DNA from: a virus
Taxonomy: Duplodnaviria; Caudoviricetes
Strand: one strand, 5' to 3'
DNA: 64,000 bases
IMG/VR virus record: IMGVR_UViG_3300047678_000274
Span: 1,091-65,090 of that record
The position numbers and the translations under genes are program-made. Within the stretch, counting starts at the first letter, position 1; each line of letters begins with the position of its first letter. Under the pieces are notes generated by a model that saw only the letters and a program-made list of their open reading frames with translations, was not told the DNA's origin and made no database searches. Below, piece by piece: positions 1 to 64,000 of this stretch.

Positions 1-1
1 C

Positions 2-286
2 TATCTCAAACCCCTACTGGATGAAGTTCGCGCCGAGCGCGAATATCAAACCAAAAAATGGGGAAACTTCGCGGACGATTCCATTAATCTCCCACATCAC
101 TGGTCATCTTATATCGGTAGATACTCTACCAACTGGATGAATGGTACTTGGGCTCCCCATACAAAAGAAACAGTTGATGCGTTCCGTAAATCAATGATTA
201 AGACAGCTGCTATTGCACTTGCCGCTGTAGAGTCTGTTGATCGACAGCGTGCTGAAGGCCAAAAAGCTTTTTTTGAAAAGCAGTAG
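2..286 (+). CDS. Partial ORF (5' truncated), MazG-like all-alpha NTP pyrophosphatase-like
   Basis: Frame 2 reads LDEVRAEREYQTKKWG...FRKSMIKTAAIALAAVES and ends with TAG at 284-286. Confidence 0.5.
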   Translation, partial: YLKPLLDEVRAEREYQTKKWGNFADDSINLPHHWSSYIGRYSTNWMNGTWAPHTKETVDAFRKSMIKTAAIALAAVESVDRQRAEGQKAFFEKQ

Positions 287-293
287 TGGGATC

Positions 294-368
294 GGTCCCT
301 TCGTCTAGTGGCTAGGACACCAGCTTTTCAAGCTGGGAAAGAGGGATCGAAACCCTCAGGGACTTCCA
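294..368 (+). tRNA. tRNA-Glu(TTC)
   Basis: Cloverleaf; acceptor GGTCCCT/AGGGACT, anticodon loop TTTTCAA, T-loop ATCGAAA, encoded CCA. Confidence 0.9.
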
Positions 369-383
369 TCAAAGGAAATAAAA

Positions 384-596
384 ATGACACAACCAATTTC
401 TGGTTACAGAACACTAAGTGATGAAGAAGTCACTACGATTAACTCCATCAAAGCAACTGGTGTTGATGTTTCTTTGCTTATTGAAAATCTCAAGAAAACA
501 GATGCTGATCCTCGCTGGATTGCTATTGCTTCAACGCAACTACAGCAAGGCTTTATGGCACTAACAAGAGCAGTGGCTAAGCCACAAGGCTTCTAG
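384..596 (+). CDS. acb2: Acb2/Vs.4-like cyclic-nucleotide sponge (anti-CBASS family)
   Basis: ISGYRTLS..E...IN.IK and PRWIAIASTQLQQGFMALTRAVAKP..F match the Acb2 pattern as I recall it; RBS AAGGA. Confidence 0.8.
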   Translation: MTQPISGYRTLSDEEVTTINSIKATGVDVSLLIENLKKTDADPRWIAIASTQLQQGFMALTRAVAKPQGF

Positions 597-601
597 AATT
601 T

Positions 602-678
602 TGGTGTTTAGTTCAGTTGGTACTAGCGTGTGGTTTTGGTCCATAAGGTCCTGGGTTCGAATCCTAGAACACCAGCCA
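602..678 (+). tRNA. tRNA-Gln(TTG)
   Basis: Acceptor TGGTGTT/AACACCA, anticodon loop TTTTGGT, T-loop TTCGAAT, CCA. Confidence 0.85.
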
Positions 679-694
679 ATTTGAAAGATATATT

Positions 695-937
695 ATGTTT
701 GATGATTTTGTTAACAAAATCCGGGCCGAACTTCCTGATTGGAGAATTTCTTGTTACGAGAAAACTTCTTTCTCTAATGGTCTAGGTACACGTACTGGTC
801 GTTGGGAAGTTGTACTTGGTCGAAGTAAACCCGATTGGGTTGTGGTTGGTGAAGCTGATGATCTTTACTCAGCTTTCGAAATTGTAATCGGAAATGCACA
901 AAAAATGGAAGAAAATCATAAAAGGAAATACGCATGA
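695..937 (+). CDS. Hypothetical protein
   Basis: 80-aa ORF, ATGA overlap with next gene. Confidence 0.6.
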   Translation: MFDDFVNKIRAELPDWRISCYEKTSFSNGLGTRTGRWEVVLGRSKPDWVVVGEADDLYSAFEIVIGNAQKMEENHKRKYA

Positions 938-1230
938 TTTTTGAAATTAAAGTAACTGGCGCCCGCCGTGTTGGTAAAACGACAATCATGAAAAAGATTC
1001 TTGATCTGTTGGAAAAAGAAGCATCTGACTGTGTTGCTACCGGTCCAACAATTGAATATCTTCAAAGACTGAAACCAAGTCTTATTGATGGTATACCTGC
1101 AGAAACTGTTATCATTAAAATCAAAACCTTTGCAGAGCAAACTGCATACACAATTATGCATTGTAAGGATGCTTTATCAGCTGCCGATTATCAAAAAGAA
1201 TTCGTTGAACCACTGAAAAAAACAACCTAA
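934..1230 (+). CDS. Small protein with P-loop-like motif
   Basis: GARRVGKTT Walker A-like motif near the N-terminus. Confidence 0.55.
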   Translation: MIFEIKVTGARRVGKTTIMKKILDLLEKEASDCVATGPTIEYLQRLKPSLIDGIPAETVIIKIKTFAEQTAYTIMHCKDALSAADYQKEFVEPLKKTT

Positions 1231-1231
1231 T

Positions 1232-1306
1232 CGGTAGGTGGCGGAGTGGTCCAACGCGGGAGACTGCAAATCTCCAAACCCGTGGGTTCGAATCCCACCC
1301 TATCGT
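1232..1306 (+). tRNA. tRNA-Cys(GCA)
   Basis: Acceptor CGGTAGG/CCTATCG, anticodon loop CTGCAAA, TTCGAAT; no encoded CCA. Confidence 0.9.
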
Positions 1307-1329
1307 CAATCTTTAACAAGGAGACTAAG

Positions 1330-1884
1330 ATGTCATACGAACTAAAAATCAAGGCTCTTAGCCTTGCAGAAGAATGCCGAGTAAACAAAAGAGAACAGGT
1401 AAGAGAACTTCGCCTTCAACGTAGATATGCTGCTTCGGAGTACCGTGTACGTCTGCTTGAGCAGGCTCGACTTGCCGCTGCTTCTGAGAGCGAAGATGTG
1501 CAGCATGAATGGATGATTAATGCAGATCGTAACGCCGACACAGCGTGGCATCGTTACATTGGTCTTCGTGATCACAATCGTCGTTTCGTGAAGCCAACCG
1601 CTCGCGCAACGAATATCGCTCGTGGTTTCCTGAAAGGTCTACCATACGGTTGTATCGAAACGTTCCCAAACAACATCGGTAACCAACATGCGACTTACTT
1701 AATTTCTGGTAAGAATGTGCATAGCTGGGTTGGTCCAGACTGGAAGCGCGTAGTTGCTATGGTGGAAAAATATGGTACACCAGAAGATGTGAAACGTTTT
1801 CCTGCTTGGCTTGCTGACATTGGACTTACACTTGACATCGAAGGCAATGTTGTTCTGAGTAGCAATTCCGTATCTCATAAATAG
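1330..1884 (+). CDS. Hypothetical protein
   Basis: ATG 1330 follows RBS AAGGAG; the ORF-track start overlaps tRNA-Cys. Confidence 0.7.
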   Translation: MSYELKIKALSLAEECRVNKREQVRELRLQRRYAASEYRVRLLEQARLAAASESEDVQHEWMINADRNADTAWHRYIGLRDHNRRFVKPTARATNIARGFLKGLPYGCIETFPNNIGNQHATYLISGKNVHSWVGPDWKRVVAMVEKYGTPEDVKRFPAWLADIGLTLDIEGNVVLSSNSVSHK

Positions 1885-1914
1885 GTTGAAGAAACCCAAT
1901 AAGGAGATACCGAA

Positions 1915-2322
1915 ATGGAACCAGTAGTAAGTAATGCATTTGATCTTATGACATTTATCACACCGTTTGTGCAACTTGTCTTTGCAGCTGCTTCAGCAGC
2001 AGTAGCAACACTTGTGCCTGTTGCTATCAAATGGTTCCTGCAAAAAATTCACCTAGATGGCCTTGTTTCTGATGACATGGTTCGCGGATATCTGAACCCA
2101 GCTATCGACAAAGCTATCAATCTAGCCAAAGCCAAAGTGTATGAACAAAAAATTTCGATCAACGTAGACAATGCGATCGCCAAGTTTGTTCTTGAGTATC
2201 TCTCAAAACACACACCAGATGCTCTTGCGCACTTCGGTCTAACCGAAGATAAAGTGACAGAGATGGTTAAGGCTCGCTTGGTGAAATTCACAACAGCGCC
2301 AGTGTCGCCTCCAGTTGTCTAA
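1915..2322 (+). CDS. Membrane protein (one N-terminal TM segment)
   Basis: RBS TAAGGAG, hydrophobic aa 12-42, downstream terminator. Confidence 0.7.
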   Translation: MEPVVSNAFDLMTFITPFVQLVFAAASAAVATLVPVAIKWFLQKIHLDGLVSDDMVRGYLNPAIDKAINLAKAKVYEQKISINVDNAIAKFVLEYLSKHTPDALAHFGLTEDKVTEMVKARLVKFTTAPVSPPVV

Positions 2323-2352
2323 TCATTAACCAAAATAAATGAATGGAACGGG

Positions 2353-2377
2353 AACGGGGACTTAAAGTCCCCGTTTT
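2353..2377 (+). terminator. Intrinsic terminator
   Basis: AACGGGGACT-taa-AGTCCCCGTT followed by TT. Confidence 0.75.
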
Positions 2378-2407
2378 CATTATGTAAAAAGAAAACTCAG
2401 ATTTTGG

Positions 2408-2436
2408 TTGACAATTGAGCTCGGGTAGGGTATAGT
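2408..2436 (+). promoter_or_regulatory. Sigma70-like early promoter
   Basis: TTGACA-N17-TATAGT. Confidence 0.8.
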
Positions 2437-2483
2437 TGAGTTTAAGTTAAGTATAAGTATGTCTACCTATTGGAGAAGTAGAC

Positions 2484-2642
2484 ATGAAACGTATAGCAAT
2501 CCCAATCAAAACATCTAGAAAATGTCATTATGGTTGTGGAAACATAGGTAAGTTTATTAATGGTTCAGACAACATTATGTGTTGTGAACGATCAACTAAG
2601 TGCCCAAACGTTAGATTTAAAAATAGTGAAATTGAAATATAA
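2484..2642 (+). pseudogene. Probable truncated homing-endonuclease N-terminal remnant
   Basis: AT-rich 52-aa ORF with CHYGCG..MCC...KCP; preceded by TATAAGTA and an ATGTCTAC/GTAGACAT hairpin over the start. Confidence 0.45.
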
Positions 2643-2645
2643 TAT

Positions 2646-2722
2646 GGCTACTTAGGCCAACTGGCAGAGGCATTTGACTTAAGATCAAATTAGTGTCAGT
2701 TCGAATCTGACAGTAGCTACCA
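2646..2722 (+). tRNA. tRNA-Leu(TAA) with short variable loop
   Basis: Acceptor GGCTACT/AGTAGCT, anticodon loop CTTAAGA, 5-nt variable region, CCA. Confidence 0.85.
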
Positions 2723-2831
2723 ACTCCAATAAATAGGTAGACGAGATTATGAAAGCGCGAGTGAAACATTCTTTGCAACTTCTCGCAGTTGCAGTACTAG
2801 TTGTAATAGTAACAGTAGCCGTGGCTATTTA

Positions 2832-3080
2832 ATGACACTAGATGTTCTCTTGATCGGTATCTATTTGTTAATGACCTTCGGGATCATGGCATCTGGATGG
2901 AATATGGTCATAGGAACTGACAATAGAAATATTTCAGAATTTCTAACGTGTATTCTTTTTTGGCCGCTAATGTTAGCGCTCGCTCTCCTGATCGGGTGCT
3001 TTTTCGCCGTTCTGATATATGCCAAAATTTTGTGGTTTGCTGTAAACTACATTTTTGGCGTCGCTGTCGGAAGACGCTAA
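2832..3080 (+). CDS. Small membrane protein
   Basis: Hydrophobic 82-aa ORF with LFWP motif. Confidence 0.6.
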   Translation: MTLDVLLIGIYLLMTFGIMASGWNMVIGTDNRNISEFLTCILFWPLMLALALLIGCFFAVLIYAKILWFAVNYIFGVAVGRR

Positions 3081-3100
3081 CGCAAACGTAGGGAATTCAA

Positions 3101-3658
3101 ATGTTTAAGTCGCTACTAGCAGCATGTGCTGCACTCACAATTGCATTGAATGTAGCTGTGAGTGTTATGTCATCAACATCAAATCGTGCTTACGCCGATA
3201 CTCTGGCACCACAAACACTTGTGATTGAAGCACCACAAACACTCGAAGTTGCCATAGTTGAATACACACCATCGTTCAGCGATGCTGATCTACAGTGTAT
3301 GACTGAGAATATCTATTTTGAAGCTCGCAATCAATCTGTTGAAGGTCAGTACGCGGTAGCTGAAGTTGTTCTGAACAGACTCGCTTCCGATGAATTCCCC
3401 AATAGTGTTTGTGGTGTTGTTAAACAAAAATCTTCAAGGAATTGCCAGTTCAGCTGGTACTGTGATGGACTTTCTGATAAGATGAGAGATAAAGACGCAG
3501 AAGCTCGAGCGCGACTTATCGCCCGTACAGCTTTTTCTCTTAAAACAAATTTCACCCAAGGGGCTAAGTATTACCACGCCAATTACGTTTCACCAAGATG
3601 GTCAAAGTCTGGAAAAATCAAGCAAATTCAGGACCATATATTCTACAGCCATATCTAG
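3101..3658 (+). CDS. SleB-type cell wall hydrolase
   Basis: C..ENIYFEARNQ..EGQYAVAEVVLNR...FPNSVCGVV.Q..CQFSW..DG, YYHANYV.P.W, IQDHIFY; signal peptide. Confidence 0.92.
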   Translation: MFKSLLAACAALTIALNVAVSVMSSTSNRAYADTLAPQTLVIEAPQTLEVAIVEYTPSFSDADLQCMTENIYFEARNQSVEGQYAVAEVVLNRLASDEFPNSVCGVVKQKSSRNCQFSWYCDGLSDKMRDKDAEARARLIARTAFSLKTNFTQGAKYYHANYVSPRWSKSGKIKQIQDHIFYSHI

Positions 3659-3696
3659 GCTAAATATTCGGTTCCACTAAGTTGTAAGGAGTCCGG

Positions 3697-4224
3697 ATGC
3701 AGATACTTGTTAAAGGTACTAAATCAAAGCGACTTAAGGCGAAAATACAAGACGCAGTTAACTTTTATGGTCGTCGCCTTATGTCAAAGAAGGTTCGTGA
3801 TAAACTAAAAATCTTTGTTGATGTAGATACAAGACAAAACCATCGTAAAGACTGCTTCGGCGAATGTGATCCACTAGGAAGAAATCCACAAACTGGTCTG
3901 AAAGAATTTCGGATCTATGTTGTCCATCGCCCACAAGCTATCTCTAAATTGAAAAATAACATTTTCAGAACTCTCGCTCATGAGATGGTCCATCTTAAAC
4001 AATACACCACTGGTGAGTTGGGTGCGTATCTTGTGGCTACAAGAAGTAATTCTGGAAAAGCCTTGACAAATACCCGCTGGAAGGGTACACTTTATAAAAC
4101 TAGAGAAGACGACTCTGATGATAACGAGTATTATGACGCGCCATGGGAAATTGAAGCTTATGGTCGTGAAGTGGGACTCTATCGTCGTTGGCGTAAATCG
4201 CGTGGTGAAGATACCGAAGAATAA
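3697..4224 (+). CDS. Zn metallopeptidase-like protein
   Basis: TLAHEMVHLKQ (HExxH) and YYDAPWEIEAY. Confidence 0.75.
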   Translation: MQILVKGTKSKRLKAKIQDAVNFYGRRLMSKKVRDKLKIFVDVDTRQNHRKDCFGECDPLGRNPQTGLKEFRIYVVHRPQAISKLKNNIFRTLAHEMVHLKQYTTGELGAYLVATRSNSGKALTNTRWKGTLYKTREDDSDDNEYYDAPWEIEAYGREVGLYRRWRKSRGEDTEE

Positions 4225-4226
4225 TT

Positions 4227-4571
4227 ATGACTAAGTTGAAACAGAAACCCGTTAAGGGAACCTTTGATGCCTGGCAATGGCGTGGGTTCATTCAATCTGA
4301 ACATGATTTTGATTCAGAAAAAGTTCACTCAGAAGTTTCTCATTCTATAGAATACATTATGGATTTTGAAGTGTGGGCCAAGAAACATCTCAAGGGAAAG
4401 AAAATCACATATCGTGGTAATGATCTTGTGATAAAGGATCTTGATTACGGTGACAAGGTATTGAAGCCGGGGATGTGGATCGTGATGATTCCCGATGAGT
4501 ATAACACTCCACAAATGAACTTCATGACTAATGAGCAAGTGAAAAGCTACTACGATGCGGATCGTCTCTAA
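4227..4571 (+). CDS. Hypothetical protein
   Basis: 114-aa ORF in gene run. Confidence 0.6.
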   Translation: MTKLKQKPVKGTFDAWQWRGFIQSEHDFDSEKVHSEVSHSIEYIMDFEVWAKKHLKGKKITYRGNDLVIKDLDYGDKVLKPGMWIVMIPDEYNTPQMNFMTNEQVKSYYDADRL

Positions 4572-5229
4572 GTTCAAAGACTTCTATGACTTCGCTTCTC
4601 CTTATAGGGACAGTGACGTGCGCTCCTTTTATTGGGAGCGTCACACACGTCAGGAGAGCGTTGAGCTCAAAACTCTCCAAAAGGATTTCAGCGTAGATAA
4701 CAGAATACCGTACCACGGTCAAAATTATGCTGGCCTTCCTGAGTTTAGAGTGATTAATGGTTATCGCGGCAAGGGTAGTTACGAAGAAGAATTTGTTGTG
4801 GTGGCTAATGAGATAGTTTCTATTTGGAAAGATGTAGATGCATTGATCGACCATCGTCCGGCTTACTCAACACTGCCAGCATTCAAACACAAGAAATGGA
4901 ACTCTTGGCGCTTTGGTGGTAGTATTAATACCTACCCTGTTGTGATGAAGAATACGTTTGCTAAGTTCAAAGAGTTCCAAGAAACATACAAAACGCCAAT
5001 CCTCCATATCTGCGTCTTTGGTTCTTATCTGCAGATAAGAACCAATCCGAGGCTGATGGATTATGGTGTTCAACACAAACTCACTCCTTAGCAAACCTAT
5101 CAAGAAATTGAAATGTGGTTCGCGAGCCAGAAGTATGATCGTGAGGAACCTATTCCGCAGACTGACAAGCAGAAAATTCTAACCCACGGTCTTGACCCTA
5201 AAACCAGCTTCAGGCATCCAATCAAGTAG
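4555..5229 (+). CDS. Hypothetical phage protein interrupted by an in-frame TAG (5089-5091)
   Basis: Frame continues after TAG as QTYQEIEMWF...DKQKILTHGLDPKTSFRHPIK to TAG 5227-5229. Confidence 0.55.
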
Positions 5230-5285
5230 TAATTCTGTTGTTACTGAAATTTGTCCCATTCTGTGTATTTATAATGGAGTAAAAT

Positions 5286-5633
5286 TTGAAACCGCTTATC
5301 CACGCCAAGATTTCTGTTAAGAAATATGGTGGTAAGGTCGAAGACTACATCCCCTTGCATGATTTTTTCGACTCTAGCAAGGTCGCATATCCAAACATGA
5401 AGCACCGAGCGATCCTACACAACTCCTTCGGTATTTTCATTCTAGAGCGTATATTCGGAACCTACATCACCAACAGTGATGGTAAGATGGTTTCGGTCCG
5501 TGATATTGGTGAAGACCACGTCATGGACGATCTCGGCTTTATTCCAACGGTCGAGAACTGGTTAGAGACACTACCACTTGAAGGTTGGATGAGTGGTACT
5601 AAAAAACGCCGCATCGTTGAAAGGATCGATTAA
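5286..5633 (+). CDS. DUF6915-like conserved protein
   Basis: KPLIHA..S.KKYGG..EDY..LHDFFDSSK...HRAILH; TTG start after GGAG. Confidence 0.7.
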   Translation: MKPLIHAKISVKKYGGKVEDYIPLHDFFDSSKVAYPNMKHRAILHNSFGIFILERIFGTYITNSDGKMVSVRDIGEDHVMDDLGFIPTVENWLETLPLEGWMSGTKKRRIVERID

Positions 5634-6061
5634 TGACAATCGCAGAAACACTAACAGAATTCTCTAAAGAATTTGAAGAAGTAAAAGCCGAGTTTACTGG
5701 CCGTGCACGTAAGATGTTCACTGCTTCTCTGAAAGATCTTTTTGAGAACAACCCCGATCTTGGTATGATTGAATGGGAACAATACACACCATACTTCAAC
5801 GATGGTGACACTTGCGAATTTGGTGTGCACCAACCATTTTTCATTCCCGTTGATGTTCGTGATAGAACCGACGATGAAGATGAATATGATTACCGTTATG
5901 ATTGTGGCATGGAAGAAAACGATGACATGAAAGCTGTGTCACGTTTCATCCAGAATCAAGATGATCTGATGCAATCACTTTATGGTGATCACGTGAAGGT
6001 TGTTGTCCGCCGCGATCCCAAAGGTATTGTGGTTGAAGTCGAGGAATTTGATCATGGTTAA
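5633..6061 (+). CDS. Conserved acidic phage protein
   Basis: WEQYTPYFNDGDTCEF motif; TAATG coupling. Confidence 0.7.
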   Translation: MTIAETLTEFSKEFEEVKAEFTGRARKMFTASLKDLFENNPDLGMIEWEQYTPYFNDGDTCEFGVHQPFFIPVDVRDRTDDEDEYDYRYDCGMEENDDMKAVSRFIQNQDDLMQSLYGDHVKVVVRRDPKGIVVEVEEFDHG

Positions 6062-6186
6062 TCTAGATAAATTGATCGAGAACCTTGTTCGTATTGACGA
6101 GACAGGTAGGCCAGTTTCGGATCAAACGATTCTTACTGCGCTCATCCAGATTGCAAACGCGGTGAAAGAATTGAAGGAGCGTCACA

Positions 6187-6573
6187 ATGGTGACAAAAAC
6201 TAAAAAACCTCTTAAGCGCACACGCGCCTCGGCTGTGCGAAAGAAAACTCTGATAACAAAGAGGCCAACAGCACCCCCAAAGGAACTGAAAGCTGTTCCT
6301 GATCCTAAGCCAAAGAAACCGGCTAAACCCCCAGGACTTGTGTATTACTCGCTTGAAGGAATCAAACGATTTCAGAAAGCGCATCCAAACCACAATGGTG
6401 CTGTCGAAGCTTTGACGCAAGCCTTCTCTGAAGGTAAACGTCTCGCTATTCGTGATAACACCGGCGTCACACCAGACAAGTTTCCACTGATCTGGATTTC
6501 GATGAGTGATTATGTTGAGATTGACAACAAAGTAATCAAAGATAGAAATTACACACCAACAGAAAGTTTGTAG
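6187..6573 (+). CDS. Basic hypothetical protein
   Basis: RBS AAGGAG; K/P-rich N-terminus. Confidence 0.6.
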   Translation: MVTKTKKPLKRTRASAVRKKTLITKRPTAPPKELKAVPDPKPKKPAKPPGLVYYSLEGIKRFQKAHPNHNGAVEALTQAFSEGKRLAIRDNTGVTPDKFPLIWISMSDYVEIDNKVIKDRNYTPTESL

Positions 6574-6574
6574 T

Positions 6575-6994
6575 ATGAATAGAAAATGGAACCTGCGGTT
6601 TCTCGACATGGCAGACTTTGTTGCCAATTGGTCTAAGGATCCTAGTACTAAGGTTGGTGCTGTAATCGTTGATTCAGACAAACGTGTTGTTTCTGTTGGA
6701 TACAACGGGTTTCCTCGCGGAGTAAATGATGATGAAGAAAGATACAACGACAGGCCTCTTAAGTACAAGCTGGTTTGTCACGCTGAGCGTAATGCTCTTG
6801 ATAACGCTCCCCTTAATGTTTCTGGATGCACGATGTTCGTAACTTTCCCTGCCTGTAATGAGTGTATGAAAAGTATTATACAAAAAGGCATTAAACATCT
6901 TGTTGTACGAAAAACAGATAGAGAAGATAATTATAATTGGAAAGAGGCTATGATGATGGCTGAAGAAGCTGGTGTTACGATAACGTTTGTTTAA
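6575..6994 (+). CDS. cd: dCMP deaminase
   Basis: SKDPSTKVGAV, GYNGFPRG, HAERNA, PACNEC zinc motifs. Confidence 0.92.
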   Translation: MNRKWNLRFLDMADFVANWSKDPSTKVGAVIVDSDKRVVSVGYNGFPRGVNDDEERYNDRPLKYKLVCHAERNALDNAPLNVSGCTMFVTFPACNECMKSIIQKGIKHLVVRKTDREDNYNWKEAMMMAEEAGVTITFV

Positions 6995-7080
6995 ATTTAC
7001 AATTATTGAAATGCCATCTGAGTATACCACTCTTATTTCCTTCTTTGTTGCAGTTGGGGTGAATAATTATAATTGGTGTT
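6990..7080 (-). pseudogene. C-terminal remnant of a homing endonuclease
   Basis: Minus strand reads HPNCNKEGNKSGILRWHFNNCKFK, resembling the Cys/His tail of the intact HEG at 54362-55192. Confidence 0.45.
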
Positions 7081-7164
7081 TTGTCCAATAAACATACATA
7101 CTGTTTGCCTTGTTTGTTAATAATGTGCTAATTCTTTTTTATAAAAAAAGAGATTCCAACAAGA

Positions 7165-7410
7165 ATGAAATCATTCCCACAGATTTATGTGTTTGAGGTA
7201 GAGGTCGATCATACATATCCAGAAGTTCACAAGTATTTTATACATCAAACAGTTTTTGTGCGATACATTTTTTCTTCTAATGAGAAACCAAATAAAGTGA
7301 AGTATCAACCCGACCCTATGGTCAAAGAAGATGCGCGAATAGTAGAAGAACAACTAAAACGTATTGGTGCGAAGGTGAAAATAGTTCCCTCGCGTTCAAC
7401 TTCGGGTTGA
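7165..7410 (+). CDS. Hypothetical protein
   Basis: 81-aa ORF. Confidence 0.45.
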   Translation: MKSFPQIYVFEVEVDHTYPEVHKYFIHQTVFVRYIFSSNEKPNKVKYQPDPMVKEDARIVEEQLKRIGAKVKIVPSRSTSG

Positions 7411-7435
7411 CATTTAGAAGCTAACATAGTATACT
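7407..7435 (+). promoter_or_regulatory. Sigma70-like promoter of the DNA polymerase gene
   Basis: TTGACA-N17-TATACT. Confidence 0.8.
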
Positions 7436-7462
7436 GAGAGTTCAAATAGCGAAAGAGTATGC

Positions 7463-8935
7463 ATGGGAAGTTTTTACACCAACGTTAGTCGTCAATCAAA
7501 CAATCTTTTGGTGCGCGGTGTTGATGAAAATGGACACCGATTTAGTCGGAAAGTTAAATACAAACCTTACCTCTTTACCCCACAACAGGGACCAGTGGAA
7601 GGTGAATACAGAACCATTGAAGGGAAACCCGTCGGTAAGATGGAATTCAATTCAATGTCTGAAGCTCGCGAATTTCTTAAACAGTATGATGACGTTAGTG
7701 GGATGGATATCTATGGTCTCACCGACTTCACATACCTGTACATCAACGACCACTATCGTAAGCAGATTTCCTACGACCCAGCGCTGATTATCTCTGTTGG
7801 TATCGACATCGAGGTAAGTTCTGAAGGTGGCTTCCCTGACATAGCGTCAGCAGATAAAGAAGTTACTGCGATCACCCTTTCACACAAGGGTCACAAATAT
7901 GTCTATGGTCTTCCACCATCATCCTGTGCGGATTACACCCCGCACGGGCCAAACATCACATATCACAGCTGTAAGACTGAGCAGGAACTACTCTTCAAGT
8001 TCATACAAAAATGGGAACAACTAAATCCTGATTGCGTAACCGGCTGGAACATCGAGTTCTTCGATATTCCGTATCTCGTTAACCGTATCACAAAGGTGTG
8101 TACGCCGGAAGATGCTAAGCGTCTGTCTCCGTGGAAAACTCTCCGTGAATACGAAGTTGAAGTTCGCGGTAGAAAGAACCAAGCTTTCACGCCTGTTGGT
8201 GTGAACGTTCTTGATTACATCAACCTCTATAAGAAATTCACATACACCCAGCAAGAGTCTTACCGTCTTGATCACATCGCGTATGTTGAGCTTGGTGAAC
8301 GTAAGCTGGACTTCTCAGAATATTCCAACCTAGAACAACTCTACAAAGAGAACTACCAGAAGTTCATCGAGTACAACATCAAAGACGTTGAGCTCATCGA
8401 TCGTCTTGAAGATAAGATGAAGCTTATTGAGCTTGTCTATGCCATGGCCTTCGATGCCAAGATCAACTTCGAGGACACGCTTGGTTCTGTTAAGCAGTGG
8501 GACGTTATTGTTCATAATTTTTTGCTTGAACGTAAAATTGTTATTCCGCAATTTAAAGAAAAACAAGTAAATAGAGAACTTGTTGGTGGATATGTTAAAG
8601 AACCAAAAACAGGATTAAGTAAATGGGTAGTATCATTAGATTTGACATCGTTGTACCCCCACCTGATCATGGGATATAATATGTCACCAGACACTTATAT
8701 TGGGAAAGAAACAGAATTTCCATCAGTTGACGAATTGATTAGTGGTAAATTTCCATCTCCAAGAGATTATTCTTATGCCGCTAATGGAACTTTTTATAAA
8801 AAAAACGTTGAAGGATTCTTACCAGCTTTGATGAAATACAACTTTAATATCAGAGCCGAAACAAACAAAATTCTTAAAGAAAAAAAACTTATCCAACAAC
8901 AAATTATTGAAGAAAAAAAACACAGAAACCTTTGA
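7463..8935 (+). CDS. 43: Family B DNA polymerase, N-terminal part (gp43A)
   Basis: Exo motifs DIEV, TGWNIEFFDIPY, YNIKDV; pol motif A DLTSLYP; ends in the fingers domain. Confidence 0.95.
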   Translation: MGSFYTNVSRQSNNLLVRGVDENGHRFSRKVKYKPYLFTPQQGPVEGEYRTIEGKPVGKMEFNSMSEAREFLKQYDDVSGMDIYGLTDFTYLYINDHYRKQISYDPALIISVGIDIEVSSEGGFPDIASADKEVTAITLSHKGHKYVYGLPPSSCADYTPHGPNITYHSCKTEQELLFKFIQKWEQLNPDCVTGWNIEFFDIPYLVNRITKVCTPEDAKRLSPWKTLREYEVEVRGRKNQAFTPVGVNVLDYINLYKKFTYTQQESYRLDHIAYVELGERKLDFSEYSNLEQLYKENYQKFIEYNIKDVELIDRLEDKMKLIELVYAMAFDAKINFEDTLGSVKQWDVIVHNFLLERKIVIPQFKEKQVNRELVGGYVKEPKTGLSKWVVSLDLTSLYPHLIMGYNMSPDTYIGKETEFPSVDELISGKFPSPRDYSYAANGTFYKKNVEGFLPALMKYNFNIRAETNKILKEKKLIQQQIIEEKKHRNL

Positions 8936-8977
8936 TTTGAATACTCTTTGTTGTATAAATATAACGAGGAGAAATTT

Positions 8978-9637
8978 ATGAATTATCTAAAAACTTATGT
9001 TTCGATTTGCCAAAACGCCAAAAAAAGAAAAGCGATACCTGATGTATATTACGAAAAACATCACGTTTTTCCAATTTCTATATTTGGTAAAAACAAATTT
9101 ATCGTAAAGTTGACTTACAGAGAACACTTTATAGCACACAAATTATTGTATTTTGGGTTCAGAAAAAAATATGGGATTAGAGATCAAAGAACTAAAAAAA
9201 TGGCTTACGCTTTTCATATCATGGTTCATGGAAAGGGTGATACTTCTAGAAATCTTATAATATCTTCAAATCAATATAAATCTTCAAGAACAGCAGTTTC
9301 TGACGCCAGAACTGGATCCACCAGACCTGATATGTTTGGGAAAAGATATTTCGGGGCTTCTGAAGAAAAAATTAAAATAGCAATAGAAAAAATAAGATCT
9401 AAAAAGGTTGGAGTTTCAACAAATTATCCAAAAACAAGAAAATCATCACCATGTTCAGAAAAAAAAGCAATGGCTATTTCAGCATCAAGACAAAAAACTA
9501 AAGAAAAATTTATAAAAATGGATACAGATGAATTCCAAACATGGATTTCAAATTGTAAAAATGTTGCATCAGATGGTAGGAAAAATCCTAATATCTCGAG
9601 AGCGATAAAATGGAGAAAAGATGCAGGAATTATCTAA
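8978..9637 (+). mobile_element. HNH homing endonuclease inserted within gene 43
   Basis: EKHHVFP...VKLTYREHFIAHKLL; AT-rich; late promoter TATAAATA 8954-8961 and RBS GAGGAG. Confidence 0.85.
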
Positions 9638-10721
9638 TCTAACAGATGATGAATTATTAAAACTTGAAGAAAATAATAAGAAAGAAATTTCATCTTTAGA
9701 CAACAAGCAAAAGGCTCTTAAGATTAAACTAAACTCAGCATACGGTGCTATCGGAAATAGGTGGTACCGTTGGTTTGATGTTGATCTTGCAGAAGCGATC
9801 ACGATGTCTGGTCAGTTGTCAATCCGTTGGATTGAAAAGAAACTGAACCAGTACTTGAATAAGGTCATGAGCACAACGAATATTGATTACTGTATTGCTT
9901 CTGACACTGACTCCATTTATCTGACACTTGATGCTCTGGTGGCTCAGGTTATGCCTGATCAGAAAGATGAAGTAAAGATTGTCAAGTTCATTGACCGCGT
10001 CACGAAAGAGAAACTCGAACCATACATTGACAAATGTTATGAAGAGCTTCGCGAGTACATGAACGCGATGGAACAAAAGATGAGAATGAAACGCGAAGCA
10101 ATCGCGAACAAGGCCATCTGGAAAGCCAAGAAAATGTACATCCTCAACGTCTGGGACCTTGAGGGAGTTCTCTATGATAAACCGAAACTGAAGATGATGG
10201 GTATCGAAGCGGTTAAGTCTTCGACACCGTCAGCTTGCCGTTCGAACCTGAAGAAGTCTTTTGAGATCATTATGAATGAAACAGAAGAAGATCTCCATAA
10301 GTTCATTGCGGAGTTCCGTGAAACCTTTAAGACTCTTCCGTTCGATGAGGTAGCTTTCCCTCGTGGTGTGAAGAACATCGAGAAGTGGGAAACGAAGACT
10401 GGCTTTGCTTCAGGTACACCTATCCAGGTTAAAGCCGCTTTGGCTTACAACGCCATTTTGGATAAGAAGAACCTGGCTGGTAAGTATGAGAAGATCACTT
10501 CCGGTTCGAAGATCAAATTCGCCTACATGAAAATGCCAAATCCATTCCAGACAGCAGTGCTAGGTTGTTCCTCGGCCATGCCTCCAGAGTTTGGGCTTGA
10601 GAAGTACATTGATTATGATACGCAGTTCAACAAGAGTTACATTGAACCGCTGAAGAGTGTGATCAGCACGATCGGCTGGAACACCGAGAAAATTGCTACG
10701 TTGGAAGACTTTTTCGCATGA
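9621..10721 (+). CDS. 43: Family B DNA polymerase, C-terminal part (gp43B)
   Basis: Motif B KIKLNSAYGAIG, motif C SDTDSIY, C-terminal clamp-binding tail TLEDFFA; own RBS GGAG. Confidence 0.95.
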   Translation: MQELSNLTDDELLKLEENNKKEISSLDNKQKALKIKLNSAYGAIGNRWYRWFDVDLAEAITMSGQLSIRWIEKKLNQYLNKVMSTTNIDYCIASDTDSIYLTLDALVAQVMPDQKDEVKIVKFIDRVTKEKLEPYIDKCYEELREYMNAMEQKMRMKREAIANKAIWKAKKMYILNVWDLEGVLYDKPKLKMMGIEAVKSSTPSACRSNLKKSFEIIMNETEEDLHKFIAEFRETFKTLPFDEVAFPRGVKNIEKWETKTGFASGTPIQVKAALAYNAILDKKNLAGKYEKITSGSKIKFAYMKMPNPFQTAVLGCSSAMPPEFGLEKYIDYDTQFNKSYIEPLKSVISTIGWNTEKIATLEDFFA

Positions 10722-11038
10722 GGAATAAAAAAATGGCCGGGCCAGAAGATACAATTAAATTCGACACCTCTGAAGACTTCGGTTTCAGTACTATGGAAGT
10801 TTCCGCGATCAGGGCGATTCCAGAAGTAACGGGTGATCTTAAAGACAATATCGGTAAGGCCCTTACCGCCGAGTCTAAGGCGAACGCACGCACTAAAGAT
10901 ATGTTTGATGCAGTCATGCCTCTGCTGAATAATCTCTTAAAGGACGCGGACAAAAACGCTTACATCCATTGGCCGAACCGTGCCGAAAAAATTCAAGCAT
11001 TCAAGCAAAAACTTCTTGAGATTCGCGACAGAGAATGA
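10718..11038 (+). CDS. Hypothetical protein between 43 and uvsX
   Basis: DFGFS..., PLLNNL...YIHWPNR motifs. Confidence 0.7.
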   Translation: MRNKKMAGPEDTIKFDTSEDFGFSTMEVSAIRAIPEVTGDLKDNIGKALTAESKANARTKDMFDAVMPLLNNLLKDADKNAYIHWPNRAEKIQAFKQKLLEIRDRE

Positions 11039-11039
11039 C

Positions 11040-11068
11040 TTGACGTTCCCCGATAATGGGAGTATAGT
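11040..11068 (+). promoter_or_regulatory. Sigma70-like promoter
   Basis: TTGACG-N17-TATAGT. Confidence 0.7.
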
Positions 11069-11098
11069 AATGAACACGATAAATGTGAAAGGTATTAC

Positions 11099-12238
11099 AT
11101 GGGTAGAAAACTAAATACGCAGAAGACAGATTTTCTGCGTGATCTCATCATGGAGTTTCCAGATGAGAATACTTCAGTTGCAGCGGACGGTGTTGCCGCA
11201 GCTGAGTTTAGTGGCTGGGTAGACACGGGCAGCTACGCGCTGAACGCTGTTCTGTCTGGTTCAATGTATGGTGGCATCGCTGATAACAAATCCACCGGGT
11301 TTGCTGGCGAGTCGGCAACCGGAAAGACCTTCTTTGTTCTTGGGGTTGTGAAAGCATTCCAAGACAAGTATGATGATGGTATTGTTATCTATTACGATAC
11401 AGAAGCGGCTGTGACTAAGGCCATGATGGAGTCGCGCGGTATTGATACGAAACGTGTGGTGATCTCTGAACCAGAGACGATCCAGAAGTTCCGTCACCAC
11501 GCTCTTAAAATGCTTGATGCTTACATCAAGACAAAACCAGATAAACGTCCTAAGATGATGTTTGTTCTTGATTCGCTTGGTATGCTTTCTTCTACCAAGG
11601 AAATCGAAGACACCGAAAGGGGTGCTGAGACCAAGGATATGACGAAACCTGGTATCATCAAGGCAGCTTTCCGCGTTCTTACGCTTAAAATGGCACGCGC
11701 CAAGGTTCCGATGCTTGTGACAAACCACGTCTACGCCGCCATCGGGGCTTACGTTCCAACGAACGAGATGTCCGGTGGTTCAGGTTTCAAGTACGCCGCA
11801 TCGACAATTGCAATGCTGTCTAAATCGAAAGACCGCGATGGCAAAGACGTTATTGGTTCGCTCATCCGCGTGCGTATGTATAAGTCTCGTCTCTCTAAAG
11901 AGAATCAGATGGTCACAGTTAAGCTGTCCTACAAGACAGGTCTTGACCGTTACTATGGGTTGCATGAGATGTGTATCGAGGCTGGTATCTGGCAGAAAGC
12001 TGCTAAGGGTGTCAAGATCGGCAACTCCGGTTACTTCGAGAAAGCCATCTATAAGAACCCTGAAAAGTTCTTCACTCCTGAAGTTATGGAACGTCTTGAG
12101 AAGTATGTGAATGCGACATACAGCTACGGTGGTGGTTCAACCGATGAAGAGCTTGACGAAGAAGTCGACGAGGTCTTCGAGGAAGAAGTCAAGGTCAAAG
12201 CCAAGCGCAAAGTTGTCGCAAGAAAGAAAAGATCCTAA
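11099..12238 (+). CDS. uvsX: RecA-like recombinase UvsX
   Basis: DTGSYALN, AGESATGKT, YYDTE, FVLDSLGML, MSGGSG. Confidence 0.95.
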   Translation: MGRKLNTQKTDFLRDLIMEFPDENTSVAADGVAAAEFSGWVDTGSYALNAVLSGSMYGGIADNKSTGFAGESATGKTFFVLGVVKAFQDKYDDGIVIYYDTEAAVTKAMMESRGIDTKRVVISEPETIQKFRHHALKMLDAYIKTKPDKRPKMMFVLDSLGMLSSTKEIEDTERGAETKDMTKPGIIKAAFRVLTLKMARAKVPMLVTNHVYAAIGAYVPTNEMSGGSGFKYAASTIAMLSKSKDRDGKDVIGSLIRVRMYKSRLSKENQMVTVKLSYKTGLDRYYGLHEMCIEAGIWQKAAKGVKIGNSGYFEKAIYKNPEKFFTPEVMERLEKYVNATYSYGGGSTDEELDEEVDEVFEEEVKVKAKRKVVARKKRS

Positions 12239-12883
12239 ATGAGACTCGAAAACGTCATCTTCTCAAATCTATTGTTCAACGAAGATTATGCCCGCAAGGT
12301 CATACCCTTCTTAAAGGGAGAATACTTCTCAGACAAGACTGACCAGATCGTTTTCGAGCTCATCGATCAACACGTCCATCGTTACAAGGGCTTTCCATCG
12401 CCGGAGGCTCTTGTAATCGATCTACTGAATAGGTCTGATCTTAACGAGAACCAGTTCACCGAGGCAAAGGAAGCCATCGGTGAGATCAAGAAAGACGACA
12501 TTGAGGGGTACGATGAGACCTGGCTTCTCGATAAGACAGAGGAATTCGTCAAGGACAAGGCGCTGTATAATGCGCTGATGCAAGCTATTCAAATTGTTGA
12601 TGGGGACAAGACAGGTGAACGACTTTCCGCTGGATCAATCCCCCAGCTACTGTCTGATGCTCTGGGTGTCAGTTTTGATACCAACATCGGGCACGATTAT
12701 CTCGTGGATGCAGAAGAACGTTTTGACTTCTTTAGTCGCAAGGAACACAAGATCCCATTCGATCTTGAGTACTTCAACAAGATCACCAAAGGTGGGGTTT
12801 CTAAGAAGACCCTGAATATCGCGCTCGCTGGTTGTGTTCATCCGGACACAGAAGTAAAAATTAGATATTGGAAGAAAGAGTAA
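12239..12883 (+). CDS. 41: Replicative helicase gp41, N-terminal part plus 16-aa split-intein IntN
   Basis: gp41 N-domain to TLNIALAG, then CVHPDTEVKIRYWKKE* (12833-12883). Confidence 0.92.
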   Translation: MRLENVIFSNLLFNEDYARKVIPFLKGEYFSDKTDQIVFELIDQHVHRYKGFPSPEALVIDLLNRSDLNENQFTEAKEAIGEIKKDDIEGYDETWLLDKTEEFVKDKALYNALMQAIQIVDGDKTGERLSAGSIPQLLSDALGVSFDTNIGHDYLVDAEERFDFFSRKEHKIPFDLEYFNKITKGGVSKKTLNIALAGCVHPDTEVKIRYWKKE

Positions 12884-13180
12884 ATCCTTTTTTATACCCA
12901 CTTTTTAAATATTCTTCTATATTTTCTGGTTTAACTCTTGTTCTAGTTGTTCCGTTTGTCATACAGATCATACCCTTTATTGCCTTTCCACCAAGCGAGG
13001 CATGATGTTTCCAGTTATCAGGATTATGAATACCAGATTTTCTCTTCATTTGTGTCGCTGATCCCTTTTTACCGCCGAGTGACGCTATTTTTGATCTGAC
13101 AATAGGATCAAATGTTCCTACTTTATTTTTTCTTTGTACATTAAAGCTTCGACTCCTCTTCCAGCTAGGATTATTTATCT
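12861..13180 (-). pseudogene. Decayed endonuclease gene between the split-intein halves
   Basis: AT-rich; repeated ASLGGK motifs and a TNG..RVKPENIEEYLKSGYKKG tail; catalytic domain missing. Confidence 0.6.
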
Positions 13181-13181
13181 A

Positions 13182-14387
13182 ATGATTACCAAAAAAACAA
13201 AAATTTCTGAAATAAAAAAACTTCTAGACGACGGATATGTTGTTGAAATTGACTCCCCTGATGGTTGGGTTGGTGTTAATTATTATGTAGATAAAGGCGA
13301 TTGGGAAGAATATCTGTTAGAATTAGATGATGGTAAAACTGTTTCTGTTAACAAAAACCATCTTTTTGAGACAAGGACAGGTTGGAAATTCGCTAAAGAG
13401 CTTATTGGAAACCCAAAGGAAATTTTAACAGACAACGGGTACGTTATTGGATTGGTAAGAAAAACAGAAAAAAAGATTCCAATCGTAGACATCAATGTGA
13501 ATCATGTTAATCATAGATATTATGCTAATGGAATTTCTTCTCACAACACAGGAGTTGGTAAATCTCTATTCATGTGTCATTGTGCCGCTCACAACATTAT
13601 GAGTGGTCTTAATGTCCTGTATATTACACTAGAGATGGCGGAAGAGCGTATTTCTGAGCGTATTGACGCGAACCTCCTCGATATTAAGCTGGATGATCTT
13701 GTCCAGATGCCGAAAGAGTCGTTCCTCAAGAAGATCAACCGTCTCCGCAAAAAGACCGACGGGAAATTGATCGTCAAAGAATATCCAACAGCCTGTGCCG
13801 GTTCAGCCAACTTCCGCCACTTGCTTAACGAATTGGCTCTGAAGAAAAAGTTCAGGCCAGATATCATCTACATTGATTACCTGAACATCTGCGCAAGCTC
13901 GCGCATTAAAGCAAGCGCAAATGCCAATTCTTATACATATATCAAGGCGATTGCTGAAGAGCTTCGTGGCCTGGCAATTGAGTTCAACGTTCCAATTTTC
14001 TCTGCTACTCAGACCACACGTGGTGGTTATGATAACAGTGATCTAAGCCTGACTGATACTTCTGAATCATTCGGTCTGCCAGCAACAGCAGACTTCATGT
14101 TTGGTCTTGTTACCAACGAAAACCTTGAAAAACTAAACCAGATCCTCGTGATCCAGTTGAAGAACCGTTATGGTGACCTCAACTACTTCAAGAAATTCGT
14201 GATCGGTGTAGACCGGTCAAAGATGAAATTGTATGACACAGAACAATCAGCCCAGGAAGGACTCACCGATGCAGGCGTAAAACGAGATGAAGAAGACGAC
14301 ACCCCTACGTTTGACCAAACAGATGCAGGTCACCGTATGAATGACGATCCCGATTACCGCAAAGCAAAGATGAAGGCCCTGATATGA
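13182..14387 (+). CDS. 41: Split-intein IntC (122 aa) plus helicase gp41 C-terminal part
   Basis: NKNHLF (block B), VDINV..YYANGISSHN then TGVGKS; ITLEMAEE, IDYLNI, SESFGLPATAD, KNRYG. Confidence 0.93.
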   Translation: MITKKTKISEIKKLLDDGYVVEIDSPDGWVGVNYYVDKGDWEEYLLELDDGKTVSVNKNHLFETRTGWKFAKELIGNPKEILTDNGYVIGLVRKTEKKIPIVDINVNHVNHRYYANGISSHNTGVGKSLFMCHCAAHNIMSGLNVLYITLEMAEERISERIDANLLDIKLDDLVQMPKESFLKKINRLRKKTDGKLIVKEYPTACAGSANFRHLLNELALKKKFRPDIIYIDYLNICASSRIKASANANSYTYIKAIAEELRGLAIEFNVPIFSATQTTRGGYDNSDLSLTDTSESFGLPATADFMFGLVTNENLEKLNQILVIQLKNRYGDLNYFKKFVIGVDRSKMKLYDTEQSAQEGLTDAGVKRDEEDDTPTFDQTDAGHRMNDDPDYRKAKMKALI

Positions 14388-14545
14388 AAAAGCTTCTGGA
14401 CGTAGTTAAAGAGAAAACTGGCGCTGGCAAAGTCAAACCTGAGCTCAAAGGCTTCGGAAAAAGCGAAACTCCTCAGTTCGTGTTAAAAACATTTAATGAA
14501 ATTATGGCCAATAGGCGTCGCCTCAGGCGTGTCAAGGATGTATAA
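14384..14545 (+). CDS. Small basic hypothetical protein
   Basis: 53-aa ORF, ATGA overlap with gene 41. Confidence 0.45.
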   Translation: MKKLLDVVKEKTGAGKVKPELKGFGKSETPQFVLKTFNEIMANRRRLRRVKDV

Positions 14546-14552
14546 ATAACTA

Positions 14553-14734
14553 CTCTGGTGGAATGTGGTGATGGTCTATCGATTCGCTCTAGACTCTCAG
14601 CGGCAAGCGTTCTCTCTGATCACAGAGGACGACGGAATAGACGAGGTAGCCGATTAGTCGGTAAGTGGGGTTCTTCTCGTTACACGTACCACCAAAGCAA
14701 GATGGGGGCGGCTCGAAAGGGTCGCCCCTTTTTT
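14553..14734 (+). ncRNA. Candidate late-expressed structured ncRNA
   Basis: TATAAATA at 14541; long closing stem TGGTGGAATGTGGTGATGG/TCGTTACACGTACCACCA; internal hairpins; ends in terminator. Confidence 0.6.
14705..14734 (+). terminator. Intrinsic terminator
   Basis: GGGGCGGCTC-gaaa-GGGTCGCCCC-TTTTTT. Confidence 0.85.
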
Positions 14735-14865
14735 ATCGTTTACGATAAAAATCATCCCGATCGGGAATATTTGGTCCTGGAATTATCGTAAACGATAAAA
14801 TATTCCCGATCGGGAAGTTTAGCCCCTGCAGCGGCTAGATCGGTTTTAACCCCTGTGGCGGCTAA
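14732..14865. repeat. Tandem palindrome cluster
   Basis: Two units of TTATCGTWWACGATAA plus TCCCGATCGGGA, then two CCCCTGYRGCGGCTA direct repeats. Confidence 0.75.
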
Positions 14866-14873
14866 AAAAGTGC

Positions 14874-14902
14874 TTGACTTTCCTGTGTAATGAGAGTATA
14901 CT
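14874..14902 (+). promoter_or_regulatory. Sigma70-like promoter
   Basis: TTGACT-N17-TATACT. Confidence 0.8.
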
Positions 14903-15107
14903 GGTTGTTACGGTTAATATCTTAGGATTGATATAATGCTTACTGTTCAATATCAAGATAAAGTGTTAAAGGGGGGACATTATTGGTATGATTGTATGAT
15001 AAAATAATTCGTCAAAGAGACAAAGTCTTTGACTACGAATACAAATAATGGTTACGTGATGTAACTCAGTTTGTCGATATCATTGAAATCTCAAAGAAAG
15101 AACGATA

Positions 15108-15293
15108 ATGAAACCGTATATGAAACTAAGACTTCAGACTGAGGATCCTCTGGATGGTAAGTGTCCACCCAATCACCGTTCTCAAAAGAAAGGTTTTCGT
15201 CAAGCTGTTAAGAAAGTAATCAAACAGTTGATAGATCCAAACAACCCCGATAATCCTCCACATTCTGGAAGACAGAAAACAAGATTAGGATAG
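15108..15293 (+). CDS. Small hypothetical protein
   Basis: 61-aa ORF directly before the phosphoesterase. Confidence 0.45.
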   Translation: MKPYMKLRLQTEDPLDGKCPPNHRSQKKGFRQAVKKVIKQLIDPNNPDNPPHSGRQKTRLG

Positions 15294-15296
15294 ATC

Positions 15297-16115
15297 ATGC
15301 GTATCGCTTACATGTCAGATCTCCATCTGGAATTTGGCAACCCCATTCTCCCGATGAACAAGAATAACGCTGATGTTCTCATTCTGGCTGGTGACATCTT
15401 TCTCGCAAGGGATTTTATTGATCAGAATCCTAAGCGTCGGAAACTGTATACTAAGTTTCTAACGCACATCGCGGCAGAGTTTCCGATTGTAATCATCATC
15501 GCCGGCAACCACGAGCTTTATCGTTGGCGCAAAGAAGAGTTTGATCTGCACGGTTCATACTTGGAAATCCTACGGAGGGAAACTGCAAAATACAGCAACA
15601 TTCGTTTCCTTGAGAAGGAATACCTTGACATCGGAGATGTGAGATTTATCGGAGCCACATTGTGGACAGACTTCGGTAACGCGAATCCTCTGATCATGGA
15701 ACAAGCTCGCCTAGGAATAAATGATTACCGTACATCATTCTACACTCCGAATGATACATTACTTTGGCATCGTGAGAGTATGGACTTCATTCGCAAGTCT
15801 GTAAGCTCACATAAGAAAGTAGTGATGATCTCGCATATGGCTCCGAGTTTTATGTCTGTTCATCCAATGTATACTGGGCAAGTTATGAACTCAGCATTCG
15901 CTACAGAACTCTTTGAGTTTATTAGCGACCATCCGCAGATCGTTGTCTGGTTCCATGGACACATGCACCACACTATCGATTACACAATTGGGAACACAAG
16001 GGTTTTAACAAATCCATACGGTTACCATCATCATGAAGAGAACAAGAGATTCGATAAGAATATCTTTGTTGATTTTGAAGGAGACTTAGGTGTCAAGGAA
16101 GTCAGTGAGCATTGA
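15297..16115 (+). CDS. Calcineurin-like metallophosphoesterase
   Basis: SDLHLE, LAGDI, AGNHE, SHMAP, HGHMH motifs. Confidence 0.9.
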   Translation: MRIAYMSDLHLEFGNPILPMNKNNADVLILAGDIFLARDFIDQNPKRRKLYTKFLTHIAAEFPIVIIIAGNHELYRWRKEEFDLHGSYLEILRRETAKYSNIRFLEKEYLDIGDVRFIGATLWTDFGNANPLIMEQARLGINDYRTSFYTPNDTLLWHRESMDFIRKSVSSHKKVVMISHMAPSFMSVHPMYTGQVMNSAFATELFEFISDHPQIVVWFHGHMHHTIDYTIGNTRVLTNPYGYHHHEENKRFDKNIFVDFEGDLGVKEVSEH

Positions 16116-16164
16116 GATTGATATTGATGAGCATCAAGCACATCTGATATTGTTTAATGAACTA

Positions 16165-16480
16165 CTACACGAACGCTCTTTGCTTAAAAAGCCAACCTAT
16201 CGTGTTAATAATAAAGAAGAGTATCTTGCCGCCATTGAAGTTGAGTAGAATACCTGTGTTTGTATCCTTTCGACCATACCATCTTATCATTTTACGTTCT
16301 AGAGCAAAGGCTCCAAATTCAGTTAAATTACATTCAAGAAAAACAATCTTAGATTCATCATTTTGGTCTTTTTATTGATCGTTGACGTTCATATGCTCTG
16401 CGTCTTTTACCTTTACCAATGTAATAGGGTGTCCCATCTGATTTCCTCAGATAAGCATAGACGTAATAAATATTGTTCAT
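16165..16480 (-). pseudogene. Frameshifted GIY-YIG endonuclease (copy 1 of leader family)
   Basis: [24 protein letters not shown]...* then shifted [21 protein letters not shown]. Confidence 0.8.
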
Positions 16481-16545
16481 GCTGGCCTCCTGTAAGGTTA
16501 GAACCGGTGGGATTGGCGTCCGCGACCGGCCTTTTTGTATTTACC
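16481..16545 (-). promoter_or_regulatory. Conserved HEG leader: TAAATA, bulged hairpin, RBS (copy 1)
   Basis: TAAATA..CCGGT-CGCGGA-CGCCAA-TCCC-ACCGG..TAACCTTACAGGAGGCCAGC-ATG; related to copies at 58045 and 62521. Confidence 0.75.
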
Positions 16546-16638
16546 CAGCCCGTTTATTAAATATGATTAATAATCAACAAACCCCTTCATCGGAATGGTT
16601 TATTAAAAACATTTAATGAAAAAACGACTTTACGACCG

Positions 16639-16666
16639 TTGACAACTGCCGCAGTTCAGGTATACT
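16639..16666 (+). promoter_or_regulatory. Early promoter A
   Basis: TTGACA-N16-TATACT with AT-rich upstream region; shares CAGTTCAGGTATACT with promoter B. Confidence 0.85.
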
Positions 16667-16675
16667 GATTGAACT

Positions 16676-16793
16676 AAGGGAAAAGGGCGCAGCGAACTCA
16701 AGACGCCACCGGAATGGACTTAAATTCCGGGACTACTTTACCCGCCATTGTTTGACATTGCAAGATATTGACGGTCTACCGTTTAGGTATACC
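16676..16793 (+). ncRNA. Structured leader RNA plus boxA-like motif, copy A
   Basis: Three-stem junction, then TGTTTGACATTGCAAGA and a hairpin; covaries with copy B. Confidence 0.65.
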
Positions 16794-16936
16794 TTGGAGC
16801 GCTCTGGGATTTAAGCCCAAGCTGCCAGTGATAAATGTTACCTTTGTGCGGTAACGCTCCAGAATACGACTTGCTCATTTTAGAGCGTTCCTATCTGGGA
16901 ACGTTCCAATGTGAGCAAGGTGAAATGGAGAATACT

Positions 16937-17233
16937 ATGACAGCTATCTTACCAACCGGTCAATACATCAATCCTCAGAAGCCTGAGGACGCGATGTTCT
17001 TTGACCCAGGTCAAGTCGCCTACATTCTTCAAGACGGAAAGAAATTTCGCGTCTGGACATCGTACGGCGACCTTGGTGAAGGATGGAATATCGGAACCTT
17101 CCACGACGGTTACCATGATAAATCCAGGGTTTACCTTGGTTCCTTCAGGGTGATCGGCAAGGCGGTGTTCGCGACCGGCGAGAAAACTGGTACGATCCCC
17201 AATCGAAAACTGCCCCACGGCGTTTTCAAATAG
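16937..17233 (+). CDS. Early hypothetical protein
   Basis: RBS TGGAGA, ATG 16937. Confidence 0.7.
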   Translation: MTAILPTGQYINPQKPEDAMFFDPGQVAYILQDGKKFRVWTSYGDLGEGWNIGTFHDGYHDKSRVYLGSFRVIGKAVFATGEKTGTIPNRKLPHGVFK

Positions 17234-17296
17234 ACTGCAAACCCCAGGCTCTTCGGAGCGCTGGGGTTTCAGCAGTGCAAGAATGGAGAAAATTGC

Positions 17297-17689
17297 ATGT
17301 TTAACGTTTCTGGCATGACCCTCGTTGGCCTCCTTGACGAAGTTAGCGACGCGGTCGAGAAAATCCTCACTGAGGACATGACTCACCTGACAGACGTTTG
17401 TCCGCTCGGACTAGATAACCGCTGCAACTACAGCGGCATCTGGATCAACGGCGACTACATCGTGGTTAAGAAAAGCGAAAAACGCGTGATGGAATATTAC
17501 GGCGGCTTCGAATATGTCGACCGTGACTACGTCACCGAAATCGGCGACTATGTGATTTACTCGCGCGAAGATGGTCGGGTCGATGACCACATCTTCCGCT
17601 GGGAGATAATGGACCTCTCTGAAGAGGAGAGGGATGCGAAGCTTGAGGCTCGTCAAGAGCGAGAAGATCGCGAACGCCAATATCGCTAA
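17297..17689 (+). CDS. Early hypothetical protein
   Basis: RBS TGGAGA; YYGGFEYVD motif. Confidence 0.75.
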   Translation: MFNVSGMTLVGLLDEVSDAVEKILTEDMTHLTDVCPLGLDNRCNYSGIWINGDYIVVKKSEKRVMEYYGGFEYVDRDYVTEIGDYVIYSREDGRVDDHIFRWEIMDLSEEERDAKLEARQEREDRERQYR

Positions 17690-17745
17690 CGGCACTGAAC
17701 CCAGCAACAAAGGTTGCTGGGTTTCAGCGTATGAGGAGACCAATA

Positions 17746-17994
17746 ATGATTATCGAAAAGAAACAAATTCAGGAAATGCCGTGCGATGATACGGGTCGTG
17801 TTTTCTGTTGTGAAGCCTCTGAGATTGGCCTGCCACCCGGCAGCTGGCCCGCTCGCCTGCGCGTTGACCAAGACGTCGGCAACGGTCGCGACCTCATTTG
17901 CTATGGTTGGGCAACGGATGAAACTATGTTTTATGTCCAGCCTAACCAACCGGGTGAAGTCGACGGTATCGAACTTCACATCCTCAACGACTAG
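17746..17994 (+). CDS. Early hypothetical protein
   Basis: RBS GAGGAG; EASEIGLPPGSWP. Confidence 0.75.
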   Translation: MIIEKKQIQEMPCDDTGRVFCCEASEIGLPPGSWPARLRVDQDVGNGRDLICYGWATDETMFYVQPNQPGEVDGIELHILND

Positions 17995-18005
17995 GAGAAC
18001 CAAAC

Positions 18006-18275
18006 ATGCTTATCACTCGTAAATCTATGCTCAGCGGTATTGAGCGGGCGCGCGACATTCCTGCAACCCAGGAAATGTTCGACCGCTATGCGGCTGGTGA
18101 ACTACTTCAAACCGCTTTCCTCAGCCTCAGCGCTGGCCAGCGCGAGTTCATCAAAACCGGCATTACCGATGAGGATTGGGAAGGGCTCTTTGAAGAAGGC
18201 GAAGAGCTCAAGGACGAACTGGACGACAGCGACCGCCAAACTGAGCATGAGCTCTACGAAAAAGGTTGGCGCTAA
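18006..18275 (+). CDS. Early hypothetical protein
   Basis: RBS AGGAG; LLQTAF..LSAGQREFIKTGIT..DW; tail shared with 21140-21679. Confidence 0.75.
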   Translation: MLITRKSMLSGIERARDIPATQEMFDRYAAGELLQTAFLSLSAGQREFIKTGITDEDWEGLFEEGEELKDELDDSDRQTEHELYEKGWR

Positions 18276-18329
18276 CTCCTTACCCCGCTACGTCGTAGCG
18301 GGGTCAAGGCGTATGTAAGGAGAACTAAA

Positions 18330-18542
18330 ATGGATTATGTGGTTGACAACGGAGGCGAACGCGCCATCCCCTGGGAATACAAACAGGAGGAAACGCTTCG
18401 TCCTAATCCCTGCGATACCTGCAAGTTTGCGGCTCGCTGTGAGGCTAACGGAACGGACTGCTTCGCTTTCCGCCGTTGGACGCATGACGGTAACTACAAC
18501 GATCGCCAGATCGACCGACTCACGCGTCCCTTTGAAGTCTAG
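18330..18542 (+). CDS. Early Cys-rich small protein
   Basis: RBS AAGGAG; PCDTC...C...C. Confidence 0.7.
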   Translation: MDYVVDNGGERAIPWEYKQEETLRPNPCDTCKFAARCEANGTDCFAFRRWTHDGNYNDRQIDRLTRPFEV

Positions 18543-18550
18543 GAGGCTTC

Positions 18551-18769
18551 ATGGAACTCTCTGAAAAACTTGATATTAAAGACCTTGCCCACGAGATGAC
18601 TATGTGGCGCAAGGACCCAGGTCAGCTGCGCTTCGGCCAGCGGATCTGGAACCTCTATGGAAAGCCGGGTCATTCGTGGCCAGAGCTTTTCTATGAGAAA
18701 AACGAAATGGAGGCATACAGCCTCCTGCTGGCCGCGCTGTACGTCAGGCGCGACTTAGCTAGAGCCTAA
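18551..18769 (+). CDS. Early hypothetical protein
   Basis: RBS AGGAGG; LRFGQ...PELFYE. Confidence 0.7.
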   Translation: MELSEKLDIKDLAHEMTMWRKDPGQLRFGQRIWNLYGKPGHSWPELFYEKNEMEAYSLLLAALYVRRDLARA

Positions 18770-18898
18770 CCCTTTACCCCGGTGCAAGAGCGCTGGGGTA
18801 AAGCCGTAGTGAAAAGGGTATATTAACGATTTATCGTTAATCAATATGGAACCTTTCTCCGATTTAATAAAAAAGTTTCAAAGTCCTTTATCTGGTGG

Positions 18899-18926
18899 TT
18901 GCTTTTTCTGCCAGTTCAGGTATACT
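18899..18926 (+). promoter_or_regulatory. Early promoter B
   Basis: TTGCTT-N16-TATACT. Confidence 0.8.
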
Positions 18927-18937
18927 TATGAGACTTG

Positions 18938-19057
18938 AAGGTAAACCGGCGCAGCGGACTAAAGACGCCACGGGCCAGAATTAAGGACCCGGACTAGGTT
19001 AAGCCGCCACTGTTTGACATTGCAAGAGATTGACGCGACCTCCGCTTAGGAGGCGCA
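18938..19057 (+). ncRNA. Structured leader RNA plus boxA-like motif, copy B
   Basis: Same architecture as 16676-16793 with compensatory changes. Confidence 0.65.
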
Positions 19058-19173
19058 ACTACTGTGAAGGTAGTCAACTTTACTACCTTCACATCTCCGA
19101 CTGTTACCCCTACGGAAACCCGTGGGGGTTTCAGCACGCCTGGCACTTAACGCCAGGTGATGGAAAATACCAA

Positions 19174-19425
19174 ATGGCTAACGCTCGTGTTGCTCGTGCT
19201 CGTGACCTTGTCACCCGTTTCAAACGGATCAAAGCGGCAGTGATCGTGACCGACACCCTGCTCGACACCTACTTCACTCGTCGCGCTGACGAGATCGAAG
19301 CGTTCAACGAGGACCTGGCGGTAACGCTCACGGTCACGAAGGACGAAGTGATTACCGACATCAAAGCGGTCGCAGCCAAAAAGGCTGCGCCTGCGAAACG
19401 CGCTACTCGCCGTAAAGCTAAGTAG
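19174..19425 (+). CDS. Early protein with basic K/A/R-rich tail
   Basis: ATG 19174; ends AAKKAAPAKRATRRKAK. Confidence 0.7.
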   Translation: MANARVARARDLVTRFKRIKAAVIVTDTLLDTYFTRRADEIEAFNEDLAVTLTVTKDEVITDIKAVAAKKAAPAKRATRRKAK

Positions 19426-19495
19426 TTGCCTCACCCCCAGCCAAAGTGCTGGGGGCACAGGCGTGTCCAGTATCCTGCTGGTGGAGAATTGAAAT

Positions 19496-19693
19496 ATGAA
19501 ACGCGCCAAAAAACTTAAAGTCAAAACCCCGGTCTTCACGATCAAGCACAAAAATACGTGCAAGGGTTCGATGATGGAAGGTGTGACTTTCAAATTGACC
19601 TACGTGCGCCGTGAGGACATGGAACGCTCGTCGGCCTACTTGACCGAACTCGGCGTCGACCACAAAGTGATCGAGCCTAAGCTCGCGGCCTAA
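19496..19693 (+). CDS. Early hypothetical protein
   Basis: RBS GGAG; flanked by hairpins. Confidence 0.7.
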   Translation: MKRAKKLKVKTPVFTIKHKNTCKGSMMEGVTFKLTYVRREDMERSSAYLTELGVDHKVIEPKLAA

Positions 19694-19752
19694 GCCTAAT
19701 GACCCCAGCGGAAACCCGCTGGGGTACAGGCATTGTGAGAAGAGGAGATTTA

Positions 19753-20595
19753 ATGCTCATACGCAAATCTGCTGGCATCATCCTGATTGCCTGTGGTACT
19801 GGACTGGCCGCCATCTCCGGCGTGCTAGCCTATGCGGGATTTGAGAGTCAAATCAAAATCCCGTTTGCTGGGTGGATCGGACCGTTTACGGCTGCTGCGG
19901 GCATTGCCCTCGGCATCGCTGTAGAAAGCGAAATCCGCCATCGCCGCTGGGTTGCCGCAGGCATCCTGGCCGTTCTTCTCGTTATTGCTGGCGGTCTTGA
20001 CCGTCACTCTGGCGAGTTGGCGCTGGCGAATAAGGTTGAGGAAGCCGGTCAGGCTTTCTCTGACCGAAACTCCACTTATACCACCGCTGTCGGTTCTAAA
20101 GCGGCTGCTGAAAAGCAGATCACTGACCTTGACGCAGAACTCCTGCTGATGGTTGCTGAAGATGCTCCGACGATCAAAAAAGCCCAGCTTCGGCTGAGCT
20201 CGCTTGGTTACTACGACAATAAAATCGATGGCGTCCGTGGCGGAGACACCCTCAAGGGTATGAACCGTCGCGGTGCTGAAATCCGCGCGCTGCTGGTTAC
20301 GGCGCGTGATGAATTGAAGAAAGCGACGGATACGGTCGCTGCGGGAGCTCCCACTGCGGAACTCCCGTTTAACCTGGCCGACGCTGGTCTCTACGCCACG
20401 TTGATCACTGTTCTGTCGATCGTGCTGGCCTTCGCGGGTTCATACGTCTTCGCCGGTTTTGATAAGCCGGTTGATATCGACAACGAGCTTGAAGAGCTTG
20501 AAGACGCCATGAGCGGCGTCGAGGGCGAAATCTTCGAGCTTGTTTCCTTCATGGATGAACAGAAGAAGCGCGCTGGCTCTAAAAAGCGTCGCTAA
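19753..20595 (+). CDS. Multi-TM membrane protein with a peptidoglycan-binding-like segment
   Basis: Three N-terminal and one C-terminal TM; IKKAQLRLSSLGYY..KIDGVRGGDT resembles PG_binding_1. Confidence 0.7.
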   Translation: MLIRKSAGIILIACGTGLAAISGVLAYAGFESQIKIPFAGWIGPFTAAAGIALGIAVESEIRHRRWVAAGILAVLLVIAGGLDRHSGELALANKVEEAGQAFSDRNSTYTTAVGSKAAAEKQITDLDAELLLMVAEDAPTIKKAQLRLSSLGYYDNKIDGVRGGDTLKGMNRRGAEIRALLVTARDELKKATDTVAAGAPTAELPFNLADAGLYATLITVLSIVLAFAGSYVFAGFDKPVDIDNELEELEDAMSGVEGEIFELVSFMDEQKKRAGSKKRR

Positions 20596-20658
20596 CGTCC
20601 TTAACCCCCAGCCAAAGTGCTGGGGGTTTTGGCGTGTGTAACATGGAGAAACCTACAC

Positions 20659-21078
20659 ATGACGACCTACACGACTTTCAACAAAGCCACTCTCGCCACG
20701 CTTCGCAACGAACTCAACGTTGTGCTGCATAAATTTGGTCAGGAGTCTGGTTTGATGTTTACGATCGGGAACATTCGTTTCGCTCCCGATGGTTCGACGA
20801 TGCATACACGTCTCGATGCCCACGTCAAAGGTGCTCTTTCGACTGAGTCAGTTCAGCTGGGTCAAACCCCGGCGCTGATGAAGGTTTTGAAAGACAACAA
20901 GATGGGTGACACCTTCCTCTCTCCGATAAGTGGTGAGATCACCCTGCTTGACTATCGTCCCCGTTCACACAAGTACCCATTCATCGGGAAACGTCGCGAC
21001 GGCAAGCGGTTTAAGTTCTCGTTCTCGGAAGTTCTGGCGGGTCAGTCCCCGGCCAAGATGCTCGCGGCAAAGAAATAG
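20659..21078 (+). CDS. Early hypothetical protein
   Basis: RBS TGGAGA; YRPRSHKYPF...GKRFKF. Confidence 0.75.
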   Translation: MTTYTTFNKATLATLRNELNVVLHKFGQESGLMFTIGNIRFAPDGSTMHTRLDAHVKGALSTESVQLGQTPALMKVLKDNKMGDTFLSPISGEITLLDYRPRSHKYPFIGKRRDGKRFKFSFSEVLAGQSPAKMLAAKK

Positions 21079-21139
21079 CCTACTTACCCCAGCCGCCCGG
21101 CGGCTGGGGTAGAGCCGTAGCCAGAATGGAGAATTTAAC

Positions 21140-21679
21140 ATGGCCCTGTCTTACAACGTTGAAGTTCTTGAGAAATTCAAAGCTCTCGCCATTCAACACC
21201 CCGGCCAGCTTGTGCCAGGTAAGACTTTCTACAGCAACGGTTATCCGGCTGAGTTCACTGTGACTCGCCTTTTGACTGAAGCTGAACACGACGTCGCTTT
21301 CGGTCTTTCTGAAAGCTCGCGCGTGCGGTCAGCCGACACAATTGAGTTGCGTTGGTTCGGCTATATGGTTGATGGCTTCAATGGTGAGAAACACGAGAGC
21401 TACGTCTCTATGTGGGATCGCAACATCGGCCAAAGCTACAACCCGTGGCTGATTTTCGCCGACAAAGAAACGCTTGAAGCGTGCAACAAAGAGTTGATCG
21501 TCACCCACTACACGTCTGAAAAAGACAAGCGGTGGGAAGAAATGAACGACAGCTACATGGACACTTATCCGTATGACGAATATCCGGATGAGCCGATCGA
21601 TCCGCTTGAAGATGCGGATGGCCTTGACGACAGCGACCGCCAAACTGAGCATGAGCTCTACGAAAAAGGTTGGCGCTAA
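21140..21679 (+). CDS. Early hypothetical protein with acidic tail
   Basis: RBS TGGAGA; tail LDDSDRQTEHELYEKGWR shared with 18006-18275. Confidence 0.75.
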   Translation: MALSYNVEVLEKFKALAIQHPGQLVPGKTFYSNGYPAEFTVTRLLTEAEHDVAFGLSESSRVRSADTIELRWFGYMVDGFNGEKHESYVSMWDRNIGQSYNPWLIFADKETLEACNKELIVTHYTSEKDKRWEEMNDSYMDTYPYDEYPDEPIDPLEDADGLDDSDRQTEHELYEKGWR

Positions 21680-21736
21680 CTCCTTACCCCAGCAGAAACC
21701 TGCTGGGGTACAGGCGTAGTGAATGGAGAAAATCAC

Positions 21737-22123
21737 ATGGCTGTTATTATCGACGCTACTTACTCTGACCTCCACAAGGACGTCTACGGCTTCCGGCCGC
21801 GTGGCGTTAACTTCGAGACCCAGGAAGAATATGACGCGGAATATGAGCGTCTTGTTCGCCAACTCGATGTGGTGATGGAGGACGAGCGGCTCGCCAAAAT
21901 CCGCGCTGTCAAGACTGTGAAGGATCGCCTTTGTGGGTTGATGCGTGATCACGGCATCGACGGGCTCACCGCTCTGCAGTGGGACTACGATGCTATGGGC
22001 TGTGACGGCTGGTACGGCTGGGAAGACTACTGTTACACAACCGGGATCGGCTTCGCGCTAGACCGGAAGATGTTCCGCCTCGGCATCAAGCCTCCGCTTA
22101 AATTCCAGCAATTTAAGTCGTAA
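21737..22123 (+). CDS. Early hypothetical protein
   Basis: RBS TGGAGA; YSDLHKDVYGFRPR motif. Confidence 0.75.
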   Translation: MAVIIDATYSDLHKDVYGFRPRGVNFETQEEYDAEYERLVRQLDVVMEDERLAKIRAVKTVKDRLCGLMRDHGIDGLTALQWDYDAMGCDGWYGWEDYCYTTGIGFALDRKMFRLGIKPPLKFQQFKS

Positions 22124-22172
22124 CTACCTTTACCCCACCGGAACCAGGTGGGGTTTTGGTGTGTAAATTTTA

Positions 22173-22248
22173 GGACCATTAGCTCAGCGGTTAGAGCTCC
22201 CCGTTGTCGGCGGGAATGTCGCCGGTTCGAATCCGGCATGGTTCGCCA
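22173..22248 (+). tRNA. tRNA-Asp(GTC)
   Basis: Acceptor GGACCAT/ATGGTTC, D-arm GCTC/GAGC, anticodon GTC, TTCGAAT, CCA. Confidence 0.88.
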
Positions 22249-22315
22249 ATATCGGTACTTCTGCGCGAGGCGGAAGCTAAGTCACTCAGTAAAATGCTGG
22301 GAGCCGAGTAATACT

Positions 22316-22401
22316 GGGATGGTAAAGTGCGGGGTCCTGCACAGTTGGCCTGTAAAGCCGATCCTTAAATGGGAGTGGTTCGAATCCACACTCTCCCACC
22401 A
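22316..22401 (+). tRNA. tRNA-Tyr(GTA), atypical D-arm
   Basis: Anticodon loop CTGTAAA, long variable arm, GTGG-TTCGAAT-CCAC, CCA. Confidence 0.7.
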
Positions 22402-22581
22402 ATTTCCAAAATCATTGAACCCCAACGGAAACCTGTTGGGGTTTCAGTGTGCAAAAAACAAGGTCCCTAGTACCACTCTATAAAATCTTCGAGCGTTCTT
22501 CACGATAGAGAGAAGAACTGGGATGGCAGGGCTCGCGTCCTTTACTTGTTTTTTGTATTTTGCTTTAACAAGGAACTGATT

Positions 22582-22785
22582 ATGAGAAACCACCTTATCG
22601 CTATCGCTTCAATCGCTGCACTCATGCTTCTTGCTTTGGGTGGATGCGGTAAAGATTATTCCAGTGATGGCACTTCGCTGTCTTTCTGGACCGACAAAGC
22701 CACCGGCTGTAACTATGTGGTACAATCTCAAGGCGGGATTTACCCACGCCGTGGCTTCCCGGAACCTGCCGCCTGTAAGGACTAG
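22582..22785 (+). CDS. Small lipoprotein
   Basis: Signal peptide with LGGC lipobox; RBS AAGGA. Confidence 0.7.
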   Translation: MRNHLIAIASIAALMLLALGGCGKDYSSDGTSLSFWTDKATGCNYVVQSQGGIYPRRGFPEPAACKD

Positions 22786-22788
22786 TGA

Positions 22789-22971
22789 ATGAAGAAGGTA
22801 TCTGAGATGCCTTGGGACGACCCCGATTTTGTGGCGGCTATGAAAGTCGCATACAGAACGGGTTATAGTAACGGTGAGCACGATGGTGTCACTTATTACG
22901 ACAGAACGTCTACCTCGCGCGACAGCTTCGCAGATTTTATGCGTGATGCAAAAGACGGCTTCGAAGATTAA
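22789..22971 (+). CDS. Small hypothetical protein
   Basis: 60-aa ORF before terminator. Confidence 0.55.
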   Translation: MKKVSEMPWDDPDFVAAMKVAYRTGYSNGEHDGVTYYDRTSTSRDSFADFMRDAKDGFED

Positions 22972-22977
22972 TTAAAA

Positions 22978-23006
22978 GAAACCCTCCAGTTCGCTGGAGG
23001 GTTTTT
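22978..23006 (+). terminator. Intrinsic terminator closing the early block
   Basis: AAACCCTCCAG-ttcg-CTGGAGGGTTTTT. Confidence 0.85.
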
Positions 23007-23016
23007 CATATCCTGA

Positions 23017-23044
23017 TTGACAAACCTGCCAAAAGAGGTATAAT
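23017..23044 (+). promoter_or_regulatory. Sigma70-like promoter
   Basis: TTGACA-N16-TATAAT. Confidence 0.8.
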
Positions 23045-23249
23045 CAATTGTCCACTGTGAATACGAAGGAGTAATTATGATTCACGATCCACTTGGAAGC
23101 GAGAAAACCTTGAGGAACAGCGATGAGGTTGTTCAGAAACTCATTGAGTTGCGGGATGATCTTTGGAGATGTCGGAAAGTTTTGTCTTTTCCCGAAACCA
23201 TGATCGCATTCAAGATCAACAGCTGTCTGTATCAACCAAAGGAAAGGTC

Positions 23250-24149
23250 ATGAGAACGGAAACATCTGTCTTGGTTGAAAGCATCGAATTTATCAGAAAT
23301 TTTTCAACCCACAAAGGTTTGCTTAAGATCAAATACAAAGACAGAGACAACAAGGAAATTATCTTTGTCGGCGGTATGCATGCACATGGTCTTTTGTCTG
23401 AGAGTGAAGAAGGAAACCATTTTCAATTATTCTTTGAACAGGTAAAGTCATGATCTACATCCGCACCGCCGATAAGATTTCTCAGCCGTTCACTATTCCT
23501 CTTTGGTCCAAGATTTTAGCCACACTTTTTGCTTGCTATTTCGTCTGGATCACGGTAGAATACGTTAAGATGGTTTCAATGGAAAGTGAGATCGCACGTC
23601 TTGAGGTTACCACAGCAGCTAAATACGAGTTGATAGCTCGCCTTGAAGATACCAAGGTTGTGCTCGACGAAGCAATTAAAAATCAAGATCTTGTGATCGA
23701 AACGGCCAGAAGGATGTACACAGATGAACTCTCAGCTATCCATTAATTGGAAACTTGCTCAAGAACTCGCAAGCGAGCGTGATAAACTCGACGCTGATCT
23801 AACCAGCCTACAGACAGAGTTGCGTCATCTTTCTTCAACTGTAAATCAGAAAATTGCCGCCAAGGAATTGGTGTTGAGCAAACTGAATCGCCTACAAGAA
23901 GAAACCAGCAAGCTTGTTACTACGGGTGAGTGGGTTCTGAAAAAACCAATTAGTCCTACGCCATTGAGCGGGGTCGCCACTGGTTCGAACTCTGCCCTTA
24001 TTTCTAAGACCCTTAATGAGAATGTGATATGGAATTTCGTGAAAGAAACCTTCGTGAAAGCATGGAATTTCTTCTTCAACAGGCCCAAAAAGGTAAACCC
24101 GTCTGTAACGCCAGAGTCGCCGCTGGACTCCTCTACAAAGGTGAGCTAA
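23250..24149 (+). other. Run of three small hypothetical genes (23250-23453, 23450-23746 with TM, 23724-24149 coiled-coil)
   Basis: Coupled starts and stops. Confidence 0.55.
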
Positions 24150-24445
24150 TTGCGGTTGGGCGTAACAGCTTAAAGAGTCACCCGTTCCAGAAACGGTTTT
24201 CAAAGAACGAAGATGCCATATTCTTACACGCCGAAAATGATTGTCTCATCAACGCCATTGGAGTCTATCCTGGCGTTCTTGAAGACATGCCAAAATGTAG
24301 CCTCTTGGTCGCTCGATCTAAGAATGGTCCGACCGGTTGGACCTCAGGTCTTGCAAAACCGTGCATCGGCTGCCAGCGGGCCATCGCCCACTTTGGTATC
24401 AAGCAAGTTTATTTCACAAGCGACACGGGAATAGAATGCCTGTAA
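24029..24445 (+). CDS. Zn-dependent nucleoside deaminase-like protein
   Basis: LHAENDC...AKPCIGC motifs. Confidence 0.8.
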   Translation: MEFRERNLRESMEFLLQQAQKGKPVCNARVAAGLLYKGELIAVGRNSLKSHPFQKRFSKNEDAIFLHAENDCLINAIGVYPGVLEDMPKCSLLVARSKNGPTGWTSGLAKPCIGCQRAIAHFGIKQVYFTSDTGIECL

Positions 24446-24699
24446 ACTATGAAGTCAGAGTTTCATTCCTTCAAAGAATGAAGAAGAACAACGAGTTTCG
24501 TCTTGAAGAAATGATCTCTTCACCACACTCTATTCCTAGTGAATTGCGTTCTCAGTGGCGCGAAGAACAAACCCGCGACTCAAAGTTGTTTGATGAAATT
24601 ATCAATGATCTTTCATTGCAATCTACTAACTGTTATGAATGTGGATGCGAACTTCACGGTCCATATTGCCCCAAATGTAATGAAGAGGACTTAAAGTGA
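24436..24699 (+). CDS. Hypothetical protein with C-terminal Zn ribbon
   Basis: CYECG...CPKC. Confidence 0.55.
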   Translation: MPVNYEVRVSFLQRMKKNNEFRLEEMISSPHSIPSELRSQWREEQTRDSKLFDEIINDLSLQSTNCYECGCELHGPYCPKCNEEDLK

Positions 24700-24808
24700 A
24701 GAATCAACTTACACCATATCGCCCTAGACTAACCATCAAAGAACAGATCAAGAACAGGCTTGCCTTGTGGGCTTGGTATCTTGGACTCAAAGATTTTAAG
24801 GATTAAAC

Positions 24809-25144
24809 ATGGGATACCTAACGAGATACAGTCTTAGTGTTGATTACATGGGCACTGATAAAGAGAACATGTACGAAGAAATTGAGAAGGTAAAGTCCGC
24901 TGTAATTCCTAATGATTATGGAACTATCGGGGCTTTGATTGCTGAGGGAATGGAATGCAAGTGGTATGGCCACGAAAAAGATATGCGTAAGATTTCTAAA
25001 CATTTCCCGAAGATTCTTTTTGTTCTAGAGGGTGAAGGTGAAGAAAACGGCGATATCTGGAAAATGTATTTCCTCGATGGTAAAGCCCAACGCTGTAAAG
25101 CGATCCTCCGTTTTCCCGCCTTCGATGCAACCAAGCTTACATAA
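24809..25144 (+). CDS. Conserved-looking phage protein
   Basis: MGY.T.Y...CKWYGHEKDM..IS...P...F.LEGEGEE.GDIWK.YF.DGK. Confidence 0.7.
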   Translation: MGYLTRYSLSVDYMGTDKENMYEEIEKVKSAVIPNDYGTIGALIAEGMECKWYGHEKDMRKISKHFPKILFVLEGEGEENGDIWKMYFLDGKAQRCKAILRFPAFDATKLT

Positions 25145-25460
25145 CTTCTTCGAGGACGATCGTCCACCAGCAGAAATAGAGCGCCAGAAACGCATCTGTG
25201 TTGCGCTATGGGCTTGGGCTTACGAAAAGCATTCTGATCCTCTTGTGAGTGATGCTAAATTCGACAAGGTCTGCTCTGAAATTGACACCAAAGTTGATAC
25301 TGGTAACAAAGTGCTGGATAACTTCTTCAAGAAGAAATTTGGACCGGAGACTGGACAGTGGGTTCACTCTCACCCTGAGAAGGCCAAACTAGAAGCTCTA
25401 TATCAACGCCTAAATTTTTCTCGTGTTCTACATACAATTCAACAAAGGATGTCTGCTTGA
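25125..25460 (+). CDS. Stand-alone protein resembling domain Ia of NAD-dependent DNA ligase
   Basis: WAYEKHSDPLVSDAKFDK resembles the YY...P.ISD.EYD motif. Confidence 0.55.
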   Translation: MQPSLHNFFEDDRPPAEIERQKRICVALWAWAYEKHSDPLVSDAKFDKVCSEIDTKVDTGNKVLDNFFKKKFGPETGQWVHSHPEKAKLEALYQRLNFSRVLHTIQQRMSA

Positions 25461-25949
25461 TGCGGTTTGTTAATGGCGAATTCTATCTTTATGGTGGAAA
25501 TAATCTAATCCGTAAAAGTAGCGGTGCTACAAGAGAAACTCTCTGGGAATGTGTGGCAGTTGGAGCTCGCTGGGCGCTTCTCTACTTTGATGGTCGTAAG
25601 TGTGACACTAAAGAAACAACTGTAGCTGTGGAGCATGGCGATGTCCTTTGGAAAAAGGCGTAAGGTTGATAAACCTCAGATCCTGCATCTGAAGAAACAT
25701 TCTCTTAATGCGATCCGTGCTGGAGAATTAGTTGTTGAACCGTGTAAGAAGAAAATCAAGGATGGGCTTAGTGCGGTCCATAAGAAGATGTTCTTCAACA
25801 CCGCTGTTCTCCACATTCCAGCAGAAATTGACTACCTGATTGTTCAGACCATTGAAGGTATGGGTTATGAACAGAAGGACGTTCGCGTCGCGATGCATGA
25901 GGGTCTTCAAGAACTACGGTTCGAGATCTTCCCACCAGAATCAGTTTAG
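25457..25949 (+). other. Two small hypothetical genes (25457-25663, 25641-25949)
   Basis: Overlapping ORFs in gene run. Confidence 0.5.
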
Positions 25950-26024
25950 GGCGTATAGCTCAATTGGTAGAGCCGCCACCTCATAAGTGGTTCAGTGCTG
26001 GTTCAAGCCCGGCTACGCCTACCA
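25949..26024 (+). tRNA. tRNA-CAT (Ile2 or elongator Met)
   Basis: Acceptor GGGCGTA/TACGCCT, anticodon loop CTCATAA, CCA; lacks initiator features. Confidence 0.88.
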
Positions 26025-26232
26025 GCAAAGGAAATGAAATGACTGCAAATACAATTATCATAGACCGAGTCAAAGATGGCATGAGCGAAATGGCCGGTGT
26101 CGCCAAAATTGTTGGTGGTGCTAAAGAAGAAGACCTGGATCAGTTCTTCAAAGAACAGGCTGCTGTCAAGAAAACTAAATAGGTCAAGAAAACTAAAAAA
26201 GGTAATTTAGCGGGACTGGTAAGATTAGAGTT

Positions 26233-26304
26233 GCGGGTCTGGGATAGATGGATGTTCACCGGTCTTCCAAACCGAGAAGGCGAGTTCGATACTCGCGGCC
26301 CGCT
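26233..26304 (+). tRNA. tRNA-Gly(TCC)
   Basis: Acceptor GCGGGTC/GGCCCGC, anticodon loop CTTCCAA, T discriminator; no CCA. Confidence 0.8.
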
Positions 26305-26308
26305 CTTT

Positions 26309-26360
26309 GAGAGACTCCGAAAGTATAAATAGACTGTGATAGTCGCTTTCGGAGTCTCTC
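26309..26360 (+). promoter_or_regulatory. 15-bp inverted repeat with late promoter in the loop and RBS in the 3' arm
   Basis: GAGAGACTCCGAAAG-TATAAATA...-CTTTCGGAGTCTCTC then GTG. Confidence 0.8.
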
Positions 26361-26653
26361 GTGTTCTTTATTGTTTACAAAACAACCAACAAGATCAACG
26401 GTAAGTGTTACGTTGGATCGCACAAAACTTCGGATATCGACGATGGATATCTTGGCTCCGGTAAGTACTTGAAGCTGCTATAGCCAAACATGGTTCTGAT
26501 AATTTTGTAAGAGAAATTCTCTTTCAGTTTAATAATCCGAAAGACATGTACGCTAAAGAAGCGGAAATTGTCAATGAAGATTTTCTGATGAATGAAAACA
26601 TTCAGAAGAAACACTTCAGAAAATGCGGTCCGCGCGAGCCAAACGAAACCTGA
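26361..26653 (+). pseudogene. Frameshifted GIY-YIG (Seg-like) endonuclease
   Basis: FIVYKTTNKINGKCYVGSHKT..DDGYLGSG, then shifted AIAKHG..NFVREIL. Confidence 0.8.
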
Positions 26654-26657
26654 AACA

Positions 26658-27448
26658 ATGAGTTATTTTGATATGCCAAAGACATTTGAACTTAAAGCTG
26701 AATATGTTGTAACGCGAAAATTCTGGCCTCGTACTCCACAGGCATGGAAAGCGTTCTGGTGGAACCCGTGGCGTTACTGGCGTTCCCATGTTCTCAAAGA
26801 AAAAATAATCAAACGTGGCGCTGAGCAAATTCGCAAAGACATCGATGATCGTATCATAATGGAGAAACTATAATGGTAACCGAAGTGCAACCCACACCCA
26901 AGCAACGTATTATCGCCGGAGTAAAGAAAACTCCATCCAAACGTAAACCAAAGGCCGATGTTAAGTATCCAGACGTGTCTGTCCAGCTTACTGGTAAGGA
27001 TGGAAACGCCTACTCTATCATCGGTGAGGTTAACCGGGCTCTCCGCCGTGGAGGTCATGTGGACGCTCTGGAGACCTTTATGGCTGAGGCAACGGGAGCT
27101 AAGTCCTATGGTGAGTTCCTACAGGTTGTCATGCGTACAGTGAATGTGCGATGAATATCTCCGGTGGAAAATTTCCTAAAGTAGACCCTATCACCATCTT
27201 GACGATGATTGCGTTTGCGATCGCTGGTGGAATAATTGGGTGGTTGTATTTCGGAACCTTGTTTGATGCGTAATATACTAGAGTACCCAATTACACCACA
27301 AGAGTGTATTGATTTTCTTGAGAGAATCAGACCTCAATTTACCTATGAAGCTACTAAGCGAATAGGTGGTCACGATGGGCTTCTGATTGATTACATTCAG
27401 AAAGCTCTAATGGACAAAATTATTTTTGACCAAGCAATGAGATCGTAA
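26658..27448 (+). other. Small hypothetical genes (26658-26873, 26873-27154, 27266-27448)
   Basis: Coupled ORFs; 26873 ORF carries LTGKDGNAYSIIG motif. Confidence 0.55.
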
Positions 27449-28239
27449 TGGATATCCAGAATTTCAGATTTTATCTGCAGGATGCAACCAATTTTTTCAG
27501 GGTGCATAATTACATTCTAAAGGAAGATGTTGTTGAATTCAAGCCACGATTCTTTGATTTTATCTTTGATGAGATCAAGAACAACGAGAAGATTTTCTAT
27601 CTCAACGAAAACCATTTTGTTGTGAGAGTTGTTGTTGATAAGAAGGATGCAACCACAACAACGAATGCTGTTTTTAATGATCTTTTTAGATACTACGGTT
27701 TTCTTCAACTAAGAATCGGAAACGAATTTGCAAGATTTGCAACTGGAAAGGTTGGAAGAAAGAATCGATATACATTGAATGTCCATAATGGGTACACTAC
27801 TAGTGTCCCTATAGCTACTCTGCTTGTGCACAAAACAAAAACAAAGGCGGTGATCGAAGCTACTATTATCACACCAACTGTTGTTGATTTTCTTAAGAGT
27901 CAAGGATTCTGTCACGAAGACCCTGAAGCTCTTGAGCTCATGGGAATTGATGATGTGGTTCCTGTTGTTGATGAAGCTGTTGGTATCAAAGAGCAGGCTT
28001 TCTTGTCAAGACGTTTCATGTTTGATGAAATTATTAGTTGTGATGAAGACGGTAGTAACATTAAATCCGCTTTGGTCACTAAGACAGCCAGAGAAATTCT
28101 CGAAGAGTATTGGGGTTTCTGGAGTGAGCAAATGAAAAACAGAGGTAAAGATGACCTTATCACTTTTGAAAACTGCATCAATGACTACTGTACTGAGAAC
28201 TGGGCTTGGGAGGTTGATGCAAATGGCAACAAAATATAA
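27448..28239 (+). CDS. Hypothetical protein
   Basis: 263-aa ORF, TAATG coupling. Confidence 0.65.
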   Translation: MDIQNFRFYLQDATNFFRVHNYILKEDVVEFKPRFFDFIFDEIKNNEKIFYLNENHFVVRVVVDKKDATTTTNAVFNDLFRYYGFLQLRIGNEFARFATGKVGRKNRYTLNVHNGYTTSVPIATLLVHKTKTKAVIEATIITPTVVDFLKSQGFCHEDPEALELMGIDDVVPVVDEAVGIKEQAFLSRRFMFDEIISCDEDGSNIKSALVTKTAREILEEYWGFWSEQMKNRGKDDLITFENCINDYCTENWAWEVDANGNKI

Positions 28240-28263
28240 ATATGTGGTCATAGGAGATCGCAT

Positions 28264-28755
28264 ATGAACGATTTACTAATCTTTGCACTTATCGGTGGTG
28301 TCTTAAACCGCTTCTCTGGGTTTACTAACATTTCTTGGTTGCCAGGTAGAAACGTTTACTACGCTATTCTAGTAGCAACCGCTCTGACATTCGCACTGTT
28401 TGGATGGCAATGGGCTCTAGTTATGTTCGCTGGATTTGCTCTTTACAGAATCCCAGGCTGGTACAAATCGCTTGATATGGGAACAGTTGGTGGAACCTTG
28501 AAAGGTGATGCCGGAATCATGTTCCTCAGAGGATTGATGTTTGCTCCTCCTTTCTTGTATGCCGCTTACCTTTCTTCAGACTTACTGCCAGTAGCCGTTC
28601 TTGCTGCTGCTTCCGTCGGTGCTGTTGTGTCATACATAATCGGTAACCATGTTCTTGGGAAATTCATCAAGGTAGACCCTTTCTGGTTTATCGAGTTCTT
28701 TGCTGGCGCATCCTTCGGTGCAGCGCTCGGTTTCGTCCTTCCAAACCTTAAATAA
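28264..28755 (+). CDS. Integral membrane protein
   Basis: Several TM segments; TATAAATA upstream and RBS AGGAG. Confidence 0.75.
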   Translation: MNDLLIFALIGGVLNRFSGFTNISWLPGRNVYYAILVATALTFALFGWQWALVMFAGFALYRIPGWYKSLDMGTVGGTLKGDAGIMFLRGLMFAPPFLYAAYLSSDLLPVAVLAAASVGAVVSYIIGNHVLGKFIKVDPFWFIEFFAGASFGAALGFVLPNLK

Positions 28756-28893
28756 AGTTAATAAAGAAACGCTTTACAATTCAACCAATTGCAGGTATAC
28801 TGGATCTGATTTGGAGATTCAGATGCCTGTGATGGGTTTCAAGAAGAAACGTCCTGTGGGACGCCGCAAAGCTCTTAAAGGAATAACCCCATA

Positions 28894-28944
28894 ATGCCTG
28901 CCGTATTTCTAACCGCTGACCCACACTTCGGTTATAAGATCTGA
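28894..28944 (+). pseudogene. Orphaned 5' end of the phosphoesterase gene
   Basis: MPAVFLTADPHFG-YKI*; near copy of 29802-29840. Confidence 0.75.
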
Positions 28945-28975
28945 GAAATTATAAATATTCTCTTCGGAGAATGTT

Positions 28976-29827
28976 ATGGGTAGACCTAAGAAAGAAAGAA
29001 AAAACACTAATTGCCTTGTTTGCTCAAGAACCTTTGAAGTGTTTGTCTCTCAGCAAAGAAAATATTGTTCAGTTATTTGTTACAATAAAACAAGATTTGG
29101 AGAAACTAATTCCAATTTCGGAAAAAGATGGAATGAAAAACAAAAACAAAAACAGAGTTTGTTAGTCGAATCAAAAGTAGATGAAGCTTACAGAATTAAA
29201 GTTGGTTCCGCTAATAAAGGAAAGAAGTTTTCTCAAGAAAGAATCTTTGCTATGCATGCTAACAGAACACCTGAATCTTATGTTAGACAACATTCAGAAG
29301 AATCTAAAAGAAAAATTGGAGAAAAATCTTCAGCTAAGTTTACTGATGAGTATTTACTTAAGCAGAAAGAAAAATTCGTAAATCTTGGATACTGGTTAAG
29401 TGATAGCGAACGTAGTGATTTTGAGATATATCAACTACATTCCAACTGGAAAACCAGTATGTGGGATTTAGTTGAAGATTCAAAAAATCTAAAATCAGTT
29501 GGTGTTTTTAATTCAAAATCTAACAGAAATGGTTACGTGAGAGATCACATTTTTTCAAGATTTGATGGATTTAAAGCTGGTGTTTTTCCAGAAATATTAC
29601 GACACCCAGTTAATTGTCAATTACTCACACATAGTGAAAATTCTTCTAAAAAAGAAAAAAGTTGGTTGACAATTGAAGAGTTGTATAGTAAGATAGAAAA
29701 ATATAAAAACAATTGGAAAGAACAACAATTTGTTCTCAATTTAATATCTGCTTGGAAATCTGGTGCTAGGTTTTCTGCAGAGGAACATAGGAGGAAATCA
29801 AATGCCAGCCGTTTATCTGACAGCTGA
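28976..29827 (+). mobile_element. Probable homing endonuclease (HNH-like C-terminus)
   Basis: AT-rich; CLVC...YCSVIC Zn finger, HSEESKRKI NUMOD3-like motif, RDHIFS..HPVNC...ENSSK; TATAAATA 28950. Confidence 0.75.
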
Positions 29828-30480
29828 TCCACACTTTCGGCCATGAGGGAGTTTGTCGTTTCATGCGAAGCGATGGTGTAACCAAGCTGCGTCCTTGGGA
29901 CAACGCTGCTGAGATGAACGAAGCCATGATCAAAAACTGGAACGAGACTGTTCGTCCTAACGACAAAGTCTATGTTCTGGGTGACTTCGCTATGAATAAG
30001 AACGCGCTGCATGCAGTAATGCCGCGTCTGAATGGCGACAAGGTTCTGATCAAAGGTAACCACGACATCCTGAAACTTGAAGAGTATGTGCCTCGTAGAA
30101 AAGAAAGCGGATCGGCACAAGAACAAGAGATGTTTGATATCGAGTACGAGAACAAAAGACACGTGTATTTCCGAGATATCCGCGCTTACCACGTGATGAA
30201 TGGTCTGATCCTGTCGCACATTCCAATCCACGCAGCTTCGCTGGCTCGCTTCGGATGTAACATTCACGGCCACCTGCATGCCAACGAAGTTCGCAAACCG
30301 CGTGGTGTTGATGTTAAAACTGGTACTGTTCTGTACTCAAATGAAGTAGACCCAAATTACTTCTGCGCAAGTGTTGAACACACAAACTTCACACCGATCC
30401 TGTTTGAAGATGCGATGAAACGTATCGTTGAACGTGGCGGGACCGTCGGGTTCAAGAATACCAAAGAAAGAGATATGTGA
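29802..30480 (+). CDS. Calcineurin-like phosphoesterase with a +1 frameshift near codon 12
   Basis: ATG 29802 MPAVYLTADPHF, then +1 frame GHEG...LGDF...KGNHD...SHIP...IHGHLH. Confidence 0.8.
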
Positions 30481-30934
30481 TGTCCGCGCAAGATGTAGAG
30501 AAAAGATGCCGTTCTCTGAATAGAGAAAAAGGTGCTTCTGCCTGCGCGAACCGGAACCTGATCGTTATCCCAGACCCGTGTAATCGTGGTGGGAAATACG
30601 CGGTTCTTTTCTGCTCAATGCTTGGCCATACGAACGGCTGGCCTCCTAATCACCCGAAGAGATAATGTCCTTCTTTCGCCTTTGCAAAATGTCAAGTCCT
30701 GGTTGGGAGAAAGATTTCCCAACTGAAACTGAAGCTGGTCAATACCTGCTTAAGTGGATTTGTTGTGGGTGTCGTGGAGTTGATGCTGATGGAAATGTTT
30801 CTAAGCCAGGTGATGATCCGGAAGCGGATGACTTCGGCTGCGCCCACGGTTCTGAAAACGTGCATGATCTACTAAACACGCCATGTGGCTGTGAATTTGA
30901 TCTTGAGGAAATACCAGATGCTAACGACTACTGA
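30477..30934 (+). other. Two small Cys-rich genes (30477-30665, 30665-30934)
   Basis: Coupled ORFs. Confidence 0.55.
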
Positions 30935-31547
30935 GAAAATTCCGGCTCTGCTAAAGCTGGACCGTTCAGTAAAACTGCTGCGGTCGTCATTGGACGCAGA
31001 TAAAGACAGGCTACCATGTCAATTTTGGGTAGCTGGTGGAGCCGTGCTAGCTGCGATTGCGGGTGAGAGAATCAATGATTATGATATCTTCTCCCCGCAT
31101 CCGCAGCGCCTGATTGCGATCCTTGATGCAACCCCTGCTTACAAGAAAGGCAAGAGCGACGATGGTTTCTTCCAAAACTACACCGACCAGTTCGGAAACA
31201 CCATCCAAATCATCACCCGCGTCTCTGTGGCCTCACCAAGTGTCATCTTTGAAATTTTTGACTACACTATTGTCTGCGCCGCCTGGGACGGTCAAACTTT
31301 TTACTGCCACGACCGGTTTTGGCAAGACGTGTCAACCAGACGCCTCGTCGTCAATGCACTCCCGTACCCGCTGAAATCAATGGAGCGTATGGCCAAGTAC
31401 GCTTCTCGCGGTTACAAGCCTTGCCCGATTGGACTGCTGGCTTTAGCTCGCGCAATCAACAGTCTCCAAATCGACTGGAACAACCCAAAGGATAACGAGA
31501 TCAGTTTCTATCCTGATGGGACACCGCGCTTCGCAGGAGTTGACTGA
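30918..31547 (+). CDS. Pol-beta-superfamily nucleotidyltransferase (CCA/polyA head-like)
   Basis: WVAGGAV...INDYDIF...IQII...FDYT..., RMAKYASRGY. Confidence 0.75.
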   Translation: MLTTTEKIPALLKLDRSVKLLRSSLDADKDRLPCQFWVAGGAVLAAIAGERINDYDIFSPHPQRLIAILDATPAYKKGKSDDGFFQNYTDQFGNTIQIITRVSVASPSVIFEIFDYTIVCAAWDGQTFYCHDRFWQDVSTRRLVVNALPYPLKSMERMAKYASRGYKPCPIGLLALARAINSLQIDWNNPKDNEISFYPDGTPRFAGVD

Positions 31548-31885
31548 TGACCTCATCAGGTAAAAAATACCATGACATGGCATCCTTCTGGATGGTGAGC
31601 GACAAGGTTCACCCAGAAGTGATTACTGGTGTGACCAAGGATTGCGAAAATCCTTTGGGGTGTCGCATTAGCTGTCGTGTTCAAGAGACTACCTGTGCAG
31701 GTATCTCTGACCATTACGACAAAGATGGCCGCATGGTCGTTAACAAGGGTAATCGCTTCACAGCGTACTTGTACTGTATGCACTGCCACAACGGTTGGGA
31801 AGTGGACCAAAACGGTAAGATCCTGACACATCATGATTACAAAGAGGTCATCCGTGAGCGCCAACTTAAATCCAGTACCCACTAA
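31547..31885 (+). CDS. Cys-rich hypothetical protein
   Basis: C....C and CMHC motifs. Confidence 0.6.
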   Translation: MTSSGKKYHDMASFWMVSDKVHPEVITGVTKDCENPLGCRISCRVQETTCAGISDHYDKDGRMVVNKGNRFTAYLYCMHCHNGWEVDQNGKILTHHDYKEVIRERQLKSSTH

Positions 31886-32192
31886 CCAAGACATCCTTCT
31901 CTCAAACATTGAGTACATGTTAAGACATGTGCGTGATTGTGAGGGTGTAACTGAGCTTGTCCACGATGTTCTTGCTGAATTGGTTCGTGCCACCAGCATG
32001 TTTGGCAAGTTCAATTCCTCACACGAGGGATACGCGGTGTTCCTTGAAGAAGTTGATGAGCTTTGGGATCACGTCAAGATGAAACAAACCAAACGCGATC
32101 CGCAAGCTATGCGTTCAGAAGCTGTTCAATGCGCCGCGATGGCCATTCGGTTTGGTACAGATTGTTGCACCGAGGAAGGCTGTCGAAAATGA
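31833..32192 (+). CDS. MazG-like all-alpha protein
   Basis: FNSSHEGYAVFLEEVDELWD...EAVQCAAMAIRF. Confidence 0.6.
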   Translation: MITKRSSVSANLNPVPTNQDILLSNIEYMLRHVRDCEGVTELVHDVLAELVRATSMFGKFNSSHEGYAVFLEEVDELWDHVKMKQTKRDPQAMRSEAVQCAAMAIRFGTDCCTEEGCRK

Positions 32193-32638
32193 CAATCGAT
32201 AGGTTTGACGGTACGAAGTATCGCTTCTTAAGCAACTTCTGGCCATCAGAAGTTGTTTATGATGGTGAGGTATATCCAACAGTCGAGCACGCTTATCAGG
32301 CGGCTAAGACTCTTGATGTGAACGCTCGTCGAGCAATCAGAGAAGCATCAACCCCAGGTAAAGCCAAACGCCTTGGACAGAAAGTTGTCTACAGAGAAAA
32401 TTGGGAAAATCTCAAATACACTGTCATGGAAGAGCTTCTTAAGCAGAAGTTCAAATGGAGTGATTCTGGTTGTGAGCTAGGTAATCTCCTAGAAGAAACC
32501 GGCGATCAAGAACTGATCGAAGGTAACACATGGGGTGATGTTTACTGGGGCGTGTGCGACGGTAAAGGTCAGAACAACCTAGGCAAAATCCTCATGGACA
32601 TAAGATCTGATCTTCACCAACAAAGTGAAGACTGGTAA
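32189..32638 (+). CDS. NADAR (YbiA-like) protein
   Basis: FLSNFW...YPTVEHAYQAAK...AKRLG...LIEGNTWGDVYWG...GQNNLGKILM. Confidence 0.92.
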   Translation: MTIDRFDGTKYRFLSNFWPSEVVYDGEVYPTVEHAYQAAKTLDVNARRAIREASTPGKAKRLGQKVVYRENWENLKYTVMEELLKQKFKWSDSGCELGNLLEETGDQELIEGNTWGDVYWGVCDGKGQNNLGKILMDIRSDLHQQSEDW

Positions 32639-32750
32639 AGAACTAAAACTTCCCCTTAGTGAGCGTGAAGTCCTGCCAACCGGTGGGGCTTCACGCATTT
32701 GCAGTTCAATAAATAGCTGTAAGAGTCCCAAATCACCTGGAGCGAGCATA

Positions 32751-33947
32751 ATGAAGCGTTTTTCTACATTCATCACCGAAAGCATCGAGGATGACAAAAA
32801 CATCCCGTTAAAGAGTGAAGACAAAGGCCGTTTGTTTGAATACGAATCAGCCCGTCGCCTCCTAAGAAGCAAGAACCGCGAAAAGACAACGCCCGGAACC
32901 TTCCGTGAGAAGGCTTCTGCTGCAGTCAAAGAGATCGCTGATAAGGTTGGGCAGTTCCACCACGAGGTAATCAAATCGCACGCTCGGGACACAGCGAAGG
33001 CGGTTCACTCGTATCTTCAAGACAAGGGACACGTTGGTAATGGTCGCTCTATTGCCAAGATCTATTGGACTTCAAATCCGGACGACCCGAAGAAGCTCGC
33101 TAATAAGTATGGGATCAAAAACCCGGATAAGACAAAAGCTGACGTGTCAATCGTGACACATGAGCACTCAGACCCTTATGCTGACAAGAACCGCAAGGCG
33201 GTGGCTAAGGTTACTGACCACCAAGGTAAGAACCCAAGCCTTGTGAACATCTCGTTTAAGTATGGATCACAGGGTAAAGTGAACCTCCAGAACTCTGGTC
33301 TCAAATCGCTTGAGGCTCAATCTGGACACCACGGTCTGTATCAGAAGATGGCTGCCGACCACGACACCCGTATGAAGACGCTTGGATACAATGGTGTCAA
33401 CTCTAAGAAATCCAAGAACTCGAATCGTGCTATGTGGGAGGCAGATGCTGCATCCCATGATCCAGCGCGACAAGCAAAGGCTAAGAAAGCCTCGGACTCT
33501 GCTGACAGCGTTCTGAAGAATATCGCCAGTGCCCACCGTCAAGCTCTAGGACACAAAAGTTCTGATGAGCTTGAGCAACACATTCGCAACATCGCTGCTC
33601 CTAAAACGGAGTATCCTGAGATCATTGTGCATGGACACGTAAGCGACAAGAAAACAAAGACCATTCGCGTTAAGAAAGACGGGAAGGTATCTGCACTACA
33701 GATTCCTCAGGTTACACCAAAGGTGTATGACGCTCAGGACCACGTAAACCAACACCTCGCTAAATTTGAGAAGGGGTCGTTGCACGTTGCTCAAGAGCAA
33801 GCTGGTTCAACAGTTGTTATCAAGGGTCGCGTAAACCAACCCGGTAACAAAATGCATGGCAAAATTTCCAATGTGTTCTCTCAAACCCTAAAGCGTGGGG
33901 GCACAGGTCCATTCTCAGGATTTGCATCAACAGCGCAGTTAGGATAA
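32751..33947 (+). CDS. Predicted head-internal protein, PD-(D/E)xK-like motifs
   Basis: N-terminus MKRFSTFITE; KADVSI...ISFK; AATAAATA late promoter upstream. Confidence 0.6.
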   Translation: MKRFSTFITESIEDDKNIPLKSEDKGRLFEYESARRLLRSKNREKTTPGTFREKASAAVKEIADKVGQFHHEVIKSHARDTAKAVHSYLQDKGHVGNGRSIAKIYWTSNPDDPKKLANKYGIKNPDKTKADVSIVTHEHSDPYADKNRKAVAKVTDHQGKNPSLVNISFKYGSQGKVNLQNSGLKSLEAQSGHHGLYQKMAADHDTRMKTLGYNGVNSKKSKNSNRAMWEADAASHDPARQAKAKKASDSADSVLKNIASAHRQALGHKSSDELEQHIRNIAAPKTEYPEIIVHGHVSDKKTKTIRVKKDGKVSALQIPQVTPKVYDAQDHVNQHLAKFEKGSLHVAQEQAGSTVVIKGRVNQPGNKMHGKISNVFSQTLKRGGTGPFSGFASTAQLG

Positions 33948-33950
33948 TCA

Positions 33951-34895
33951 ATGCTTCGTTATAAGAGCTTCCTCACCGAGTCAATCCGTCAAGGATTACC
34001 ACACATCTCAAAAATGGACCACAAGCAACTCGGTGGTCTATTGAAGGGTGGGAAAATCCACTTTGACAAAACCACAGAGAAGACTGATGGCACGTCGTTT
34101 CTAGTAGGACACGACGAACATGGATTTTACACACAGTCTACTGGTTCAGGCAATGAGAAAATGCGCCAACCAGCTGATTATGTTGCTCGCGGCGCTCGCC
34201 GTGCTCTTGAAACTGGCAAGCCACATGATCCATTCATGCACAACAACTTCGCTCAAGCTCACGATGCCTTACAAAGTAACAAAGGAATAACCGGACACCT
34301 TGCTAGAGTGTATGCACGCCACGGTGCTGCTCAAATACGCGGTGAGTTATTCCACAACGCCGTTTCTAGAGATTCTGATACGACTCCTGGTGAGCATATG
34401 TATGTCGGCACATCATACGATAAGAAGAAGCTTAATGCCCATGGTAAGAAGGTTGGGTCTTTTGTCGTACACAGCGAGCTACCAGACAACCACCACGTAA
34501 ACCCTGATGAATTGAGAACACACTCAGACGAACATCTTGGGTTTGAGCATGACATCATCCATCACGAAACTCCTCACCTTGATGTGTCGGATCTTGCTAA
34601 GAAGCATGCTGCTCTAAACCATGATCTTCTTGGTTCTAGAACTATTCCTTCTAACAAAGAAACTAAGATGAAAGAGGTTGGTAAGCACGAGGCAATTGCT
34701 CAAGCCGTTTCAGACCGTGTAGATAAACACCTTCAGAAGCATGGTGCGCAACCTAAGTTCGGCTCTGGCTCAGAAGGACTTGTTGTCCACCCAAGTAAGA
34801 ACCCCGGAGCTCCACGTTTCAAAGTTACATCATCTGCATTCAGAACATTCAAGAAGGCTGGCGCTTCACTTGACACGCTAAGAGGTAAGAAATAA
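33951..34895 (+). CDS. Predicted head-internal protein, ligase/capping-type nucleotidyltransferase fold
   Basis: N-terminus MLRYKSFLTE; TEKTDG, RGE, EGLVV, RFK motifs. Confidence 0.65.
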   Translation: MLRYKSFLTESIRQGLPHISKMDHKQLGGLLKGGKIHFDKTTEKTDGTSFLVGHDEHGFYTQSTGSGNEKMRQPADYVARGARRALETGKPHDPFMHNNFAQAHDALQSNKGITGHLARVYARHGAAQIRGELFHNAVSRDSDTTPGEHMYVGTSYDKKKLNAHGKKVGSFVVHSELPDNHHVNPDELRTHSDEHLGFEHDIIHHETPHLDVSDLAKKHAALNHDLLGSRTIPSNKETKMKEVGKHEAIAQAVSDRVDKHLQKHGAQPKFGSGSEGLVVHPSKNPGAPRFKVTSSAFRTFKKAGASLDTLRGKK

Positions 34896-35794
34896 TGCTG
34901 AAGTACAAACAGTTCCTACAGCTAACTGAAGGCGGAAACATCCAACTCGGTAAGAAGGGTGAGGGTGGCGCACAAGCTGCTCCTTTCGATAGTTCTAAGC
35001 GTGAGACAACTGCTCCTGATATTCATGCAGCACTTTCTGTTTTACATGACAAGGTACACAAACAACACGGTGTGCACATTTTCGGGCAGGACAAAGCCGC
35101 CCTTAGTAGTGGATCGGCTTTTCAATCAGGGTCCACATCATTCTTATTTGATAAAAATATCAGCCATAAAGACTACGCCGCCAAGGTTCCTAAAACCGGT
35201 GACGTAGACACACTCGTTAACAGAGACCACAAAGAGAAACTTGATCACACATTGAGCTCACTACCAGCCGGTACTAAGCTCGGTAAGACGACATATCTTG
35301 GATGGAAGAAAGGTGCCGATGAATCGCACGTTCTCCTTCATCACCCAGACCACGAGCAGCCAATCCAGGTAGACCTCAACCACGTCCGTTATGACGGTGA
35401 GCACCCTTCTGAGGGCTCCCAGTTCGCTCGCTCTGGAGGATCCCTGGAGGATCGTGGAAACGGCATAAAAGGTAAGCATCATAAGTGTTTAATGAATGCT
35501 GTGGCCAAAACCAAGGGTATGAAGTGGGGCCCGAAGGGTCTTAAGGGTGAGAATGATGCGCCATCTACGGAAGGCGATACAAGTCATGCATCTGTTTCTA
35601 AGAAACTATTCGGTGTTGAACACGAAGGAATCAAATCTTTCTCTGGTATCACAGGTCTTATTAAGAAACACATTCCAGCTGCACATCATCAAGCGATCTT
35701 CGATAATTACGCTAGTTCGTTCGCTAAAGAGATGGATGGTCCAGCCAAGCCTTCTCTTGATCATCTGCGCAAGCATCTAGGAGTCAAAGGATAA
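34895..35794 (+). CDS. Predicted head-internal Pol-beta-type nucleotidyltransferase
   Basis: N-terminus MLKYKQFLQLTE; SGS...GDVD...IQVDL. Confidence 0.6.
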   Translation: MLKYKQFLQLTEGGNIQLGKKGEGGAQAAPFDSSKRETTAPDIHAALSVLHDKVHKQHGVHIFGQDKAALSSGSAFQSGSTSFLFDKNISHKDYAAKVPKTGDVDTLVNRDHKEKLDHTLSSLPAGTKLGKTTYLGWKKGADESHVLLHHPDHEQPIQVDLNHVRYDGEHPSEGSQFARSGGSLEDRGNGIKGKHHKCLMNAVAKTKGMKWGPKGLKGENDAPSTEGDTSHASVSKKLFGVEHEGIKSFSGITGLIKKHIPAAHHQAIFDNYASSFAKEMDGPAKPSLDHLRKHLGVKG

Positions 35795-36402
35795 TGTTAT
35801 CATTCAAACGATTCCTTGCTGAAGTCAAGAACGAAGCTCACGTAGCCTCAACAGTTATGACTGGGGTTGATCCGCACACCCACATGGGTCACATCAGCGA
35901 CCTTGGTGGTGTGTTGAAGAAGTTACCTGGCGATCATAAAATCTTTGCCATGTCAAGCAAATCAAAAGCTTTTCCTGATGAAGATCGTAAGAAGATCCTT
36001 ACCAAACAAACTGGCGGTGGAATTGAACCTCTAATTGCACACGAGCACGATGATATTGTTGCACATGCTTGGAGTAAAGTTAAAGATCACCCAGGTAAAA
36101 AGGTTCTCCACCTAGTTGGTGGGCAAGACCGTAAGGGAATGGTTGATCGTCTTGTTGACAACATGAAAACGGGTAAAATTAAGAATCCAGGATTTGATAA
36201 TATTAAGGGTCACACACCAACAGGTGCTGAACGTTCCCATGGTATGTCCGGTACAAAAATGCGTGCAGCCGCTGCCAGTGGTGATATGAAAACATATCGC
36301 AACCACCTTGGCACGGCTTTCACACCAAAAGAAGCAGCTGATATTATGGCTAAGACAAAGGAGTCTATTGCCGCTGGTACCACTAAGTTGAAACGTAAAT
36401 AG
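35794..36402 (+). CDS. Predicted head-internal HIGH-family (cytidylyltransferase-like) protein
   Basis: N-terminus MLSFKRFLAE; HMGH, VGGQDR, MSGTKMR. Confidence 0.7.
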   Translation: MLSFKRFLAEVKNEAHVASTVMTGVDPHTHMGHISDLGGVLKKLPGDHKIFAMSSKSKAFPDEDRKKILTKQTGGGIEPLIAHEHDDIVAHAWSKVKDHPGKKVLHLVGGQDRKGMVDRLVDNMKTGKIKNPGFDNIKGHTPTGAERSHGMSGTKMRAAAASGDMKTYRNHLGTAFTPKEAADIMAKTKESIAAGTTKLKRK

Positions 36403-36472
36403 ACTAAATAGAGCATAAGTTAGGCCATTGGCAAACCTTCCACATAATCAGATCAGCCCGAGGGAACCTCTG

Positions 36473-38089
36473 ATGACGAAAAAACGTAGTGACGACTTCC
36501 ATTATCAGTCGGTTCCAGGCAAGACCAAACGTGCCTTCAATCTCAACAGATATCTTGAGAACTCAGATAAGAAGAGCGCCAAGAACACAGTTCTGTCAGG
36601 CGGCGAACATAATCCTGCCCCGATGCATCAGAGTGATGGGAAACGCGAAAAGATCGTGATCTCCAGCCCCGAAACCAAAGCCACAACGACAATGAAGATC
36701 AAAGAAAGTGTCTTCGAGCAAGAACAAGCCAAAAATCGTAAATCTGCTGAGGGTGAATACAAACGCTCGCACAAGAACGCCCTTGATTCCTCACGTGGTT
36801 ATCACGTAGACAACCAGCGTTACAGTCATACCTACGACAACGCAGGTAATCATTTTATGCATGTTACAACGCATGATGGGAAATTCTCCACCAAATTCGC
36901 AGTACACCACAAACCAGATGGTGTGAAGCTAGTTTTGGCTGGATACACACACAGCATGGGTGAAGGACGTGCCCTTACAGTTGCTCAGCGACTGCAACGT
37001 GGTCGCCAGCTGAAACGTATTGCTCCGAAGCTTAAGAGAGCGGCGAAACGCGCTCTTACTCAATCCCCAAGCTCAAGCCGTATTTGGAAGCGCTCTGAGC
37101 GAGCCGCCCGCAACGTTCTGAAGAAACGCTTCTCACCAGTCAAGGGTGTCCCTTATGCCAAACTTACAACCACACAGAAGATCTTCGTTGACAAGGCGCT
37201 CGAGAAGCGTCAGAAGTTGATCCGTAAAGTGGCAAAACGTCTGCTGCCTAAAGTGCGACAGGCCAGCTTCAAGCGTCTCCAAGCATACAGAGCCGGTACA
37301 GGCCGTAGCCGTCTTCGTGAGAACGAAGCGTTCGAAGCAGTATTCAATCAACGTCCTCTCCCACAAATCGTAGAGTCAATGATCATTAATATGGGTGATC
37401 ATCCAATGGCTGGCAGCCTAATGACTCTACTTGATCTTGCAGCTGAGAAAGATTCACCAGCAGTGAGATCTCTGAAAGAGAAAGCCGAAAGCATCAAAGT
37501 TCCTTTCGCGGAAATTCTCCAGGTGTACGCTGATGCTCTTCTTGAGTACAAGCGCACCGGATCAAAACTCTCGGGCGAGCAGTATGCATTTAACGCTGTG
37601 AATGTGTATGTCGCTGATCATAAAGCTCATTCTATCAATGAAAATTTTGAGAATATGGCCGAGAGCGTCTCCTTCAAATCACACGGTGAAGAAGAAGACG
37701 GACACCACCTTTTGTGGAAAGGCAAGAAGTATGGGGACCTAAAATTGGTTTCTAGTGGCATCTCACCATCAGATCACAAATACACTCTTCATAAATCAAA
37801 CGGTGAGCCTGTGAAAAATAAACGCAAACAGGTTGTTGCTTTAACAAAATCTCAGTGGCAGAAACACCTACATCCTCATTTTGAAAAGCATGATGCTCTT
37901 AAGTCTATGAAGACTGAAGAATCTGAAACCGATACTATGGTCAGTCACATGATTCAAACAGTAAAAGCTGTTGGTCCGAAGAATGTAGCTGGTGTTGCTA
38001 GAGAATATGCAAAAATATCAGCCAAGGAAGCTAAAGAAAAAGCTTCTGGTGTTCTAACCAAAATTCGCGCAGCGGCAAAGAGGAAATAA
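36473..38089 (+). CDS. Large basic protein, probably virion-internal
   Basis: ALTVAQR..R...KR..PK..R block; several candidate protease sites (IKE, LRE, INE, MAE). Confidence 0.65.
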   Translation: MTKKRSDDFHYQSVPGKTKRAFNLNRYLENSDKKSAKNTVLSGGEHNPAPMHQSDGKREKIVISSPETKATTTMKIKESVFEQEQAKNRKSAEGEYKRSHKNALDSSRGYHVDNQRYSHTYDNAGNHFMHVTTHDGKFSTKFAVHHKPDGVKLVLAGYTHSMGEGRALTVAQRLQRGRQLKRIAPKLKRAAKRALTQSPSSSRIWKRSERAARNVLKKRFSPVKGVPYAKLTTTQKIFVDKALEKRQKLIRKVAKRLLPKVRQASFKRLQAYRAGTGRSRLRENEAFEAVFNQRPLPQIVESMIINMGDHPMAGSLMTLLDLAAEKDSPAVRSLKEKAESIKVPFAEILQVYADALLEYKRTGSKLSGEQYAFNAVNVYVADHKAHSINENFENMAESVSFKSHGEEEDGHHLLWKGKKYGDLKLVSSGISPSDHKYTLHKSNGEPVKNKRKQVVALTKSQWQKHLHPHFEKHDALKSMKTEESETDTMVSHMIQTVKAVGPKNVAGVAREYAKISAKEAKEKASGVLTKIRAAAKRK

Positions 38090-38092
38090 GCT

Positions 38093-38710
38093 ATGTTCGG
38101 TGATCCACTAGATAAACAATTTTCAAAATCGCTGCTAGATGCAGCACGTAAAGTCGGTGAAAAAACTGCAGCTGATGCTAAGACAGCTAAGGAAGAAAAA
38201 GAACGTTATTACGTTGATGAAACTAGCAGATACCCAATTGCGTCAGCTGCAATTGCAGCGGCAAGACGTCAAAAAACTCCGTCGAAACGTATTGATCCAC
38301 GTGATCCAAAATCAGCTTTAAGTAGAGCTGAACGTGAGATGAATAGAAAAATCGCTTCTCGCAAAATGGCAGAAGATTCAGATCTATCTGAATCTGGTGT
38401 TAAAGATTCTCTATCAGGAAAAGATGTTGATAAAGCCTCTAGAGATTTTTCTGAAGTTTCTTATGCTCTAGATCACGTTAAAAATGCTAGAACAAACAAC
38501 ATCCTAGGTAAGCCTAAGAAGATCCAAGAGATCTTCGGCTGGGGTAATAAAAAACCGAAGCCTCTTGGTCCAGAGTATGCTCACGAAAAGACACGCTACT
38601 ACAACATGGGTAAAGCAGCTGCTAAAGCTGGTCTGCCTCCGAGACCACCTACAACAGCCCATCCAGATCTAGTAAAGCACTATCATCTCGGTCATGAAGA
38701 AAATTCGTAA
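38093..38710 (+). CDS. Basic protein, probably virion-internal
   Basis: SKSLLDAARKV; LSES, IQE candidate sites. Confidence 0.6.
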   Translation: MFGDPLDKQFSKSLLDAARKVGEKTAADAKTAKEEKERYYVDETSRYPIASAAIAAARRQKTPSKRIDPRDPKSALSRAEREMNRKIASRKMAEDSDLSESGVKDSLSGKDVDKASRDFSEVSYALDHVKNARTNNILGKPKKIQEIFGWGNKKPKPLGPEYAHEKTRYYNMGKAAAKAGLPPRPPTTAHPDLVKHYHLGHEENS

Positions 38711-38759
38711 TCCAAGTAACCGATAAATAAACAGAACCACTAATAAAGGAAGAAAACAT

Positions 38760-39719
38760 ATGCTTTGGGGTAACAAAGACAACACTGGTGCCAACACTGG
38801 TACGATTCAAATCTACGCCAACGGCCATGTCGCTGGTAATAGTACTCTGTTCACAACTGAGCTTAAGGTTGGGAACTATCTGATCACAAACAACACGAAG
38901 TATCTTGTTGTTGCGATCGCTAACACAACCGTGGCAAAGGTCCAAGCGGCGACTCTCGGCGCTGCAGTAGCTGCCGTAGATGCCGCAAACACCTTTATTG
39001 TGCAACAAGCTCCTGGCTTCGTTGCCAGTGCTGAGGTTGGCGCAAATGCTTCTGAGGTATACGGTATCGATGCTACAGAAGCCGCAGTTGCAAACGGTTC
39101 TCTGATTTCTATCCCAGTGTCATCACCGGGATCAGGATACACAGCTAATGCTGCGGTAACGGTAGGCGGAAACGGAACAGCTAACGGTCTTGCGAACTCA
39201 ACAGGACGCATCTCAACTGTTAACGTTGTACTTCCAGGCAACAGCTACTCCTCACCACCATCAGTAACTATTGCTGCGCCAGCTGCTCGTTCCTTCAACG
39301 CGAACACATCAGTAGCTTCTAACGGCTTTATCGCTTTCTCAACTAACGTGTTCCAGAATGGTGATATTGCTACGTATCTTGTGGCTGCAGGTAACACTGC
39401 TATTACTGAGCTTGCTAACAACACTCCATATTACGTTGTTGGTTCAAACTCGTCAGGTGTATATCTTGCTTCGACGCTAGGTGGAACTGCCATTACTCTA
39501 ACAAAGGGTCTTGGTGAAACAGGACACACCCTTACAGGTCAAACAGCTACAGCCGGTCTGCCAGTAATTTCTGGTCTAGCTGGTAAAGTTGCTCACGCTG
39601 GTTGGGTCCGTCGTGTTGTTGGAACAGGTGGACGTGCTGGACGTATCCAATATGAAACTCTTGTAGCATCCGGATCGATCTCTGGCGATGCTGAAGACAC
39701 GGTAGCAAAAGACGCCTAA
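38760..39719 (+). CDS. Virion structural protein (fibre/decoration-like)
   Basis: G/A/N/T-rich, PGSGYT motif, AHAGWV...GRAGR..YETLVA; GATAAATA and RBS. Confidence 0.7.
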   Translation: MLWGNKDNTGANTGTIQIYANGHVAGNSTLFTTELKVGNYLITNNTKYLVVAIANTTVAKVQAATLGAAVAAVDAANTFIVQQAPGFVASAEVGANASEVYGIDATEAAVANGSLISIPVSSPGSGYTANAAVTVGGNGTANGLANSTGRISTVNVVLPGNSYSSPPSVTIAAPAARSFNANTSVASNGFIAFSTNVFQNGDIATYLVAAGNTAITELANNTPYYVVGSNSSGVYLASTLGGTAITLTKGLGETGHTLTGQTATAGLPVISGLAGKVAHAGWVRRVVGTGGRAGRIQYETLVASGSISGDAEDTVAKDA

Positions 39720-39773
39720 ATTAAGTGGACCGGGTAAATATCACGCCCGGTCCATATCTTTCAAGGATAGACC

Positions 39774-40019
39774 ATGACTGACAATTCCAGATCAAAAACA
39801 ATTACCGAACTTCCGGTCTTGACTAGTTTTGATGCAAACGATCGCATCATCGTTCATGACTATAGCGCGAACACGACTAAACAAGCCACAAAAGCAGTTG
39901 TTCAAGTTGGTTTATTTTCTGGACCATACGCCAATGACGCTGCAGCTAACACAGCTGGTGTTATTGTCGGACAGCCATATTACAACGCAAATGGTGTAGT
40001 GTACGTTAGGTTACTATAA
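39774..40019 (+). CDS. Small structural-type protein
   Basis: KTITELP; YANDAAA..AGV..GQPY. Confidence 0.6.
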   Translation: MTDNSRSKTITELPVLTSFDANDRIIVHDYSANTTKQATKAVVQVGLFSGPYANDAAANTAGVIVGQPYYNANGVVYVRLL

Positions 40020-40606
40020 TGGGTATTCTTAAACATATCAAGGCCGCGATGCGTACGAAGTCTCCTCAAGAGAAAATTGAGGGACAACTCCGTAGAGAAC
40101 ATGGAGTTGTGAATGGTCATAGAAACAAGCATCTTGATTGGGACCCAGAAAATCAAAAAGTCCACGTTCTAACTTCGAAGAAGCCTTTTCTGGCAGGAAT
40201 ACTTGCTGGTAATCGTAAACACAGTGAAGGTTTGTGGCACACCAAGACATTTCATTGGAATGACAACCACAAACTAACGCACACGCAAAACTGGACAGAC
40301 CAAGATCATTGGCACAACCACGAACCGCCTATTCGTCGCATTGATGGTGTGCATCAAGAGAACGACAGAGTTGATCATATGCAAGAATCTGTGATCCAAT
40401 TTCCTGGCACTTATAGATTTCGTAAAGGTGATCGCGTAACACACCCAAGTCTTAAAGGTGTTCATGTAATTTACAGTCAACCTGATGGTAAGAATGCTGC
40501 TATTGTTCATCCTGAAGGACATAAGCCAGAAACAGATGTCGCAAAAGATCCTACAGGATTCGCTGGATATAAGCGCGTAGATCTTAAAGGTTTGAAAAAG
40601 GTATAA
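40019..40606 (+). CDS. His-rich hypothetical protein
   Basis: Internal MQES; FRKGDRVTH segment. Confidence 0.6.
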   Translation: MGILKHIKAAMRTKSPQEKIEGQLRREHGVVNGHRNKHLDWDPENQKVHVLTSKKPFLAGILAGNRKHSEGLWHTKTFHWNDNHKLTHTQNWTDQDHWHNHEPPIRRIDGVHQENDRVDHMQESVIQFPGTYRFRKGDRVTHPSLKGVHVIYSQPDGKNAAIVHPEGHKPETDVAKDPTGFAGYKRVDLKGLKKV

Positions 40607-40662
40607 GACTTGTGGATACGATTTATTCCAAGAGGTCCTTATAATAAACAAGTTGTTGTATC

Positions 40663-41052
40663 GTGATAGAAGAATTATCAGAAGTAAATTTTGTTATCTT
40701 TGCCGCGAAACACTACGATAATCCGCAGTGTCTCAGCACAGTTGAATTTCTAGAGGACCTTAGTCGATTTAAGTACCTCAAGAAACTCTTTAATCGGTAT
40801 GATGAAACAGGTGAGCTCAAGGAACGCCTGATTCTGAATCACTTGATCGTGCTGTATAACTGTTTTGAGCATGAGACGACTAGGATGTTGTGGCTGAAGA
40901 TGCCGGAATATGGTAAGTACCTGAAGCCTTTCGTGGTTTATCTAAATAGGATGCCAGAGAAGATCGAAGAGATCGGTATCGAGAAGAAGACTATCATCGC
41001 CAGTAATGTCGGCATGGATAAGAAGATCGTAGAAGCACTTAGGAGACTATAA
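40663..41052 (+). CDS. Conserved T4-like phage protein
   Basis: NF..FAAKHYDNPQC...EF.EDL.RFKYLK.L..RY...GELKERLILNH. Confidence 0.8.
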   Translation: MIEELSEVNFVIFAAKHYDNPQCLSTVEFLEDLSRFKYLKKLFNRYDETGELKERLILNHLIVLYNCFEHETTRMLWLKMPEYGKYLKPFVVYLNRMPEKIEEIGIEKKTIIASNVGMDKKIVEALRRL

Positions 41053-41417
41053 TGGAAGAAGCCTTAGCCAAGTACAAGTCTCGTCGCAAGCCGTTGCATC
41101 GTAAGATTGTGCGCAAACGCTCTGTGCTTCGTAATGGAACGGAGCTTCTTTCGTTCTCAGATTTCATGGCAGAATCAGAAGACAGACCTCTTAGCATCAG
41201 CAGTTGGCCAACAGGCGGACGAAACGCTCCGCATGAAGTGCGTTGGTTAAAAAACAAGATTTCTAATTTTGAACCTGAATACACTGCGTATATGAAATCT
41301 CGTGGTGAACGTCACGGAACAAAGCCTAAAGTTCATAAACACATTTTAGATTTAGAACGTCAAATCAAAGAACGTGGTGGTGTTCCTGACAATCATCCTT
41401 GGATTAAGCGTGATTAA
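41052..41417 (+). CDS. Basic protein with internal capsid-targeting-like motif
   Basis: LLSFSDFMAES at aa 32-42. Confidence 0.55.
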   Translation: MEEALAKYKSRRKPLHRKIVRKRSVLRNGTELLSFSDFMAESEDRPLSISSWPTGGRNAPHEVRWLKNKISNFEPEYTAYMKSRGERHGTKPKVHKHILDLERQIKERGGVPDNHPWIKRD

Positions 41418-42247
41418 TGATCCACTGGTCCCACAATAAAGGCCATCTAGTCGTATTTCACGGGACGCACATTGATAACGTTCCGGAGATAATGAGGAGT
41501 GGTATCAACAACAAAGATCCAAAGACAGGCATGGTGTCTGTCGCTATTGGTTCTCATGCTCAAAACATCGCGCACGGTTATGCTGCTATGTCTGGTGAAC
41601 ACGGCTTTCGCCAAGCTGGCCAAAGAGTCACCACAGTACCACACGAACAAAGAGCTATTGTAACGGCCCATCTCCCTATGGATTGGGTTCACAAGAACGT
41701 AGATAGAAACTTCGGTGGGAATCCCACTGATGTTAGACACCGTCTTGCTGATCCAGAACTGCACATGCAACACGTCGTACATACTGGGAGCGACTTCTCT
41801 CCTACTGAGACACCTGAGCTCAGATTCAAGCAGGCAATACCAGCTAAATATATAAAAGGTTGGACTCAAAAGGGAAAGAAAATGAAGTCGTTTAAAGAAT
41901 TCAGTGAAGGCGTAAGAAACTTTCCGATTGAAGATGGCGGGCCTTTCCACATTTATAGAATGGGTGGACAATATCTTCATAGATGGAAAAAGCACACGGA
42001 TATTGGCTACTCTGATGAGAGTCGTGCAATTCGTGCTGCCAGAAAAGAATTCGGCGCCAGCAGAGAAGCCAAGCATCCTTGGAAAGTAATCCAACATGAT
42101 GTGGATGAAGAAGTAGTAGCCAACGCGATGTCCGCGCAAGCTCCTTCAGCAATTGCAAATCCAAACAACAGAAAACTATTTGGTGGAAAAACCAGTTTCG
42201 TTCGAAAACGCATAAAACAAATTCGAAATGAACCCGGTGCTTCGTAA
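41417..42247 (+). CDS. ADP-ribosyltransferase-like domain plus second domain starting MKSFKEFSE
   Basis: VFHGT...I...GI..., AHGYA, PELRF...IP..YI; internal ATG 41882. Confidence 0.55.
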   Translation: MIHWSHNKGHLVVFHGTHIDNVPEIMRSGINNKDPKTGMVSVAIGSHAQNIAHGYAAMSGEHGFRQAGQRVTTVPHEQRAIVTAHLPMDWVHKNVDRNFGGNPTDVRHRLADPELHMQHVVHTGSDFSPTETPELRFKQAIPAKYIKGWTQKGKKMKSFKEFSEGVRNFPIEDGGPFHIYRMGGQYLHRWKKHTDIGYSDESRAIRAARKEFGASREAKHPWKVIQHDVDEEVVANAMSAQAPSAIANPNNRKLFGGKTSFVRKRIKQIRNEPGAS

Positions 42248-42258
42248 AGGATCATAAG

Positions 42259-42732
42259 ATGAAGATTCCATGGTGGGTGTATCTTATGGCGTTAGCTGCG
42301 TTCGGGGGTGTTCTCGGCGCTGGCTATATGTATTTTGATTACACCCAAAAACAAATCAGCACATTATCACAAGATTTAGGGACACTTAAGGTCGCTAATA
42401 AGTTGCAAGACGAAGCGATTGTATCTATCAAGGAAGCCAATGCTAGCATTAAAGTAATCGCAGAGGCTATTCAATCTCAGCAAGCAGAATCAGAAGCAGC
42501 TGTGGTCGCCCTTGAGCGTAAGTTTACCAAAATTACAGTAGATGGACAACGTGATCTAGGCAAACTTGCCGAAGCACGACCAGTTTCTATTGAGCGTATT
42601 GTAAATGAAGGGACCGACAAGGTCTTCCGTTGTGTAGAAATTTCAACGGGTTCGAAGTTGTCTGTAGAAGAGAAGAAAGAATATGATGACACTGGCAAAA
42701 TTCGCGACTGTCCTGGGCTTGTTATCCCTTAG
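42259..42732 (+). CDS. Inner-membrane spanin (i-spanin)
   Basis: N-terminal TM plus long coiled coil; overlaps a lipoprotein gene. Confidence 0.7.
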   Translation: MKIPWWVYLMALAAFGGVLGAGYMYFDYTQKQISTLSQDLGTLKVANKLQDEAIVSIKEANASIKVIAEAIQSQQAESEAAVVALERKFTKITVDGQRDLGKLAEARPVSIERIVNEGTDKVFRCVEISTGSKLSVEEKKEYDDTGKIRDCPGLVIP

Positions 42733-43033
42733 TGCTTGTGCCACCAAGCCTCTGGAAGTAACTGTTGCTCCGATCGAAAAGCCTATCCTGCTACTGCCAG
42801 GAATTAGAGCTGTGGACATGCGTGAAATCAAATGGATGATTGTCACTCCAGAGAACGCCGTAGCTGTGTTTGCGGCTCTTGAGAAGAGTGGAACTAACCC
42901 GGTCCTATTTGCTCTGACGGATGACGGCTATCAAGCTCTTTCTCTCAATTTCGCCGACCTGCAACGTTACATTAACGATAAGAACGGAGCCGTTATCGGT
43001 TACAAGGACTATTACGAGAAGCCCAAAGACTAA
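42683..43033 (+). CDS. Outer-membrane spanin lipoprotein (o-spanin)
   Basis: LSAC lipobox; Y..LSLN...L.RYI......I..Y..YY. Confidence 0.7.
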   Translation: MMTLAKFATVLGLLSLSACATKPLEVTVAPIEKPILLLPGIRAVDMREIKWMIVTPENAVAVFAALEKSGTNPVLFALTDDGYQALSLNFADLQRYINDKNGAVIGYKDYYEKPKD

Positions 43034-43054
43034 ATAGACATTACTAGCTAGAGG

Positions 43055-43282
43055 TTGACTATGCCGGATCTAACACCAGATCAAGACACTCAGGATGCGA
43101 CAAAGAAGTCGCTGACCAACCTCATCGCGTCGATGTTAATCCGCTATCGCTCCCAGAAGGATGCGCCTGTAAAAGAAATTCTAATGTTGATTGCAGCATT
43201 AACAATGTTGAATTCGCCAAACGGTTCGGTTAACTACACCGTCGCGACGGCGAGACGCCTAATTTCTGGAACAGGAAAATAA
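43055..43282 (+). CDS. Small hypothetical protein
   Basis: RBS GAGG; CTAAATA upstream. Confidence 0.55.
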   Translation: MTMPDLTPDQDTQDATKKSLTNLIASMLIRYRSQKDAPVKEILMLIAALTMLNSPNGSVNYTVATARRLISGTGK

Positions 43283-43286
43283 CAAC

Positions 43287-43637
43287 ATGGAGATGTCAAC
43301 ACTTCTTGAGGAAATTATGTGGTTTGGTTCGATGGCTCTTGTGGCGATCCTATCGTTCATATTCAGTTTTAAATTGAAGAATTATGAAACTGAACGAGCA
43401 GCAATGCCAAAGATCAATTTCACAGAAGGTAGTCGCCTTTTTCTAATCTTAGGAATAAACTACGCGGTAATTGCCATCGCATGTGCGTGTTTATCAATGT
43501 TCTCCGGGCCGGAAATTTTCGATAGAATTAGAATTATTCTCAACGAATGGTGGTTGCTTGAGCTGTTCATATTCTTTAATCTCATAACCTCTTATTGTCT
43601 GTACACAGCAATCAAGAGGGTCGTCGTGAATGTCTAA
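43287..43637 (+). CDS. 3-TM membrane protein
   Basis: Three hydrophobic segments; apparent paralogue of next ORF (IFF/W N...LY/W.A.KR). Confidence 0.65.
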   Translation: MEMSTLLEEIMWFGSMALVAILSFIFSFKLKNYETERAAMPKINFTEGSRLFLILGINYAVIAIACACLSMFSGPEIFDRIRIILNEWWLLELFIFFNLITSYCLYTAIKRVVVNV

Positions 43638-43983
43638 TCTTATTGTAAGTATAGAATTGTGGATTTGGTTTCTGACTCACATCGGGGTCGGAGTAATGAA
43701 TTATATGTTTCTCCACAAACTTCAAAGTAGAGAAGCTAAAGAGTATCCAGTCAAACTCGCCATTCCCAACATAAACTTAAACGTAGCTAAAAAACTGACC
43801 TTTGATTCAGGAACGGCACATCTTATGTACGCCGTTTTTGTCATTACTGGAATAATGTTTTTTGATTGGGTTGAAAAACCACTTTTTCAATCACAATTCA
43901 TACCTGGAATTTTTATCTTCTGGAACATCAAATACATATATGATCTATGGATAGCAGTTAAAAGATACGTTGTTGTAATATGA
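43630..43983 (+). CDS. 3-TM membrane protein
   Basis: Three hydrophobic segments. Confidence 0.65.
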   Translation: MSNLIVSIELWIWFLTHIGVGVMNYMFLHKLQSREAKEYPVKLAIPNINLNVAKKLTFDSGTAHLMYAVFVITGIMFFDWVEKPLFQSQFIPGIFIFWNIKYIYDLWIAVKRYVVVI

Positions 43984-44627
43984 CATTAGAAGAATTTTTC
44001 CAGCTGGTTTCAACTTCGATTCCAACAATACTTACAATCGCAACTCCGATTGGTGGTGCAATTGTGTGGATTGTTGCAGAGCGTAGAAAATACAAGAAAG
44101 ATCAAGCAGCCAAAGATTTAAGCGAAGCAGATCGCGAACGTTCTTACGCCGAACGTGTAACAAATCGTCTTAAAACTGCAGAAGAAACCATCGAACGTAT
44201 AACGCTTGATCTTGTGGAAGAACGACTTAAACACAACGCTAGCCTAGTTCCATCTGATGTGCTTAAGACTATCGTTGACAATGACCCAGGTATCTCTTGG
44301 GTCAAACGCCGTGTGAAGGAAGGTCTCTTCCAGATGGTTCGCTGTTCTCAGGGATACGCAAAGGTTATTCTGAAGGGACCAGCAGAACTCTATGATGGAA
44401 AAACAGATTATGATATTTGGCCAAAAGAAACAGCGGAAATTTTCTCTAAGAACGATGAATCGGTCTATAAGACACAAGAAGGCCAGCATATTGTGGAACC
44501 CACACCTGATGGACGGTTTATAGGGCGCAAGTTTCCAATTCGCCTTATGGATGGACGGGATTACATCGTTGGGATCGGGGTTTATGAGGTTAATCCAACA
44601 GTTGTTGTTGAAGATAAAAAAGACTAA
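43980..44627 (+). CDS. Single-TM coiled-coil protein with PAS-like domain
   Basis: D.DPGISWVK...GKTDYDIWP.ETAE.F..ND..V...KFPI....IVGIG. Confidence 0.65.
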   Translation: MTLEEFFQLVSTSIPTILTIATPIGGAIVWIVAERRKYKKDQAAKDLSEADRERSYAERVTNRLKTAEETIERITLDLVEERLKHNASLVPSDVLKTIVDNDPGISWVKRRVKEGLFQMVRCSQGYAKVILKGPAELYDGKTDYDIWPKETAEIFSKNDESVYKTQEGQHIVEPTPDGRFIGRKFPIRLMDGRDYIVGIGVYEVNPTVVVEDKKD

Positions 44628-44636
44628 GAAAAACGC

Positions 44637-44664
44637 TTGCTTTCTCCAGCAAAAGCAGTATAAT
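44637..44664 (+). promoter_or_regulatory. Sigma70-like promoter
   Basis: TTGCTT-N16-TATAAT. Confidence 0.7.
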
Positions 44665-44695
44665 CACTGATGTGGTCACTATAGATCGGTGAAAT

Positions 44696-45799
44696 ATGTC
44701 TCAAGATAATCTATGGCTCGAAAACAAGTATGTGATGCTTGTATCGTCCCGATTAAGAAACTTCAAGAAAAAGACTGCTCTTCGCACGGTGTATAACTTC
44801 TCATGTCCCTTTTGTGGTGACTCTGAGGAGAATAAACGCCGTGCTAGAGCATACATATTTCCCAAGAAGGGTGTACTAAAGTATTTCTGTCACAAGTGTA
44901 ACAAGTCCGATAAGTTCATTTACATCCTGAAGGAACTTGACCAACAATTGTGGCGTGAAGCTCTGAAGGATTTACTCGTCAACAAGATTAAGTCCAGACC
45001 AAAATCTAACGTCGAAAAATTTGCTATGAAGATGAAGAAACCATCATTCGTGAAAGGTACTGTGCTGAACGAGTTCACAAAGATCTCAGCACTCCCAGTA
45101 AAACACCCTGCGAAGCAGTACATAGTGAAGCGTATGATTCCTTCAAAGGAACACTTCAAGCTTTTCTATTGTGAGAAATTCAAGACATTCACCAATGCTC
45201 TGCTTCCGGGTAAGTTCGAACACCCGGAAGATGACGAGCCACGTATCATCATCCCATTCTTGGATGAAGACAAAAACCTCGTCGGGTACCAAGGTAGATC
45301 TCTGGATCCTGATGCTGAAATCCGATACATCTCAATTATGCTTCAAGAGGATGCGGCTAAGGTCTATGGTCTTGATACGGTGGATAAGTCAAAAACCGTG
45401 TATCTCACAGAAGGTCCGTTCGATGCCATGTTCCTACCTAATTCAATTGCCGCTGCTGGTGGTAATCTAACTGCGACAATTAGCTTGACAAAAATTCCAA
45501 GAAGGAATATAGTAGTGGTCTACGATAATGAACCCCGCAACAAACACATCGTTAAGCAGAACAAGACTGCTATCGAGCAGGGGTTCAAAGTTGTCATCTG
45601 GCCGGAAGGCTTAGAGTACAAGGATATCAACCAGATGGTCCTTGCGAACTACTCACCGGAAAAGATCCTTGGTATCATCCAAGAGAATACCTTTGCTGGT
45701 ATGGAAGCCTTACTCATCCTGAGTAAACGTAAGAAGTGTGATCTTGATGAAGGAAAAAGACACTTCTTTCACAGAGGCAACCACTACGATATCAGATAA
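44696..45799 (+). CDS. 61: DNA primase gp61
   Basis: NFSCPFCGDS...CHKC Zn finger; PRIIIPF, YQGRSL, TEGPFDAMF, YDNEPRN, KDIN. Confidence 0.95.
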   Translation: MSQDNLWLENKYVMLVSSRLRNFKKKTALRTVYNFSCPFCGDSEENKRRARAYIFPKKGVLKYFCHKCNKSDKFIYILKELDQQLWREALKDLLVNKIKSRPKSNVEKFAMKMKKPSFVKGTVLNEFTKISALPVKHPAKQYIVKRMIPSKEHFKLFYCEKFKTFTNALLPGKFEHPEDDEPRIIIPFLDEDKNLVGYQGRSLDPDAEIRYISIMLQEDAAKVYGLDTVDKSKTVYLTEGPFDAMFLPNSIAAAGGNLTATISLTKIPRRNIVVVYDNEPRNKHIVKQNKTAIEQGFKVVIWPEGLEYKDINQMVLANYSPEKILGIIQENTFAGMEALLILSKRKKCDLDEGKRHFFHRGNHYDIR

Positions 45800-45876
45800 T
45801 TCGAGCATCCACTTGCAATAGCATCGGGTGCTAAACTTGTTACACCAAAAGAATTAGTAAGAAAGATGATCAAGAA

Positions 45877-46812
45877 ATGAATGACGATGTTCCGTTCTAC
45901 AATCGCCACGACTCCGTCTACCATTCCCTCCTGAAGAAAATCCTTCATGTCGGTGTGCGTCGTAAGAACCGCACCGGCGTCGATACCATTGGTATCTTCG
46001 GTGAGCAGATCGAGTTTGATCTGAAAGACACATTCCCGGCTCTGACAACAAAGCGTATGGCATGGCGCGCGATTGTTTCTGAGCTCATCTGGTTCCTGCA
46101 TGGCGATCAAGATGAACGCTCGCTGGCTTCACTGGTTCACGGCATTCAATTCGGTGATCAACAACAACTTGAAGATAGCTTTGCAACGCATCGTACAATC
46201 TGGACGGACAACGTTGAGGCTGACTACTGGGTCAATCGCAACAAGCAAATGTATGTTGGTGATGCTGGGCGCATCTATGGTGTACAATGGCGCTTCTGGG
46301 AAACTTTTCGCAACGGCCAAGTCGAAACGGTTGACCAGATCGACAACCTCATTGAAGGTTTGAAGAAAGATCCGTATGGTCGTCGTCACATTATCAGTGC
46401 CTGGAACCCAGGTGAACTTGACAACATGTGTTTACCGCCTTGCCACATCCTTGCTCAGTTCAACGTAACCAATGATGGTTACCTTGAGTGCATGATGTTC
46501 CAACGTTCCGTGGATACGTTCCTCGGCCTTCCCTTCAACATCGCCAGCTATGCTCTTCTGACTTACATCATCGCGGCAGTTACTGGGCTGAAACCCGGTC
46601 GACTTATTATGTCGCTCGGTGATGTGCACATCTACGAGAATCACGTCGATCAAGTTAAAGAACAACTACAACGCGAATACCGTGCCGAGCCAAAGCTAAT
46701 CATCCCATCATTCGATAAAGGTCTACCTGTTTGGTTACCGATGTACCCAAATGAGTTTGTCCTTGTGAACTACAACCCACACCCTAGCATAAAAGCCCCA
46801 ATGGCTGTTTAA
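45877..46812 (+). CDS. td: Thymidylate synthase ThyA
   Basis: NRTGVDT, YGVQWR, RRHIISAWN, LPPCH, QRSVDTFLGLPFN, HIYENH, APMAV. Confidence 0.96.
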   Translation: MNDDVPFYNRHDSVYHSLLKKILHVGVRRKNRTGVDTIGIFGEQIEFDLKDTFPALTTKRMAWRAIVSELIWFLHGDQDERSLASLVHGIQFGDQQQLEDSFATHRTIWTDNVEADYWVNRNKQMYVGDAGRIYGVQWRFWETFRNGQVETVDQIDNLIEGLKKDPYGRRHIISAWNPGELDNMCLPPCHILAQFNVTNDGYLECMMFQRSVDTFLGLPFNIASYALLTYIIAAVTGLKPGRLIMSLGDVHIYENHVDQVKEQLQREYRAEPKLIIPSFDKGLPVWLPMYPNEFVLVNYNPHPSIKAPMAV

Positions 46813-47056
46813 GGAGAATATCATGATCACCGAATTTCAAACCGCATACAATGTTGAAACAACTGAACCTCTATCTGGGGATGTTTTTGTTACAAGCGCG
46901 TATCTATACACGTATCCTATCAACATCAATTTGATTGTTCGCCGTAACAGTTCGTTTTCTTCGCCGCCTACTCGCAAGAATTAAGTCTCGTTAATAGAGG
47001 CAATAAGAACACTTCTCTCAATAAATAATACTTCATCCAGCCAGTAGGATTACCCC

Positions 47057-48226
47057 ATGAAAGACTACCAACGAGTTATCGCAGTCTCACGCTATGCACG
47101 ATGGTTGGAGGATGAGAATAGACGCGAGACTTGGGAAGAGACAGTAAAGAGATACTGTGATTTTGTTATTCCTACTGGCGCAAAGTTTAGCGCCATCCAT
47201 CCAAAAATCTACGATGCGATTGTCAATCTTGAAGTGATGCCTTCGATGCGTGCACTCATGACAGCCGGACCAGCAATGGCCCGTTGTAACGTCGCCGCTT
47301 ACAACTGCTCTTACCTACCTATTGATAATGTGCGTTCGTTCGATGAACTGATGTACATCCTGATGTGCTTCCACCCAGACACACTTGTAACAACAAGAAA
47401 CGGTTCGATTAAAATATCCGAAATTTCTATTGGTGATGAAGTTCTTTCTTTCGATGAACCAAAAAAAGAATTTGTTTGGAAGAGAGTAACAAATGTTATT
47501 AAGACCCCATCAAAAAATATGAAAAAGATGAAAATTACCCTAGAAAATGGAACTGAAGTTCTTTGTACACACAACCATAAATGGTTAACTTCCAACAGAG
47601 GTTGGGTAGAAGCTTCTAAACTTTCTCTTGAGGACGATTTGGTTTCTCCCAAATTCCACATCTATAAAATTAGAAACAAAACAACAAACAAGGTTTACGT
47701 TGGATATACTGGGAAAAAAAATGCGAAGGATAGATTCTCTGAACATCTAAAAGAAGCCTTTTCGGAAACTCCAAGATATAATTCTCATCTATATAAAGCT
47801 ATGAGAAAATATGGAATTGATAGTTGGGATATGACAGTTGTTGATTGTGCTTATTCAATAGAAGAAGCAAGAGAAAAAGAGAAACGGTATATTGTTGAAT
47901 TTGATTCTAAGAAAAACGGATACAACTCAACTGATGGTGGTGAGGGAACTTCCGGATTAAAGTGGACTAATGAACAAAAAGAAAAAGCATCAAAAAACGC
48001 TTATGTTAGAACTGATGAGCATAAAAAAAGACAAAGTCTTGTTCTAAAAAACAACCATTCTAAGATAAACGAGACAAGAAAAACTGAAAAATATAAAGAA
48101 GAACAAAGAAAAAGAAATATTGGTGAAAATAATCCTATGCACGGATATGTTTACTCTACAGAACAACGAGAAGTTAAAAAGAAACAAGCAAGTGAAAGAC
48201 TTCGCGTTAATGGGAGATTTGCGTAA
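47057..48226 (+). CDS. nrdJ: NrdJ N-extein (103 aa) plus split-intein IntN plus fused GIY-YIG endonuclease
   Basis: SRYARW..RRETWEETV, MPSMR, YNCS; CFHPDT.. CTHNHKW intein blocks; HIYKI.N...YVGYT...GYNSTDGGEG. Confidence 0.9.
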   Translation: MKDYQRVIAVSRYARWLEDENRRETWEETVKRYCDFVIPTGAKFSAIHPKIYDAIVNLEVMPSMRALMTAGPAMARCNVAAYNCSYLPIDNVRSFDELMYILMCFHPDTLVTTRNGSIKISEISIGDEVLSFDEPKKEFVWKRVTNVIKTPSKNMKKMKITLENGTEVLCTHNHKWLTSNRGWVEASKLSLEDDLVSPKFHIYKIRNKTTNKVYVGYTGKKNAKDRFSEHLKEAFSETPRYNSHLYKAMRKYGIDSWDMTVVDCAYSIEEAREKEKRYIVEFDSKKNGYNSTDGGEGTSGLKWTNEQKEKASKNAYVRTDEHKKRQSLVLKNNHSKINETRKTEKYKEEQRKRNIGENNPMHGYVYSTEQREVKKKQASERLRVNGRFA

Positions 48227-49893
48227 TGCGTATTTCTAAAATAGAGTTCATTACAGATCAACAAGATTATTATGACATCACAGTCGAAGACACACACAAT
48301 TTCCTTCTTGAAGACGGCACAATTGTGCATAATTGTGGTACGGGTGTTGGTTTCTCAGTTGAACGTATGTACACTGACAAGCTTCCGGTGATTGCGGAAC
48401 ACTTCGAGAAAACAAACACGACAATTATCGTTGGTGACTCTAAGTCTGGATGGGCTCGTGCCTTCAAAGAACTACTGGCGCTTCTTTATGCAGGCCAAAT
48501 CCCAGCACTTGACTACTCAAAGGTTCGTCTCGAGGGTACTCGTCTGAAGACATTCGGCGGACGCGCCTCTGGTCCAGAACCACTTAAGCGTCTCTTCGAA
48601 TACTGCATTGAAGTGTTTAAAGGTGCTGCTGGTCGCCGCCTCCGTCCACTTGAAGTCCACGACATCTGCTGCAAGACAGCGGAAGTAATCGTTGCTGGTG
48701 GCGTTCGTCGCTCAGCCCTTATCTCCCTCTCTGATCTGAATGATCGTGAGATGGCAACCTGCAAGAATGGACAGTGGTGGACGACTCACCCTCATCGCGC
48801 TCTCGCCAACAACTCCGCAGTGTATAATGAGAAGCCAACAGTTGGTCAATTCCTTGATGAATGGAAATCACTTTATGAAAGTAAGTCCGGCGAGCGTGGC
48901 ATCTTCAATCGTCAAGCATCAAATAATCAAGCCCTTCGATCCGGTCGTCGAGACATCGATGGTGTTCACTTCGGGACTAATCCCTGCTCTGAGATCATTC
49001 TTCGTCCGTATCAATTCTGCAATCTTACTGAAGTTGTAGTACGTGCTGAGGATACTCTTGAGACGCTAAAGCAGAAAGTAGAACTGGCCACGATCCTCGG
49101 AACGATCCAGTCAACCTTCACCGACTTCAAGTACCTACGTAAGATCTGGAAAGACAACTGCGAGGAGGAACGTCTGCTTGGTGTGTCGATGACAGGCATC
49201 TTCGACAACCCAAAGGTTGTTGGATGGATGCTTGAGCTCAAGGAGCATGCTGTCAAGGTAAATGCTGAGTGGGCTAAGAAGCTCGGTATTAACCAGTCGG
49301 TAGCTATCACTTGCGTGAAACCATCTGGAACCGTATCACAGCTTGTAGACTCTGCATCTGGTATTCATCCACGTCACTCGGAATACTATCTCCGTTCTAT
49401 CCGTGGTGACAACTTCGATGCAATGACGACATTCATGAAAGCTCAAGGTATTCCGAATGAGCCTGATGTAATGATGCCAAATAAGACCACGGTGTTTTAC
49501 TTCCCACAAAAATCACCAAAGGGCGCTGTTACTCGTCACGATATCACCGCTCTAGAGCACTTAGAAGTCTGGTTAGAAGTGCAGCTTGCGTGGTGTGAAC
49601 ATAAACCATCTGTAACCATTAACGTTGGTGAGGATGAGTGGGTAGACATGGCAGCATTTGTCTACAAGCACTTTGATCAGATTACCGGAGTTGCCTTCCT
49701 GCCTCGTGATGATCACTCTTATCAACAAGCACCTTATCAGGACATCGACAAAGAAACGTATGATAAGTGGGTTTCCAATTCACCTAAATCAATTGACTGG
49801 GATAAACTTCGCGATTTCGAGAAGGAAGACCAGACAACAGGTTCGCAAGAACTAGCCTGCTCGGCCGGGGGCTGTGAGGTTACAAGCATCTAG
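48226..49893 (+). CDS. nrdJ: Split-intein IntC (36 aa) plus class II ribonucleotide reductase C-terminal part
   Basis: YYDITVEDTHNF...IVHN|CGTGVGFS; GTNPCSEI, FCNLTE, CVKPSGT, ACSAGGCEV. Confidence 0.95.
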   Translation: MRISKIEFITDQQDYYDITVEDTHNFLLEDGTIVHNCGTGVGFSVERMYTDKLPVIAEHFEKTNTTIIVGDSKSGWARAFKELLALLYAGQIPALDYSKVRLEGTRLKTFGGRASGPEPLKRLFEYCIEVFKGAAGRRLRPLEVHDICCKTAEVIVAGGVRRSALISLSDLNDREMATCKNGQWWTTHPHRALANNSAVYNEKPTVGQFLDEWKSLYESKSGERGIFNRQASNNQALRSGRRDIDGVHFGTNPCSEIILRPYQFCNLTEVVVRAEDTLETLKQKVELATILGTIQSTFTDFKYLRKIWKDNCEEERLLGVSMTGIFDNPKVVGWMLELKEHAVKVNAEWAKKLGINQSVAITCVKPSGTVSQLVDSASGIHPRHSEYYLRSIRGDNFDAMTTFMKAQGIPNEPDVMMPNKTTVFYFPQKSPKGAVTRHDITALEHLEVWLEVQLAWCEHKPSVTINVGEDEWVDMAAFVYKHFDQITGVAFLPRDDHSYQQAPYQDIDKETYDKWVSNSPKSIDWDKLRDFEKEDQTTGSQELACSAGGCEVTSI

Positions 49894-49902
49894 GAGACTT
49901 CT

Positions 49903-50181
49903 ATGTCGCTGGGGTTAGAGTTAGGTGACTTCATTAGTATATTAAAAGAACCGGATTACGATTTCTGGAACAACACATATGCTACTGAAGAAACAACCGG
50001 AAAAGTGTACAAAGTGCACCAAATATCCCAGAACTTAATTAAGAAAACTTATCGTTTGGCATTAGAAGATATACAAAAGCCTGGTTCCATTGATTATTTT
50101 GAGTTGGTGGAATCGAAAATAAAAATACTTCCAACAACGAAAGATGGTGGCCCATACTCAAAAACCCTAGCAGGTGAGTGA
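49903..50181 (+). CDS. Hypothetical protein
   Basis: RBS AGGAG. Confidence 0.55.
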   Translation: MSLGLELGDFISILKEPDYDFWNNTYATEETTGKVYKVHQISQNLIKKTYRLALEDIQKPGSIDYFELVESKIKILPTTKDGGPYSKTLAGE

Positions 50182-50256
50182 GGCTAAAGATATGCGTGTC
50201 ATAAATATGTTTATTGATAATTTGAAAAGACACCAATAAACAAAAGGGGAATACGC

Positions 50257-51099
50257 GTGGGACACAATAAGCATTTCGGACATCTCCGTGGAGGAGACAA
50301 AAAGGTTTCTTCTGCACAAGTATCAGTTGAAGCAAAACAACTCTCAAAATCACTCATCGAACAACTACAAGAAATTCTAAACGAAACAGATTCTGACATT
50401 GCTGCGTTTAGTGCAGAAATTTCAGAAACAGAATCAGACTTCGCAGCTATCAAAGCAGAATTTGATGGTGAGCTTGCTGTTCTGAATGCAAAGAAAACAC
50501 AACTATCAGGTAAAGCCGCCCAAGCAGCGGCAGCGATTGCATTCCTTTCGCCACCACCATTAGTTGTTGACGAGGTAATTCCAGTTGAAGATACATCACC
50601 AGTTCCATTACCAGTTGAAGAACCGGTTGTCGTTGAAACGCCTCAAGAACCTGTCCCAGCGCCAACACCGGTCGAAGAAACTCCACCGCCAGTTGAAGTT
50701 GTGGAAACAAGTGAGTCTACACCACCGCCAGTGGTTGAAGAGGCAGCAGTTCCTGTCATTGAAGAGCCGGTTCCTACTCCAGTAGAAGACACGGTGGATG
50801 TTAGTCCAGTCATCGACGAAGAACCACCTATGGAAGATGATGACACAGTGGTTATCGAAACTCCTGTCGTAGAAGACTTAGCACCAGTTGTTGACCCAGT
50901 TGAAGCAATCCCAGAACCAGTAGTCGAAACACCAGTCGAACCTGTTCCTGTCGATGCTCCAGAACTAATGGATCCTGTGCCATCACCAATCTTCGATTCC
51001 ATCGTTGTAGAAGAGCCACTAAATATTGGTGAAGTAGTGGTCCCTACAGAAACAGCGGAGCTTTCTATTGAGCTTCCTTTCGGTATTGACAAAGAATAA
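50257..51099 (+). CDS. Coiled-coil plus acidic P/E/V-rich low-complexity protein
   Basis: GTG start; long PVEE/PVVE tract. Confidence 0.7.
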   Translation: MGHNKHFGHLRGGDKKVSSAQVSVEAKQLSKSLIEQLQEILNETDSDIAAFSAEISETESDFAAIKAEFDGELAVLNAKKTQLSGKAAQAAAAIAFLSPPPLVVDEVIPVEDTSPVPLPVEEPVVVETPQEPVPAPTPVEETPPPVEVVETSESTPPPVVEEAAVPVIEEPVPTPVEDTVDVSPVIDEEPPMEDDDTVVIETPVVEDLAPVVDPVEAIPEPVVETPVEPVPVDAPELMDPVPSPIFDSIVVEEPLNIGEVVVPTETAELSIELPFGIDKE

Positions 51100-51112
51100 A
51101 AGGAAGTAGAAA

Positions 51113-52084
51113 ATGAGACTTTTAGAAGACTTACATGGAATCGTCAGTGGCATCGCCCATGAACGTACCCGTTTAGAGAAACGCCTCAATGATCTTCAGG
51201 AAAAACTGAAGAATAATGAGACGTCATATTTTGCGGATAAAGAACGTATCAACAAAGACATTAAAGACGTTCAAGAGCATCTTACCGCTCTTTCTTATAA
51301 GGTCTCAGAATCTGACAATGTGATCAAGTTCATGACTGGTAAGCTTGAAGCCAAGCCGCCAGAGATTGTGGAAGTGATTAAAGAAGTTCGTGTTGATGTT
51401 CCTTTCGAAGTTGAAAAAATCGTTGAAGTTATGGTTCCAGGGCCTGAGCGTATCGTGGAGGTTGAGAAGGTTGTAGAAGTACCAGGGCCTGAGCGTATCG
51501 TGGAGGTTGAGAAGGTTGTAGAAGTACCAGGGCCAACCATTGAAGTTGTCAAGGAAGTAATTGTTATTGACGAGGCAAAAGTTAAAGAACTCGCAGGAAC
51601 TGTTGCGGTGATGCAATCTACAATCGATGACCTTAATGCAAAACTTACAGCTGCTCTAACACCAGCGCCAGTTCCTGATCCAGTATCCTCTCCTGTCCCA
51701 GTAGAACCAGCGCCTACTCAGGTAGTTGAACCTGCTCCTGCTCCGGAACCTACGCCTGAGCCCACACCAATCCCAGTCGTAGAACCTACGCCTGAGCCTG
51801 TTGTTGAGCCAACCCCAGTACCAGTAGCCGAACCAGTACCAACTCCTGTTGAAGAGCCAGCGCCAGTCGTTGTAACTCCAGACCCTGTTGTTGAGACTCC
51901 TGTGATGGATATTCCTGTTGTTGAATCAGTACCAACTCCAATAGTTGAACCAGTAGTAGAACCTGCTCCTGTTCCAGTCGACCCAGTGGCACCTGTTGTT
52001 GACCCTGTAGCAGCACAACCAATCGTAATTGGTGACTTTGATGTGGTCATCGAACCAGTAGCAAACACGACACCAACACCGTAA
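51113..52084 (+). CDS. Coiled-coil plus VEKVVEVP repeats plus P/E/V/T-rich protein
   Basis: 45-bp tandem repeat near 51437-51535; PEPTP repeats; terminator-like hairpin ~52110-52136. Confidence 0.7.
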   Translation: MRLLEDLHGIVSGIAHERTRLEKRLNDLQEKLKNNETSYFADKERINKDIKDVQEHLTALSYKVSESDNVIKFMTGKLEAKPPEIVEVIKEVRVDVPFEVEKIVEVMVPGPERIVEVEKVVEVPGPERIVEVEKVVEVPGPTIEVVKEVIVIDEAKVKELAGTVAVMQSTIDDLNAKLTAALTPAPVPDPVSSPVPVEPAPTQVVEPAPAPEPTPEPTPIPVVEPTPEPVVEPTPVPVAEPVPTPVEEPAPVVVTPDPVVETPVMDIPVVESVPTPIVEPVVEPAPVPVDPVAPVVDPVAAQPIVIGDFDVVIEPVANTTPTP

Positions 52085-52178
52085 TAGCAGCTACAAAAAA
52101 AGAGACTAGGAACGCCCGGTGATTATCCGGGCGTTCACACATTCAAATAAATAGTCCGTAATCGTGTAGGGAACACCC

Positions 52179-53345
52179 ATGTATTCTTTTAAGCAATTTA
52201 TTCGTGAGGGTCTATCGCAATGGCAGAACGAGTTGGCCCAGGTTGCAGCGTCTAAACGCTTAAGATATGTCTTGAAACAGACTGATCATTACTTCGGAAA
52301 GGGTGTGGACGAGAAGAAACTCACAATTGTTGATCCAGGGTCTAAAAAAAGCCCAGTACATCAAGAGGTTGAGCAGCACCTTGGAAGAGAAATTTCACAT
52401 TCTGACTACCATGAGGGATTGACGGCTACAGACCCGAAAAAGCCACAAAATCGCACCAAAGTCGGAAAGCTTATCAAGGATCCAGGGATCCGCGACCGTT
52501 TTAATGCTGATCCAGCCAGAACCCGCGATGGATCCAATTACAAGTACAGCCCGGTGATACAGCACTCAGATGAACACCATGAACTGATTGTTCAACGTGG
52601 AGCACATGTGGCAGGTATGTCTAACTCAGAATCAGCACCAGAACATCCAACCGGACACCCCTGGGCACACCCATCAATCAAGTCTCTATCGCGTAATGGC
52701 GCCGAAGGATCTTGTATGACCCACCCTTCCCATAATGACATTTACCACATGGAAGATGAAGATGAGAAAATGTCACTTGGTATTCTTCACGGTCACGTTA
52801 GACATGGTGGTGTTGTGATGTATGGTCGTAAGAACGGTATCGACAAGTACCGCGAATTCCGTGTACCTTACAAGAACACGCAAGGACATGTGATATTCCA
52901 CAAGAACAATAGCTATGGTGAGCACCACCCAGCCTTTATGGATGCAGCTGAAAAAGAATCAACCAAGATGTCTGGTGAAGCGCATGGTTCAATTCTCTAT
53001 AAGGCTGATCGCTCGAAATTCTATGTTGAAGGTCCAGATACGAAACTGAGACCAGGTTCAACCGATAAGCATCTCGAGAACGCACTCAACCCAAACCACT
53101 CTGCTTTCGAGCATGACATTTCTAATCGCAAAATCCTTGCTCAACACCACGCATCAACAGATAAACACTTCGAACATTTGGCGAAGGATGATAGTTGGGA
53201 AGTTAGACAGGCTTCTCTGGTAAATTATAAGACCCCTATTGAACACATGAAAAGACTCACCAGCGATCATGTTCCTGGAGTTTATCAGACCGCCAAGTTT
53301 TATTTAGCAGGTCTCCACAAAAAACGTAAAGGAACAGAAGAATGA
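52179..53345 (+). CDS. Predicted head-internal His-rich protein with C-terminal helical repeats
   Basis: N-terminus MYSFKQFIRE; AATAAATA promoter; LAKDDSWEVR..N..TP. Confidence 0.65.
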   Translation: MYSFKQFIREGLSQWQNELAQVAASKRLRYVLKQTDHYFGKGVDEKKLTIVDPGSKKSPVHQEVEQHLGREISHSDYHEGLTATDPKKPQNRTKVGKLIKDPGIRDRFNADPARTRDGSNYKYSPVIQHSDEHHELIVQRGAHVAGMSNSESAPEHPTGHPWAHPSIKSLSRNGAEGSCMTHPSHNDIYHMEDEDEKMSLGILHGHVRHGGVVMYGRKNGIDKYREFRVPYKNTQGHVIFHKNNSYGEHHPAFMDAAEKESTKMSGEAHGSILYKADRSKFYVEGPDTKLRPGSTDKHLENALNPNHSAFEHDISNRKILAQHHASTDKHFEHLAKDDSWEVRQASLVNYKTPIEHMKRLTSDHVPGVYQTAKFYLAGLHKKRKGTEE

Positions 53346-53503
53346 AAATGCTACTACTAGCTTTGGCGCTCTTTGCGTCATCTTGCGCGCCGAACACACC
53401 AAGTCCTGTTGGTGAAGACCTTCGCTCAACTGAGCCAGGTGTTCCACCCACAGGCTATGTGCAGTTCTGTCACGACTATCCTGATTCAGAACTCTGTAAG
53501 TAA
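53342..53503 (+). CDS. Small lipoprotein carrying a BTLCP-type N-terminal motif
   Basis: MKMLLLALALFASSC...PPTGYVQFCHDYPDSELCK*; below the ORF-track cut-off. Confidence 0.7.
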   Translation: MKMLLLALALFASSCAPNTPSPVGEDLRSTEPGVPPTGYVQFCHDYPDSELCK

Positions 53504-53513
53504 GGAGACGTAG

Positions 53514-53951
53514 ATGTCACTCGCAATCATCGATGATGTATTCAACACAGTGAGAAATCGCATTAGCTATGAGTCTGATGAACGGGTCTTTGGTAAGGCC
53601 GACTATTGGAAATCATGGAAAGCTGAGATCACCGCTGGTCCTGGAAACTTCAAGGATGACTGCGATGGATTTGCTCTGACTATGGCGGAAATGCTTCTCG
53701 CCAAAGGTATCAAGAAAGAGCACGTGGCTATTTGCTTCTGTGCCATTGTTCAAGAAGGAAAACCTGGTAAAGAATATCACCTGGCCTGCAAAGTTTTCAA
53801 TGAAGACGATGGCTTCTGGTATATAATGGACAATAACGTCAACCGTCCACAGAGACGCAAGAACGCAGGTGGCTATGGTTGGGGATTTGAATGGATCTCT
53901 TGCATGTACGCTGACAAACCCGGCAAAGATAACTGGGTAAAGGATCAATAA
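53514..53951 (+). CDS. Transglutaminase-like cysteine protease (BTLCP/C93-like) catalytic domain
   Basis: I.YESD..VFGKADYW...DDCDGFA...HLAC...IMDN triad. Confidence 0.8.
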   Translation: MSLAIIDDVFNTVRNRISYESDERVFGKADYWKSWKAEITAGPGNFKDDCDGFALTMAEMLLAKGIKKEHVAICFCAIVQEGKPGKEYHLACKVFNEDDGFWYIMDNNVNRPQRRKNAGGYGWGFEWISCMYADKPGKDNWVKDQ

Positions 53952-54346
53952 TGGCTAAAGAGAAATTCAGTAAAGGCTACAAGGTCCGAGTTGTTAAAAC
54001 TGATCTCAATACAATTGAAATTGAGCATGGTAAACATTTGGCAGCACAGTCTGGTTCGAAGCGACTACCTTATGTAGAAATCCATCATGATTCAGATGAA
54101 GATAAATATCATGTAACAGTGTGGGGAAGAGGAAAAGACGGTTCCCCATTAAGTCATGCACACGATCATCCTGATCATGATGAACAAACTATGGACCAAG
54201 GTGAGTTTACTCAGCACGTAGTTAAACTCCACAAAAACCACCCAAAGTTGCAACCGTTTCCAAAGGAAGCGCGCATTAAGACTCATCCAAACGGGTGGGT
54301 AGATTTACATGTCGCACATCCTGAGTATAAGAAAAAGAACCCCTAG
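53951..54346 (+). CDS. His-rich hypothetical protein
   Basis: About 15 His in 131 aa; TAATG coupling. Confidence 0.6.
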   Translation: MAKEKFSKGYKVRVVKTDLNTIEIEHGKHLAAQSGSKRLPYVEIHHDSDEDKYHVTVWGRGKDGSPLSHAHDHPDHDEQTMDQGEFTQHVVKLHKNHPKLQPFPKEARIKTHPNGWVDLHVAHPEYKKKNP

Positions 54347-54361
54347 AGTAGAAGAGAATTA

Positions 54362-55192
54362 TTATGTGGCTGTTTGAATTGATTTGCATTTTTCTAGATG
54401 ATGTTGTTTGATCTGAGAAACAGCAGCTATTTTTCCACAATGCGGACATTGCGCAGTTTTTCTCTTAACACCCTTTGGAGCGCCAAGCTTTTTTGTATTA
54501 ACTCTTCCAAACTTCCATCCATCTTTTTCATGTAGATCTAATTCTTCTTTTTTGACACGTTTGTTTTTACCATCTTTATTCATGAATGATGTGTTAATGG
54601 TAGATTCTACTATTGCTGATGTTTGTTCTTTACTATTGGTTTTTCCAAATCTTGGGTTTTTTTCACCAGTAAACATAACACTGAGTTTTTCTCTTACTTC
54701 TGGTCTTTTTGCTGGATTATTATCACCCATCATCTGTTCGGATTTTATTTTTCTCCATTTGTCATTTTTTCCAACAATCTTATAGGGTCTTTCGTATATT
54801 TTTTCTGTCTCTGATACGAAAAATCTCCCACCTATGTTTGTGTTGTAATATTCGTCTGTTTCCAAAACACGACGTTCCCACTGTTCTCTTTCTTCATTGA
54901 ACGACATAGCTTTCTTGTATCTACAGAACAATAAAATTTCTCTAACGAAATTTTCTTTTCCGAATTTTTCTACGTCTGTTAAGAGTTCTTCTGAAGAAGA
55001 CCAATAATCACGCCAATCACTCTCAAAAGTTTTTCTTCTAGTCGCCTTCTTTAATTTTCTTCTGCTCCAAAAAGATTTTTTTCCGATATATTTTCTATCT
55101 GTGAGCGTGTTTGTTATCAGGTAAATAAAACCCTCATAGTCTTCTATGTCATTGCCTTGAAACAATTCGTTATTGTAAATCCATTCTGTCAT
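54362..55192 (-). mobile_element. Intact GIY-YIG (Seg-like) endonuclease with NUMOD3 repeats
   Basis: GFIYLITN...YIGKK...YYNTNI; GEKNPRFGK; CPHC tail; CATAAATA promoter on minus strand. Confidence 0.88.
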
Positions 55193-55317
55193 AGAAACTC
55201 CTAAATATATGTGTCATTCTTATTTATGGTTGTAAGTATTTCACCAAAAAGGCTTGACAACTGACGTGCATAACCTAAAATACACTATTCCCACCAACAA
55301 TCATAGAAGGAAATTAC

Positions 55318-55751
55318 GTGAATTGGGACAGGTACTCGAACACAAGCACCTAATCATTAGGGCAGAATTGAACAATCCACCAAAAGATCCAGAATCCATA
55401 AAACAGTGGATGGCTCGCCTAGTAGATAGCATTGGTATGAAGATCCTTATGGGCCCATACAGTGTATATTCCCCGATGGTTGGAAATCAAGGACTCACAG
55501 CAGTCACAATCATTGAAACAAGTCACATCGCGATGCATGTCTGGGATGAATGCACTCCCGCGTTGTGTGAACTCGACGTATATACTTGTTCAAAACTTGA
55601 TCCTAAATCTGTGTTTGATGCAATATCTGAGTTTGAACCAATGAAAGTTGAATACAAACTAATTGATCGTGAATATGGTCTTAAGACAATTACCAACGGT
55701 AAACGTACAAAGCTAAAATCACCAAAGAAAAAGCTTGACAAAGCTGCATAA
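55318..55751 (+). CDS. speD: S-adenosylmethionine decarboxylase proenzyme
   Basis: GLTAVTIIETSHIAMHVW...LDVYTC; start uncertain; TTGACA-N16-TAAAAT promoter at 55254. Confidence 0.85.
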
Positions 55752-55768
55752 AAGAGGCAGACTTAATT

Positions 55769-56197
55769 ATGATACTTTTAGTATGTGGTGGTCGGTTCTT
55801 TGGATTGAAAGAGGATGAGCTCCGGTTTGTTCATGATGGAATATACAACACCTTAATTGAACACCAAAGAACCGACAGTAGTCTTAGATATTGGGAACAC
55901 ACTATCCGCTCAGGTGCAGCGCCTGGAGTTGACACTGTGGCATTGGTATTTGCGAAGATCTACAGTGTAGAACCAGACCCGATGCCTGTCACGCAAGAAG
56001 AATACGATAAATATAAGAAAGGCGCTCCGGCAAAACGTAATGAGCGCATGGCTCTAAAGCAGCCAATCCCTGATCTTGTTCTTGCCTTTAATGGCGGCCC
56101 TGGTACACAGGACATGATCAACAAAGCAAACAAATTGAAAATCCCAGTGAAGCGCCTTATCATGGGTAATGAAGACATCACTAAGTTTATGGAGTAA
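55769..56197 (+). CDS. SLOG/YspA-like protein
   Basis: LVCGGR...GAAPGVD...RNERM...VLAFNGGPGTQDM. Confidence 0.8.
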   Translation: MILLVCGGRFFGLKEDELRFVHDGIYNTLIEHQRTDSSLRYWEHTIRSGAAPGVDTVALVFAKIYSVEPDPMPVTQEEYDKYKKGAPAKRNERMALKQPIPDLVLAFNGGPGTQDMINKANKLKIPVKRLIMGNEDITKFME

Positions 56198-56421
56198 TGA
56201 TGAATAAATATACAGTCTGGTCAAAGAACAACTGTTCGTTCTGCCAACAAGCCAAATCCCTTCTTCTTATTAAAGGTTTAGATTTTGAAGTCAAGATGCT
56301 TGATCAGGATTATAGTATGGAGGATTTCGTTAAGAAATTCCCAACCACCAGAACCTTCCCGGCCATTGAGTTTAACGAAGAGTATATTGGTGGATTTCAA
56401 CAATTGAAGGAGTCATTGTAA
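56197..56421 (+). CDS. Glutaredoxin
   Basis: CSFC, RTFPAI, YIGGF. Confidence 0.9.
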   Translation: MMNKYTVWSKNNCSFCQQAKSLLLIKGLDFEVKMLDQDYSMEDFVKKFPTTRTFPAIEFNEEYIGGFQQLKESL

Positions 56422-56690
56422 TGTCAACACCAACTAAACGTGATCGCTATTTGATGAAGCTTGCGCAAGGAGAATGTGAAGTCTACTTCACCAAAGTGGA
56501 TGGGACAACTCGCTATATGCTTTGCACCAACAATCCTGAATTAATCCCAGACGATAAGCTACCGAAGATCGTCGAAGGTAAGGAAAAAAAGATCAACGAA
56601 GAAACAATTGCCTGCTTCGATCTTAAGCTTGGTAAATGGCGTAGTTTCCGGGTTGATTCAATTATTGATTTTGAGCCATCACCATGGTAG
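56421..56690 (+). CDS. WYL_2/Sm-like small protein
   Basis: V.FTKVDGT.R.M.CT...FDL....WRSFR.DS. Confidence 0.8.
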   Translation: MSTPTKRDRYLMKLAQGECEVYFTKVDGTTRYMLCTNNPELIPDDKLPKIVEGKEKKINEETIACFDLKLGKWRSFRVDSIIDFEPSPW

Positions 56691-56911
56691 AGACACAAGA
56701 ATTCCCTATCAGTCAGTTCTACACTAACAAACTCTTCGCGGAGTTGTTCGAGATGCTAGGACTGGCTGTTGTTGATCCAGCCGGTAAATGTGATTATCTA
56801 TTGACGGATGCTGGCGTTGAGTTTTTCTATGAAAATGCTTCCGCAAGTCCAAAGGATGTGATGAACTCCCTTGGTATCGAGCTTCAGAAATTCCGTGAAG
56901 GAATTATATAA
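56684..56911 (+). CDS. Hypothetical protein
   Basis: Coupled ORF. Confidence 0.55.
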   Translation: MVETQEFPISQFYTNKLFAELFEMLGLAVVDPAGKCDYLLTDAGVEFFYENASASPKDVMNSLGIELQKFREGII

Positions 56912-57846
56912 TGGAACTGAATGAACTCAACAAGAACGCCAACGGTGGTACCGAACTGGTGACACGTGGCATCCTTGAGCGTGCCAGTCCCGGCGCGTTT
57001 GACAACGTCCAACTGATCACCAGCCGAGTGCGGGATCTCCAGCGACACAAGAAGAAGATTCTCCACCTCCACGACCTTGCCGGTGATCCGGAAGTTCAGC
57101 ATCTAAAGTCAGATCTCAGTCGCAAACGTTTCAACAAGTTTGTGTTCTGTTCTAATTGGCAATATGATTCTTATCGTAATCAGCTTGGTATACCTTGGGA
57201 TGATAAGTCTACGGTAATTCCGAATGGTATTGAACCAATTCCGTTTGTTGATAAGCCGAAAGATAAAGTCCGTCTAATCTATACAAGCACACCACATCGT
57301 GGACTCGAGATCTTAGTTCCGGTGTTTGAACACTTATACAAGCAATTTGAAGGACAGATTGAGCTTGATGTGTTTTCAAGCTTTAATATCTATGGTTGGC
57401 CAGAACGTGACCAACCTTATGAAGAACTCTTTGAGCGTTGTCGTAATCATCCTGGCATCAATTACCATGGATTCCAATCTAATGATGTGGTAAGAGAAGC
57501 TCTTCAGAAAGCACATATCTTTGCTTACCCATCTATCTGGCAGGAAACATTCTGCATTGCTCTTGCGGAAGCTATGTCAGCCGGTTGCTTGTGTGTCCAT
57601 CCTAATCTCGCGGCTCTGCCAGAGACTTCCGGTGGATTAACGATCATGTATGATGGTCATTCGCAACCAAACAATCATGCGCAAGTCTTTGCTCATACGC
57701 TTGGCTATGCGATACAGAACGTTCGTCAGAACGACATGAGTCCGCTACTACGTTTTATAAAATCGTACGCAGATACTCGTTATTCATGGACTAACGTGAT
57801 GTACAAATGGGAGTCGCTTCTTTTGTCTCTTAAGGCCACCGCGTGA
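56911..57846 (+). CDS. GT-B (family 4-like) glycosyltransferase
   Basis: [34 protein letters not shown]. Confidence 0.88.
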
Positions 57847-58044
57847 CCATCCAGAACCTGGACATGTAGAATTTCTGGTAGCAACAACTCCATTGTTCCA
57901 CCAATAGAAATTTTTACGAGAATCTCTCATTTTAGCTTTTGTTTCGTCTGAGTGTTTGTCATATGCTCTGTTGCCTTTACCTTTACCAATGTAGTAAGGT
58001 GTTCCATTTTCCGAAAGATAGGCGTATACGTAATAAATAGTCAT
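57784..58044 (-). pseudogene. Internally deleted GIY-YIG endonuclease (copy 2 of leader family)
   Basis: [17 protein letters not shown] joined directly to HSDETKAKM (NUMOD3-like) and WWNNG tail. Confidence 0.8.
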
Positions 58045-58107
58045 GGCTGGCCTCCTGTAAGGTTAGTGCTGGTGGGACGGCAATCCGCGACCAGTATTCT
58101 ATTTATA
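58045..58107 (-). promoter_or_regulatory. Conserved HEG leader (copy 2)
   Basis: TATAAATA..CTGGT-CGCGGA-TTGCCG-TCCC-ACCAG..TAACCTTACAGGAGGCCAGCC-ATG. Confidence 0.75.
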
Positions 58108-58148
58108 CAAATGGCGGTTTATACTCTAAAATAAAGGACAGTTTTTGC

Positions 58149-58177
58149 TTGCTTTCAGCGGACATCCGTAGTATACT
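58149..58177 (+). promoter_or_regulatory. Sigma70-like promoter
   Basis: TTGCTT-N17-TATACT. Confidence 0.75.
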
Positions 58178-58206
58178 GAATGCTTAATAAACTAAAGGAC
58201 CCTGAC

Positions 58207-59316
58207 ATGCCTCGCGGCAAAGTGAAAAAACGTGCACGTAGAGCTTCCGGAACACAAACCGACGCTTTCTATGGTGCAGAGCCAATCTTCGCTGGTAAGA
58301 TTACCGAAGCCCAATTAGGTAAAGCTCTTACTTGGTACAATTATACTCAGGCCCCCGAGAAGGGTCACATGTGGCTTCTGGAATACATGAAACGTGAAGG
58401 ACTCGACGATAGTTCTATTAAGTGTGTTAAACGAGTCAATCCTACACGAATTCCTTCCACTGTGTTCTGGATGGCTAAGCTTGCCATTAACGGTGTAGTC
58501 TTTCCAAAAGATGTGCAGAAACGTTTTGGGTTGAGAATAAAAGAGATAATTAATCTCGGTCACATGATCACTGTTCGTGATCCTGATGCTTCAAAAACCA
58601 AAAAGAAACCACCTAACATCCAAGAACGTATCAAGGAGAAGGGCGAGCAGATTATCGCGGATCTTGAGGATGCGCTTGACGGGTTCTACGCCCGTAAAGA
58701 GAAGTTCTCGATGTATGACTTCCTTCAGAAAAATGATGCGTCATCCCAGATCCTGAATATGATCTCGGCTTATTACCAACCAAAACTTGATGAGCTCAAC
58801 GAGCGTGACGCACAGGTGACGGAAGCCTATGGGTCTGATCGTGCACGTCTTAAGAAGTTCTACAACGAATGGTTCTCCGACATCGAACGTTACGGCTCAA
58901 ACCGTAAGGTCTCAAAAGAACGGAAGCCGCGCAAGAAGAAAGAGAAGCTTGCTGTTGACGTCATCAAGCGCCTGAAGTATCAGAAGGAATTCAAGCCTCT
59001 AAAGATCGTCTCAGTCAATCCTGTTGAGATGATTGGCGCCCAGCAGCTATGGGTCTACAACACTAAATATAAGCAGCTGGCGGTGTATAACGCATCGGGA
59101 CCAGCCGGTATTAGTGTCAAGGGAACCACACTCACTGGGTTTGACAATGACGAGTCAGAATACAAGACGCTCCGCAAACCTGAAGAACAGATTGCAAAGC
59201 TGCTTGGAACTGGTAAGATCGGACTGAGGAAGTTTATGGGTGAGATGAAAACGAAAGCGAGGAAGCCTAACGGAAGGATCAACGAGAATATCGTCATCCT
59301 GAAGGTGTTGAAATGA
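58207..59316 (+). CDS. Conserved T4-like phage protein upstream of rnh
   Basis: ALTWYNY, IQERI, S.NP...IGA..LWVYNTK...KGTTL..FD...KTLRKP, NGRIN. Confidence 0.8.
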   Translation: MPRGKVKKRARRASGTQTDAFYGAEPIFAGKITEAQLGKALTWYNYTQAPEKGHMWLLEYMKREGLDDSSIKCVKRVNPTRIPSTVFWMAKLAINGVVFPKDVQKRFGLRIKEIINLGHMITVRDPDASKTKKKPPNIQERIKEKGEQIIADLEDALDGFYARKEKFSMYDFLQKNDASSQILNMISAYYQPKLDELNERDAQVTEAYGSDRARLKKFYNEWFSDIERYGSNRKVSKERKPRKKKEKLAVDVIKRLKYQKEFKPLKIVSVNPVEMIGAQQLWVYNTKYKQLAVYNASGPAGISVKGTTLTGFDNDESEYKTLRKPEEQIAKLLGTGKIGLRKFMGEMKTKARKPNGRINENIVILKVLK

Positions 59317-59534
59317 GCCCACTTGAATTTAAGCTGTATGTCGCACTCAAAGACATGCTTCCAGATAGTGAGTGTAACAGACTTACTAATGGTGTTTGCC
59401 AAACTAGAAAATGTTTAATAGAAGGAGGATGGAAGCCGTCTACCTTTGCAGATTACGATCTGGCTACTTGCCCCGGTTATCGAGCTAGACAAGCCATCAA
59501 GGCTTTTGATAATGCGTTGGAGAGAGAAATTTGA
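59313..59534 (+). CDS. Small Cys-containing protein
   Basis: Coupled at both ends. Confidence 0.55.
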   Translation: MSPLEFKLYVALKDMLPDSECNRLTNGVCQTRKCLIEGGWKPSTFADYDLATCPGYRARQAIKAFDNALEREI

Positions 59535-60382
59535 TTATCGTCGATCTACAACAAGTGATGATCTCCAATCTGATGATGCAGATTGGAAACCATAAGAACG
59601 CTGAGCTTGAGGAAAGCCTCCTGAGACACATGATCCTCAACTCCATCCGCTCTTACCGCAGTAAGTACGGTGATAAGTATGGTGAGATGATCATCGCCTG
59701 TGACGATCGTGGAAGCTGGCGTCGTGAGTATTTCCCCTACTACAAGGCACATCGTCGTGAAGCTCGAGAAGAATCAGAGATGGATTGGGAGATGATTTTT
59801 ACTTCCCTGGCCAAGATCAAACTTGAGCTCAAAGAAAACTTCCCCTACCGAGTAATCCAAGTTGAAAGAGCGGAAGCGGATGATATTATCGCTACGCTTG
59901 TCCACAAGTTCGGCCCAGAGGGTTCTCGCATTCTGATTCTATCAGGCGACAAAGACTTCGTACAACTCCATCTTTATATGGGTGTTGAGCAGTACGACCC
60001 GGTCCGTAAAAAGAAAGTCACCAACAACAATCCTAGTCGCTTTAAGGCGGAGCATATCATCAAGGGTGACAAGGGTGATGGTGTTCCTTCCATCCTAATG
60101 GCTGATAATTCTATGGTCATTCGTGAGCGAGCCAAGCCAGTAACCCAAAAGAAGCTTGACGCCTGGGCGGATAAAAAACCTGAAGACTTCTGTAATGGGA
60201 TTATGCTTCAGCGTTGGTACCGAAATAGGCAGATGATCGATCTTGATTTTGTTCCGGAGGATATCCAGAAACAGGTCTTGGAAGTTTACGAAAGTGAAGC
60301 CGGCAAAGGCCGCAAAAAACTGTTCAACTATTTTATAGAACACAAGTTAAAAAACTTGCTTGAATCAATTGGAGACTTCTAA
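59531..60382 (+). CDS. rnh: T4-type RNase H (5'-3' exonuclease)
   Basis: IVDLQQ, WRR..FPYYK, EADDII, SGDKDFVQL, GDKGDGVP, IGDF end. Confidence 0.93.
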   Translation: MIIVDLQQVMISNLMMQIGNHKNAELEESLLRHMILNSIRSYRSKYGDKYGEMIIACDDRGSWRREYFPYYKAHRREAREESEMDWEMIFTSLAKIKLELKENFPYRVIQVERAEADDIIATLVHKFGPEGSRILILSGDKDFVQLHLYMGVEQYDPVRKKKVTNNNPSRFKAEHIIKGDKGDGVPSILMADNSMVIRERAKPVTQKKLDAWADKKPEDFCNGIMLQRWYRNRQMIDLDFVPEDIQKQVLEVYESEAGKGRKKLFNYFIEHKLKNLLESIGDF

Positions 60383-60801
60383 TGGCATACAAAAAAGCTA
60401 TCAGTGAGATTATCACCGAGGCTGCTCAATTCGAAACTGATGCTGAACGCGTGGAACATCTGCGCAAATATGACGTGGCACCGCTTCGTCAAGTTCTTCA
60501 GTATGCGTTTGATTCACGTGTTCGATGGCTTCTGCCGGAAGGTGATGTGAAGTATAAACCAAATGTCGAATATCCAGATCTGCATGGCATGCTTTATTCC
60601 CGTGCCCGCACACTGTATCTCTTTGTTGAGGGTAGAGCCCCAGCAATGACTGTGGAGAAGCGCACTAAGATGTGGATTGAACTTCTTGAAACGGTTCTCC
60701 CTGGGGATGCGGAATTCCTTGAGCGTATTCGAAACAAGAAGGTATGGAAAACGGTGAATAAGAAAATCGTTAATAGAGCCTTTCCCGGCCTAATCAAATA
60801 A
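60382..60801 (+). CDS. Conserved T4-like protein (DUF6433-like)
   Basis: W.LPEG..Y...LYLFV.G...W.ELLE....DAE...AFP. Confidence 0.75.
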   Translation: MAYKKAISEIITEAAQFETDAERVEHLRKYDVAPLRQVLQYAFDSRVRWLLPEGDVKYKPNVEYPDLHGMLYSRARTLYLFVEGRAPAMTVEKRTKMWIELLETVLPGDAEFLERIRNKKVWKTVNKKIVNRAFPGLIK

Positions 60802-60812
60802 TAGAGAGAGAA

Positions 60813-60989
60813 ATGAGTAAGTCCAAACATACCCGCAGCAAATTCGATGACTATGAAGAAGAACATGATGACTGGAGAACCAACCGCGATGAACATCGTC
60901 GAAAGGTTGCTAACAAGAGAATCAACGCCGCTCTTCGAACTAAGAACATCGACCAGCTTCGTGAGCTTGATGACGAACTCTATGATTGA
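60813..60989 (+). CDS. Small charged protein
   Basis: 58-aa ORF MSKSKH...LRTKNIDQL. Confidence 0.6.
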   Translation: MSKSKHTRSKFDDYEEEHDDWRTNRDEHRRKVANKRINAALRTKNIDQLRELDDELYD

Positions 60990-60999
60990 AAGATAGATT

Positions 61000-61674
61000 A
61001 TGATTTCCGATTCAATTACAACCGAGTCGCTTGTCAATGTCCTTGGCAAGATTATGCGAGCAAAAAGAAAAGAGCTTGCGATTTGGGATGTTGATGACAC
61101 CCTCTTTGCGACTCCCGCGAAACACCTAAAGATTAAGGTTGTTGATCGTATCACACATAAACCTATCATCAAGGGTGGTAAGGTTTTAAGTGTTACTAGT
61201 CATGACTTTGCAGATGAAGAGAAGTTGAATAAGTTTCTTGATGAAGTAAAGGGTTGCCTTGTTGAACCTGTCAGTTTTCTGGCGTTCCGTAACGCTAAGA
61301 TTTTCAGAAAACACGCCAAAGCGATTGAGGAAAACCTTAAACACGCCTTGCGAGATTACAACAACAACAGTAAGTTTTTTATGATGTTGACAGCTCGAGC
61401 AAATATGAATGATAAGAAGCCTTTTCTTGAACACTTTGCTGAACATGGACTAAATATGGATACGAACCATTCACACGTGGTTCGAACTCGGTCGGTGACA
61501 GCGACAGCTGGGGCTAAAGGAAAGAAAGAAGTGATGTCCGCTATCCTTCGCAAAGCTACCTTCATTAAAAAGGTTGATTTTTGGGACGATTCAAGTGGAA
61601 ACATCGCAGCTTTTAAAACGCTTGCCAGTGAGTTTCCAAACGTCGAACTAGTTCCCCACCACATTAAGAAATAG
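61000..61674 (+). CDS. HAD-superfamily phosphatase-like protein
   Basis: WDVDDTL, LTAR, K, FWDD motifs. Confidence 0.8.
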   Translation: MISDSITTESLVNVLGKIMRAKRKELAIWDVDDTLFATPAKHLKIKVVDRITHKPIIKGGKVLSVTSHDFADEEKLNKFLDEVKGCLVEPVSFLAFRNAKIFRKHAKAIEENLKHALRDYNNNSKFFMMLTARANMNDKKPFLEHFAEHGLNMDTNHSHVVRTRSVTATAGAKGKKEVMSAILRKATFIKKVDFWDDSSGNIAAFKTLASEFPNVELVPHHIKK

Positions 61675-61684
61675 GATATTTCAA

Positions 61685-61996
61685 ATTCCTACGTACAAAT
61701 TCAAAGACACCAATACAGGCAAAGAGTTTCTCGAGTTCATGAAGATCTCAGAGCTTGATCCGTACAAGGCTGCCAACCCACATCTCGAACAAAAGGTGTA
61801 TGGTGCGCCGATGATCTCATCACATCGTGGTGGTGATCGTGCGAAGCCCGACGGCGGCTTTACTGAAGTTCTACAGAACATCGCAGAGCATCATCCACAA
61901 TCCCCGTTAGCTGACAGATACATGAAAAAGTCTATAAAGCAATTGAAGACCGAAGAAGTGATGAAGAAGCATAGGAAACGTCAAATCAACAAGTAG
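61685..61996 (+). CDS. FmdB-like small protein, probable ATT start
   Basis: (M)PTYKFKD..TG..F..FM.ISELD.Y...NP...KPD.GF..VL..I...HP. Confidence 0.65.
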   Translation: MPTYKFKDTNTGKEFLEFMKISELDPYKAANPHLEQKVYGAPMISSHRGGDRAKPDGGFTEVLQNIAEHHPQSPLADRYMKKSIKQLKTEEVMKKHRKRQINK

Positions 61997-62520
61997 TGAG
62001 TTTATTTTCTCTTCTTGCATTTTTACCTTTTAAAGCTGTAGAAATTTTGAGACGCCGTTCTTCAGTTCTCTTTTTACCTGTGTTGGCTAGTGATATCTTT
62101 TTCTTTCTTCAACTGTTAATTTTCTGCCAACAGAGCTTTTAGATATTTTTTCTTGTGGTCTTCTGATAGTGGTATTCCTCTTAACCAAGGTTTTGGTCTA
62201 CCGCTGCTATATTTTGAAAACTCGTTTTTCCGTTCTTCGGACCACTTGTGGTTTGTCGCACCGTCACCACCATCTGTTCTATTTAAAAGATTACCATTAC
62301 CCAAATCCTTTCTTCCATACCATCTAATCATTCTACATTCAATAGCTAACGCACCAAGTTCAGTTAAATTTTTCTCAATAAAAATAATACGGTTTTTATC
62401 TTTAGGCGTTGGTGTTTTTCCGTGACGATTATCATATGCTCTGAATCCATTACCCCTACCTATTTAATAGGGTGTTCCATCTGACTTGCGCAGATATGCA
62501 TAGACGTAATAAATAGACAT
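61995..62520 (-). pseudogene. GIY-YIG endonuclease pseudogene (copy 3 of leader family)
   Basis: [21 protein letters not shown] (TAA inside the YIG motif), [27 protein letters not shown]. Confidence 0.85.
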
Positions 62521-62585
62521 GTGCTGGGTATCCTTTCTATCTAGAGCTAGTGGGACGGCAATCCGCGACTAGCATTGTATTTATC
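62521..62585 (-). promoter_or_regulatory. Conserved HEG leader (copy 3)
   Basis: ATAAATA..GCTAGT-CGCGGA-TTGCCG-TCCC-ACTAGC..AAAGGATACCCAGCAC-ATG. Confidence 0.75.
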
Positions 62586-62600
62586 TAGTAAGGATTTTTA

Positions 62601-63356
62601 ATGAAGCGTCTCACAAGAAGAGAAAAAAGACAAATAGAGCATGGTGATCTTGATATAGGGACTGTCCTTAAGGACAAGGTTTTCAAAGTCAAAACTGTTG
62701 AGCCTCTAACTGCAAACCAGAAGCTGGCGTTTGATGCCTGGAATAAAGGCAAGAATATTCTTCTGACAGGAACAGCCGGGACGGGTAAGTCCTTTGTTGC
62801 TTGCTATCTAGCTCTTTCAACGGTGTTTAACAATCCGGATATGTATGAGGATGTCACGATTGTGCGTTCAACAGTACCATCGCGCGATCAGGGCTTCTTG
62901 AAAGGTAGCATTCAGGAGAAATCTGAAGTGTATGAGATGCCATACATCTCGATTTTCCAAGACATGTCCGAAGTTGAAAACGCTTACAATTCCTTGAAGC
63001 ACAAGGGACTCGTCAAATTCACATCAACATCGTATATCAGAGGGATGAACCTGAAGAATACAATCTTTGTTGTTGATGAAATTCAGAACATGACAAGCGA
63101 AGAGCTACACACAATTACAACGCGAGTTGGAAAGAACTCTCGCGTTATCCTGTGTGGTGACATTCGCCAGAACGACCTTAAGAACAATCGTCAGCATTCA
63201 GGCTTCAACGATTATTCTAAAGTCATTGATGAGATGAAATCGTTTCGTCACATCCAATTCAATCGAGACGACATCGTGAGATCTCCTTTCGTCCGCGAAT
63301 ATATCATCGCGCGAGAAACTCTCGAGGACCTAGGAACCATATCTCCGCAATGCTAA
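62601..63356 (+). CDS. phoH: PhoH-like ATPase
   Basis: PLT.NQ, GTAGTGKS, GFLKG, YIRG, VDEIQN, TRVG, GD..Q.D, DIVRS. Confidence 0.95.
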   Translation: MKRLTRREKRQIEHGDLDIGTVLKDKVFKVKTVEPLTANQKLAFDAWNKGKNILLTGTAGTGKSFVACYLALSTVFNNPDMYEDVTIVRSTVPSRDQGFLKGSIQEKSEVYEMPYISIFQDMSEVENAYNSLKHKGLVKFTSTSYIRGMNLKNTIFVVDEIQNMTSEELHTITTRVGKNSRVILCGDIRQNDLKNNRQHSGFNDYSKVIDEMKSFRHIQFNRDDIVRSPFVREYIIARETLEDLGTISPQC

Positions 63357-64000
63357 TTAAGCAATTTGACAATAGCCAACTGGTGAAGTTTCCAAAGCTG
63401 GAAACTGAAACCATCAACGGTAAACGGCACTATGTCGTGACGGCTGAGGAGAAATTCCCATCCGTCACGACAGTGCTTGATAAGACCGCTGATAAAACGT
63501 ACCTTGAACAATGGAAGAAAAATGTCGGAGAGAAACGAGCTAACAAGATTTCGGAGCAAGCTCGTAACAGAGGTACTGCTCTTCACTTTATGTGTGAACG
63601 CTATGTCACCAACGTACCTTTCAACATCAAAGATGAATCCCCTTCTAATGCCGCCTGCTTCATTCAGATTAAAAAAGCCCTCGACAAATGGGCCGGTCCC
63701 ATCCATGCAGTAGAGGCAACGCTCTACAGTAGGCGGCTTAAGGTTGCCGGGTCAACCGATCTGGTGACCGTCTGGGACGGTGAACTGGCGATCGTTGACT
63801 ATAAGACTTCCACTAAGATCAAGAAAGAAGAATGGATCTTAGATTACATTCTCCAGTCTTCAATGTATGCGTACATGTACTGGGAAATGACAGGCATAAT
63901 GATAAAGAAGATTGTTGTGGTAATTTGTGTAGAAGATCTTAGTGAACCGCAAGTGTTCGTAAAGAACCCCGGTGACTATACCAAGCAACTAGCATCTCGG
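63350..64000 (+). CDS. PD-(D/E)xK exonuclease (3' truncated by window)
   Basis: PSVTTVL, RGTALH, E..LYS...AG.TD...IVDYKTS...Q...YA. Confidence 0.85.
   Translation, partial: MLIKQFDNSQLVKFPKLETETINGKRHYVVTAEEKFPSVTTVLDKTADKTYLEQWKKNVGEKRANKISEQARNRGTALHFMCERYVTNVPFNIKDESPSNAACFIQIKKALDKWAGPIHAVEATLYSRRLKVAGSTDLVTVWDGELAIVDYKTSTKIKKEEWILDYILQSSMYAYMYWEMTGIMIKKIVVVICVEDLSEPQVFVKNPGDYTKQLASR

Follow-up and report, generated by a model that had tools for sequence, protein, structure and literature searches.

Intercistronic hairpins from a block of early genes in an uncultured T4-like phage: candidate promoter-less counterparts of PeSL units

Promoter-early stem-loops (PeSLs) have been described in the T4-type phages RB49/phi1, PST/T4 and nt-1/KVP40 (PMC2839356, PMC4122927). 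According to the sections of these papers drawn on here, the stem-loop lies just 3' of the upstream gene and is followed by a sigma-70-type early promoter (-35, ~17 nt, -10) and then by the Shine-Dalgarno sequence, which forms the 3' end of the unit together with the start codon; excised mini-circles between neighbouring units are reported as well. Degraded "half" PeSLs, which keep only part of the motif, are mentioned in the same portion of Comeau et al. (PMC4122927).

The locus analysed here belongs to an uncultured phage and lies in a DNA stretch of 64 kb (hereafter the window), whose backbone is a fragment of a T4-like phage with a UvsX gene at 11099-12238 and other T4-type replication genes. 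Compared with the PeSLs as presented in those sections, both systems display repeated intergenic units of stem-loop, Shine-Dalgarno and start codon between small, mostly orphan genes. In both, the units occupy hyperplastic regions of T4-type genomes, beside genes that differ between relatives, the stems contain G/C runs, and indels, replacements and displacements between relatives occur at the units. In contrast to the PeSLs, a promoter-like site was detected by promoter scan in none of the nine linkers preceding a gene, and most of these are too short for one, so that the cassettes are not self-expressed. Furthermore, the stem reads CCCC...GGGG instead of GGGG...CCCC, a second, covarying lower stem is present, and the family is limited to one GC-rich island, while the same phage also keeps ordinary terminator-plus-promoter units in its backbone (22979-23044 and 2353-2436). 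Whereas the "half" PeSLs are described as degraded, the promoter-less form is here the conserved rule. The PeSL analogy drawn in the original prediction is thus retained as the closest known kind, but it is inexact with respect to the promoter. With somewhat better than even confidence, the hairpins are regarded as promoter-less PeSL-like intercistronic linkers in a foreign early-gene island, and the array would then be a promoter-less variant of a layout for gene shuffling that is known from T4-type phages.

The island and its hairpin family

The GC content of the island is 0.50-0.55 against about 0.42 in the flanks, as noted initially, and GC3 amounts to 0.62 versus 0.44. The island is best read as a hyperplastic, compositionally foreign early-gene block of the T4-like phage. 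A promoter-like site (P1) marks its left edge (Table 1). The leader following P1 is partly duplicated further downstream (16652-16787 versus 18912-19050, 77% over 140 nt), next to a second promoter-like site, TTGCTT-16-TATACT at 18899-18926, which is absent from the promoter-scan list. A motif of 55 nt in the duplicated leader (19007-19061) is kept in all four lineages compared below.

Ten of the island proteins (A to J) were scanned: eight had no match in PHROG and none gave a Pfam match above cut-off. The label of host-takeover genes given earlier is therefore not supported. From the tRNA pair initially proposed, the tRNA-Asp was called by both programs, while the second element stayed below the Rfam threshold.

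Table 1. Features of the island, with positions in the window. R1, score with the covariance model described in the text; z, z-score of the fold energy.
Feature	Position	Strand	Remarks
P1, promoter-like site	16639-16666	+	TTGACA-16-TATACT; island's left edge; matches consensus 11/12
Leader 3' of P1	16673-16936	+	partly duplicated 3' of the second promoter-like site (P2)
Gene A	16937-17233	+	98 aa; no known family; in 3 lineages, at differing places
h1	17230-17280	+	R1 29.9 bits; -29.0 kcal/mol; z -5.33; C(UUCG)G loop
Gene B	17297-17689	+	130 aa
h2	17688-17735	+	R1 41.4 bits; z -5.68
Gene C	17746-17994	+	82 aa; same family between H and I in contig L032
Gene D	18006-18275	+	89 aa; phrog_20898; C-terminal tail common to K
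h3	18271-18317	+	R1 34.7 bits; z -4.94
Gene E	18330-18542	+	70 aa
Gene F	18551-18769	+	72 aa
h4	18765-18812	+	R1 40.8 bits; z -5.74; last one 5' of second promoter-like region
Second promoter-like region and duplicated leader	18899-19094	+	
h5	19095-19142	+	R1 36.8 bits; z -4.63; within leader, no upstream gene
Gene G	19174-19425	+	83 aa; basic C-terminal tail; in 4/4 lineages
h6	19422-19469	+	R1 40.9 bits; z -2.65
Gene H	19496-19693	+	65 aa; in 4/4 lineages
h7	19691-19738	+	R1 46.1 bits; z -7.02
Gene I	19753-20595	+	280 aa; in 4/4 lineages; weak PG_binding_1 match below cut-off
h8	20593-20640	+	R1 46.8 bits; z -4.95
Gene J	20659-21078	+	139 aa
h9	21075-21123	+	R1 35.9 bits; z -4.10
Gene K	21140-21679	+	179 aa; among the four lineages, only in the window's own
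h10	21675-21722	+	R1 51.5 bits; z -6.04
Gene L	21737-22123	+	128 aa
h11	22121-22167	+	R1 match; sole hairpin with terminator-type T-run
tRNA-Asp (GTC)	22173-22248	+	called by ARAGORN and Rfam
tRNA-like sequence	22315-22398	+	Rfam tRNA-Sec, 30.1 bits vs gathering score 47; no ARAGORN call
h12	22408-22455	+	R1 45.0 bits; z -5.23; island's right edge, 3' of tRNA-like sequence

Twelve related hairpins with the core ACCCC...GGGGT lie on the + strand between 17230 and 22455 and none elsewhere in the window. A search for the pattern CCCC-N-GGGG gave 13 matches against 2.18 expected, a number reached in none of 100 shuffles. All were on the + strand within 17242-22441 and represent 11 distinct hairpins, two being counted twice; the twelfth (17700-17721) has CCC/GGG instead. 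Fold energies of all 12 ranged from -22 to -29 kcal/mol (z -2.65 to -7.02), and for ten of them an equal folding was obtained in 0/200 shuffles. A covariance model (R1) built from these 12 sequences recovered each of them in sense orientation within 17230-22455 of the window; the only other matches were 10 weak antisense shadows at corresponding positions. Pattern count, folding and model all bear out the series of 12 hairpins punctuating the gene array that had been noticed at first.

Each element has a lower stem that is separated by a small internal loop from an upper stem; the latter has an invariant ACCCC/GGGGU base and a variable top, and it ends in a loop that is mostly A-rich. Standard pairs occupied 95.8% of 506 pair cells, compared with 76.9% in shuffles, and both sides had changed in 86 pair cells, a level reached by 0/500 shuffles. 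The compensatory variation proposed for the upper stems was hence recovered, and it applies to the lower stems as well: cognate flanks paired with -8.26 kcal/mol versus -6.58 kcal/mol for non-cognate ones, which was matched by 0/2000 permutations. Two always-paired variable stem columns contained 18 G-U or U-G cells and no unpaired cell. As G-U pairs are confined to the sense strand, the fold holds only there, and selection for it acts either on the transcript or on this strand of the DNA. For phage T4, Tuerk and colleagues reportedly described stable intercistronic hairpins of the C(UUCG)G and similar types in 1988. Those are likewise small, very stable and located between T4-type genes, and h1 displays the same loop; unlike them, the hairpins studied here all belong to a single sequence family that has an invariant base and a lower stem, is confined to an island and is linked to gene shuffling.

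The position of the hairpins relative to the genes is regular. For 10 of the 12 island genes a hairpin follows 7-10 nt 3' of the stop codon; C and D, like E and F, are not separated by one. In agreement with the initial description, TAAC overlaps the stop codon in 6/12 cases, and a GGAG-type site with a start codon comes after 9 of the 12 hairpins. Of these nine linkers, seven measure 24-32 nt and two 40-45 nt. A scan for T-run terminators (at least 5 T in 8, sense strand) was passed by h11 alone, confirming that most elements lack a U-tract, in contrast to the backbone with its T-run terminators at 14704-14729 and 22979-23004; the hairpins were thus rejected as full intrinsic terminators as a class.

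Exchange of cassettes between relatives

In three additional lineages of the clade to which the phage belongs, the covariance model detected 10-15 hairpins each, always in the matching island. All records are fragments, 8-37% complete, within which the hairpins clustered as follows: 15/15 within 32.7-38.8 kb of 50.7 kb (G001), 14/14 within the first 5.4 kb of 30.5 kb (G002) and 10/10 within 4.1 kb in each of G004, G005 and G006. The comparison of gene order suggested in the original prediction showed that the order is not fixed; it differs among all four lineages at single-gene grain. Single-gene cassettes, tRNA genes included, were gained, lost and reordered between lineages with breakpoints in or at linkers. 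Several hairpins are chimeric, their 5' flank tracking the upstream gene and their 3' tail the downstream gene.

The finest resolution was offered by L032 and G001 (98.9-99.5% identity), whose differences come down to two indels of one cassette each; both indels have an end that lies within or next to a hairpin. The first is precise, the exchange running from linker to linker at GTGT, within the conserved 3' tails of two hairpins. The start of the second coincides with the first C in the core of a hairpin; as its joint shows no homology and its other end lies 9 nt within a gene, it resembles an illegitimate deletion. In the metagenome contig X4, gene K has been dropped from hairpin start to hairpin start (joint 21084->21685, 6 shared letters). 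Among the assembled contigs, a joint going back from 22127 to 19101, from an 85-95% relative, fits another gene order or a circle equally.

Hairpin elements make up 12-13.5% of the islands. Of 119 ends of blastn HSPs, 61 fell within them and 58 outside, these ends being non-independent as reciprocal pairs are counted twice and ends tend to run into conserved linkers. Since nearly every intergenic gap contains a hairpin, a breakpoint at a hairpin is to some extent simply a breakpoint between genes, and such positions would already be favoured by selection for intact genes. At the C/D junction, a breakpoint occurs where no hairpin is present. At the level of sequence comparison, the putative role of the hairpins as recombination joints, already inferred in the original prediction, is supported by the gene orders, the HSP ends, the L032/G001 indels and the X4 joint.

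In the proposed mechanism, the island would be read as long early transcripts from one or two sigma-70-type promoters. The hairpins would most likely act as stable 3' structures which protect the upstream message and dampen read-through, and those with UUU 3' of the stem, half of the total, may function as weak attenuators rather than full terminators. Conserved stretches of 45-75 bp, made up of hairpin, 3' tail and ribosome-binding site, would serve as homology patches at which the phage's own general recombination system (UvsX) would carry out exchanges. Such exchanges at linkers would keep the genes whole and expressed.

Alternative functions of the hairpins

Signals for RNase III of the T7 type comprise a coaxial helix of about two turns (~20 bp), in which the cleavage site lies at an internal loop. 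Like the T7 early signals, the elements described here occur as one irregular hairpin per gap between the cistrons of a putative long early transcript, have an internal loop that separates upper and lower stem, and lack a U-run; the phage family is unrelated. They could be sites for RNase III, or for another host or phage RNase, producing messages for single genes, each closed by a protective hairpin; among the alternatives this one survives best, and yet it is unlikely. It would account for the two-part helix with its small internal loop or bulge, the provision of one element per gene with the T-run missing in most, the sense-strand specificity of the fold and the regular distance between stem and start codon (23-34 nt to the ATG in 35 of 54 distinct linkers). 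Against it, the composite helices contain 12-19 pairs in total, short of the T7 sites, and no Rfam family matched any hairpin at E up to 1. A search for a RegB-like gene found none, but its positive control was silent too.

The next possibility, which we consider improbable, is that the hairpins came with the island as simple weak terminators or attenuators and play no causal part in recombination. The breakpoints would lie at the hairpins only through the loss of recombinants cut within genes. UUU or UUUU directly after the strong GC stem in 6/12 hairpins and the T-run of h11 are in line with this reading, and so is the joint without homology in one of the two strain-level indels. In addition, PeSL stem-loops lacking long T-runs terminated in reporter assays, according to the part of that report used here (PMC2839356). 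The other 6/12, however, have no U-run at all. The precise exchange inside two conserved 3' tails, the hairpin-to-hairpin joint of X4 and the chimeric hairpins also argue against it.

In 51/51 distinct elements the ACCCC/GGGGU base is unchanged, in contrast to the freely covarying stem tops. This invariance exceeds the needs of stability alone and could point to a specific binding factor, either a site-specific or structure-specific recombinase or nuclease that would use the folded single strand as its substrate, as in integrons, or an RNA-binding regulator shutting off the early block as a whole. The predominance of A-rich loops and the deletion beginning at the first C of a core would suit such a factor, and the same possibility was raised by Arbiol et al. 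for the GGGG...CCCC stems of PeSLs, in the portion of the article considered here (PMC2839356). Copy-and-paste among linkers may also explain the invariance of the core, and the conserved proteins G and H have no family and no usable look-alike. Integron attC sites carry paired R and L boxes, a GTTRRRY core and extrahelical bases, and the IntI tyrosine recombinase is encoded with the array. As in integrons, imperfect palindromes close single promoter-less cassettes that would be read from an upstream promoter, and the fold resides in one strand; the context differs, being a virulent T4-like phage. By inspection, neither attC boxes nor extrahelical bases were seen in the 12 window and 51 aligned elements. 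The search for a recombinase recommended earlier returned no tyrosine recombinase (PF00589, Phage_integrase) in five partial records, each 15-37% complete, the control being positive in 14/14 genomes. The integron analogy was accordingly not supported, and the reading as sites for a dedicated factor is placed below the two preceding ones, as decidedly improbable.

Selfish mobile repeats of REP or MITE type, spreading by themselves and perhaps derived from a host, are hardly credible in spite of the multi-copy palindromic family with a conserved core: REP-type host repeats were rejected, as 185,579 species' genomes contained 32 loci of one match each (two records with two loci) and no array, the seven loci tested scored 21.9-25 bits versus 28.5-51.5 bits for the island elements, and in every phage record the hairpins are restricted to the island and keep a constant orientation and a constant position relative to stop and start codons.

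The hairpin family and its genomic setting

Twelve hairpins belonging to one family (h1 to h12) were found on the plus strand, all within positions 17230-22455. This stretch, referred to here as the island, holds the small early genes A to L and a tRNA gene. A search with the pattern CCCC-N-GGGG gave 13 matches representing 11 distinct hairpins, every one of them inside the island, while 2.18 matches were expected and none of 100 shuffles reached 13. The same clustering was obtained in a perfect-stem scan of the entire 65-kb record. The folding energy of the individual hairpins ranged from -22 to -29 kcal/mol (z from -2.65 to -7.02), and for ten of the twelve an equally stable fold was reached in 0 of 200 shuffles.

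The hairpins share a common anatomy. The upstream stop codon is followed by 7-10 nt which include the 5' arm of a lower stem of 3-5 bp, then by a small internal loop or bulge, the invariant A-CCCC and 3-6 variable stem pairs. The loop is mostly A-rich (GAAAC, CAAAG), with UUCG occurring once. The return arm closes with GGGG-T and leads into the 3' arm of the lower stem and a semi-conserved tail (CGTAGTGA, CGTGTCCA and similar). A GGAG-type ribosome-binding site and a start codon lie downstream of 9 of the 12 hairpins. Ten of the twelve island genes have a hairpin at their end, and there is none between C and D or between E and F; h5 is located within a leader and h12 behind a tRNA-like sequence. 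Roughly half of the linkers contain 3-5 bases 5' of the ATGGAGAA ribosome site which can pair with bases just before the ATG (GTGA/TCAC, GCAA/TTGC, GTGTA/TACAC, GTTA/TAAC). There is a weak indication that this pairing would present GGAG in a small loop, the cognate stems giving -1.68 kcal/mol versus -1.40 kcal/mol when permuted (observed value reached in 147 of 5000 permutations).

The surrounding genome has a T4-like backbone with a split gp43-type DNA polymerase, UvsX, a gp41-type helicase and ribonucleotide reductase. The identity of the polymerase to the closest isolates is below 48%, and the record is a fragment estimated by CheckV to be 37% complete. Late-promoter motifs (TATAAATA) were detected seven times against 1.6 expected, none of them in the island. 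The hairpin block is a compositional island, with a GC content of 0.50-0.55 versus about 0.42 and a GC3 of 0.62 versus 0.44, all 12 genes lying between 0.55 and 0.71. It is opened by a promoter-like site (P1), part of which recurs further downstream (P2). Among the ten island proteins scanned (A to J), only B and D had a PHROG match and none reached the Pfam cut-off.

Features in and around the island (window coordinates)
Feature	Position	Score or identity	Remarks
P1, near-consensus sigma-70 promoter	16639-16666	11/12 consensus	opens the island, followed by a 265-nt leader
P2, repeat of the -10 box with part of the leader	18899-19094
Leader duplication	16652-16787 and 18912-19050	77% over 140 nt	-10 box included
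55-nt core motif	19007-19061	83-92% identical	two TTGAC words 11 nt apart; directly precedes hairpin and gene G in all four lineages
Linkers with pairing around the ribosome site	17267-17296, 20627-20658, 21709-21736		also in other linkers
Terminator-plus-promoter unit	22979-23044	consensus sigma-70 promoter, 12/12	AT-rich backbone just outside the island; conserved in related record G001
Terminator-plus-promoter unit	2353-2436	near-consensus sigma-70 promoter, 11/12	AT-rich backbone
Gene I	19753-20595	47-83% identical	present in all four lineages
Copies of the D/K tail	18212-18286 and 21616-21690	95% over 75 nt	reaching into the hairpin
tRNA-Asp	22173-22248		inside the island
tRNA-like sequence	22315-22398	Rfam tRNA-Sec, 30.1 bits (gathering score 47)	no ARAGORN call
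tRNA-Leu(taa)	2646-2722		15-20 kb upstream of the island
tRNA-Glu(ttc)	294-368		15-20 kb upstream of the island

Covariation and the strand under selection

A covariance model (R1) was built from the twelve hairpins. Within the window it recovered just these twelve and their weak antisense shadows, a result which is circular given the source of the model, except for the absence of other matches. In independent records of the same clade, sense matches were obtained in G001 (15), G002 (14), G003 (13) and G004 to G006 (10 each), all within the homologous island. Ten further matches were located in a 20.9-kb locus of a 141-kb metagenome contig and seven in the contig L032.

Across 51 distinct elements, standard pairs occupied 95.8% of the pair cells versus 76.9% in shuffles, and both sides had changed in 86 cells; the observed values were reached in none of 500 shuffles, figures which are inflated by the relatedness of the elements and biased towards structure by the model-fitted alignment. 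In slid controls, the paired fraction fell to 38-54%. Two variable columns which are always paired contained 18 G-U or U-G cells and no unpaired cell. Since such cells would be A-C mismatches on the opposite strand, the fold is selected in the sense strand, as the transcript or as the same DNA strand when single. The lower stem was out of register in the MAFFT alignment and was therefore tested by folding cognate and non-cognate flank pairs. Cognate flanks gave -8.26 kcal/mol versus -6.58 kcal/mol for non-cognate ones (observed value reached in 0 of 2000 permutations), with three of the 41 elements mis-trimmed (core boundary too far 5') and kept in.

Gene order and proposed recombination joints

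The island occupies the same place in four lineages, behind a gp47-like phosphoesterase gene which is 56-75% identical between them. The original prediction had regarded the hairpins also as joints for the swapping of genes, and comparison of the relatives revealed that the order of the genes between hairpins is not fixed and differs among lineages. Only the families G, H and I are common to all, while A, C, L, P, R, S and U are found at varying positions; K, Q and several further families each occur in a single lineage.

Order of script-called gene families in the islands (slash, hairpin; P2, second promoter and leader)
Record	Order
Window	A/B/C D/E F/P2/G/H/I/J/K/L/tRNA/
G002	N O/B/P/D/A/E F/P2/G/H/I/Q/J/L/R/
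G001	N/A/O/S/P/B/E T/L/U P2/G/H/I/R/u/J/
L032	/G/H/C/I/R/J/
G004	X/S/Y/E U/Z/H/ab/G/P/I/

In blastn comparisons between islands (HSPs of at least 120 nt), 61 of 119 HSP ends, which are not independent of each other, fell within hairpin elements (+/-5 nt) covering 12-13.5% of the islands. As hairpins stand in nearly every gap, selection for whole genes explains part of this breakpoint pattern. The sharpest test comes from L032 and G001, which are 98.9-99.5% identical and whose structure over 3.4 kb differs only by two indels of one cassette each. In the first, the 3' tails of two hairpins were exchanged precisely (GTGT exactly common, inside about 16 similar letters), so that a single complete unit made up of ribosome site, gene and hairpin was gained or lost. 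In the second, G001 has lost the sequence between the first C of a hairpin core and a point 9 nt ahead of the stop of a family-C gene; a 17-nt scar remains, and the joint shows no homology. In relatives of the window, known from assembled contigs of two freshwater-sediment runs, position 21084 is joined to 21685, so that gene K is missing and the joint connects the starts of two hairpins with six letters in common, and 22127 is joined to 19101, placing L directly before an h5-type hairpin. Many hairpins also look chimeric, their 5' flank tracking the upstream gene and their 3' tail the downstream gene. The differing cassette orders, the HSP ends, the L032/G001 indels and the contig joints thus support the idea of hairpins as recombination joints.

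The tRNA genes act as cassettes too, moving between the main tRNA cluster and the island. The tRNA-Asp of the window island lies about 22 kb from the island in G002 (G002:C1:27667-27751), and tRNA-Leu(taa) and tRNA-Glu(ttc) are inside the island in the G004 lineage (L025, 12027-12194).

A contig from the probable source sample (runs X1 and X2) joins 16516 to 22164 with a short side of only 40 letters. Its tRNA-Asp is a variant, with G>T at 22209 and one T inserted after 22190, and a further tRNA lies behind it. The joint probably derives from a second locus or a co-occurring relative and not from excision of the island.

The repeated hairpins also interrupt assemblies. The island holds the ends of two IMG/VR contigs (G002:C1:1, G003:C1:1), and Logan contigs of the source sample (window 17910-22551) stop at 18251/18257, 18803-18820, 21089-21116 and 21655-21786. 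Metagenome assemblies are therefore likely to truncate such islands or to contain too few of them.

Affiliation and possible role of the hairpins

To our knowledge, the turnover of small orphan early genes in large virulent phages is poorly understood, promoter-early stem-loops (PeSLs) being the one described device. In the two PeSL papers, a PeSL consists of a stem-loop, an early promoter and a Shine-Dalgarno sequence; these units cluster in hyperplastic regions, mark indels, replacements and displacements, and are proposed to serve the phage's own recombination on patches shorter than 50 bp (PMC2839356; PMC4122927). A paper on the cyanophage 'ORFanage' weighs PeSLs and sets them aside (PMC4503421). 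PeSLs are the closest described kind for the island hairpins, which share with them every testable feature except the promoter, a difference qualified by the supplementary PeSL lists of both papers, which may include promoter-less examples. The hairpins are thus best classed as working in a PeSL-like manner, as a promoter-less variant and not as strict members. The principle of such linkers is already known, and the island family is a variant of it; no description of this family or of the phage clade was found in Rfam or in the PeSL literature, where searches led only to the two PeSL papers and to works that cite them. PeSL-type units in the strict sense are present in the backbone, where both terminator-plus-promoter units display a T-run terminator hairpin directly followed by the sigma-70 promoter, a Shine-Dalgarno sequence and a start codon. 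The island shows that a promoter is not required for such a device, a conserved RNA hairpin and a ribosome-binding site being sufficient to mark mobile single-gene units. The block departs in codon composition from the remaining genome, which is a hint of a gene pool common to phage lineages.

Concerning their function, we infer that the hairpins are stable 3' structures in long early transcripts, giving protection against 3' decay or partial attenuation, which agrees with selection on the sense strand, with the placement right behind the stop codon and with the absence of U-runs. RNase III-type cleavage, an analogy drawn in the original prediction, is possible but unsupported, the helices counting just 12-19 pairs. 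A specific binding factor is conceivable in view of the complete invariance of ACCCC/GGGGU. Taken much further, the island could be a semi-autonomous cassette-exchange platform in a virulent T4-like phage, combining a dedicated-factor site with cassette trade in an integron-like manner without a tyrosine integrase, a reading we consider improbable. If it held, the invariant base and the A-rich loop would be recognised by the dedicated factor, for example a structure-specific recombinase or nuclease, or an RNA-binding switch. This factor could be the small basic G or H, found in all four lineages, or a product of the two thirds of the genome not covered by the record; the persistent difference in GC3 (0.62 vs 0.44) would reflect trade with GC-richer phages of the same host, and the traded pool would include tRNA genes. 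For the roles of stabiliser, attenuator or cleavage site, the roughly 50 covarying hairpins offer a natural test set.

Several other identities were rejected. As terminators, only h11 passed a T-run terminator scan, UUU or UUUU following the stem in six of the twelve and being absent in the other six. Promoter-bearing units were dismissed since none of nine gene-preceding linkers carried a promoter-like site; the ATG stands 23-34 nt after the stem in 35 of 54 distinct linkers, most of which are too short to hold a promoter. No run of at least nine complementary bases linked either leader to any linker, as a trans-acting guide or ribozyme would have it, and leader-linker duplex energies were no better than in shuffles (observed reached in 19 of 100 for P1 and 92 of 100 for P2). 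Integron cassettes were rejected as no tyrosine recombinase was found in five partial records. Host repeats were likewise rejected: one genome each for 185,579 species yielded 32 single-match loci and no array, the seven look-alike loci tested scoring 21.9-25 bits versus 28.5-51.5 bits for island elements.

Searches outside the clade gave little. Against 50,697 phage records, the island had no megablast match, and blastn returned the tRNA-Asp only, in 90 Pseudomonas phage records. Two hairpin patterns run on IMG/VR retrieved only the same four lineages and three single look-alikes. L003 and L008, in contigs of 57% GC with the 20-mer core once each and no more elements, were discarded as chance look-alikes. 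Rfam at E up to 1 over 16500-23500 gave no family for any hairpin or leader and no ribozyme. RegB (PF10715) had no match, which is uninformative as the control was equally silent.

Among the individual products, G and H had best protein-atlas look-alike scores of 0.75 and 0.80, below lead level; gene J had no tblastn match in phage isolates and gene K none in a second viral scan. The product of gene I, which by eye looks hydrophobic at either end, is weakly matched by PG_binding_1 in its middle part (E 0.0087 and 16.7 bits, with a cut-off of 23) and may be an envelope protein. The tRNA-like sequence preceding h12 has good D, anticodon and T arms, a CCA-like end and the anticodon loop CUGUAAA, together with one mismatched acceptor pair and a short variable arm; possibly it is a tRNA that has decayed or is unusual. 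The same C-terminal tail of 17-20 residues (DDSDRQTEHELYEKGWR) closes the products of the unrelated genes D and K. It is kept in the distant K homologues P0002 and P0004 and in the G002 copy of D, and is absent from P0003 and from the 71-aa DLP6 homologue of D. Being kept in distant homologues, the tail has the look of a C-terminal peptide module that is conserved and can be transferred, and would be more than the scar of a recent recombination.
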